Positions 1 through 64,000 of a stretch of 64,000 nucleotides of DNA are shown piece after piece. Source of the stretch: Ranitomeya imitator. Taxonomy: Eukaryota. Numbering within the stretch: the first letter of the stretch is position 1; each line of letters starts with the position of its first letter. The stretch lies in NCBI RefSeq assembly GCF_032444005.1, contig NC_091287.1, forward strand, positions 418,066,001 through 418,130,000, in the 5' to 3' direction. The notes below the pieces were generated by a model. The model had not been told where the DNA came from, ran no database searches, and saw only the letters and a list, made by a program, of their open reading frames with translations. Made by a program: the position numbers and the translations under genes.

Positions 1-1844
1 CCCTCGAGGACCTGTCCGACGGCCATCTTACACTGCATATATTATGTTTACAACATGGGGCTAACAAACACCTACAAAGAACAGGTACCACTCACAGACT
101 AGTATATAAAAAATTCTTTATTAATAACAAAAAGACCACAACATGGTCCTAAAATTGCCTAAACAGGCAAAGGTGAGACACAACAAACACAGAACAATGG
201 TGGACAGAAACGACCTGGAGGTAACTATGAAACATACAAAGGCACTAAGTGTACCAGTACAAATCTCATTTGGGACATAGGCACACTGAATGAAAACACA
301 AGGCTCAAGTGCAATATAAGGTGAACAAATTGTTGCACTATGATTGCCAAGTTACTGGTTTGCCATCTTTTATCTAGTATATGCCGTTCACCTTATATTG
401 CACTTCTTTTATCATATTAATTCTTATCTACATATGTGTCACTAAAAGGCTTTTTCCTTTTCAGCCCTGTTTACATTTACACTTAGTAACTCTAAGCGGC
501 GTCGGTGCCAAAGATGCTGGGAGCTGGAGGGAGACCACCGGACCGAGGGACAAGTGACTACAATTTTTTTTTTTTTTTTTTTAAATACCCTTTCCTAACT
601 CTCTAAACTCAAGCAAAGCGGCTGCTGGTCAGCTGCTGTTTTGATGGATTTGCATAAAGGAAATCTATAAAATATATTTGATTAGGCTGAATTTGAGTTT
701 TTGCAAAGTTAGAAACCAATTAGATTTGAGTGGTGATTTAAAAATATTTTCTAAAAAAAAAAAAAAAAGTCTGCCATAAAATGTTTAAATGCGAAGTAAT
801 TTCTGGCATTTTTACCTTGGAACTGGTGCTCATTACTTAAAGGGAATGTATCTGCTATAGTATTTTTAATATTTAAACCCAGATGGTGAAATAAGTTTTA
901 TTTGCATGATTTATAAGTTCTGCCCTACTTCCTCGGCCTCTGTTATCTCTGCTCTTCAGCTACTTCATGGACCAGCAGTAGAGAGGTTTTTGACTCATTA
1001 ATTTCTATGGGTGAGCTTTCTAAGCATGCTGCGAGTTTGGCAACAGTCATTGCATAGTGGTGAAGTGGAGGGTTAGCTGTATCCATTACCCATTGTGAAT
1101 GCTGAATATTTTGTTGTCCTTTATGTTAAGATGTTATGTTAATCTTTTATTGTAATTCTGCCTGTATTGATAATAAGATAACTGCAAAAAAGTGATTACT
1201 ACACAGAGCTTAATATTTGGCAAAAAAAATGCAAAATTTCACACAAATTGTGATATGAAAAAGTTAAACAGAAAATACCATTTAAAACTTGATTTAAACA
1301 TTTAAGTTTTTTTTGGACACATTCTCTTTTAAGTAGATGAATGTTGTAGGTGCATACACCTTGCTTTCCATTCCTGCCGGTCTTAGCAGCATCATGTTAG
1401 CATTTTGTTACATAATCGCTGAGCAATTCCTTAAGTGTCTTGTAAAACCCATCAGTGTTAAATGCAGCAGTGATGAAGTCACAGGGTGGTGCGTTGTCTG
1501 CATCACTTTTTACTAATGGGTGTGTGACTAGTTTAAATATTTTCCAGCATAAATTTGTTACACCTTTTCAGTTTTTAGAACATTATAAAATGCTTTTTCT
1601 TTCTGCACACAACTTTATATCACAATTCCCTGGTGACTGGTGGGAACATTCGTTTAGAAGAAATACTATTTTTTTTCCTTGTTTTCACTATGATGCATCA
1701 CAGTGTTAGTTTATTTTATAAATAGTAAACCCAGTTTCCATTGCTCACATGCCCATCCCTTGGTATGTAATGTAAGTTGCCAATTCTGAGTAGCTGATGA
1801 GAGCCTCACTACCACTCCTGTGATCCCTAATTCCAGGAAACTAA

Positions 1845-2397
1845 GGCTACTTTCACACTTACATTTTCTGCTGTCCGTCGTGGTGCAGCAAAATGACATA
1901 TCGACGGATGTTACGAAAATAGGTAAAAACGTGTGCGACGGATCCAGTGTAATGACGGATGCGTCGTACACAAATTCCGGGAATTAAATGTCAGGGGACG
2001 AGAGAGAGAGAGAGGCATTCTTTTTTTTTTTTCTTCCAGAAATTAAAATCCTTCTGGGCATGCTCAGAGTTGAAAAACTGGATCCGTCGCTGGATTCCAT
2101 TGTGTTACGGTCAGCAACGGATCCTGCGTCCATAGGCTTCCATTATAGCCGACGACGGACAGCGCAGGATGTGTCGCTGAACGATTTTTCCGACGTGCAG
2201 AAAAAACGTTCCTATGAACGTTTTCTTTGCACGATGGACCGCTATTTCCCGACGGATCCAGTGCACGACGGATGCGACGGATGGCCATCCATCGCAATCT
2301 GTCGCTAATACAAGTCTATGGGAAAATGCAGGATTCTGCATTCTCAAAAAACAACAGATTGTGACAGATTAAAAAAAACGCAAGTGTGAAAGTAGTC
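1845..2397. mobile_element. Harbinger MITE (GGCTACTTTCACAC family)
   Basis: TIR GGCTACTTTCACACTT (1 mismatch), TAA TSD and many internal ACGGA repeats. A half copy at ~22788-22911 abuts the large Harbinger element. Confidence 0.85.
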
Positions 2398-2518
2398 TAA
2401 CTGGTAACTCCACGTAGCATGTGTTATTCACATACAAGCATATTAAATCCCATAAAATGTGAAAACATTTAAAGGGGTTATCCAGGACTATTTCTTTTGT
2501 TTTTTACTATGGGCCTAA

Positions 2519-2903
2519 AGGTACCGTCACATTCAGCGAAGCTGCAGCGATATAGACAACGAGCCGATCGCTGCAGCGTCGCTGTTTAGGTCGCTAGGAG
2601 ACGTCAAACACCGGCAACAGCAGAACGATGCAGGAGCGATCCAGTGACGTACTTATCGTTCTCGCTGGTTGTTCGCTCCATGAAGAAACATTGCTGGCAT
2701 CGTTGCTTTTGCTGTCAAACATGACGATACACGCCGACCTGACGACCAAATAAAGTTCCGGACTTCTAGCTATGACCAGCGATGTCACAGCAGGATCCTG
2801 ATCGTTGCTGCATGTCAAACACAACGAGATCGCTATCCAGGACGCTGCAACGTCACGGATCGCTGTCGTTCTCGTTGGAAAGTTGCTCAGTGTGAAGGTA
2901 ACT
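2519..2903. mobile_element. Harbinger MITE (AGGTACCNTCACA family)
   Basis: Imperfect TIRs, TAA/TTA flanks and repeated CGATC/AACGA motifs. Related to 52124-52848. Confidence 0.75.
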
Positions 2904-3201
2904 TTAGAGCCAACAGGCCTGTAATTGCTAACTACCTGCCTGCTGTGCCTGGCGCCGATCTCTCCTGGCACACAGCAGTCACAGACCACTCCTGCCAGTG
3001 ATCCAGTGACATCATATCGACAGAGCAGCTGCTTCTCTTACACTCTGCTATGCTGAAGTGGTGTGACTGCCCAAGCCATACTGATTGGTAGCCGGCTCCC
3101 CACTGCCTAACAGCGAGGAGCCGGCTGTCAATAAGCATGATGTCGACAGTCGCGCCCTGTCGATAATGGAGCCCAGAAGAGGAGCTGCTCTGTTAATAAA
3201 A

Positions 3202-5150
3202 ACATAGTAACATAGTAACATAGTTAGTAAGGCCGAAAAAAGACATTTGTCCATCCAGTTCAGCCTATATTCTATCATAATAAATCCCCAGATCTACGTC
3301 CTTCTACAGAACCTAATAATTGTATGATACAATATTGTTCTGCTCCAGGAAGACATCCAGGCCTCTCTTGAACCCCTCGACTGAGTTCGCCATCACCACC
3401 TCCTCAGGCAAGCAATTCCAGATTCTCACTGCCCTAACAGTAAAGAATCCTCTTCTATGTTGGTGGAAAAACCTTCTCTCCTCCAGACGCAAAGAATGCC
3501 CCCTTGTGCCCGTCACCTTCCTTGGTATAAACAGATCCTCAGAGAGATATTTGTATTGTCCCCTTATATACTTATACATGGTTATTAGATCGCCCCTCAG
3601 TCGTCTTTTTTCTAGACTAAATAATCTTAATTTCGCTAATCTATCTGGGTATTGTAGTTCTCCCATCCCCTTTATTAATTTTGTTGCCCTCCTTTGTACT
3701 CTCTCTAGTTCCATTATATCCTTCCTGAGCACCGGTGCCCAAAACTGGACACAGTACTCCATGTGCGGTCTAACTAGGGATTTGTACAGAGGCAGTATAA
3801 TGCTCTCATCATGTGTATCCAGACCTCTTTTAATGCACCCCTTGATCCTGTTTGCCTTGGCAGCTGCTGCCTGGCACTGGCTGCTCAAGGTAAGTTTATC
3901 ATTAACTAGGATCCCCAAGTCCTTCTCCCTGTCAGATTTACCCAGTGGTTTCCCATTCAGTGTGTAATGGTGATATTGATTCCTTCTTCCCATGTGTATA
4001 ACCTTACATTTATCATTGTTAAACCTCATCTGCCACCTTTCAGCCCAAGTTTCCAACTTATCCAGATCCATCTGTAGCAGAATACTATCTTCTCTTGTAT
4101 TAACTGCTTTACATAGTTTTGTATCATCTGCAAATATCGATATTTTACTGTGTAAACCTTCTACCAGATCATTAATGAATATGTTGAAGAGAACAGGTCC
4201 CAATACTGACCCCTGCGGTACCCCACTGGTCACAGCGACCCAGTTAGAGACTATACCATTTATAACCACCCTCTGCTTTCTATCACTAAGCCAGTTACTA
4301 ACCCATTTACACACATTTTCCCCCAGACCAAGCATTCTCATTTTGTGTACCAACCTCTTGTGCGGCACGGTATCAAACGCTTTCGAAAAATCGAGATATA
4401 CCACGTCCAATGACTCACCGTGGTCTAGCCTATAGCTTACCTCTTCATAAAAACTGATTAGATTGGTTTGACAGGAGCGATTTCTCATAAACCCATGCTG
4501 ATATGGAGTTAAACAGTTATTCTCATTGAGATAATCCAGAATAACATCCCTCAGAAACCCTTCAAATATTTTACCAACAATAGAGGTTAGACTTACTGGC
4601 CTATAATTTCCAGGTTCACTTTTAGAGCCCTTTTTGAATATTGGCACCACATTTTGCTATGCGCCAGTCCTGCGGAACAGACCCTGTCGCTATAGAGTCC
4701 CTAAAAATAAGAAATAATGGTTTATCTATTAGATTTCTTAGTACTCGTGGGTGTATGCCATCCGGACCTGGAGATTTATCTATTTTGATCTTATTTAGCC
4801 GGTTTCGCACCTCTTCTTGGGTTAGATTGGTGACCCTTAATATAGGGTTTTCATTGTTTCTTGGGATTTCACCTAGCATTTCATTTTCCACCGTGAATAC
4901 CGTGGAGAAGAAGGTGTTTAATATGTTAGCTTTTTCCTCGTCATCTACAACCATTCTTTCCTCACTATTTTTTAAGGGGCCTACATTTTCAGTTTTTATT
5001 CTTTTACTATTGATATAGTTGAAGAACAGTTTGGGATTAGTTTTACTCTCCTTAGCAATGTGCTTCTCTGTTTCCTTTTTGGCAGCTTTAATTAGTTTTT
5101 TAGATAAAGTATTTTTCTCCCTATAGTTTTTTTAGAGCTTCAATGGTGAC
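3202..5150 (-). mobile_element. 5'-truncated CR1-clade LINE (ORF2 reverse transcriptase)
   Basis: The 445-aa ORF 3313-4650 has YLDFSKAFDTVPH, GVPQGSVLGPVLF and FADDTKL. An upstream frame 4622-4954 joins it through a +1 shift in an A-run at about 4652-4655. The 3' tail has 8-bp repeats (ACATAGTA x3, 3202-3224). No endonuclease or ORF1 is present. Confidence 0.93.
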
Positions 5151-6004
5151 AGCTATTCACTGTCAAGAGCGATTACTGAGCACTTTGAGCTAGCCAGCGC
5201 TAGGTAAAACGAACCCCTTGCTGCCTCTGTTAGCAACTATTGCCTGTTAATTTTTAGGACCATCATAAAAATAAAAAAGGTCTTGGACAATGTTTTTTAA
5301 AAGTATGTCACATACACTTGTATGCAGTGACGACTTTAGAAGTGCACCAGCAGTGAACCCCACAATAGGAACAAAGTGGAAATTGTATGAATAACCTAAA
5401 AAACTTTATTTATGAACCCAGGAGCCTGACCAGGAACCATTGCATCAGAATGTTGAAGCAGCTTCGGGCCATTCCAAAGACATATTGATAGGGAATTTAC
5501 ATTGTGAGCCCCATCGGGGACAGTGATGATAATGTGTGCAAACTGTAAAGCTCTGCGGAATATGTTAGCGCTATATAAAAATAAAGATTATTATTATAGG
5601 TGAGCATGTTTATCAATGTGCATAGGGGGGGCAAATGTTTTAACACTTTTTTTTCTTTTTTTTTTAATTAGTGCACCTCCCCCTTACACTTTCATCTTCT
5701 AGTTTGTAAATATGCTGAGAAATTGTGACATATTTTCTTTTCCTTTGTTCACAATTTTTCTAATAAAAGTTATGAGTATAGCTCTTGATTTCTGACTGTA
5801 TAGGTGCTGAGTAGTGATGAGCGAATATATTCGTTACTCGAGATTTCTCGAGCACGCTCGGGGGTCCTCCGAGTATTTTTTTTAGTGCTCGGAGATTTAG
5901 TTTTCATTGCCGCAGCTGAATGATTTACATCTGTTAGCCAACATAAGTACATGTGGGGATTCCCTAGCAACCAGGCAACCCCCACATGTACTTATGCTGG
6001 CTAA

Positions 6005-6680
6005 GGCTAGGGTCACATTGCGTTATCTGACCCCGTTTAACGGACTACGTTACACCGCGGCATAACGCAGTGTAACGTAGTCCGTTAACGCCGCCATTAC
6101 TGTCTATGGCGAATGCACTATGATGTGCCGTCATTTGAGTGACGGACTGCAAACGCTGCTTGCAGCGTTCGCGGTCCGTTCCTCGCTAGCACAGATCGGG
6201 GATCTGCGCTAGCGGGATCGGCTAATGTGATCCCTTTTGGGACATTGCATTAGCGCAGTCCGTAGCGCTATGCGCTAGGGTTGAGCAACTTTTACTTTTT
6301 TAGGGTCGAGTTGGGTTTTGCGAAACCCGACTATCTCAAAAGTCGAGTGAAATCGGCCGATTATGGCGAAAAGTTGGGGATCGACCGAAACACGAAACCC
6401 AATGCAAAGTCAATGGGAATTTTTTTAATTTATTTATTTATTTATTTTTTTTATTTTTTTCTCTCTCTTTTTTTCTCTCTCTCTCTCTCTAAGCGCGTCA
6501 TACGAAACGCGACTTTAGCACGAAAGTCGCATACGCATGGCCGACCCCACACAGGGATCGGGTCGGGTTTCATCAAACCCGACTTTGCCAAAAGTCGGCG
6601 TCTTTTGAAAATGAACGATCCGTTTCGCTCAACCCTACTATGCGCTAAACGGACTGCCCTAACGCAATGTGACCCTAGCC
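6005..6680. mobile_element. Harbinger MITE nested in the hAT MITE
   Basis: Perfect TIR GGCTAGGGTCACATTGCGTT and TAA TSD. Confidence 0.88.
6276..6637. mobile_element. hAT-type MITE nested in the Harbinger MITE
   Basis: TIR TAGGGTTGAGC and 8-bp TSD CTATGCGC (6268-75, 6638-45). Confidence 0.85.
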
Positions 6681-7379
6681 TAACAGATGTAAATCATTCA
6701 GCTGCGGCAATAAAAACTAAACCTCCGAGCACTAAAAAATACTCTGAGGAAACCCGAGCGTGCTCGAGAAATCTCGAGTAACGAGTATATTCGCTCATCA
6801 CTAGTGCTGAGGTTATGAATGATTAATTGCTTATACAGTGTCAGTATATCTCGTTCCAATGTACAGAAATTGTCAGTACTCCAATTAACTGTATTTTCTC
6901 TGGAATGCCAGAGCTTTTCAAAGAAAAATATACCTGGCTGCAATCATGCAGGCCAAACTGTGATTCATGCTGGCCGTGGTTTGGGCAACATGAGTGAGCT
7001 GACAAGTTCCCTTTGGCCAGGTGCACACAATCCAGAAGTGGCAGCGCTTTGGATACAGCACATGTCCGCTACCTCCAAAGTGCTGCTGGCAATTGAACAC
7101 AGGTGAATCCTCAGGTAGTCATTGAACTGTGCGGAATCCTCATGCCCAATACATTGTACGGGTGAGATTTCCCAAGAGAAATAAACATGCTGCGGTCTGG
7201 AGAGGCGCGCCGCATGTATGTCTCCGCAGGTGTCTGTGCACATATAGTGGGCATGAGATTTCTTGAAATCCCAACCATTATGCTGTAACATCTGGCTTCT
7301 GTGGGTTTGACGCTGCATAAGTACGCAGCTTCAAATCTGCAGCAATTACTGACCGTATGCACATACCCTTTAACTTTAA

Positions 7380-8015
7380 AGGGAACCTGTCACCCCGAAA
7401 ATCGCGGGTGAGGTAATCCCACCGGCATCAGGGGCTTATCTACAGCATTCTGTAATGCTGTAGATAAGCCGCCGATGTTACCTGAAAAAGGAGAAAAAGA
7501 CGTTATTTTATACTCACCCAGGGGCGGTCCCGCTGCTGGTCAGGTCGGATGGGCGTCTCCGGTCCGCTGCGACGCCTCCTATCTTCTTTCCATGACGTAC
7601 TCTTCTGTTCTTCAGCCACGGCTCCGGCGCAGGCGTACTTTGCTCTGCCCTGTTGAGGGCAGACAAAGTACTGCAGTGCGCAGGCGCCGGGCCTCTGACC
7701 TTTCCGGCGCCTGCGCACTGCAGTACTATCCTCTGCCCTCAAGAGGGCAGAGCAAAGTACGCCTGCGCCGGAGCCGTGGCTGAAGATCAGAAGAGGACGT
7801 CATGGAAAGAAGATAGGAGGCGCCGGAGCGGACCGGAGACGCCCATCCGACCTGACCAGCAGCGGGACCGCCCCTGGGTGAGTATAATCTAACGTCTTTT
7901 TCTCCTTTTTCAGGTAACATCGGGGGCTTATCTACAGCATTACAGAATGCTGCAGATAAGCCCCTGATGCCGGTGGGATTACCTCACCCGCGATTTTCGG
8001 GGTGACAGGTTCCCT
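7380..8015. mobile_element. Kolobok/T2-type MITE, near-perfect 636-bp palindrome
   Basis: TTAA TSD (7376-79, 8016-19), AGGGAACCTGTCACC ends and ~300-bp near-identical arms. Confidence 0.85.
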
Positions 8016-8688
8016 TTAAAGGTGTATTCCTATCTCCAAGATCATATCCCAATACGTAGGAAGTGTCATAGTAGTAATAGCAAATACCTCCAATAAGAAA
8101 TGTAGTATACTTTTTTTTTTATTCGTGATGTCTCTTTCCTCATGTGCAGGCATTGCAGGACCTTAAGGGTATGTACACGCACACATTGTAGATTCCATTG
8201 CAGATTTTTCCACGCGGATTCTCCAGAATCCATAGATAAAACTCCCTATGTTTTACCTGTGGATTCACCGCGGATTTTGTGCATTTTTTTATGCGGATTT
8301 CGACGGCATTTTTACACCTGCGGATTCCAATTATGGAACAGGTGTAAAACGCAGCGGAATCTGCACAAAGAATTGACATGCTGCGGAAAATAAATGTTTC
8401 CACATAGAATTTTCAGCACCATGTGCACTGTGGATTTTGTTAGGCTGGTTTCACATTTGCGTTTAAAAGCGCAGCGTTTTAAACGCAAACGCATTTGGTG
8501 AAAAAATGCGTTTAAACGCTGCGTTTTTTAGACGCATGCGTTTTTGCATGTTTTAATACAAACGCGGCGTTTTGACGCGTTTACATGCGTTTTTTCCTGC
8601 GTTTGCGTTTTTGAAATGCATGATGAGAAGTGTGTGACAGCTGCCAATCATCAAAATCAACAAGAAAACCCACTATAAACAGAAATAG

Positions 8689-8842
8689 CTAGGGTTAGGA
8701 TCCCTAGTAACCCTAGGGATCCTAACCCAAACCCTAAGGGATCCTAACCCAAACCCTAAGGGATCCTAACCCTAACCCTAAGGGATCCTAACCCTAAGGG
8801 ATCCTAACCCTAACCCAAACCCTAGGGATCCTAACCTTAACC
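8689..8842. repeat. Degenerate telomere-like repeat (CCTAAC/CCCTAA interspersed with GGATCC)
   Basis: Repeats are directly visible in the sequence. Confidence 0.8.
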
Positions 8843-9163
8843 AGTCCCCAGGAGACAGAGGAGAGACTTCTGGATCTTCAAGTGCTGCTGGTGACTGTAC
8901 CCATGTTGGAATAAGGACCCTCCAGTCAGGACCTCACTGGACTCATAAGTTACAAGAAGACTTGTTAACCATTTCTATTCCGCTTAACTGTTTCGTAGCA
9001 TCAGTTAGCTTGCTGTGTATTGTTATACTGTTTGCTTTAGCTCTACTAGTCCCCTGTTTTCTCCCTGCCAGGAGAATCTTACTCCTGTTAATAAATCCCC
9101 CTCAACAGTTGGTCTGTCTGTTCCGTGGTGACATACTCAACCCCGCACTCTATTACACTTTAA

Positions 9164-9530
9164 GGCTAGGTTCACATTGCGTTAATGGGTTAACGCTAAC
9201 GGACTGCGTTGCACGGCGAAAATGTTGCAATTAACGCCGTGCAACGGGTCCGTTAGCGCACCCATTGACAGCAATGTGATTTCTGCCTGTAGCGCATCGC
9301 TAGCGCATGCCATTTTCGGCACGCGCTAGCAATGTGCCGTTCTTTTGTGACGGACCTCGGATGCTGCTTGCAGCGTCCGAGGTGTGTCCGAGGTCTGTCC
9401 CTCGCTAGCGCAGGTCGGGGATCTGCGCTAGCGGGGACGGCGAACGCGGCCCCAAAATAAACATTGCGTTAGCGCAATCCGCTAGCACTATGCGCTTAAC
9501 GGATTGCCCTAATGCAATGTGAACCTAGCC
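9164..9530. mobile_element. Harbinger MITE (same family as 6005-6680, uninterrupted)
   Basis: TIR GGCTAGGTTCACATTGC, flanked by TAA/TTA. Confidence 0.85.
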
Positions 9531-11252
9531 TTAACCAGATGGAAAATTGCTGCAGATCCGCAGCCAAATCTGCAACGTGTGCACATAGCCTAAGTATCCA
9601 TGGTTACATCCACTGATGAAGTGACGGTTAGTAAAGATCATTGCTAGTGGTTGTAACCATGGATACCTAATGTCTGCACATGAGAAAAAAGACATAGCGA
9701 ATCCGAAAAACTGCAGTCTACTACATTTCTAATTGGAGGTATTTGCTATTATTATTACACCTGCTACATATTGAGTCACCTCGGCCTGTGACAATGACAT
9801 GAAGGCATCCTAAATTAATGACTGACAGTTTATCACTTTTATTAAACACTTGCATGTATTAGCCCTAACCACTAAATGTATGATTAACAAAACACTCCCA
9901 CAACAATTTCTATATAGTAAATGTGTGTATATGAACGAGTCTGCATAGGCTTTCATTGTAAATTTGACTTCCGGTTCCTACATATTGCAATTTTTTTGCG
10001 TAACTCAAAGTTGCACCAAAATTTTCTGCATTTTTATGCCAGTCCCGGCCAGCTTTGCCAAAGTGTGTGCAGTTTGTGAGGCCAGCCTGGCAAATTCATG
10101 AAAATGTATTCCAGCTTGTAGTATAAATTAGGCAGAAATTGACTCCAGTTCCTGGCAGGAGTAGCACTGCTGGTGGTATAAGATGCTCCTAATTCATTAA
10201 TCCAGTGGTGCCTTTATTGGGCCAGTCACTTTTCTGCTGTGTTTTCTTTCTCCAGATTTGATAATTGTACAGCTTCTTTTTATACATAAGCCATATTAAA
10301 ATTAACTCAAAAGTTTATAAAACAAAATCCTGTAAGGTGAAGGTGGTAGTGATTTTTCAGTGTGTGTGTGCATGTTCTGTAAATGCCCCTCCTGCAGTAG
10401 TGTAACATGTGAGGGTAGTGCCTGGATTAGATCACAGAACCAGTCTGCCAGAATATCTGCTGACGTAGCCATATAAAATAACATTGTGTGTACTGGCTCC
10501 AAGTCAGCGGTGATACTATGACTCAGTCACATACATGGTGCACAAATGAAAGAAAATTACTGTGAAACTGACTGCAAGGGAAAAAGGATTTTCCCACCAA
10601 GTACTTCCAAGGCAGATTAATGTGTCATGAATGTCTGATCAGTGGGGGTCTGACTCCTGGACCCCCTGCTTTTATTTATATTACAGCCATCCCTTGTCTT
10701 TCCCGAGTGGGACATGCAGTATATACAATGAAGGGGCTGCAGCCCTCTGAACGTTTCCTCCAATAAACCATGTGGAGCTTTAAGTTGGCCTTACATAGTT
10801 TATATATGGGCACTCCAGACAAATATTTGCAGGATTGGCTGACCATTATAAAATGTGTAAGGTGGGTTCCTGACTCTCCCTGGATGGCAAATGTCTTTAC
10901 TTCCCATAGTAAGACATACACAATTGACTGAGCATTATAAATGGCTTTTTGGGCATGCATTGCTGACCACCTCAAGAAATGGCTGTGGCAGTAGAATTAG
11001 TTGTTTTTGACATTTTTTTTTTTTTTATTGTAAGGCCAGCGTAAAATGATTTTTTTTTTTCCACTTTGTTATTGGTGATCTATCTTTAACCTTGCGCATC
11101 AATATCAGCACTGGCAACGGCCGGTTGTAAAACATGTACAGAGTAGTGCCCCACTGCTTCCTCACGGTTTGGTGGCCCCTGTCGGGTACTGCAAATTAAC
11201 TCCTATCCTTTTAATAGGGGGTGATCTGCAGCACCTGGCAGGTGCCCTTTAA

Positions 11253-24870: not shown

Positions 24871-27154
24871 CTAAAGACTTTGGTACTGCACGGGAGTATT
24901 GTCTGCCCAACTATATGATGGACTGCTACATTGTCTTTGAGGTTCCACGCTCGTTTCACCCCGGCCTCTATATTGAGGGTTGTAGGGCGGCATGTCCAGT
25001 CTTCTTCTTCCCGATGGAGCGGGTTCCTCGGTGCCCACAAATTCCTCTACAAGCTCGTTAAGTCTTTGTCGAAACATAAGGTTTCTATGTGCCGGGATAT
25101 TTTGTACTACAGGCACATAGGATAATAAAAGTAGCTTCCACTCATTAGCAGAGTAGACAGACTCGCGTGCTTGCAGCTCGGTAATTTCTCGTCTCAGGTC
25201 TTTGAGCTCACTGCGACACATGTCCTCTACCCGTTGGAGTCCATCCACGATAATTGCATCTGCTTCATCTTTTTGAGATGCTCGCTTGCGTCCACGCTGT
25301 GATTGCAATCGGGCACTCACACCTGCAGCAACAGTGCTTCTATCCGCAGATCGTGGCTCGCTGATGCCAGACACATCTTCAGGTTGCGTTGGTTCCACTG
25401 AAGAAGGCTCAAGTTCCTCTGCTGGTCTAGGAGCAGCGGTACTGCATATCGTGCTGTAACCCAAAAACAAAAATTACTTATTTTCCTTTAAACAATTTAG
25501 TCTCGCACACAGACCTTCTTGTACTTACGAGCGCTGAGACACTGTTTTCTGAAGAAAGAGCAGTTGGTCATAATGCACATACGGTGTCACCCGTTTGCCA
25601 CTTGATCCGCTTGGTGCATTCTGACTGTTCCGGCAGTCACGGACAAAGCGATCGCGGATGGACTTCCAACGGGTATGGACAGCATCGGCTTTAAATTTAA
25701 AAAAAATATATATATATATAAAAATAGTAGATTGTGTTAAGATATAGGAAAAATTGTTCATAGTTTGCTACGATAGTTGATATATAAATAGTAGATAGAT
25801 AGTTGTTAGATAAGAAATAGTGTAGAAATAGTGTGTAGAAATAGTGTATAGATAGATAGATATATAGTGTACAGATAGTTGATAATTGAGAGATAGATAG
25901 CAGACAACAAGTGGATAGGTTGATAGGATAGAAAAATTATTTTTTTTTAAACATTTTCCGATGTTACGTCACCAATATTTACCAATTTTTTTCTTTGAGG
26001 TTGTCGACTTCTCCATGTATCGGGGATCAAAGTGACTGATTATTTGATCCCACAACTTCCGGTTCTTCACGATGTCATGGTGGGAGCTGTCGCTCTGGTC
26101 CCATATGGAGGGGTTGGCTTCCCCAAGGTTAATAAGTGTCTCATTGTGGATAGTCAATGGCTCTTCGTCAACGACAATCCTTTTTTTTTTTTTGTCGCTG
26201 ACTTGGACTATGTAAACACAAAACGTTATGTTGATAGTGTCAATTTCACTGGATGGCCATATTCATATATACAGAGATAGATAGATACATAGATATAGCA
26301 ATATATAGATATATAGATAGATAGATAGATGTAGATAGATATATATACATTGATAGANNNNNNNNNNNNNNNNNNNNNNNNNNNNNNNNNNNNNNNNNNN
26401 NNNNNNNNNNNNNNNNNNNNNNNNNNNNNNNNNNNNNNNNNNNNNNNNNNNNNNNNNNNNNNNNNNNNNNNNNNNNNNNNNNNNNNNNNNNNNNNNNNNN
26501 NNNNNNNNNNNNNNNNNNNNNNNNNNNNNNNNNNNNNNNNNNNNNNNNNNNNNNNNNNNNNNNNNNNNNNNNNNNNNNNNNNNNNNNNNNNNNNNNNNNN
26601 NNNNNNNNNNNNNNNNNNNNNNNNNNNNNNNNNNNNNNNNNNNNNNNNNNNNNNNNNNNNNNNNNNNNNNNNNNNNCGATAGATAGTTGATAGATAGTTT
26701 ATAGGTATAGTAGATAGAAAGTGAATAGATAGATTGTTGGTAAATATTGGATAGAATATTTCTATTTTATATTTACCACTGGCAGTTGTGGCGACGACAG
26801 ACGTCTAGGGACCTTTTTTCTTTTTTGTCCTCCTTGTGCCACAACGTATTGTGTATGTAAAAAAAAATATTTTAACATTAAATAATGTTAACATTCATTG
26901 GATCAATAAATTTATGCCTGAAAAATTCAACATGTGTGCTATGTACCTTTGTTGTTTTTGCGTGTTTTTTGGGGGGAGATCTAACAGCCTCGGGCTCAGA
27001 AGACTCCTATTCACAATAAAACAATAAACAGGATTGTTACGCCTAGCTCAATACAATGGAGTTTCACACAACATGGTTTTTTAAAGTGCAAGCCTACCGA
27101 CTCAGAAGAAAAAATCGCAGACACGCTGCTGCTGCTGACATCTGTATCCGACAT
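24871..27154 (-). CDS. Harbinger ORF2, MADF/Myb-SANT-like DNA-binding protein with C-terminal BESS-like motif; predicted exons 27154-27098, 27006-26947, possibly ~26832-26777, 26207-25983, 25688-25529, 25453-24871
   Basis: The last three exons splice in frame through canonical GT-AG sites, giving ...NPSIWDQ...KLWDQI...KKI|ADAVHTRWKSIRDRFVRD...PYVHYDQLLFL...S|TICS... (MADF pattern) and a C-terminal LLSYVPVVQNIPAHRNLMFRQRLNELV (BESS-like). Upstream micro-exons are MSDTDVSSSSVSAIFSSES and ESSEPEAVRSPPKKHAKTTK. The 5' junctions are uncertain because of the N-gap and an A13 run. Confidence 0.8.
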
Positions 27155-27934
27155 CTGTGTGCAACAAAACAATACATTTTTAGTACACACACATCCGACG
27201 GACATTACAGACTCCCATGATGTATACAGAGATATATAATATATAGAAATGTACTTACAATTTATAAGAGCTACGGCAAAACACTCTGTCACGTGCAGGA
27301 GACTTTGTGTGAGTGGGATATTTTAATGGCCGAAGTCACATTTCCTGTCACATGACCACATGTGACCACCCTCTAACGCTATTAAAACGTGTGGTTCTAT
27401 TTGGAAATTTTTCTTGATTTGCGTCTGACTGCGTTTGCCATAGCCTTCTATGGCAGAATGAACGCTTCCGTTAGTAGTGCGTTAGCTTGGCCGGACCCGA
27501 AAACGCTGCAAGCCGCGTTGAAGGTCCGTCAGAAAAAAAACGTTATGTGACAAACGCATACCAATTTAGGGATGCGTCACGATGCGTCAGACAATGCAAG
27601 TCTATGGGCGCGTTAGTATGTGCGTTACATTGCGTTTTTACTACTTAAAAACTAGTCCGTTAGACGGACACACCTAGCGCAATGTGAACCCAGCCTTAGT
27701 TGCAGAACAGAAAGCAGGGGTAGGGTGATAGACAGAAATAAGGGACAAGATTTATGGTGGTGTAGAACTGTGGACAGCTTTGTGGGTAAGAGCGATGTGC
27801 TTATATTGTACTGTAGTAGATGGTCAACCAGTGCAATGACTGGCACAAGATGGAGGCATCGGTGTAGCTGCTGGACTGAAATATGACCCTGGCTGCAGCA
27901 TTCAGGATGGATTGGAGAGGAGATAGTTTGGTAA

Positions 27935-28354
27935 GGCCACATTCACACGATCAGTGTTTGGTCAGTATTTCACATCCGTATTTGTAAGTCCAAACCAGGA
28001 GTGGGTCAAAAATGCAGAAGTGGTGCATATGGTTTATATTATAAGCCATATAATATAAGTATATATTATACTTTCCTTCTGATTTTTCCACTCCTAGTTT
28101 TGGTTAAAAATGACTGATGTGAAATGCTGACCAAATACTGATAATGTGAGAGTAGCCAGAGGCTGCCGTCACACTAGCAGTATTTGGTCAGTATTTTACA
28201 TCAGTATTTGTAAGTCAAAACCAGGAGTGGAACAATTAGAGGAAAAGTATAATAGAAACATATGCACCACTTCTGTATTTATCACCCACTCCTGGTTTTG
28301 GCTACAAATACTGATGTAAAATGCTGACCAAATACTGCTAGTGTGACGGCAGCC
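27935..28354. mobile_element. Two tandem related Harbinger-type MITEs (27935-28157, 28161-28354)
   Basis: Each is palindromic. The second has a perfect TIR GGCTGCCGTCACACTAGCAGTATTTGGTCAG. The pair is flanked by TAA. Confidence 0.75.
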
Positions 28355-28439
28355 TAAGAGAGAGAGAGTGATCTGTAGAGAATTGCAGTAGTCCAGATGA
28401 GAATGCAGGAACTCTTACTGGCACTCTTGGGCATTGCCA

Positions 28440-28718
28440 CTAACGCAATGAAACAGATCCGTTAGCGCACCCATTGACCGCAATGTATCTAACACATCGC
28501 TAACGTATGCCATTTTTGGCATGCGTTAGCGATGTCCCGTTATTTTCTGACAGACCTCAAACGCTGCTTACAGCGTTTTTTGGTCCGTTCTCGCTAGCGC
28601 AGATCGGGCATCTACGCTAGCGGGATCGCTAAACGCAATCCCTTTTTGTACATTGCGTTAGCGCATTCCGTTAGCAAATGCGCTAAACGGACTGCACTAA
28701 CGCAATGTGAACCTAGCC
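28440..28718. mobile_element. Truncated Harbinger MITE of the same family
   Basis: Right end AACGCAATGTGAACCTAGCC|TTA. Interior matches 9164-9530. The left TIR is missing. Confidence 0.75.
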
Positions 28719-29599
28719 TTATTCAGTTTCAAAGGTGAGAAAAGGTCAAATTCTGGAGATGATTTAAAGATGCAGGTGACAAGAGCGAGTGAGTGATCAG
28801 GTATAGGGAATAAAGGAAGGTTCTGTGTCAAATATCCCCCAAGACAAGCGAGCGTGCTTCATCTTCGTCTTCCTCTCGTTTTAGTAATGGAGGAATAATT
28901 GGTGCGTCGTCTCCTGATCGTTTATACAATTGTATGCCAACACAATACAATGAATGCATTGTTAAATATCGTTCCTCTGATTAGTTGAGCTTGTCGCATG
29001 TTCTGCTCACAGTAAAAAGCCAGCGTTATACTGGACCCTCTCTAATTGGATGTGTATACTGGGTGCCTGCATGGTATATATGAAATATATGAGAGTTTGC
29101 AGTATTGGTTTGTCACATTTATGTTGGGGTATTTGGAGTCCGTGGGCAACGTAAAGCTCATGGGCCCCACTGCCGATTCTCGTAGGGCCCCTAACTATGA
29201 AGTAATAGTATTCTGATATGGGCCCGGAGGAGACTGCAGCCCCTGGACCTATCCTATTATGGGCTGTATTTCTGATGCAGGGATGGAGCGTTGCCATGGT
29301 GCTGTATGGAGGGATCAGCCATGGCCAGGAGGTTTCCTGCCCTAGCCCTGCTTGCTGCACATTGCTGGGTCTTGCAGTGAATAGAGCTTTGTGTGCACAG
29401 CTGCATGTGAAAGGAAATGGTGAGAGGAAAAGCTGCCTGAGCTGCAGCACAGGGAGGGAGGAGGAAGAGTCTGAGGGGTGTGTAGGGATGGAGGACGGGG
29501 AGGAGGGGGATGTTGTTTTCATCCTTGCTGCTTTATAAGCCGGTGTGCCTTTTGCACTCCCCTCATACATTGTGTGTGTGTCTCTTCTGATTTTGGATC

Positions 29600-29937
29600 C
29601 CTCTATTTGACAATCAGTGTGGATTCAGGGACTAGATTGCAGGGATCTGGTGAGTTAGCCGGTTGCCATGGTGAGGCACCTAGTCATGTGATCAGGATGC
29701 TGCTCCAGGCTGTTTTGACGTCAGGCTATAGACAGAGCTAGAGAGGGAGGAAGAGAGAAGGAGATCTGTGGCAGCAGCAGCAGCAGCAGGGTCTCAGCCG
29801 AAGCGGAGCTTACAAGCTGCAAAAAAGGGGGCTGCTATCCAGAAGTCTCATTCTTCACTGCCGGCCATTTCTTTTCTTTCTTTTTTTTAAATTTAATCCT
29901 ATTGAATAATTCCTCCCCAGTTGCTGGGACAGCTCCA
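29600..29937 (+). promoter_or_regulatory. Putative MAPRE2 proximal promoter/5' UTR
   Basis: RFX X-box-like GTTGCCATGGTGAG (29662-29675), M-box/E-box TCATGTGA (29684-29691), perfect CRE TGACGTCA (29716-29723) and a short (GCA)n run. It lies in a region with no recognisable transposons, directly upstream of the ATG. Confidence 0.6.
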
Positions 29938-30059
29938 ATGCCGGGTCCTACCCAAACGCTGTCCCCAAATGGAGAAAACAACAACCACGACATCATCCAT
30001 GATAATGGAAGCATCATCCCTTTTAGGAAGCACACGGTGCGGGGAGAGCGCTCCTACAG
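29938..30059 (+). CDS. MAPRE2: First coding exon of microtubule end-binding protein EB2/RP1 (MPGPTQTLSPNGENNNHDIIHDNGSIIPFRKHTVRGERSY-S), ending at a phase-2 GT donor
   Basis: Manual translation from ATG 29938 closely matches the vertebrate MAPRE2 N-terminus as I recall it (MPGPTQTLSPNGENNNDIIQDNNGTIIPFRKHTVRGERSYSWGM). The 122-nt exon ends TACAG|GTAATC. This frame is absent from the ORF track because a stop follows the donor. Exon 2 (WGMAVNVYSTS...) was not found in the window. Confidence 0.93.
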
Positions 30060-31944
30060 GTAATCCAGTGTGTCGTATGGAGCAGGGGGCATTTTATTGG
30101 TTGTCATGTATCTGCATTGTCAAAGACGCTGACATTCAGGGGCTGGGAACGTGGGGTTGGATGTGACGGCATATTGGGGTTGTATTTGGGATGGGGGAAT
30201 GAGCGCGCCATTGGAAAATGCCAAATAAACTCCTTAGATGCCCCAAATGCTGAAGGTCTTCTCCATCCGCAGCTCCGCAGGGCTTACATGGCACCAGGCG
30301 TGTGCTGGATCTGGCTCTGCCTTGTAGCTGGAAGGTTATGTAATTGGGAAGCAATTGATGCCTGGTTACTGTAACCAGAAAGGTGCTGGCATCCGACACC
30401 TCCTCCTAGAAGGAGGCAGACGAAATGTGCACCTTACCAATGGTATAATATCTCTGGGAAGCCATGTTTGAGGTCAGCAATGGCTGGCATTACAATTCCG
30501 TAACCGTCACGTCTGCTCTTATAGGTGAACATTTTGCTTTCCATACAGCCTGTGTATAATAGACCGTTGATGAATTCGACTAATTGGGGTTATTGTCCTC
30601 CCGCATTTTTGGTTGATTAGTGTGGGGGGGCGAAAGGGAAGGGCAGGAATCTGGAGTCCAGAGCTTTCTGGCAGCATGCAGCCGTCATTTTCTTTCTTTT
30701 TTTTTTTTTTTTTTTGCTTTTCCTTCTTGATATAGATCAAAAAACGGAAGGAAATGGTCGTGAAACAGAAGTCTTGTGTCTCCTCTCTGCTGTTCATGAA
30801 AATAAGAATCCTTGCTGGGCTAAGCTGCAGCCTGCAATGTTCTGCCAGATTGATAGGGCTTTGTAAAGGGCCAGCTTTGTCATTGGTGGAAGGGTTGATT
30901 GTAGAGGTCAGAGGGTCATGGCTTTACTTAACCCCTTTCTTCCCTGTGACTATTCATCATTGTGTTCCATGTCTTATGAGGTGGGCTTGCCTTGAGGCAG
31001 TGTTGATTTATGTATTTTCGCCCACTGCAGTGGATCATAAGGTCCACCTAGCAACCATATATTTCTGTCTCACTAAAATAGGTTCATGTTTACTTCCCTA
31101 CGGAAAAGAAGACATCCTAGCAGTCAGTTCTTCACAATGTGTGTGTAAACATCTTTTCTTCTTTGGCTATTTTCAGTCCTATTGAAGAAAAATGAATTGC
31201 ATCAGTGCTTCTCAGAAGGGCAGCAGCCCCCGCGGCAGCCTGCTTCTACCAGTATTGTTTGGCTGGTGGGGTTTGTCACAGCAAGGTGAGCTTGCTAACG
31301 TGGAAAGGAACCTCTAAGGGGGTCGTAGGGGGCTGTTTTCTTTTTCGGCTCTGCAGGCTATGCCTTCGTGAAATGGATATTACCATATCTGATGGATGTT
31401 CAGCAGTGATTAGATAAAGCAGATCAATTATTATCAGAATATGGTACGTGCAGACATACGCGAGTGGTCGAATAGTGGCAGATTGTGTTCCGTTCTGCAC
31501 TTTAAGAGTTGTCATAGCCTTATACTAAATTTATGCAGACATCTGATCCTTCTCACATTGCCAATCACATCCACCATATTGAAGCAGGTACGCCGTGCGC
31601 TGTCAGATCGTTGACATCTCTGCACTGCTTGACGGGAATGTGAGAATACTCAGACTGCACCATTCCTTATTCTTCACTTCAACCCATATTGCTAAATGAG
31701 GATAACCAAATGAAAGTGTGTTTTGTATTAGTATTGTACCATAAAAACCAGTAGGACTGAACGCATCGGACCATTAGCTCTCTGGAATTTTAGGTTCAAC
31801 TATTCTGTCCCAATTAATTTGTTTCCAGTCATAGCTAAATGAATGTAATAAATTAGGATTGGACGTCTCCCCGTTTTTTTGAAACAAGAAAATAGGGAAA
31901 GTGTGTATGTACGTATACGCACACACGCCTATTCATACTATGTC

Positions 31945-32310
31945 ATTATTATTATTATACATTTTTTATAGCGCCATTTAGTCCGTGGCGCTTTACATGT
32001 GAAAAGGGGGCAAATATAGACAAATACAATAAACATGAGCAAAAACAAGGCACTAACAGGCACAGGAGGAGGGAGGACCCTGCCCGCGAGGGCTCACAGT
32101 CTGCAGGGGATGGGTGAGGATACACTAGGAGAGGGTAGAGCTGATTGTGCGGTGGTTCAGTAGGTTGAGGATCACTGCAGGTTGTAGGCTTGTCGGTAGA
32201 GGTGAGTCTTCGGGTTCTTTTTGAAGGTTTCAATGGTAGGCGAGAGTCTGATGAGAGTTCCAGAGTATGGGGGAAGCACGGGAGAAGTCTTGTATGCGAT
32301 TGTGGGATAT
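31945..32310 (-). mobile_element. L2-clade LINE 3' fragment (similar ends at ~5500-5597 +, ~18715-18810 -, ~50440-50700 -)
   Basis: Each ends in a recurring ...ATAGCGCC... terminal motif next to an (ATT)n tail. Confidence 0.6.
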
Positions 32311-35300
32311 GATATGATAGTAATGTAATTGTCCATTGTATTTTTCATGCCATATACAGTTTGATATCCCTGTCCTTTTACACTTGACCACTATGGAGAA
32401 TAAATGTGTCAAGGTGGTACTGGCGGTAATGGCTGTGTTCGTTTCTAGAAGAGGGAGAGTATACCGGAAGATAAACTGTCAGCATGTCCTCAAGCCATGA
32501 CTAATAGTTTGCAAAAAATTAAAAGCATAATATTTTGGGAGCATAATATAGGAAGATAAAGAACGGTTTGCCTTATAACATACAGCTGTTCGATGTAGTA
32601 GAGGCCAACCAGATGCCCAGGTGATGAAGATCTGTGGGCAGACTCTCCATTTGCCATTCCTACAACTCTGCTCCACAAATATGGCCAGTATACAGTGGCA
32701 TATATAGTTTTAGGAAGAGAAGATGAGAAACTGTTTCTGCAGGGTTTAGTAGTGCCTGATATATAGATATTGAAGCTTAATTTGCCCATACGCCTAAGAG
32801 CAAAGTTGACTAAGCCATCAAATTTCATCAAGTGTGTATGATGGCCTCTGGATTTGTTCCTCACAGAATATGGCTGGGGAAAAAGGATCGGGAATGTTGA
32901 ATGTCAATGTCCAATCCTTTTGCTCTCAAGAAGGATACACCGCCTTGAAGTGGCTTACTACCCCCTCACCATAGACACATGAATACTGAGCTTAGCTGAA
33001 TAATCATGAGTGTGGGAAGGTTGAGAAAAAGCTATTGGCCTAATAAACATTCATCAGACAGACTATGTATGACCTTTTTGGAAATTCTCCGACCTCCTTG
33101 TGTCCGTATAATGATAGGTATGTTTATGGCAGTACATTTCTACAAGCTTCAGATAACCTTCTGACTTAAGTTGTTTACTTCTTGATAAATATCAGGACTG
33201 ATACAAGGCAGGTGCAAAAACACATGTTTTGGATCCTATACTGTAACTGTATCGCAACCGGTATGGGATAAAGCAAAGTCAGCTTTTATATAGATAAATA
33301 TATGTAAATAATGTTTAAAGATGAACATAAACTCCTGTGCTTTTATAGTGTGACTGGGTATATTAATAGTTAACACACAATTGATCCATATTTATGAAAC
33401 CACCAGTGGATTATTGGGAAGGTATACAAGTATACAGATGCCCACTATGCCTCCACAGACCTGCGGAACACCTGCGGAGACGGACATGTAATATATTGAA
33501 CGCAGTAAATCCGCATGGCTCAGTGAACACATGCAAATTTACCTGCGTTCAATAGGTGAACATGCGCTGCGTCCATAGCGCTGCTTGTTCCGGATAGTGG
33601 GCGCTTGGCCTAAAGGTCATAGAGTGCTTCTTTTAGAGACTGGGGAGCCTTTTAGTGTTGGGCACCACCTCCAGATAACTTGTGGGAATTTGTCTCTTGT
33701 CTTTTGATGAACAAAAAGATAAATTAGACTGTCGGCAGAACCATTGATATTATCAGATTCGTCCGACATTGGTGAAATGTGTATGTAGACCTTAAGTCCA
33801 TGGGGTCCATTAGTCCAAAAGTGTTTTAGACTACAATATTCCATTAATTAGTACCCAATAAAAACAATGAAAAAATTATGTATTTTTTTTTAGCATGGTA
33901 GCCAACGGGTGATGGTCGCCACTATATGGCATCAATTTTGGTTGTCAAAGATGTATGTTGTAACCTTTTTATTACTTAACAATAAATCGGTGCCCTAATA
34001 GCCTATTGCTGACATGTGGTGGCTCAGTGGTATCCATCACTCGAAGGCTACTATGACATTTGTTCAATAGCTACATCCTGAAATCTCATCAACTGACTTG
34101 ATGTTATGTTAAACCAACGCCAATATCGTGTGAGTGATGGATGAGCCAAGGAGAGCATATCTCCATAATATGGCATCTGACAGAACATGCCACCATTTCT
34201 GACAGCTAAAACCTCTGTACCTCTTTCTATAAAATGGGAGGCATACAAGTATACACTAGTGGTAATATGGATATATGGGTTAGGCAGCAGGCATATAATA
34301 ACCACGTTTCCATCGTTTACAGAATCGCTCACTACTTTTTATTTGAATCCCGATTCCCCCATTTTGCACAATAAACCCAATGTCCTCCTTTTGGCTGTTG
34401 GGTTGTATTTGTAATGTCCCACATTATCTATATAGTATTCTCCTGTGGTATTCAGTCCACATATTACTTTAGTAAGCTAAGAGTCGTTGAAGTGCCAGTT
34501 CTGGTCATTGACTATGTGGTTTACAATTTAGGGTTAAAGCTCTGCAGTCGGCCGTCTATTTTTGTGCATCATTTGGCTTTTTTTGCCAGCTGTGGTATCT
34601 GTATAGATGCCATGTATCTTCCTGGCTAGACAGCTCAAAATATAAATATTATAGTGAGATGAAGCTAGACACACCGAGGATTTTATGTGCATATTTGCTT
34701 TTCTTGTTCTTGGCAGTGCGCACAGATGTTTTAGGATTCTCATTCTTTCTGCCAAGCACCTAAGTGTAATAATATGGACACTTAGGATGATCTAGTAAAT
34801 TAGTTTCTTGGATTTCTGGGCATTTCCCAGGAAGAAACATTTGGCCTAACCCTAATAACATTCCATTTTGTGATGAGAGAGGAATGTATTTTATTGGTGA
34901 AAACCAAACATACTTCTTACATGATTTTTCCGGTGTCATGTAAAGAAGGCTTACTCATGTAAAGTGGCGAGCCATGGGGATCTCTATCGAGATGTATCCT
35001 GCTATCATTATCTATCAGTCTTTCTTTGCTTCGTGGTTGTTTGATATAACCTAGTGCTACAAATGTAGATATGTTTCATGTGTTTTGTTCACAAAACATA
35101 CCTTCTATGTATCTGATTTTGTGTGAGAACTCCTGACTCTCAACCAACAGATCATGTGGGCAAAATTCAGATGCCCAATACTTTTTGTTTTATCAGAGAT
35201 AAGCCGGCACTCCAGCATGGCTGTCTCTATGCATTAAAAATACATGTACCCGGGGCATTCATATGTGTGAGGGAGTTGGGAGTGATGGCTGTCGGCAATG

Positions 35301-38300
35301 CCAGCATTCAGTGTATGCACTTTTATTAGAAGATTGTATTCGTGAAGTTAAGGCCTTAAGAAAACAAAACCCTTCAGCATTGCTTGGAAGTTCGTTACGG
35401 AGTATCTGACACAACCTGTACGTGAGTACTGTACATTGTTATTGCGTTGTCTCATTTTCTCAATTCCCAAAGGTTTTATTTTCATTTTTTATGATGGCTC
35501 CAATTGGAAACATTCCAATTATTAAAAAAAATATTATTCCGATTATTAAGATCAAGTGTGTCCAAACATGCACAGTGCTTACATGTTCTTCTCTATTGAG
35601 CTTGTAAACCCTGCACTGGAGCATCCTCATCCTGGCCATCGTCCGTGCCACTAATAGAATCATAATACTCTCCACCAATGCTGCCATGTGCAGAGGCAAA
35701 GGTTACCATAAGAGGCAAATCATAGAGCGTGCACCGTTCTAGCCAACTGTCCAACGTTGGTCTGAACGTCTGTCAAGCATGAGGTTGTGAGGAGTGTACT
35801 CCTAAAAAGCAATCATGGGATAAAACCTTTGGGTGGTCTGTTATGTCCCACATTAACTTTATAGTCTCCTCCTGTGGTCAAACACCTTAACAACCACATT
35901 TCTTCCTGACCACCCCATGAACATAAATGCTCTGTTTAGCGGAGTGTGTGAGTGTTTTCAGTAGGAAGAGGGGGAAATAACAGCTGCCAGGCCCCATGCG
36001 TCTATATGTTTTTATTTTTTAATTTGCATTCGAGAAAAATAAGATCTGGAAAAATTGCAGCAAAAAAACAAATAAAACCTTTTGGTGTCCAATGAGACTT
36101 GACTTTATGGATTGGCTACTTTGTATCTCGCCACATGTGGGATTGGTCTGTATGGAGTTGAACGATTTTCTTTGATGGCTAAAAGTTAAACCTGATTCTG
36201 TAATGCAGTTAATAGCAGAGTTGTGCGCTCAGTGTACGGAGCCACAAATGGGACCTGTTTGTAAACGGTACACATCTGCTATCCATTTTCTCCTGTAACG
36301 CTCACATTTCTGCTTGTTCTCTGCAGCTTCATGGAAAAGAGTGAACAGGGACTGCTTATACAAAGGGTCCCTTCCTGCACATAAAATCCTCGTGTTTCCT
36401 TGACCATTAAATCTTAAAATGAGAACTGATACACAAATAAAACAGGAGGCCCTAAGGAGCGATTACTTGGCACCAATTACACATCTGCTTGAGGAGTCCC
36501 ATATTTCTTGTACTGAAAAGATGCACTGGGAGCAGGGTGTAAATCGTGCTGCACAAAGTAAATATTGGCTGCTTAATCACACCAGAGATATGCTGGAGTT
36601 TCTCATTTTCGCCTACAAACTTCCTCTTCTATTGCTCCTTCAATGAAGGATGTAAGGATGCAATGCCTACATGCTACGTTTTGGACCTTAGTTAAATATT
36701 CTACTTTTCTGATGGGTTAATTCTTCAACCCAGATCCAAGTTATGGGTTGCCACTGCACAAAAATGAGATGTAATCATATCTTAACCAACCAATCTCCGC
36801 CATAATTTATGTCCTGTATTCTATATTTTATCTATTTCTTTACTGTTGTAAAGATGACAGACTCTACTACCAGCTATGGAACTAGAAAGTATGAGCTAGG
36901 TCCATATTCCTATTAAATATGGATGTTCTAATTCTCAACCAATATTTTTGTGCTTGTCTTACGATGTGAATATTTACTTTGACCACCATTGTTGAGGCAC
37001 CATGGGGAGAAAATCTTCATTATTATAACAATTAAATGGTCTCTCTGGTACTACAAATCCTTAACTTACCGTCATGGATATGATTTTGTATATTGGTTTA
37101 AAACAAATATATCCTCAGATCAAAATGGCAACTTTTTTTATTTTCCCTTCACAGAATTTTATGTTTTCTTTATTGATACTTTTATCTGTCTTCTAGTGTA
37201 TTATGCAGCTGATGCATCCCAATAATAGAATACTTGTGATTTTTTTAGGGGTTCTTAGTTTTTACCATCCACCTGACTACCTTGTTTTCAGAGAATGTAT
37301 GCCCCTCTACCCCCATTATTTACTGCCCAACCCTGAGATCATTGCTTTCTTTGTTGTTCAAAACTTCCCTTCCCCCAGTGCAATTATTTTCTTTTGTTAG
37401 TCTCTCCTTCTGTCTCCTGTGTCTTTATCAATGTGTGTGCTGGTGTACCAAGGTGCACAATTATGTAATGCGTCTCTGTCACTGGCCAGTCTGAGCAGAT
37501 GAGATGCAGAAAAAGCAAATCTGTGCCCCTTATACCTAGAATAACATTAAAACATATGGAAATTATCGACAGGCCTTTTTGTTACAGTATCCATTGTCAT
37601 ATGTTCTTTTTAAATCTCAAGTTTTGCTGTGTAATAAAGCCACTTTGCGTACTCGTACATATTGAATAAGGTTGGCGATTTAACCACGATCGTCTGGTGA
37701 ACGATTGTTACTATGGTGTTGCCATACACCTTTTAGTCCATGTTGGCCACTGGATTTCTTTTATCTGGTCATACATGTTCAAATACATTGGGCCTAAAAC
37801 AATTATATTTCTTGGATTAATTTTTTGATTGTTCATAGAGTAGCAACTATTAAAAAAAAAAATAAATAATAATAATAATAAAAAATTCCCGCTGAAGTTC
37901 TGTCATTGGATAAGGAACAATATAATATGTTGTTAGATTGAAAAAGCCAATTCCAACCAAAATTATTGCTTAATAAACTATAAACTAGCTTTTATGGTCT
38001 CCATTAGTGATGCAACCACTTGACCAACTCCACAACCATATTTCATGATCCTTTTCATGAACCATCACTTACCGCCAGGGGTGGACATACACTGGTGAAC
38101 CCTTTGCAGCTAAACAAGATCCCATGAGGTAAGGAGGCCCATTTCCACCTCTAAAACAGGGAATAGTGTGCATTATGATGAGCTATTGGACTGCACAGGG
38201 CCCATATATTGTTTTTGCCCAGAGGCCCTTATCTTTGTGTCAACCAGTGCTTAGCACCTCCACTAGTTTGTCACAAACACCACTTTCTTGCGACACATGT

Positions 38301-41097
38301 GACTCAGATGCTACTGTAATGGGTGACTCTGCTTCCCACACTCGCTTGTCTACTCACCTATCGCAATAAATTGACATTGAGTTAAGCGCACCCCGCAGCC
38401 TGTTCTTACATTCACACCACACTTTTTACTGCCACCACTCATTGTCTTGATAGGCCAGTGAAATGCCTAAATTGGGTCACACACTAGGACACATGCCACC
38501 CAGCTTTCTCGAGCACTTGAAGGTGCTCTTCTTGCACACTGACATCCACAGGGTAACAAAACCAAGCCATTTATCCCGTAGTGTCAAGGGACTGAGGGCA
38601 CCTATCCAATCCCTTGTGCTAGGGGCGCCCTAGTCTATCTTTGTCCCCTGAATTACTCCTCAAGGTGGAGACGCCGGTTTCTCATACCTAATATGCGCTC
38701 CTAACTTAGTCCTTATCTGATCCCTCCTGCACCCAGGGGAGGGGAGGGCTGAAGTCTATAGGAAAACACTAACCAGATCGACAGGGTTAACAAACGGGGA
38801 TAAAAGAAAACTACAATCATGCAAATACACTCACAAAGCAAAGTGGGAAACTGGAGCAGTAGGAAGTAAGAAACTAAATGTGAAAGGATAAGGAAAAAAA
38901 CGCAAACCAACTCATGCAGCAATTTCCAGAAAAACTCTCCAAAAGCCAATTCCAAACACTGAACTTTCTCCTTCATCACCAAAGCAGGAAGTAGAACTAT
39001 AATTGACAACTCCGAAGTGCCAGAGGGGAGTGGACAACACTGAACAGCTGAGACAATTCAGGATGGAGAGCACCAGGAGAGCATTGCCATGACAGCAAGG
39101 AAACCTGCACGGTTTTATAGGATGGTGAAACTGTTCTAATAAGTACAGTAGTTCGTGTAACCAGACTCCGTAATCGTCTTACCCCACTCTGTTGCAGAAT
39201 TAGATCTGCAATACTCGTTGTTTCTGTTGGGGTCTGACAATGATTTTCCTTGGATGATATGTTATAAAGAGTATATGATCCTCTGTACAGATATGAGATT
39301 CAGGACTCCTATTGTCCAAAATGATGTTATCCAAACAAATTTTTTTCGCAGGTATATAATCCTTAATACAGACATGAGATTCAACGTTTCGGCTAACCAG
39401 CCTTTATCAAGAAATGTCTGTGGCTGAAACATATGTAAGAACAACAAGTATATGAAAAAAACACATAATAAGGAACCAATAAGAAAAAGAGAAAAAAGGG
39501 GGGATGAAAAAGGAGGAGTTCACAGAGACATCATAGGGTAATTCCTCGTGCTCAATAAGAAAAACTCATCATGCTATTTTGACATATAATGTGTGGAACT
39601 ATAAGTTATGAAACCCGTATAATGGGTATAACCCTAGACAAAATCCTATAAAGAGAAGCAACCTTGGTGTCACCTATGAGAACCAGAACAACAGTGGAAA
39701 ATCCATCTCCACCCGTGACTGTTAAAAATCATAATGGATATAGTAGGTGTCCGGCATAATATCCATCACCCGACATATGAAAATGAAAAGTAGGCTTATA
39801 TTTTACTTGGAGAAATTCCTCAAAGGGAAATTGTTAAACAGCGCTGTAGGTATAGAGAAAAATATATTATACAACTCCATGGCAAAAAAGGAAGAAAACC
39901 GAGGATGTCTGGTGTCTGCCATAGTTTTCCATTTGAGAAGCAATATGGCCATCATCTGACCAAACCTCCTTCAGGCAGTATACATACCACACATGAATAG
40001 AATATATCCATAATTCAGGGACATATTGCATTCCTGTGGGTTGCCAGCTAACAAATCTTTTGCAATTTTATCCACAGATGCGAATATATCCCCTTATCAT
40101 GGATATTTTCATGGATTGTGTCGAACTCGTATTTTATTGCTATGGCATGGAAAATATTGTACTTCCATTGTCATGTGAGGCCTCTGATATGGAGCCATGT
40201 CATCTGCCTTTACGGCAGTATTCTTCACCTTGCATTGCTTAGCGCCTCTTTAGTAATGAGGATGTACACAGTGAAAGTTTGCCCTTTCAACAACTGGTAG
40301 CAAATTATTAATTACTTTGTACACACACCCCATGTCTGCTGTCCATCAGATAACCTGCTTCAATTACCTATTCACAGTGGGGGGGGGGGGGGGGGGTGCA
40401 GGCAGTGATCCATTTATGACATTCCAGATTTTGGCATTTGAGAATGTTTACACATTGAGAAAGATGTATTAATGCCAAGGAAAAGTAAAAATCCTCCACT
40501 CCCGTTTTCTCCCAAAAGCCCTTTTTTAATCAAAGCTGCAATGTGAATAATTCGTGTAGCCAACTGATTGACTTTCTCTTGTTATAATTTTTTCAAAATT
40601 TAGCCTAGTTTGCATTTTTAACATGCCAAAATAATTGGGTCACAAAAGTTTACATGTTTGGAAAATATGAACTATACTGTATCTGCAGTGTAAACACCTG
40701 TAGTTTGCAGCCTATTTGTTTAGAATTTGTTTAGGTAAGTCTCTGTTGGTATTCCCTATTCTGCGTTTAGAGTAGAAGAACTTAACTGTACTTCTAAAGG
40801 CATCACTATGTGTTGTGTCCTGATAATAACCTTTATTTATATGGTGCCAAAATAAGCTTCTATTAAATAAAACAAATGGGTGGACCCCGCCCATAAGTGC
40901 TTAAAATTTACAATAAAGTAAGGGTAACAACACAGATATTCCCAGGACAGCCTGCTATTTTTAGCATCTTTGCCAATAAAAATATAAACTCCACTTTTTT
41001 CAAATGTGAGGGCTAAAAATTACTTAGACGTCAGTTTTTTTGCATACGAGTTCGAACTGTGGTTTTCACGGATAGAACTCGCTCTTATTATAGTCTA

Positions 41098-42177
41098 CTA
41101 GATGGTGGCCCGATTCTAACGCATCGGGAATTCTAGAATATGTATGTAGTTTAGTTATGAAGTTTTAAGAATAAATAAACTTATACACAGGATTCGGCCG
41201 GCCGCGACCAATTAGCGAAGCGTGGTTCAAATTCTGCGCCAATTCGCGGGTGGACTACACGTGTCGCTGATTGGTCACGCTTGGCCGTGAACAATCAGTG
41301 AAGCCAGGGACGGCTCCAGGTTTTTGAGGGCCCGGGTGAAAGAGTCTCAGTGGGCCCCCCTCTTTAACACATACCACGATTCATGATGCACAGATACAGC
41401 ATAGAAATATAGCACAGCCAAGTAGCGTATAACACAGCCCACATAGTATATAGCCCAGCCACGTAGTTTATAGCCCAGCCACGTAGTATATTGCCCAGCC
41501 ACGTAGTATATAGCACAGCCCACATAGTATATAGCACAGAGATGTAGTATATAACACAGCCCGTGTAGTACCTAACACTGCCCACGTAGTATATAGCAAT
41601 GTGGGCACTATATCACGGTAAAAAAAAAAAAAAAAAGTTACCGGTGCTCCTCACGACGCTCCGGTCCCAAGAGTGCATTGCGGTCTCGCAAGATGATGAT
41701 GTAGCGGTCTCGCGAGACCGCTACATCATCATCTCTCGAGACCGCAATGCATTGACCGGTCACCGGAGCGTCGCGAGGAGCGGGAAAGGACTGGGATGGA
41801 TCCGGGGGGCCGACAGAGGGTGAGTATATAATGATTTTTTATTTTTAGCATTAGATCTTTTTACTATTGATGCTGCATAGGCAGCATCAATAGTAAAAAG
41901 TTGGTCACACAGGGTTAATAGCAGCGTTAACGGAGTGCGTTACACCGCGGCATAACGCGGTCTGTTAACACTGCCATTAACCCTGTGTGAGCGCTGACTG
42001 GAGGGGAGTGTGGAGCTGGCACTGACTGCAGGGGAGTAGGGAGTGGCCATTTCGCCGCCGGACTGTGCCCGTCGCTGATTGGTCGTGGCCGTTTTGCCTC
42101 GACCAGTCAGCGACTTGGGATTTCCATGACAGACAGACAGAAAGATGGAAGTGACCCTTCGACAATTATATAGTAGA
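41098..42177 (-). mobile_element. Non-autonomous Helitron
   Basis: On the minus strand: A|TCTACTATATAA 5' end, CTAG|T 3' end, and a subterminal hairpin CCCGAT-8nt-ATCGGG (41109-41128). No TSD. Contains an internal minisatellite (~41400-41600). Confidence 0.82.
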
Positions 42178-43029
42178 TAGGACTGTTCATGTACTGAGCG
42201 ATGCACGCAAAATCACAGACATGTCTGATTTAGATTGGAGTCTTGAATCAATCTCGCCAAATCAAGTCTATAGGTCTGTGAAAAAAATGGGACAGCACTC
42301 TGCCATCCATGTCCATTTTTCACAGACTGCTGAGAAATCTTTTTTAAATTTTTTTTCCATCTGAGAAAGACTGATGAAATTTTTATGGTAAATATTTACC
42401 AAATTCTGATGAAGCTCTGATGATAAAAAAAAAAAAAGGCTGCTGAAACAAACATGAACCTTTTTTTGCATGCGAGAAAAATCAATTATACCTGAAGGAA
42501 CCTTTAAAAGGTATTCCCATCTCCATGATCCTATCTCATTATATAGCGACTAATTTGGTATTTAACAGGAAGAAATGGAAGATTCTACATCTGGGCTAGA
42601 AAAATGAAAATCACACATACAGAATGTGAGGAATAGAACTGTCGTAGCTGTTTTTCGTTCTGACCCAAATGTCAGCTGACAGATCACCAGTGAGACCAAA
42701 TTGTGGAGTTACGCCCGTCATTTTACAAGCGCGCTTGGAGACAAAAAGACACCTCACACATATCCTGTGAGCAAGTCACTTTTATCTGATCTATAAAAAG
42801 CCAAAGCAATGTTTTATACCATTTACACATTATGCATTTCAATGTAACTCATGTAGCCCCCACCATCACCCAGGGTCATACTGACCTTTATTCTCTCACG
42901 TACCCGGAGCATGTTGTGACTGACTATTGGGAACATACATGATAAGAAGTGTGGTCTCCTTGAAGCGGAGACACTAAGACTACTGCATCAACAGATTCTA
43001 GTAATTCTAACAATTAAAGGCAAGAGGCA

Positions 43030-43712
43030 CTTAAAGGCAAACTATTAACCCTTCTATATCAGAACTAAGCAACTGCATGCGTGAAAAAGACTTGGGCATA
43101 CTGAAAGATCACAGACTGCACATGAGCCAACAGTGTGATGCAGCAGCAAAAAAAGGCAAACACATTTCTAGGATGTATTAAGAGAAGCATAGCATCTAGA
43201 TCACGTGAAGTAATTATCCCCTTCTACTCCTCATTGTTCAGACCTCATCTGGAATACTGTGTCCAGTTCTGTGCACCACATTTTAAAAAAGACATTGAAA
43301 AACTGAAGCAAGTTCAGAGAAGAGCTACCAGGATGGCGAGAATACTGCAAAGTATGTCCTATGAGGAATGGTTAAAGGATCTGGGAATGTTTAGCTGTCT
43401 ACAAATATTTGAATGGATGACAGTGTAGAGGGATCATCCTTATTGTCATTTGCACTAGAAACACCAAAAGCAATTGAATTAAACTGAAAGGGAGAAGATA
43501 CAGATAAGGTATTAGAAAAAACGTTTTGACTGTGAGGGTGATCAATAAAAGGAACAGGCTGCCATGAGTGGTGGTGAGTTCTCCTACAATGGAAGTCTTC
43601 AAAGAGAGGCTTGACAGACATCAGTCTGAGATGGTTTAGTGAATCCTGCGTTGAAAGGGGGTTGGACATGATGACCTTGGAGGTCCCTTCCAACTCTAAC
43701 ATTCTATGATAC
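43030..43712 (+). mobile_element. Decayed CR1 LINE 3' fragment
   Basis: Remnant [34 protein letters not shown], with frameshifts. Ends in the CR1-type 3' terminus GGTCCCTTCCAACTCTAACATTCTATGAT. Confidence 0.85.
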
Positions 43713-46700
43713 TAATAATAATAGTAGCAAATACCTCCATTTAGAAATGTATATTTCTTCTGATAAGCTATGTCACTTACCCCATGTGCAGGGCATTGTA
43801 GTAACTTGGGTATCCATGGTTACGACCACTCATTGATAGATAGTTGTTGGTGGCAGAGTCGTTTGCTAGTTCAGCTCAAAGGGCAGAGGAGGTTGAAACA
43901 TCTGAGTGAGTTCCTAACCAGGTAACCCTAATTACAACTATGTGGTCGCATCCTAATTGTGGGTGTAGGGGAACCTCAGGAGATGACCGGGCTGTTACTG
44001 AAAATAAATCTCTACACAAAGATCAACACTGATATCACCATACAGTGGTAGATATCAGTCCAGCAGAACATACAGGAGACTATATCAGTTATAGATGGTG
44101 ACTTACAGCTATTAATTTATTCTTCCAGCTCCGTACTTCTTAACTAATAATACATAGGAGACCTTCTTTTGGGTCACAATGGCCATTTTATTAACAAACA
44201 AGAACAATAATCAAATTCAAATTACTGAAATTGGGGGAGGTCCATGAAGCTATATGATCTATGACATGTAAAACAGTGTTTCCCAGAATTATTTTACCCT
44301 CATCCAATAACCTCCAGCTCAAGGGCGCCACCCATCATCCGTGGTAAAACACCACCACTGGTTCCCGTGCTATTCCCCCATCCAGACCCCCACTAAGTGC
44401 CAGATCAGCTGATCATTATTCCATCCTGAAGAGAACCATCCATGTAAATTCCCCTCCCTAGCAAATTCCACCAACTCCAAGGAAGCCCCCCCCCCCACCG
44501 CCTCGGTCACCGCGACCCACAGTAACCAAAAATTCTCTGTTACCTAATGAACCACACAGTAATGTGTGTATGTATGTGTGTATACATGTATGTGTATATA
44601 TAATATTTATTTTTAATCACCAGATTGCCAACATGCCATGACAAATGAGGGTAGGCGGGTGGGACTCTTGTCTCTGAATCATCTAAATTGCCCTCTTTCC
44701 CTCACTTTTTCTTTATTTACTCCTATATTCCCTCTTGTACTGCCCCCTTTCTCCCCTACTGACACAATCCCATAACCTCCGATCATTACATTTTACCCCT
44801 GACCTAATCACTGTCCTGTCGTGGGGGCCGCTATCAAGTTCAGATCCAGCCCATTCTACTCTGTCGGATTTTGTATCAGTTTCACAAAAGCATTTAGCTG
44901 CATAATGAACTTATAAACACTCTGTGGCAGCAAAATGGGAAAGAAATACTGAAGAACATTTAGATAGTTGCTTAACTTTCCATTTAGGATGCAAATCAAC
45001 ACACTAAAAAAGTATTTATGAAGACGTACATAGCCTTTAGGTCAATACAACCAATAAATTCATAGTAAACCTGATAAGTGTTTGGTGTATCAATGTGTGG
45101 CCAAGTACTTTTGTTACATGCAACGTATGTATGTACATATATATGCTATGGTCCATCCTAGTGATTCCATACAGTATCTTGGTGGAAAGTTCCGAGATTG
45201 GTAGAGCACATCAAGATGTAACATTGAGTACATTGCTTTTGCTAATGCTTTTATAATGTATCATTCATGCTATATAATACTATATAATAAGGACTCTGTA
45301 ATAGCAGGATTATTATGTAATGCACTGGATTAATTGCACATGAAAACATGTTATTACCAGGACAGATTAAACACCCATCAAGCTACTACATTCCCTTGGA
45401 AGTAAAAACAGAAGATTTGGGTTATTTTGCTAATACTTCAATCTGATAAAAATCCATCCCGAATAGAGACCAGCAGGGCATTCTGCAAAGGCGTTCAGGA
45501 TTTATGAGGCCAAGGAATTATGTTTGGATTAAATATGTGCGAGGGGTTGACTCACTGAGCTGCTTCACCAGGTAGTCACAACAACTGGACTGGTGGTAGT
45601 TCACCTAGTTTATTATAGACAGTATAAACTTCAGCAGGGTTCAGGAATAATGCTAAAATAATACAAAAGGTAAAGTTTAAACAGTCCTTGCCCTGCAGGC
45701 AACACACAGCCTCCTTAGCTCCTCTGGGTGCTACATGGGAGTTCACTGACTTTCATGGCCAGGTATTTAACACCCCATGTGCTGATCACATGACCCTGAC
45801 ATCATACAGGTTCTGTCAAGACTCTGCAGATGGGGATATGGTGGACCTCCTCCTACCCGCTTTATAAAGGCCCACTAAAACCAGCCCATAATACAATTTA
45901 ACCCTCTCAACATATAGCTTGCTGGAGGAAAGTATTCTAGGTTCACATCACTGAAGCTGCTATGCGCAGTGACACATATCTCCCTTCATACACTGTGCCA
46001 GTGACCCTGTCACATATGGTATTCTGTGGAACAAGATGCCTATGTATCCACTAATAAATCCGAATGTCATGTGTAGCTATTGATTCTCCTGATTCATTTT
46101 GCTACTTCTAGTATTGTGCTTGCACTGCACCCTGCAGAAACAATGTATTTGTGCAGTCTTCATCTGTATTTGCCTTAAACAATTAAAATAGAAGACACCC
46201 CTCCACACTACCTAAAAAAGCTTGTTTAGCGCTTTTTTTTCTCATTTAAAACGGTGTGCCGTGGACGGCACATGTGTAGATTGAGATCACGGCTCAATGT
46301 TTTAGAGACCACTACGCTCGCAGTGCTCACAGCACTACTTTATCCTGGACCAGCCAGTAAATCAGTCTGCGTCCGCGGCATTGCCAAGGACAGATTTCAA
46401 TCAGGAGGTGGGTAAATGAAAAATAAGTGACCAATCACTCAACTACCAGAGGCTAGCAGAGGGTTCGGGGCAGGAGAAGACCCAGTGGACAGTCTTGGCC
46501 TTGTGCACCTTACTGTATATCTCCTTAAAAGAAAACTTCAAGTGCTAATTAAAAAGGAATAACACAGCGGATTTCTTCACCAAATCTATCAATTTAATCT
46601 GTATAACAGCACCATTATGACCATTTCTTTACTGTATATTGCAAAATTGAGCTGACCGGTTCTCTTTAATTCATATCTTTGACATGCTTTTATGCATATC

Positions 46701-49276
46701 AGAATGGCTCTTACTGCTCTTTCGAATAGATTGTTCTCATACCTGAAATTCTCTTTAAAAACAAAAATGTTGATAGATGATCTAAGCAGGACTGAATTTC
46801 TAACCTCCAGCACATTTTATTCCAACATCTGTGTTTGATTCCGATTCACCACTGCTGGAGATCTAGGACATCATTGTGTGACGTTGCACCATGATATGAG
46901 AAAAAGCCTTCTGCATTAGCACAGCCTGCCCTGGATAGAGGAATTAATGTTTAAATCAACGCCAACTCTAGAACATAACAGATGGCTCCTCCTAAGGCCT
47001 GCCTGCTCCCCCATCGAAGCCGTAGAATGCCAATATTCCTGTATTGTATGCTCCATGCGTTTGGCAGTAGTTCGGGATGGTGCTAGTGACCTAGCTTAGA
47101 GAACGAGTCTGCGGATGAGTCTCTTACATCAGAAGACACTGATAAATCTCTATTGACACGGTCAGACAATACAGGTCTTCACAAAGTTTCTGGAGCTCTT
47201 ACACATGTGTAACATTTGACCCAAACCTGTTAATGTTATTAGAGCGTATGGCTTATGCAGCATGATTTATCCAAGGTTCTGACACTGTCCGCGAAAAATG
47301 TAAAAAATTACTTTTTAAATATTGTGCTCGATCTCAACTGAGAGGTAACATCTGTTACAGAAAGCGCAACCTAGAAAGCAAATCAATGTCCCAATTCCTA
47401 AACTGAGTACTTAATGGTATGATGCTATATCCATAATATGTATATTAAATGGCCTATAGTTTAATATTCTGACTTGCCATAAATATCACTACGTCATTGC
47501 GGGCAGTTGGTAACTGGACTAACCATTAAAGTAATGAGAGGTTCCTCTGATGGGCCCCTAACCTTATTTGGGGTGCAAAAGAAGATGCAAAGAAATAAAA
47601 ACTAAAAAATGTTTTCATATGAAGAGTAGTTAAACATCATTTCCATCTAAATATTAAGTGCTCCACAGCTGTCGTCCTTCATCCAAGTTGTTAGAAGAAG
47701 AAAAGACTGTATAGAAGTTTTATGCTATAATAAAGGTTTGTGAGGGGGAATGCTACTGTAGCGGGGAAGGACCATGTACCAGAGAGTGGGGATCTATTCT
47801 CTATGCCCATCTCGGTCTCTGGCAACATTCTTGTGACTTCTTTGGTTAGTAAGACTTCCACTTTAGTTCACCCTTCTTAGAAAAGCATTTTTTCCCCTTT
47901 GCCTTGTTTCAATGAACATACTTTTTACAAGGAGTAAGAGGAAGAACATTCCTCCATAAAGTGAAGCCATTTGTATTGGCTCAGCTTTGAATTCTGCGAA
48001 ATTCATTAACAGAGGCCAAACATTTTTCTCTCAAATGGTAAAGTTAAAATCTCTCTGTGAATGTAAGGTTTATAAGTTTTGGGGGGTTTTGTTTTTGTTT
48101 TTTTCCCCTGAACAATATACTTTACGTATTGGCTATATGCCTGATGGTCTTTGGCCTTTTCTTTTAGCTCTATGGTTAATCTTTATGGCACAATGTGGGG
48201 CGGCCATTTTTAAGATGAGCTAGAGTTTAAAATTAGATCTACCAATGCTTTACCAACTATTAATAACACTTCAAAGAAATCCACTCTGTCTCCTATGTCT
48301 TGGTTATATTTTACTTTCTAATTGTACATTAGTTCCCTATGATTTGAGTTAAAGGGAATTTGTCTCCTAACTTGATAGCAACACAATGTAGACAGAAACC
48401 CTGATTCCAGCAATACTGGGCTGTTTAGTTTTGCTAAAATCACTGTTTTATTAGCAGGAGATTATCACTAGAGAACTAGTAAACCTGCTGCCAGGTAGTC
48501 AAACATATTCATGAGCTCTGTATTACCCCTTCACACCATTGACTGGCAGCTTTCTGTGTACACAGTGCATGGGCAGAGAGCTCTGCCACTATGACTGAAA
48601 GCCCCAGGCTGCCGGGAGGAATAAAGTTCATTTCCTCCTTGCAGTTGGACTTTCAGTTTGTTAACTGCACGGCTTCAGAACACTGTTCACAGCATTTGTT
48701 TACATGACGGATTCCCATTAATTTGAGTTTTATTCTCATTTATGAGAATATGGAGACATAGTCTAGTAATGCATGCATGTTTATCTCTTTGACTTTACAA
48801 AGATCTTGATCTTCCTATTCTTATCACCTTGTACTCATGAGTGGTGTTACCACTGTGACCTAGAATAAGAATAAATTATATCATACTGCAATTCTTTTGG
48901 CATGTGTGTAATTATCTTTCTATAATGAGTAGATACTCACAGACCTACAGCGAGCCAGAGCTGCCGCCAAAAATCTGCTATTCTATGAAGACCAGCCTTT
49001 GATCATCATGTTACACTGCTCTGCCGGATTCCCCCGTGTAAATGCCTTCTACAGCTTAGCACGTTAGCCAGTCTTTCTGCTTATGATACCTCTGAAATAG
49101 TGACTCAAACAGTTAGGTTTAGCGATTATTAGATTTTTTTTGTAGCTTTAGGCTATACAGAGTTTGTGCGTTGATGCTGATCATTTTTATTATTGTTGTT
49201 GTTATTATCATAATCAAAATCTCGTTTGTAAGGATAATTGCTTACTCTCCTCTCTTTTGATTTCTATTCTATTATG

Positions 49277-49492
49277 TATCGTTTCTCCTTATGGAGAGCC
49301 AAATCAGTTCTCATGCTTTGCACTGACGAGGGCCAACAGCCCGAAACACCGAGTCTGCGAATTGAGATACTGATTTGGCTTTTATCCTAAGTCATATTGC
49401 ACGACTCATTAAAGGGTTGATTGTTACTTGTAGGATCGCTACTTCCAACAGGTGGCGCTATAGAGTTTAAGTCCTCTTTTCCTCAATTTGCA
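49277..49492 (+). mobile_element. 216-bp hammerhead-carrying insertion (Penelope-like/retrozyme-like)
   Basis: Flanked by the 12-bp direct repeat TATTCTATTATG (49265-49276 and 49493-49504). Contains the ribozyme and no ORF. Confidence 0.6.
49297..49380 (+). ncRNA. Type I hammerhead ribozyme motif with extended stem I
   Basis: Stem I 5' TTTGCA (49317-22), core CTGACGA (49323-29), stem II GGGC-caaca-GCCC (49330-42), GAAA (49343-46), short stem III, GTC cleavage triplet (49353-55), stem I 3' TGCGAA (49356-61). Stem I is extended by TCTCA/TGAGA and AGCCAAATCAGT/ACTGATTTGGCT. Confidence 0.85.
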
Positions 49493-50098
49493 TATTCTAT
49501 TATGCAAAGCCGATTGTCTACCTATCCAATTTCTTTAAAAAAAATAAATAAAAACTAGCCTACTGATCCCTCACCACTCACTGGCCACCTCTTGGAACAA
49601 GAAGTGGACCCCTCTATTCTGGTCCTACAGACATGTGACCATTGCAGCAGTGATATTTTATCAGTCAGTGGTCACAGCAGTCCCTTGTTTTTGTCATCTC
49701 CAGAAGTGGAAACGAGGAGATAGGCTTGGGATTTGAGCAACGCCATGTATTGTTTTTATTTTTAAGACAATGTCATTTCCTAGATTGGAGTAAGAAAACA
49801 TCAGTAGACAACCACTTAAAAATGTAAAATATGCTAATCATTAATGTTTTCATTCCAAGAGGCTCCTTTCCCTTACTCTTGGTAAGCTTGTCCCTAATGA
49901 GGCAATTTTAAACTTCTTGGTGGAAATACTTAAGAGACTCTTTTATTCCACGCTCTCTCTTTTCTCTCTGTATTGATTAATTTTGGAGGCCATGTTTTTT
50001 TCTGGAGCGAATGATTGTTCTTTTACGGCACATATTATACGAAAAGTCTTACTGAACAGGTATAAGAAAATCTGCCATGCTTGTCAAATGTATTATTG

Positions 50099-50258
50099 AG
50101 TTTAATGGTAGAAGAAAAAACGGTATGCACTCACCAATCCCGGTAAAAACACTCCTTTTTATTGAAACACTCCTTCATTGGAACCTTTTATTAAAATAAA
50201 GGAGTGTTTTTACCGGTATTGGTGAGTGCATACCGTTTTTTTCTTTTACCATTGAACT
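50099..50258. repeat. ~60-bp inverted repeat, Penelope-like tail-to-tail terminus or small MITE
   Basis: Arms 50099-50159 and 50197-50258 are near-identical inverted copies containing AATAAAGGAGTG...GGTGAGTGC. Confidence 0.55.
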
Positions 50259-52123
50259 TTGCATATGACTATTGGTGTTGCACCCGAATCTCCCGACCTT
50301 TCTGAGGCGTTAAAAGCATCAAACAGCATTGAAAGGCACAGGAGGGTCGCAGTGAATCAGCGGTGCGGATAAGCTTATCTTTTCTCTTTCTTGGACAAAT
50401 GTATTGTTGCAAATTTATCAGTCAGATTTCTTTTGTAATCATAATAATAATTTTATTTCTATAGCGCCGACATATTCCGCAGCACTTTACATTTTAGATG
50501 GGACTTGTACAGGCTAAATAAACATTACAGCATAACAATAAATGCATAGATCACAACAGATACCAAGAGGAGTGAGGGCCCTGCTCACAAGCTTACAATC
50601 TGAGGAAAGGGGGAGACACGAAAGATGGATGGTAACAATTGCTTTAGTTCGGACCAGCCATAGTGTAAGAATCGGGTGTTCATGTAATGCTGCATGATCA
50701 TAATAATCATGAAATACAGTAGCTGTACAGTTGAGTATGTGTCAAGTTTACCAAATATGACATTATAACTGATAGGATGTTGCTTTTTTATCAATGTTTT
50801 TTATTCTTACATCACTGCTAAATGTACCTATCTGTTTTGTGCACTAGACAGATTTTGTCAAGGAGCTTTTGTCATTTTCCAGTTGGATGATTGTGTTTTT
50901 AAGTTGAACTTCCATCGATCTTTGTGGAAATTGTATGTGAGCTATCAACATGGATGCATGTGGACAAATGACGTGTTCATAAACAACCGGAAAACCTTGA
51001 GATGGTTGTTGTTTTGCGTTTTGCCATAGTTACTCTTTTAGTAAAGATGTAACAATGGATTTGGCTTATCCAAAAACATCTGTCTTGTACATCTGCAGTT
51101 AAAGTTATATTGCATGGAAACTGTATTACGTAGTCATTGTTATGCAGGACATAAATATTCAGAAGATTGTGTACAGCCTTCCAACAAACAATGTAAGTTA
51201 TGGATATCCTCCCATTTTACTTTGAGATCTTTTCCCCCACATATTCTGTACACCTGACATCACCCAAAAAAAAAAAACAGTCTGATGTCCTATAAAGTTA
51301 CCAATCTTGTGTATTGGCAAAAATACCACACAATGCCACAGTATTTCCATGCATGGCACAAGGATACACAGTATGATCACATTTCTTGATCTTCATCCTT
51401 TAAATAAGTGTGGGAGCATGCAAAATAACCCGGGTAAATTAAACCCCACTAATTATATATGGACCTTTGAGGCAATTCTACAAAGATCTATAATATAGTC
51501 CCTGAGGGGTAATTTCAGAGTCTACAGCTATTTTCATGTTTGTTTGGGTTTTTTCCCCTTAAGACTATATCTAACATAAACGGAGAAAACGTTTAGCAAT
51601 AGAGCGGCAGTCACTAAATTAAGGGATGGTCTTTTTGTTTTGTAAGGGCACTTTTTTCTTTATGTAAGAGAATAAAGATTAAAATAATTTTTATTAAGTT
51701 GGACGCATATTATAAATGTGGTGTTAAATTCCTCCGTAAACATTAGATGACCAACCGACCCTGCCAACATTTTTCTAATGTGTCTGGTGGGCATTAGTCT
51801 TTTCCATGGTCCTTACTAATTGGGAGAGGAACAACTCTTCAACTACCAGCCTGTTATTATTCTGTACTCTCTTTTGTATGAACTGTGGCCACTGAAAATA
51901 ACTACGGTACATACGGTAAATGTTTTTTTAGTTTTTTTCGTTTCTGCCCAATCTACTAGAACCTTTAAATAATCTTAACCACTTGTGGACACAGACAGAT
52001 AAGGGCCCCTGCGCAAGAAAAATACAGTTGTGTGACAGTGTTTGCCCCCTTAATGATTTCCTATTGTTTTGCATGTTTGTCACACATAAATTTGTTTAGT
52101 GATCTGAAAACATTTAAATCTTA

Positions 52124-52848
52124 AGGTACCTTCACACATAACGATATTGTTAACGATATCGTTGCTATTTGTGACGTAGCAACGATATCGTTAATGAAAT
52201 CGTTATGTGTGACAGCGACCAACGATCAGGCCCCTGCTGGGAGATCGTTGGTCGCTGAAGAAAGTCCAGAACTTTATTTCGTCGCTGGACTCCTGCTGAC
52301 ATCGCTGGATCGGCGTGTGTGACACCGATCCAGCGATGTCTTCACTGGTAACCAGGGTAAACATCGGGTAACTAAGCGCAGGGCCGCGCTTAGTAACCCG
52401 ATGTTTACCCTGGTTACCATGCTAAAAGTAAAAAAAAACAAACACTAGATACTTACCTACCGCTGTCTGTCCTCCAGCGCTGTGCTCTGCACTCCTCCTG
52501 TACTGGCTGTGAGCCGGAAAGCAGAGCGGTGACGTCACCGCTCTGCTTTCCGGCTCCCAGCCAGTACAGGAGGAGAGCAGAGAAGCAGAGCGCAGCGCTG
52601 GAGGACAGACGGCTGTAGGTAAGTATGTAGTGTTTGTTTTTTTTTACTTTTAGCATGGTAACCAGGGTAAACATCGGGTTACTAAGCGCGGCCCTGCGCT
52701 TAGTTACCCGATGTTTACCCTGGTTACCGGCATCGTTGGTCGCTGGAGAGCGGTCTGTGTGACAGCTCTCCAGCGACCAAACAGCGACGCTGCAGCGATC
52801 CGGATCGTTGTCGGTATCGCTGCAGCGTCGCTTAATGTGAAGGGGCCT
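52124..52848. mobile_element. Harbinger MITE inserted in the left IR of a Tc1 element
   Basis: TTA TSD (52121-23, 52849-51), large internal inverted repeats and TIR AGGTACCTTCACA. Confidence 0.8.
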
Positions 52849-53377
52849 TTAGACAAAGATAACACAAGTAAACATGAAATGCAGTTAAATGAGGGCATGT
52901 ATTATTAAGGGAAAAAGAATTCAAAACCTACAGGGCCCTATGTGAAATAGTAATTGCCCTACCCCCACCCATTCTCCCCCTAAAACATAAATTAACTGTG
53001 GTTTATTACATCTTTGGGAAGCGGAGTTCAAATTGCCTAACCAAAAGTTCCTCAAAAGCTAGACATAATGCCGCAATCCAAAGAAATTCTGGAACAAATG
53101 AGAAACAAATTAATTGAGATCTATCAGTCTGGAAAAGGTTATAAAGCCATTTTGAAAGCTTTGGGACTCCAGCGAACCAGAGTGGGAGCCATTATCCACA
53201 ATTGGCAAAACCATAGAAGAGTTGTGAAACTTCCCAGGAGTGGCCACCCAATCAAAATTACCCCAAGAGCGCAGCAGCAACTCATCCAAGAGGTTACAAA
53301 AGACTCAACAGCAGCATCCAAAGAACTGCAGGACTCACTTGCCTCAGTTAAGGTCAGTGTTCATGACTCTACCATAA

Positions 53378-53501
53378 GGCCGGGGTATGTATTTCTATGC
53401 AGCCACACACTTCGGTCCCGAGTGCCGACAGCAGTGCTGAGTATTGATGCGAAAGACTCGCTCGAGTTTCTCGCATCACACTCACAAGTGTGACCCCGGC
53501 C
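53378..53501. mobile_element. Internally deleted Harbinger MITE (same family as 16703-16872) in a Tc1 transposase
   Basis: Ends GGCCGGGGT / GTGTGACCCCGGCC and TAA TSD. Removing it restores the Tc1 frame STIRKRL. Confidence 0.8.
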
Positions 53502-56500
53502 TAAGAAAGAGACTGAACAAAAATAGTTTGCATGGCAGAGTTCCAAGCCGAAAACCACTGCTAAGCAGTAAGAACATAAAGGCTCATCTCAGTTTTGCCA
53601 GAAAACATCATTGTGATCCCCAAGACTTTTGGGAGTATATTCTATGGACTGACAAGACAAAAGCTGAACTTTTTTGGAGGGTGTATGTCCCATTAGATCA
53701 GACGTAGAAGCAACAGCATTTCAGAAAAGGAACATCATACCAGCAGTAAACTATGGTGGTGGTAGTGTGATGAACTAAGGTTGTTTTGCTGCTTCAAGAC
53801 CTGGAAGACTTTATGTGGTAAATTAAACCATGAATTCTGCAGTCTACCAAAAAATTCTGAAGGAGAATGTCTGGCCATCAGTTCGTGACCTCAAGCTGAA
53901 GCGCACTTGGGTTATGCAGCAGGTCAATGATCTAAAACACAGTAGCAAGTCCACCTCTGAATGGCTTAAGAAAAATAAATTTAAGACTTTAGAGTGGCCT
54001 AGTCGAAGACATGACCTTAATCTAATTGAAATGCTATGGCATGACCTTAAAAAGGCGATTCGTACTCTGAAACCCTCCAATGTGTCTGAGTTACAACAAT
54101 TTTGCATAGATGAGTGGGCAAAAATTCCTCCAGAGTGTTGTAATAACTCATTGCCAGTTATCGCAAAGGCTTGATTGCAGTTGTTGCTGCTAAGGGTGGC
54201 TCAACCAGTTATTAGGTTTAGGGGCAATCACTTTTTCACACCAGGCCCTGTAGGTTTGGATTTCTTGTTCCCTTGATAATAAAGGCCTTCATTTAAAAAC
54301 TGCATTTTGTGTTCTATTTGTCTAACATTTTAAATATGTTTGGTGATCTGTAACACTGAAGTGTGACAAACATGGAAAAGAATAGGAAATTGGGCAGGGG
54401 GTAAACACTTTTTCACACTGTATATGGGCACTTTGCAGGCCTAGAGATCATTACCTCTTGGGCCTCTGTGCGGCCAGACAGGTGGTACCAATGATATGTT
54501 CACCCCTGATCTTAACCCTATCCTTTACAAAAGCTCATTATCTTCTATAAAGTATCTTTTTCCCTCCTGTATTCACTTAAATTACATAAAATGGAGTGTC
54601 TTTATAATGCACTCCCCTGCTGCATGAGAATGTAAAGTCCACAATTCACAGGTTAATGTCTTGTACAGTCTGTTTCCTTCTGTCTAAAGGTTTGCTGGAA
54701 AACGACAGTCATTTCCGTCCCTGATATAACCAAGCCTGTGATGAAACGCATGTTTGATGACTTGGAAGGGGTTCCCTAAAGACATGGGAAGGCTGTCTGA
54801 TAGTAATTTGTAGTAAAATTCCTCCGTTCCCCTGACACTTTTAAATGTTCTTGAGGAATTTTTGGTTACAATGGACCAATTGAGTTCAGACGGGAAGCGT
54901 CACTTATCCTTCAGAAAAAGAAGAGCAAGACATGTTTTACAGAAGTATTTCTTGGTACAAGCACATAACTCAACTCATTTTGCAAGTAGGAAAAAAAAAA
55001 GTACCGTACATAAAAACATTATTTCCAAATATACAGGTTTCAAGTGCACATTATTGGCCACACTAATGTTACAAGGTTTTTAAAAATATGTTAAGCTTAA
55101 ACAACTACGGTACATGTATGGTGTTAGGATTTTGTTTTCGATCGCCATAAATGAGAACATTTGGGAACTGAATTTTAACACAATCAGTATTGTTGGAAAT
55201 GGTAACATATATTCTGTGGTTTGGCACAAAAATTGTGCAGCACTTTTTAGATGTCTGGCTTATGTTTGTATTGATACCAGAAAAGTAAAGTTAAACTTTG
55301 GTAAATCTGCCCAGTGCATGTAATATGATGTTCAGTAGCCATGTTTGTAGTCCCTGGCTGCCAGGATCAAAGCATTGTGAACCAAGTTCTGCCAGCACAT
55401 CCTCTGATGCCCTGGGTGCCTTGTGCCACAAAGTAGCAATATTATGGGGCCTGTTACTCAGAAGTGGAGCCAAGAATACTGCAGCTAGTAACAGGTTCGC
55501 AGTGCTCTGGTCTGGCAACCACGGTCTACAGACATGGCCACTGGACCAAGTCTTTTGAGCTTAATTCTATTAAATACATTTTGACCACAAAACTTTAATA
55601 CACCATTGCTGGTCTAAGGCTGCAATATTGTCTGTCTGTCCATATACTGACGGTGGAAACAAATGGCACAGTGATTCCATAGTGTTGCTACCACGTCTTT
55701 CTATCAAAGGTGACAGTAGCCACCGTGATGAGCAGACATTGGTGGCATATCTTAGTGTAATGCTACTGTACCAATGTTTGATTGGTAAAAATTATCAAAA
55801 AGAATCAGAGCATTACGAAGAGCCTCCTACTTGCTGGAATTCCCAGTGCCTTTTCTGATCCGTAGACCCGAAGTGACACACTCATGACGTCATGCACCGC
55901 CTACTAATCAGAGGCACTTGGGATTCTGGCAGGTACAAATAGATTTGCAAGTGCTCTGACCTGACGGCCACAAACTACTGGCATGACTGCTTCAGGAGGG
56001 TCTTATAAGTCTTTAAATCATCTGTACTGATTGACAGATGTTCCTTGAGTACTGTTTTGTAGACAAAATAAAGGAGTTGTCCAGGTTTTATGAAAACATG
56101 GCTACTTTCTTCCAGCAGCAGCGCTAGATATGTTCTTGTGTTGTGTGTGAATGTGTGTTGCAGCTTAGAGATATTAAAGTGAATATCTGGGATTTTCTAA
56201 TCCTGTATAACCACTTTAAGTTTATATTTTCATATAAATTATCCTAACATTTTAACTGCTACAGTGTTAATGTGCACTTTATGTGTAAGCATGTCATGAT
56301 TTTGGCTTTATTTGCTATGGAAATCCCCTTCCTGGCCTTCATTCAAAGGCTTTTACGTGTGCTCCCTGAACAAGGAGCATGTGATTTGTGCTAGTCGCGC
56401 AGTGACTTCTGATGATGAGAGGTTGCATATTACCCTGCTGAACAATACAGCGGCATGTAAAAGTTTGGGCACTCCAGGTCAACATTACTGTTATTGTGAA

Positions 56501-56817
56501 CAGTTAAGCAAGTTGAAAATGAAACGTTTGGGCACCCTTGGAGATTTGTGTGCTCAAATAACTTTGACCATGGTTTCAAACTTTTATTAGCCTCTTAGGG
56601 TTATGGCTTGTTCACCATCATCTTTAGGAGAGGCCAGGTGTTACAGAACCCCCCAGCACCAAGAATGTTATGCAGTATATGCATGTATAATAGTTTCCAT
56701 GTGAAATGCATCAGTCCACAGGCTGCGCCCCTGGACAAGATATTCTCTTTCTGACCCCCCCCCCACCTTTGTAATTCCCACAGTAAATATTGGCAGGCTC
56801 CGGCCCCCTGCGGCTAT

Positions 56818-57028
56818 TGTAATGTAGGTCTGGCCTGCTGGGTTCCTATTGGCCTGCCCTGTGTATCTGTTATATATTCTGTGTGCTGTAAATAAAGGTT
56901 GTTCTTTTAGACTGGAAATACGTGGAATAGCAGTCAGCTTTTATATGCTCTCACGTAATCAAGGAATTCCAGACTGAAACACGGGGTGGTACTGAAAGAG
57001 GTACCCCAGCTTGGTAGACCCCATTACA
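56818..57028 (+). mobile_element. Possible solo LTR fragment
   Basis: TGTAATG...CATTACA inverted ends and an internal AATAAA. No matching TSD seen. Confidence 0.35.
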
Positions 57029-57139
57029 CCAGGAAATGCATATTCCCCAGCTTTATAAAAACCCAGCCGCCTCTAACCTTGTGCCAAAAACAGGAGCCAT
57101 GGGTTCTTCTAAGCTGCTGCCAGGCAGTAAGTAAGCATC

Positions 57140-58030
57140 TGTAAGAAGATGGCAAAGTGTTTTCAAGTTTCCCTTTAATCAGTGCGAAATGTAATTAAGA
57201 AATGGCAGTTAACAGGAAAAGTGGAAGCCAAGATAAGGTCTGGAAGACCAAGAAAAATTTCAGTGAGAGCTGCTCGTATGATTGCTTGACAGGTAAATCA
57301 GAAACCCCACTTGACTGCAGAAGACCTTCAGAAAGATTTAGCAGACTCTGAAGTTGTGGTACCTTGTTCTACTGTTCAGATACACCTGCACAAATATGGC
57401 CTTCATGGAAGAGTCATCAGCAGAAAACCTCTCCTGCATCCTCACCTTGAAGTCTGCAAAAGAACATCTAAACAAATCTTGATGTATTTTGAAAACTAGT
57501 CCTGCAGACCCATGAAGTTAAAATAGAACTCTTTGGCCACAATGATCAGTGTATATGTGTAAAAAAAAAAAAAAAGGGCACAGAATTTAAGGAAAAGATC
57601 ATCTCGCCAAGTATTAAGCATGGGGTGGATCAATCATGCTTTCGGGTTGTGTTGCATCCAATGGCACGAGGAACATTTCACGGGTAGAGGGAAGAATGGA
57701 TTCAAGTACCGTATATACTCGAGTATAAGCCGAGACTTTCAGCCCATTTTTGGGGGGCTGAAAGTCCCCCTCCAGGCTTATACTCGAGTCATACCCAGGG
57801 GTCGGCAGGGGAGAGGGAGCAGGGGCTGCACCTCAAAATAGCAGTGCATGCAAAACAACCCAGGAATCTCACAGAACTGGAAGAATTTTCCAAGTAAGAA
57901 TGGATGAAAATCCCTCAAACAAGAATTGAAAGACTCTTGTCTGGCTTCAAAAAGCGTTTACAAGCGGTGATGCATTCAAAAAGGGGTGCTACTAAATACT
58001 CTCCATGCAGGGTGTTCAAACATTTGCATC
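57140..58030 (+). mobile_element. Decayed Tc1 fragment interrupted by a Tc2/Kanga-type end (57709-~57835)
   Basis: Remnants KYGLHGRVISRKPLL, KHGVGSIML and KIPQTRIERLLSGFKKRLQAV. The insert begins TA|CCGTATATACTCGAGTATAAGCCG. Confidence 0.75.
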
Positions 58031-58111
58031 AGCTCTTTTCCTTTTTTGAAACCAGGAAGGTTTTGTGGACTTGTTCGCTCTGCTGTTTATTGAATTTGCC
58101 AATTTCAGAGT

Positions 58112-58240
58112 ATTAGACATATGGTTTTATTCAATGCTTTTCGAACTATCATACACTTCATCAGGAATTTTTTTTTTATTTTCCTGAGGAAGAAGTGCAT
58201 TATACTTTTCAAACTTGTCAAATAAAACCATATGTCTAAT
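58112..58240. repeat. Inverted pair of Penelope-like termini with degenerate hammerhead cores
   Basis: Arms share AATAAAACCATATGTCTAAT. CTGATGA (minus, 58164-58158) and CTGAGGA (plus, 58184-90) are each followed by a GAAA or decayed GAAA. Confidence 0.55.
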
Positions 58241-58495
58241 TAATTTTCTGAAATTGACGTCTTCAATAAACAGCAGAGCGAACAAGTCCACAAATCCTTC
58301 TTGGTTTGTATTGCAAACAGTGTAAAGACCCGTGGATCACCATCAGCTAAATAATATTCTAAAATGCACAATTCTATGGATCAGGATAGCCTTATTTGCA
58401 ATTCTTAATTCTGGATGTTTATCAGATAAGACCCTATTGTGCTATTTTTTTTTTTCTCTAGCCGGTCTACTCCATTTTCCTTTTTGTAATTTTAA

Positions 58496-61400
58496 CCCCT
58501 TCCCGACCCATGACGCCACGTAGGCGTCATGAAAGTCGGTGCCATTCCGACCCATGACGCCTATGCGGCGTCATGGAAAGATCGCGTCCCTGCAGATCGG
58601 GTGAAAGGGTTAACTCCCATTTCACCCGATCTGCAGGGACAGGGGGAGTGGTAGTTTAGCCCAGGGGGGGTGGCTTCACCCCCTCGTGGCTACGATCGCT
58701 CTGATTGGCTGTTGAAAGTGAAACTGCCAATCAGCGATTTGTAATATTTCACCTATTATAACGGGTGAAATATTACAATCCAGCCATGGCCGATGCTGAA
58801 ATATCATCGGCCATGGCTGGAAATACTAATGTGCCCCCACCCCACCCCACCGATCGCCCCCGCAGCCCCCCGATCTGGCCGGTACACTGCTCCGGCTCCC
58901 CTCCGTCCAGTGCTCCGCTCCCCCCCGTGCTCTTGTCCGCTCCCCCCGTGCTCCAATCACCCCCCCGTGCTCCAATCACCCCCCCTGCACTCCGATCCAC
59001 ACCCCCCGGTGCTCCGTTCCACCCCCCCGTGCTCCATTCCAGCCCCCCCGTGCTCCGTTCCACCCCTCCCGCGCTCCGATTCCCCCCCCGTGCTCCGATC
59101 CCCCCCCCCCCGTGGTCCCCCCGCACCCCGTGGTCCCCCCCACCCCATCATACTTACCGATCCAGCCGGGGTCCCGTCCGTCTTCTCCCTGGGCGCCGCC
59201 ATCTTCCAAAATGGCGGGCGCATGTGCAGTGCGCCCGCCGAATCTGCCGGCCGGCAGATTCGTTCCAAAGTGCATTTTGATCACTGAGATATAATCTATC
59301 TCAGTGATCAAAATAAAAAAAATAATAAATGACCCCCCCCCTTTGTCACCCCCATAGGTAGGGACAATAAAAAAATAAAGAAATTTTTTTTTTCCNNNNN
59401 NNNNNNNNNNNNNNNNNNNNNNNNNNNNNNNNNNNNNNNNNNNNNNNNNNNNNNNNNNNNNNNNNNNNNNNNNNNNNNNNNNNNNNNNNNNNNNNNNNNN
59501 NNNNNNNNNNNNNNNNNNNNNNNNNNNNNNNNNNNNNNNNNNNNNNNNNNNNNNNNCGTATTCTGGTCCTCTGCGGATTTTTCCGCTGCGGATTTGATAA
59601 ATCCGCAGTGCTAAACCGCTGCGGATTTATGGCGTATTTACCGCGTTTTTTTCTGCGCATTTCACTGCGGTTTTACAACTGCGATTTTCTATTGGAGCAG
59701 TTGTAAAACCGCTGCGGAATCCGCACAAAAGAAGTGACATGCTGCGGAATGTAAACCGCTGCGTTTCCGTGCAGTTTTTCCGCAGCATGTGTACAGCGAT
59801 TTTTGTTTCCCGTAGGTTTACATTGAACTGTAAACTCATGGGAAACTGCTGCGGATCCGCAGCGTTTTCCGCAACGTGTGCACATACCTTTAGAATTAGG
59901 CTATGTGCACACGGTGCGGATTTGGCTGCGGATTCGCAGCAGTGTTCCATCAGGTTTACAGTACCATGTAAACATATGAAAAACCAAATCCGCTGTGCCC
60001 ATGGTGCGGAAAATACCGCGCGGAAACGCTGCGTTGTATTTTCCGCAGCATGTCAATTCTTTGTGCGGATTCCGCAGCGTTTTACACCTGTTCCTCAATA
60101 GGAATCCGCAGGTGAAATCCGCACAAAAAACACTGGAAATCCGCGGAAAATCCGCAGGTAAAACGCAGTGCCTTTTACCCGCGGATTTTTCAAAAATGGT
60201 GCGGAAATATCTCACACGAATCAGCAACGTGGGCACATAGCCTTAGGGTTAGGGTTGGAATTAGGGTTGTGGTTAGGGTTAGGGGTGTGTTGGGGTTAGG
60301 GTTGTGGTTAGGGGTGTGTTGCGGTTAGGGTTGTGATTAGGGTTATGGCTACAGTTGGGATTAGAGTTAGGGGTGTGTTGGGGTTAGTGTTGGAGGTAGA
60401 ATTGAGGGGTTACCACTGTTTAGGCACATCAGGGGTCTCCAAACGCAACATGGCGCCACCATTGATTCCAGCCAATCTCGTATTCAAAAAGTCAAATGGT
60501 GCTCCCTCACTTCTGAGCCCCGACGTGTGCCCAAACAGTGGTTTACCCCCACATATGGGGTACCAGCATACTCAGGACAAACTGCGCAACAATTACTGGG
60601 GTCCAATTTCTCCTGTTACCCTTGTGAATCTAAAAAAATGCTTGCTAAAACATAATTTTTGAGGAAAGAAAAATGATTTTTTATTTTCACGGCTCTGCAT
60701 TATAAACTTCTATGAAGCACTTGGGGGTTCAAAGTGCTCACCACACATCTAGATAAGTTCCTTTGGGGGTCTAGTTTCCAAAATGGGGTCACTTGTGGGG
60801 GGTTTCTACTGTTAAGCCACATCAGGGGCTCTGCAAACGCAACGTGACGCCCACAGAGCATTCCATCAAAGTCTGCATTTCAAAACGTCACTACTTCACT
60901 TCCGAGCCCCGGCATGTGCCCAAACAGTGATTTACCCCCACATATGGGGTATCAGCGTACTCAGGAGAAACTGGACAACTTTTGGGGTCAAATTTCTCCT
61001 GTTACCCTTGGGAAAATAAAAAATTGCAGGCTAAAAGATCATTTTTGAGAAAATAATTTTTTTTTTTTATTTTCATGGCTCTGCGTTATAAACTTCTGTG
61101 ACGCACTTGGGGGTTCAAAGTCCTCACCACACATCTAGATTAGTTCCTTTGGGGGTCTAGTTTCCAAAATGGTGTCATTTCTGGGGGATCTCCAATGTTT
61201 AGGCACACAGGGGCTCTCCAAACGCGACATGGTGTCCGCTAACAATTGGAGCTAATTTTCCATTCAAAAAGTCAAATGGCGCGCCTTCCCTTCCGAGCCC
61301 TGCCGAGTGCCCAAACAGTGGTTTACCCCCACATATGAGGTATCGGCGTACTCGGGAGAAATTGCCCAACAAATTTTATGATCCATTTTATCCTACTGCC

Positions 61401-62834
61401 CATGTGAAAATGAAAAAATTGAGGCGAAAATAATTTTTTTGTGAAAAAAAAAGTACTTTTTCATTTTTACAGATCAATTTGTGAAGCACCTGAGGGTTTA
61501 AAGTGCTCACTAGGCATCTAAATAAGTTCCTTGGGGGGTCTAGTTTCCAAAATGGGGTCACTTGTGGGGGAGCGCCAATGTTTAGGCACACAGGAGCTAT
61601 CCAAACGCGACATGGTGTCCGCTAACGATGGAAATAATTTTTCATTCAAAAAGTCAAATGGCGCTCCTTCCCTTCCGAGCCTTACCATGTGCCCAAACAG
61701 TGGTTTACCCCCACATGTGAGGTATTGGTGTACTCAGGAGAAATTGCCCAACACATTTTAGGATCCATTTTATCCTGTTGCCCATGTGAAAATGAAAAAA
61801 TTGAGGCTAAAAGAATTTTTTTGTGAAAAAAAAAGTACTTTTTCATTTTTACGGATCAATTTGTGAAGCACCTGGGGGTTCAAAGTGCTCACTATGCATC
61901 TAGATAAGTTCCTTGGGATGTCTAGTTTCCAAAATGGGGTCACTTGTGGGGGAGCTCCAATTTTTAGGCACACGGGGGCTTTCCAAACGTAACATGGTGT
62001 CCGCTAAAGAGTGGAGCCAATTTTTGATTCAAAAAGTCAAATGGCGCTCCTTCCCTTCCAAGCCCTGCCGTGCGCCCAAACAGTGGTTTACCCCCACATA
62101 TGAGGTATCAGCGTACTCAGGACAAATTGGACAACAACTTTCGTTGTTCAGTTTCTCCTTTTACCATTGGGAAAATAAAAAAATTGTTGCTAAAAGATAA
62201 TTTTTGTGACTAAAAAGTTAAATGTTCATTTTTTTCCTTCCATGTTGCTTCTGCTGCTGTGAAGCACCTGAAGGGTTAATAAACTTCTTGAATGTGGTTT
62301 TGAGTACCTTGAGGGGTGCAGTTTTTAGAATGGTGTCACTTTTGGGTATTTTCAGCCATATAGACCCCTCAAACTGACTTCAAATGTGAGGTGGTCCCTA
62401 AAAAAAATGGTTTTGTAAATTTCGTTGTAAAAATGACAAATCGCTGGTCAAATTTTAACCCTTATAACTTCCTAACAAAAAAAAATTTTGTTTCCAAAAT
62501 TGTGCTGATGTAAAGTAAACATGTGGGAAATGTTATTTATTAACTATTTTGTGTCACATATCTCTCTGGTTTAACAGAATAAAAATTCAAAATGTGAAAA
62601 TTGCAAAATTTTCAAAATTTTCGCCAAATTTCCGTTTTTATCACAAATAAACGCAGAATTTATTGACCTAAATTTACCACTAACATGAAGCCCAATATGT
62701 CACGAAAAAACAATCTCAGAACCGCTAGGATCCGTTGAAGCGTTCCTGAGTTATTACCTCATAAAGGGACACTGGTCAGAATTGCAAAAAACGGCAAGGT
62801 CTTTAAGGTCAAAATAGGCTGGGTCATGAAGGGG
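58496..62834. mobile_element. Non-autonomous piggyBac-type composite element, copy 2
   Basis: TTAA TSD at 58492-95 and 62835-38. Same ends and interior as copy 1, with more tandem units. Contains an N-gap. Confidence 0.8.
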
Positions 62835-64000
62835 TTAAAAATGTAAAATATGACCATATTTATTTTTTTGTCTAAAATACAAACGGAAATGTGTCATCTT
62901 TAACTTTAGGCCTTTTAGCGACAATTTCATCTTCAGCTATTCAGCTAGCTTAACTGTTCACAATAAGTCATTTTGACCAGGGGTGCCCAAAGTTTTACGT
63001 GCCACTGTCTAAAAATTTAAAACACATTCTAGTGATATGGATGTGATGAAACTATCTTGGCATGTGTCATGTGGTCCGCAATTGGGGAAAAAAAATAAAG
63101 AACAACATTCTTTAGTGCAGTAGACTGTGCTTATAGCATCACTCCAGCGTTTTGTTTTTGTTTTTTTCCCAGCTCTGGAGTGGTGCTTTAAAGCTAAGTT
63201 TTCTGCCATACTCTTATACTCGCCCTCTGGCATCTTCACCTTTTTTTTCAGTTCCGTGGCGCCATCTTCTGACTTGCTGTCCATTCAGAAGCTGTGGTCA
63301 CAGGTTGCACCACAAGCTCTCAATGCCAGTCCATGATAGCCAGAACAAGACCCTCGTAGACATGTATTGAGTTATGACCCCCGAATCGCTCCAGCAAATA
63401 ACAAACTGCAGGAGACTGATGGGAGGGGCAGTGATAACAGATAAAGACACTGGAAGGTGAGTATAAGACAGGGGGCTGGGGACTGATATTTAAAGCACCA
63501 CTCCAGCGGCATAATATGGTAAAAATGCTAGAGTGGTGCTTTAAGCTGCATGTTCCATTGACTTCATGAAAAGGAGACTCTGTAGCATATTTTGTTCATG
63601 TTATAGCTGAACAATGTTGCCTATCTTGCCTAGCCGCCTGGTTGTATACTGTGGAAATTTTGATGGATATCTATATATTATATACATTTGTGTGCATTGT
63701 CATCTATATATGCCTTAGAGGTACCTATTTTTATTTGTATCTGTTTTGCAAAAATTAATAGCTCACAAATATATGTTGCTTTATATCTGCGTAGTTTGTA
63801 AACCAGTGTCTCAAAGTTAGAGGAGAGGAGGGAGATGCAGCTGCCTAAATGGGAGTGGTAAAGAACAGGGGGGCAACTAAAAATGGCACACTGCTTGGCA
63901 ATTGCAGTGCATCACTTCGAAACGAGCACACCCACTCTACCAGCAGAGCGAGAAAACTGACCAACAGAGCAGAATAAATCTTACAATTTGCACATTAGAT

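What the first reader, a model, noticed from the sequence alone, without database searches (positions are those of the whole stretch)
49265..49504. Complete type I hammerhead ribozyme in a 216-bp retrozyme-like insertion, sense to the MAPRE2 intron
Seen: the full conserved hammerhead core (CUGACGA / GAAA / GUC), a 4-bp stem II and a 6-bp stem I, continued by a further 5+12 bp of perfect pairing. The unit is bracketed by a 12-bp direct repeat (TATTCTATTATG) and has no ORF. Established: short type I hammerheads occur in Penelope-like elements, retrozymes and newt satellite-2 transcripts. Their weak stem III often needs dimerisation, and here stem III is only 2 bp plus a 5-nt loop. Inference: this is a member of a small ribozyme-encoding mobile RNA family. 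Because it lies on the MAPRE2 sense strand, it could cleave the pre-mRNA co-transcriptionally after 49355.
Basis: partly seen in the sequence, partly recalled or inferred. Interest (0 to 1): 0.85.

Follow-up and report, generated by a model that had tools for sequence, protein, structure and literature searches.

The report
Solo hammerhead retrozyme fragment in frog intron
The hammerhead ribozyme motif is real, but it is one partial and slightly damaged copy of a very abundant, already described frog mobile element (non-LTR retrozyme, Penelope-related) in a MAPRE2 intron, so it is ordinary.

Summary
A complete type I hammerhead (HHR) lies at 49317-49361 (+). It has a 6-bp helix I, a 4-bp helix II and a 2-bp helix III, with the predicted cut after 49355. 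Helix I continues into 5+12 bp of pairing. A 216-bp insert (49277-49492) sits between perfect 12-bp direct repeats.

A descriptor scan expects about 0.003 such motifs per window by chance. Rfam Hammerhead_1 aligns end to end but scores 21.1 bits, under its gathering score of 34.

Laying public contigs shows the core 49297-49480 belongs to an enormous repeat family in this frog and a sister species. Summed depth is about 5-9x10^5 against about 10 in the flanks, and RNA libraries also hold the family.

This copy looks 5'-truncated, because most relatives continue upstream with other sequence. It also carries A at 49352 where more than 99% of family depth has T. That change breaks the third pair of helix III and most of its dimer pairing (-8.8 to -2.0 kcal/mol).

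The repeats lie outside the family core in single-copy, AT-rich DNA, as Penelope-type insertion predicts. The element is sense to a MAPRE2 intron; the exon is at 29938-30059 (+).

Nothing shows cleavage. This scan already holds hundreds of hammerhead/retrozyme notes on this genome. Known kind, low interest.

The parts
49265..49276 (.). Left copy of the 12-bp target-site duplication (TATTCTATTATG)
   Evidence: Exact direct repeat. It lies in flank with single-copy depth of about 5-10. AT-rich with ATT motifs.
49277..49492 (+). 216-bp insert as a whole
   Evidence: Bounded by the direct repeat. The left junction is confirmed by a 601-nt contig of another sample, X3, covering 48749-49349 with 0 differences. 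The right junction is covered by an X1 contig, 49473-50151.
49277..49296 (+). 20 nt at the 5' end that most family members do not share (extra nucleotides at a 5' truncation, or a minor subfamily)
   Evidence: Loose ends 'before 49297' occur in 133 (X1), 128 (X7) and 5 (X3) contigs, with a different shared upstream consensus. No significant match to the rest of the insert.
49297..49480 (+). Family-homologous core of the repeat
   Evidence: Summed contig depth is 5.2-8.9x10^5 against about 10 in the flanks, in DNA runs of organisms A and B. The listed family pieces end at 49478-49480.
49317..49361 (+). Type I hammerhead ribozyme; predicted cut between 49355 and 49356
   Evidence: RF00163 aligned over model positions 1-45/45 at 21.1 bits, below gathering 34. 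Descriptor scan. Sequence read.
49297..49380 (+). Long hairpin that closes helix I: 12 bp, a bulge, 5 bp, a 3x1 internal loop, then the 6-bp helix I
   Evidence: The internal loop 49314-16/49362 sits where loop 1 of canonical metazoan type I hammerheads lies (6-bp helix I, 4-bp helix II; PMC4209133).
49352..49352 (+). Copy-specific A (family T) that breaks the third pair of helix III
   Evidence: T accounts for 818433 of 819480 depth in X1 and 774051 of 774324 in X7. Helix III self-dimer pairing is -8.8 kcal/mol with T and -2.0 with A.
49481..49492 (+). 12-nt 3' extension beyond the point where the listed family pieces stop; possibly an optional 'tail' from a second reverse-transcription start site
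   Evidence: Listed pieces end at 49478-80. The tail idea comes from PMC11167929 and is inference only.
49493..49504 (.). Right copy of the target-site duplication
   Evidence: A contig of organism B aligns from the right flank up to exactly 49493 and then runs on for 140 nt that do not fit the element.
29938..30059 (+). MAPRE2 (EB2) first coding exon, which sets the sense strand of the intron
   Evidence: ATG at 29938. The translation MPGPTQTLSPNGENNN...PFRKHTVRGERSY is followed by AG|GTAAT. The gene identity rests on my own recall of the human EB2 N-terminus. The Atlas and PDB searches gave nothing.

Best explanation
This is a solo, probably 5'-truncated retro-copy of a very high-copy, non-coding retroelement family of this poison frog that carries a hammerhead. 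The family is a non-LTR retrozyme, the class now argued to derive from the terminal repeats (pLTRs) of Penelope-like elements.

The life cycle of the family is taken from the literature and was not shown here. Tandem units are transcribed. Hammerheads with a short helix III pair up as dimers between neighbouring units and cut the RNA into monomers. A tRNA ligase circularises the monomers. A Penelope-type reverse transcriptase/endonuclease nicks AT-rich DNA and copies the RNA in, starting at internal sites.

At this locus that process pasted 216 bp into the AT-rich target TATTCTATTATG in a MAPRE2 intron, on the sense strand, duplicating 12 bp. The insertion probably happened after the split from sister species B.

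The copy holds one whole hammerhead but no second one, so it cannot release or circularise a monomer. Its helix III is further weakened by a T-to-A change at 49352. It is therefore most likely an inert passenger of the intron that cuts the pre-mRNA rarely or not at all.
For: - Motif: present and far beyond chance.
- Family: depth 5-9x10^5 against about 10 in the flanks, in DNA of organisms A and B. The family's k-mers occur in RNA libraries of at least four labelled species.
- Conservation: within 49317-49361 the only major difference listed between this copy and the family is 49352, and the family letter restores a base pair.
- Architecture: 6-bp helix I, 4-bp helix II and a short helix III match the 'canonical' metazoan type I hammerhead (PMC4209133).
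- Boundaries: the repeat lies outside the family core, in single-copy, AT-rich DNA. A Penelope-like element's endonuclease nicks AT-rich/ATT sites, and its reverse transcriptase starts internally (PMC11167929).
- Truncation: more than 130 family contigs per DNA run carry a shared different sequence upstream of 49297.
- Real junction: another sample bridges the left junction with 0 differences.
- Known kind: amphibian retrozymes, monomer copies and their frequent intronic location are described (PMC7229834; bioRxiv 10.64898/2026.07.22.740005). This scan holds hundreds of hammerhead notes for this genome, with units of 312-384 bp.
Against: - No other family copy could be read base by base, so unit length, true termini and stem covariation are untested.
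- The Rfam score is below gathering.
- The family boundaries rest on the few loose ends and pieces that read laying listed out of about 45,000.
- The 20 nt at the 5' end and 12 nt at the 3' end are unexplained.
- The empty site in organism B is only hinted at. A contig runs on unaligned past 49493, but no joint skipping the insert was listed.
- Self-cleavage was neither shown nor excluded.
Confidence: 0.78

Rival explanations
1. The 216 bp is one complete monomer of a short retrozyme family, reverse-transcribed once around a circular RNA. That would explain why its ends are permuted relative to the cleavage site.
For: 216 nt lies within the published 170-400 nt range (PMC7229834). The insert ends are not at the cleavage site. 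The last 11 nt loosely resemble the strand just before the hammerhead core (10 of 11 with a 2-nt gap).
Against: The first 20 nt and last 12 nt are not shared by the family contigs that were listed. Those contigs continue upstream of 49297 with another common sequence. The ends do not overlap each other as a copy of more than one unit from a circle would. Units reported elsewhere in this genome are 312-384 bp (unchecked).
Confidence: 0.1
2. It is a 5'-truncated end (pLTR) of an autonomous Penelope-like element, not a copy of a non-autonomous retrozyme.
For: Penelope-like elements carry hammerheads in their pLTRs, are usually 5'-truncated and insert at AT-rich sites (PMC4209133, PMC11167929). 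Xenopus retrozyme families are sister to pLTRs (bioRxiv 10.64898/2026.07.22.740005).
Against: Metazoan Penelope-like elements mostly carry 'minimal' hammerheads with a long helix II and no helix III (PMC4209133). This one has the canonical 6/4-bp architecture typical of retrozymes. No adjacent element body exists: the flanks are single-copy and no long ORF overlaps the insert. The two classes grade into each other, so the distinction is partly semantic.
Confidence: 0.1
3. It is a working intronic ribozyme that cleaves MAPRE2 pre-mRNA after 49355 and affects its expression, or makes a discrete intronic RNA.
For: Sense orientation in the intron. The catalytic core is complete. In runs of study P2 a covered block of about 0.95 kb ends at the element.
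Against: There is no tandem partner for dimer formation and helix III is weakened. Vertebrate monomers cleave poorly (PMC7229834). In X3 the copy-specific letters on both sides of the cut stand at similar depth (about 160 at 49352, about 132 at 49425, 173 in the left flank). The block ends near 49.52 kb, just before an A-rich tract, not at 49355. The insert is young, not conserved. RNA run X13 shows no flank coverage.
Confidence: 0.04
4. It is a chance match to the hammerhead consensus, or an assembly artefact.
For: Rfam score below gathering. In a genome of several gigabases the relaxed descriptor would give hundreds of chance hits (extrapolated).
Against: The motif sits in a family of very high copy number in which the core is conserved, and where the family letter, not this copy's, completes helix III. 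Both junctions are seen in independent contigs.
Confidence: 0.01

Closest known systems
Amphibian non-LTR retrozymes (axolotl Rtz331/Rtz353; Xenopus families) - PMC7229834, bioRxiv 10.64898/2026.07.22.740005
   Same: Small, non-coding and of very high copy number. Canonical type I hammerhead with 6-bp helix I, 4-bp helix II and a short helix III that favours dimers. Target-site duplications longer than 4 bp. Present in RNA. Monomer copies are dispersed and are common in introns.
   Different: This copy is solo and apparently partial, not a tandem array. One hammerhead only, with a helix III substitution. Family unit length and circular RNA were not determined here.
Newt satellite 2 hammerhead (Epstein and Gall 1987; Forster et al. 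1988, as cited in PMC7229834)
   Same: Amphibian repeat with a type I hammerhead whose weak helix III makes it active mainly as a dimer.
   Different: Satellite 2 is a tandem repeat of about 330 bp. Here there is a dispersed single insertion with a target-site duplication. The family helix III is 3 bp with a 3-nt loop, rather than 1 bp with a palindromic tetraloop.
pLTR hammerheads of Penelope-like elements (PMC4209133) and Penelope-like element insertion (PMC11167929)
   Same: Hammerhead tied to a retroelement. AT-rich target. Ends set by internal reverse-transcription starts rather than by RNA ends. Optional 3' tail.
   Different: No RT/GIY-YIG ORF is attached. The hammerhead is canonical, not the 'minimal' type of metazoan Penelope-like elements.
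[quoted passage not shown]
   Same: Type I hammerhead lying sense within an intron of a protein-coding gene.
   Different: Those are single-copy and conserved across amniotes, which suggests function. This is a young copy of a transposable element, apparently absent at the site in the sister species.

Membership tests
Hammerhead ribozyme type I (Rfam RF00163) | Conserved core: C3-U-G-A-N-G-A9, G12-A-A14, A15.1-U16.1 and H17 | tested here: met
   CUGACGA, GAAA, A49346-U49354 and C17 at 49355.
Hammerhead ribozyme type I (Rfam RF00163) | Three helices around the core, with helix I open-ended | tested here: met
   Helix I 6 bp, helix II 4 bp, helix III 2 bp (3 bp in the family consensus); full-length model alignment 1-45/45.
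Hammerhead ribozyme type I (Rfam RF00163) | Score at or above Rfam's gathering threshold (34 bits) | tested here: not met
   21.1 bits, E 0.002 on 68 nt. No hit in the whole-window or 451-nt scans.
Hammerhead ribozyme type I (Rfam RF00163) | Self-cleavage at H17 | not testable with these tools
   Only contigs were available and they carry no read ends (table 6 empty).
Hammerhead ribozyme type I (Rfam RF00163) | Covariation that supports the helices across homologues | tested here: inconclusive
   No family copies could be fetched. The only indirect support is that the family letter at 49352 restores a helix III pair.
Metazoan non-LTR retrozyme | Small non-coding repeat carrying a type I hammerhead | tested here: met
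Metazoan non-LTR retrozyme | Tandem arrangement with one hammerhead per unit, so that monomers can be excised | tested here: not met
   This locus holds a single copy and a single hammerhead in 64 kb. Tandem arrays of hammerhead units elsewhere in the genome are reported only in other notes of this scan, which I did not check.
Metazoan non-LTR retrozyme | Multi-copy family with target-site duplications longer than 4 bp and low GC | tested here: met
   Depth 5-9x10^5 against about 10. 12-bp duplication.
Metazoan non-LTR retrozyme | Expression as linear and circular RNA of 170-400 nt | tested here: inconclusive
   Family k-mers and contigs occur in RNA-labelled runs, but DNA carry-over is not excluded and no back-joined contig was listed.
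Penelope-like element (autonomous) | RT plus GIY-YIG ORF flanked by pLTRs | tested here: not met
   No ORF longer than 69 aa overlaps the insert. The flanks are single-copy sequence.

The most novel reading that the evidence does not exclude
Despite its weakened helix III, this sense-strand hammerhead may still cut a fraction of MAPRE2 pre-mRNA, or help define the discrete block of about 0.95 kb (about 48.57-49.52 kb) seen in all samples of study P2. That would make it a young transposon-derived ribozyme that shapes a host transcript.
Probability: 0.04. Interest if true: 0.5.

Novelty: new member of a known kind. Interest (0 to 1): 0.14.

Why it matters
It matters little on its own. It is one more copy of a class (amphibian non-LTR retrozymes, Penelope-related) already described in the literature and noted hundreds of times in this genome by this scan.

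Its modest value is as a clean, dated example. It is a single event bounded by a target-site duplication, in an AT-rich site of a gene intron, on the sense strand, and apparently absent in a sister species.

Such copies, collected genome-wide, could test whether sense-oriented hammerheads are selected against in introns. They could also show where Penelope-type reverse transcription starts and stops on retrozyme RNA.

Tried and rejected
- Rfam at gathering score on the whole window and at E<=10 on 451 nt found no hammerhead. Only a 68-nt query brought up RF00163, below threshold.
- I tried to fetch other family copies. A self-BLAST of the window found none. Exact-pattern scans of metagenome contigs (two patterns), prokaryote genome contigs and viral contigs gave 0 hits. 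The scan's own index by sequence gave nothing. The supplements of the 2026 retrozyme preprint hold no matching sequence. So no alignment, covariance model or covariation test was possible.
- I tested whether the unit is a roughly 187-nt tandem monomer, by comparing the family's upstream loose-end consensus with this copy's 3' end. There was no significant match, so I rejected it.
- I considered a SINE or tRNA-derived origin. ARAGORN found no tRNA, Rfam found no tRNA, 7SL or 5S match, and there is no poly(A) tail. Rejected.
- I tried to confirm the MAPRE2 exon with tools. The protein Atlas and PDB sequences gave nothing for the 40-aa exon, so the gene identity rests on my recall of the human EB2 N-terminus.
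- A raw count of 12-mer direct repeats 150-400 nt apart in the window is high (515) because of tandem and low-complexity DNA. It is therefore no use as a null. I relied instead on the local scan (one repeat in 800 bp) and on the position of the repeat just outside the repeat family.
Full report

- Helix I: UUUGCA 49317-22 pairs with UGCGAA 49356-61, giving 6 bp with one G-U.
- Core and helices II and III: CUGACGA 49323-29; helix II GGGC/GCCC with loop CAACA, 49330-42; GAAA 49343-46; a 2-bp helix III (A49346-U49354, C49347-G49353) around a 5-nt loop; GUC 49353-55. The scissile bond is therefore 49355/49356.
- Beyond helix I come a 3x1 internal loop, 5 bp, a bulged U and 12 perfect bp (49297-308/49369-80).
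- The 91-nt stretch folds at -38.5 kcal/mol, z = -6.8 against shuffles.
- A perfect 12-bp direct repeat, TATTCTATTATG, lies at 49265-76 and 49493-504. It is the only direct repeat of 10 nt or more in 49000-49800 and encloses exactly 216 bp.
- Only short TTG-start ORFs overlap the insert, and there is no tRNA.

**Chance.** A descriptor of my own asks for the core boxes, helix II of 3 bp or more, helix III of 2 bp or more ending in U-H, and helix I of 5 bp or more. It hits only this site in the window. It hits 0.003 times per simulated 64-kb window, and 0 in 300 simulations at the stem lengths seen here. In a frog genome of several gigabases the relaxed descriptor would still give some hundreds of chance hits, so the motif alone would not be proof.

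**Rfam.** There is no match at gathering score on the window and none at E<=10 on 451 nt. When only 68 nt are given, Hammerhead_1 (RF00163) aligns over its whole model (1-45/45) at 49317-49361. It scores 21.1 bits, below the gathering score of 34, with one helix III pair marked non-canonical.

**What it belongs to.** Notes of this scan say the genome is a poison frog. They list hundreds of hammerhead findings, with retrozyme units of 312, 316, 353 and 384 bp. These are leads I did not check. The window holds only one copy.

Public runs gave the decisive evidence.

- The 216 bp shares 39-50% of its sampled 31-mers with RNA-labelled runs of organisms A, B, C, E and F. That is about the share expected if those runs hold only family-consensus words.
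- Laying contigs of four runs on 47500-51500 shows summed depth of 5.2x10^5 and 8.9x10^5 in the two bins covering the insert, against about 10 in the adjacent unique flanks. This holds both in the species itself (X1) and in a relative about 95-96% identical (X7). The tool warns that this is not a copy number, but it points to roughly 10^4-10^5 copies.
- The RNA-labelled run X13 holds family contigs at depth 3x10^3-1.3x10^4, with zero depth in the flanks.

**Anatomy of this copy relative to its family.**

- Family homology starts sharply at 49297, the base of the long hairpin. There, 133 (X1), 128 (X7) and 5 (X3) contigs carry a loose end 'before' that position, with a shared but different upstream sequence. 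The family therefore continues 5' of what this copy holds.
- The listed family pieces stop at 49478-49480.
- So 20 nt (49277-96) and 12 nt (49481-92) of the insert are not typical family sequence. They do not match the other end of the insert as a read-round of a circle would.
- At three positions more than 93% of family depth differs from this copy: 49352 (A here; T in 99.9% of X1 depth), 49408 and 49425.
- Position 49352 lies in helix III. With T the helix is A-U, C-G, A-U with a 3-nt loop; here the third pair is A.A. Helix III strands of two ribozymes would pair at -8.8 kcal/mol with T but only -2.0 with A, and neither forms a stable hairpin alone.
- The family thus has the short-helix-III, dimer-prone design known from newts and axolotl (PMC4209133, PMC7229834), and this copy has lost most of that.

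**Insertion.**

- The direct repeat lies outside the family core, in single-copy DNA.
- A 601-nt contig of another sample (X3) spans 48749-49349 with no difference. An X1 contig spans 49473-50151. The junctions are therefore real.
- In organism B a contig aligns from 50093 down to exactly 49493, the first base of the right repeat copy. It then continues for 140 nt that fit nothing in the laid stretch, the element included, without breaking as contigs do in the high-copy repeat. This hints at an empty site in B, but no joint skipping the insert was among those listed, so it is not shown.
- The target is AT-rich with ATT motifs. The insert's ends are unrelated to the ribozyme cut site and there is no poly(A). 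This fits what was found in vitro for a Penelope-like element: nicking at AT-rich/ATT DNA, reverse transcription starting at internal RNA sites without homology to the target, and an optional tail between two start sites (PMC11167929). Calling the 12-nt 3' extension such a tail is my inference.

**Host gene.** A regex for EB2 N-terminal motifs, typed from my memory of the human protein, found an exon on the + strand. It has ATG at 29938 and reads MPGPTQTLSPNGENNN...PFRKHTVRGERSY, followed by AG|GTAAT at 30059/60. No motif of the CH-domain or EB1-domain exons occurs in the window. Tools could not confirm the gene name.

**Does it cut?** This was not shown.

- The locus has one hammerhead and no partner, and a weakened helix III.
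- Axolotl monomers self-cleave only 6-22% in an hour, while dimers do much better (PMC7229834).
- One unplanned observation bears on it. In run X3 (kind unknown; five sister samples behave alike) a block of about 48.57-49.52 kb is covered at depth 110-180, while the DNA further out on both sides is at 0.
- In that run the copy-specific letters are 20-40 times enriched over their share in DNA. A at 49352 stands at about 160 of 3184, and T at 49425 at about 132 of 3383, against 0.13% and 0.24% in X1. This very copy is therefore covered about equally on both sides of the predicted cut.
- The block ends just before an A-rich tract at 49540-57, not at 49355.
- If X3 is oligo-dT-primed RNA, this looks like internal priming or intronic polyadenylation on uncut sense pre-mRNA. 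If it is ATAC or capture DNA, it says nothing.

**Comparison and novelty.**

- The architecture equals the canonical metazoan type I hammerhead (6-bp helix I, 4-bp helix II, short helix III; PMC4209133).
- The carrier fits non-LTR retrozymes (PMC7229834). A 2026 preprint finds these in all seven amphibians sampled, with variable shares of monomer copies and 42-44% of Xenopus copies overlapping introns. It also finds them phylogenetically nested with the pLTRs of Penelope-like elements (bioRxiv 10.64898/2026.07.22.740005).
- This locus fails the tandem-array criterion, so it is a derivative copy and not an active retrozyme.
- It is a new member of a known kind and was already found many times on other DNA of this genome by this scan.

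**Limits.**

- No second family sequence could be read. Unit length, termini and covariation remain open.
- The family boundaries rest on the small part of the read laying tables that was printed.

Noticed in passing
window 48570-49520: In run X3 (organism A, another sample, library kind unknown; sister samples X4-X6, X38 and X39 show similar shares) a discrete block is covered at contig depth 110-180 while the DNA further out on both sides is at 0. It ends at the element's right end, just before the A-rich tract 49540-49557. It could be internal priming or intronic polyadenylation on MAPRE2 pre-mRNA, a separate transcript, or open chromatin or a capture target.
   Followed up: partly
window 29938-30059 (+): First coding exon of MAPRE2/EB2 (MPGPTQTLSPNGENNN...RGERSY) with an AG|GTAAT donor. 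No further MAPRE2 exon motif occurs up to the window end, so the intron is at least 34 kb long.
   Followed up: partly
window 48426-48600: Another high-copy repeat (summed depth about 1.2x10^5 in the DNA runs, also present in RNA runs). Many 'opposite strands' joints around 48470-48580 suggest a fold-back, MITE-like element.
   Followed up: no
window 50448-50715: A third very abundant repeat (depth about 3.4x10^5, at 4.8x10^5 higher still in organism B), containing TATAGCGCCGACATATTCCGCAGCAC... It is strongly represented in RNA runs.
   Followed up: no
window 49481-49492 vs 49310-49322: The last 11 nt of the insert (CTCAATTTGCA) resemble the strand just upstream of the hammerhead core (CTCATGCTTTGCA), 10 of 11 with a 2-nt gap. 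This may be chance, or the start of a next unit in the RNA template.
   Followed up: partly
window 22915-27695: A first-reader note on this window reports a near-complete two-gene Harbinger transposon here. I did not examine it. A masked N run (26358-26676) lies inside it.
   Followed up: no
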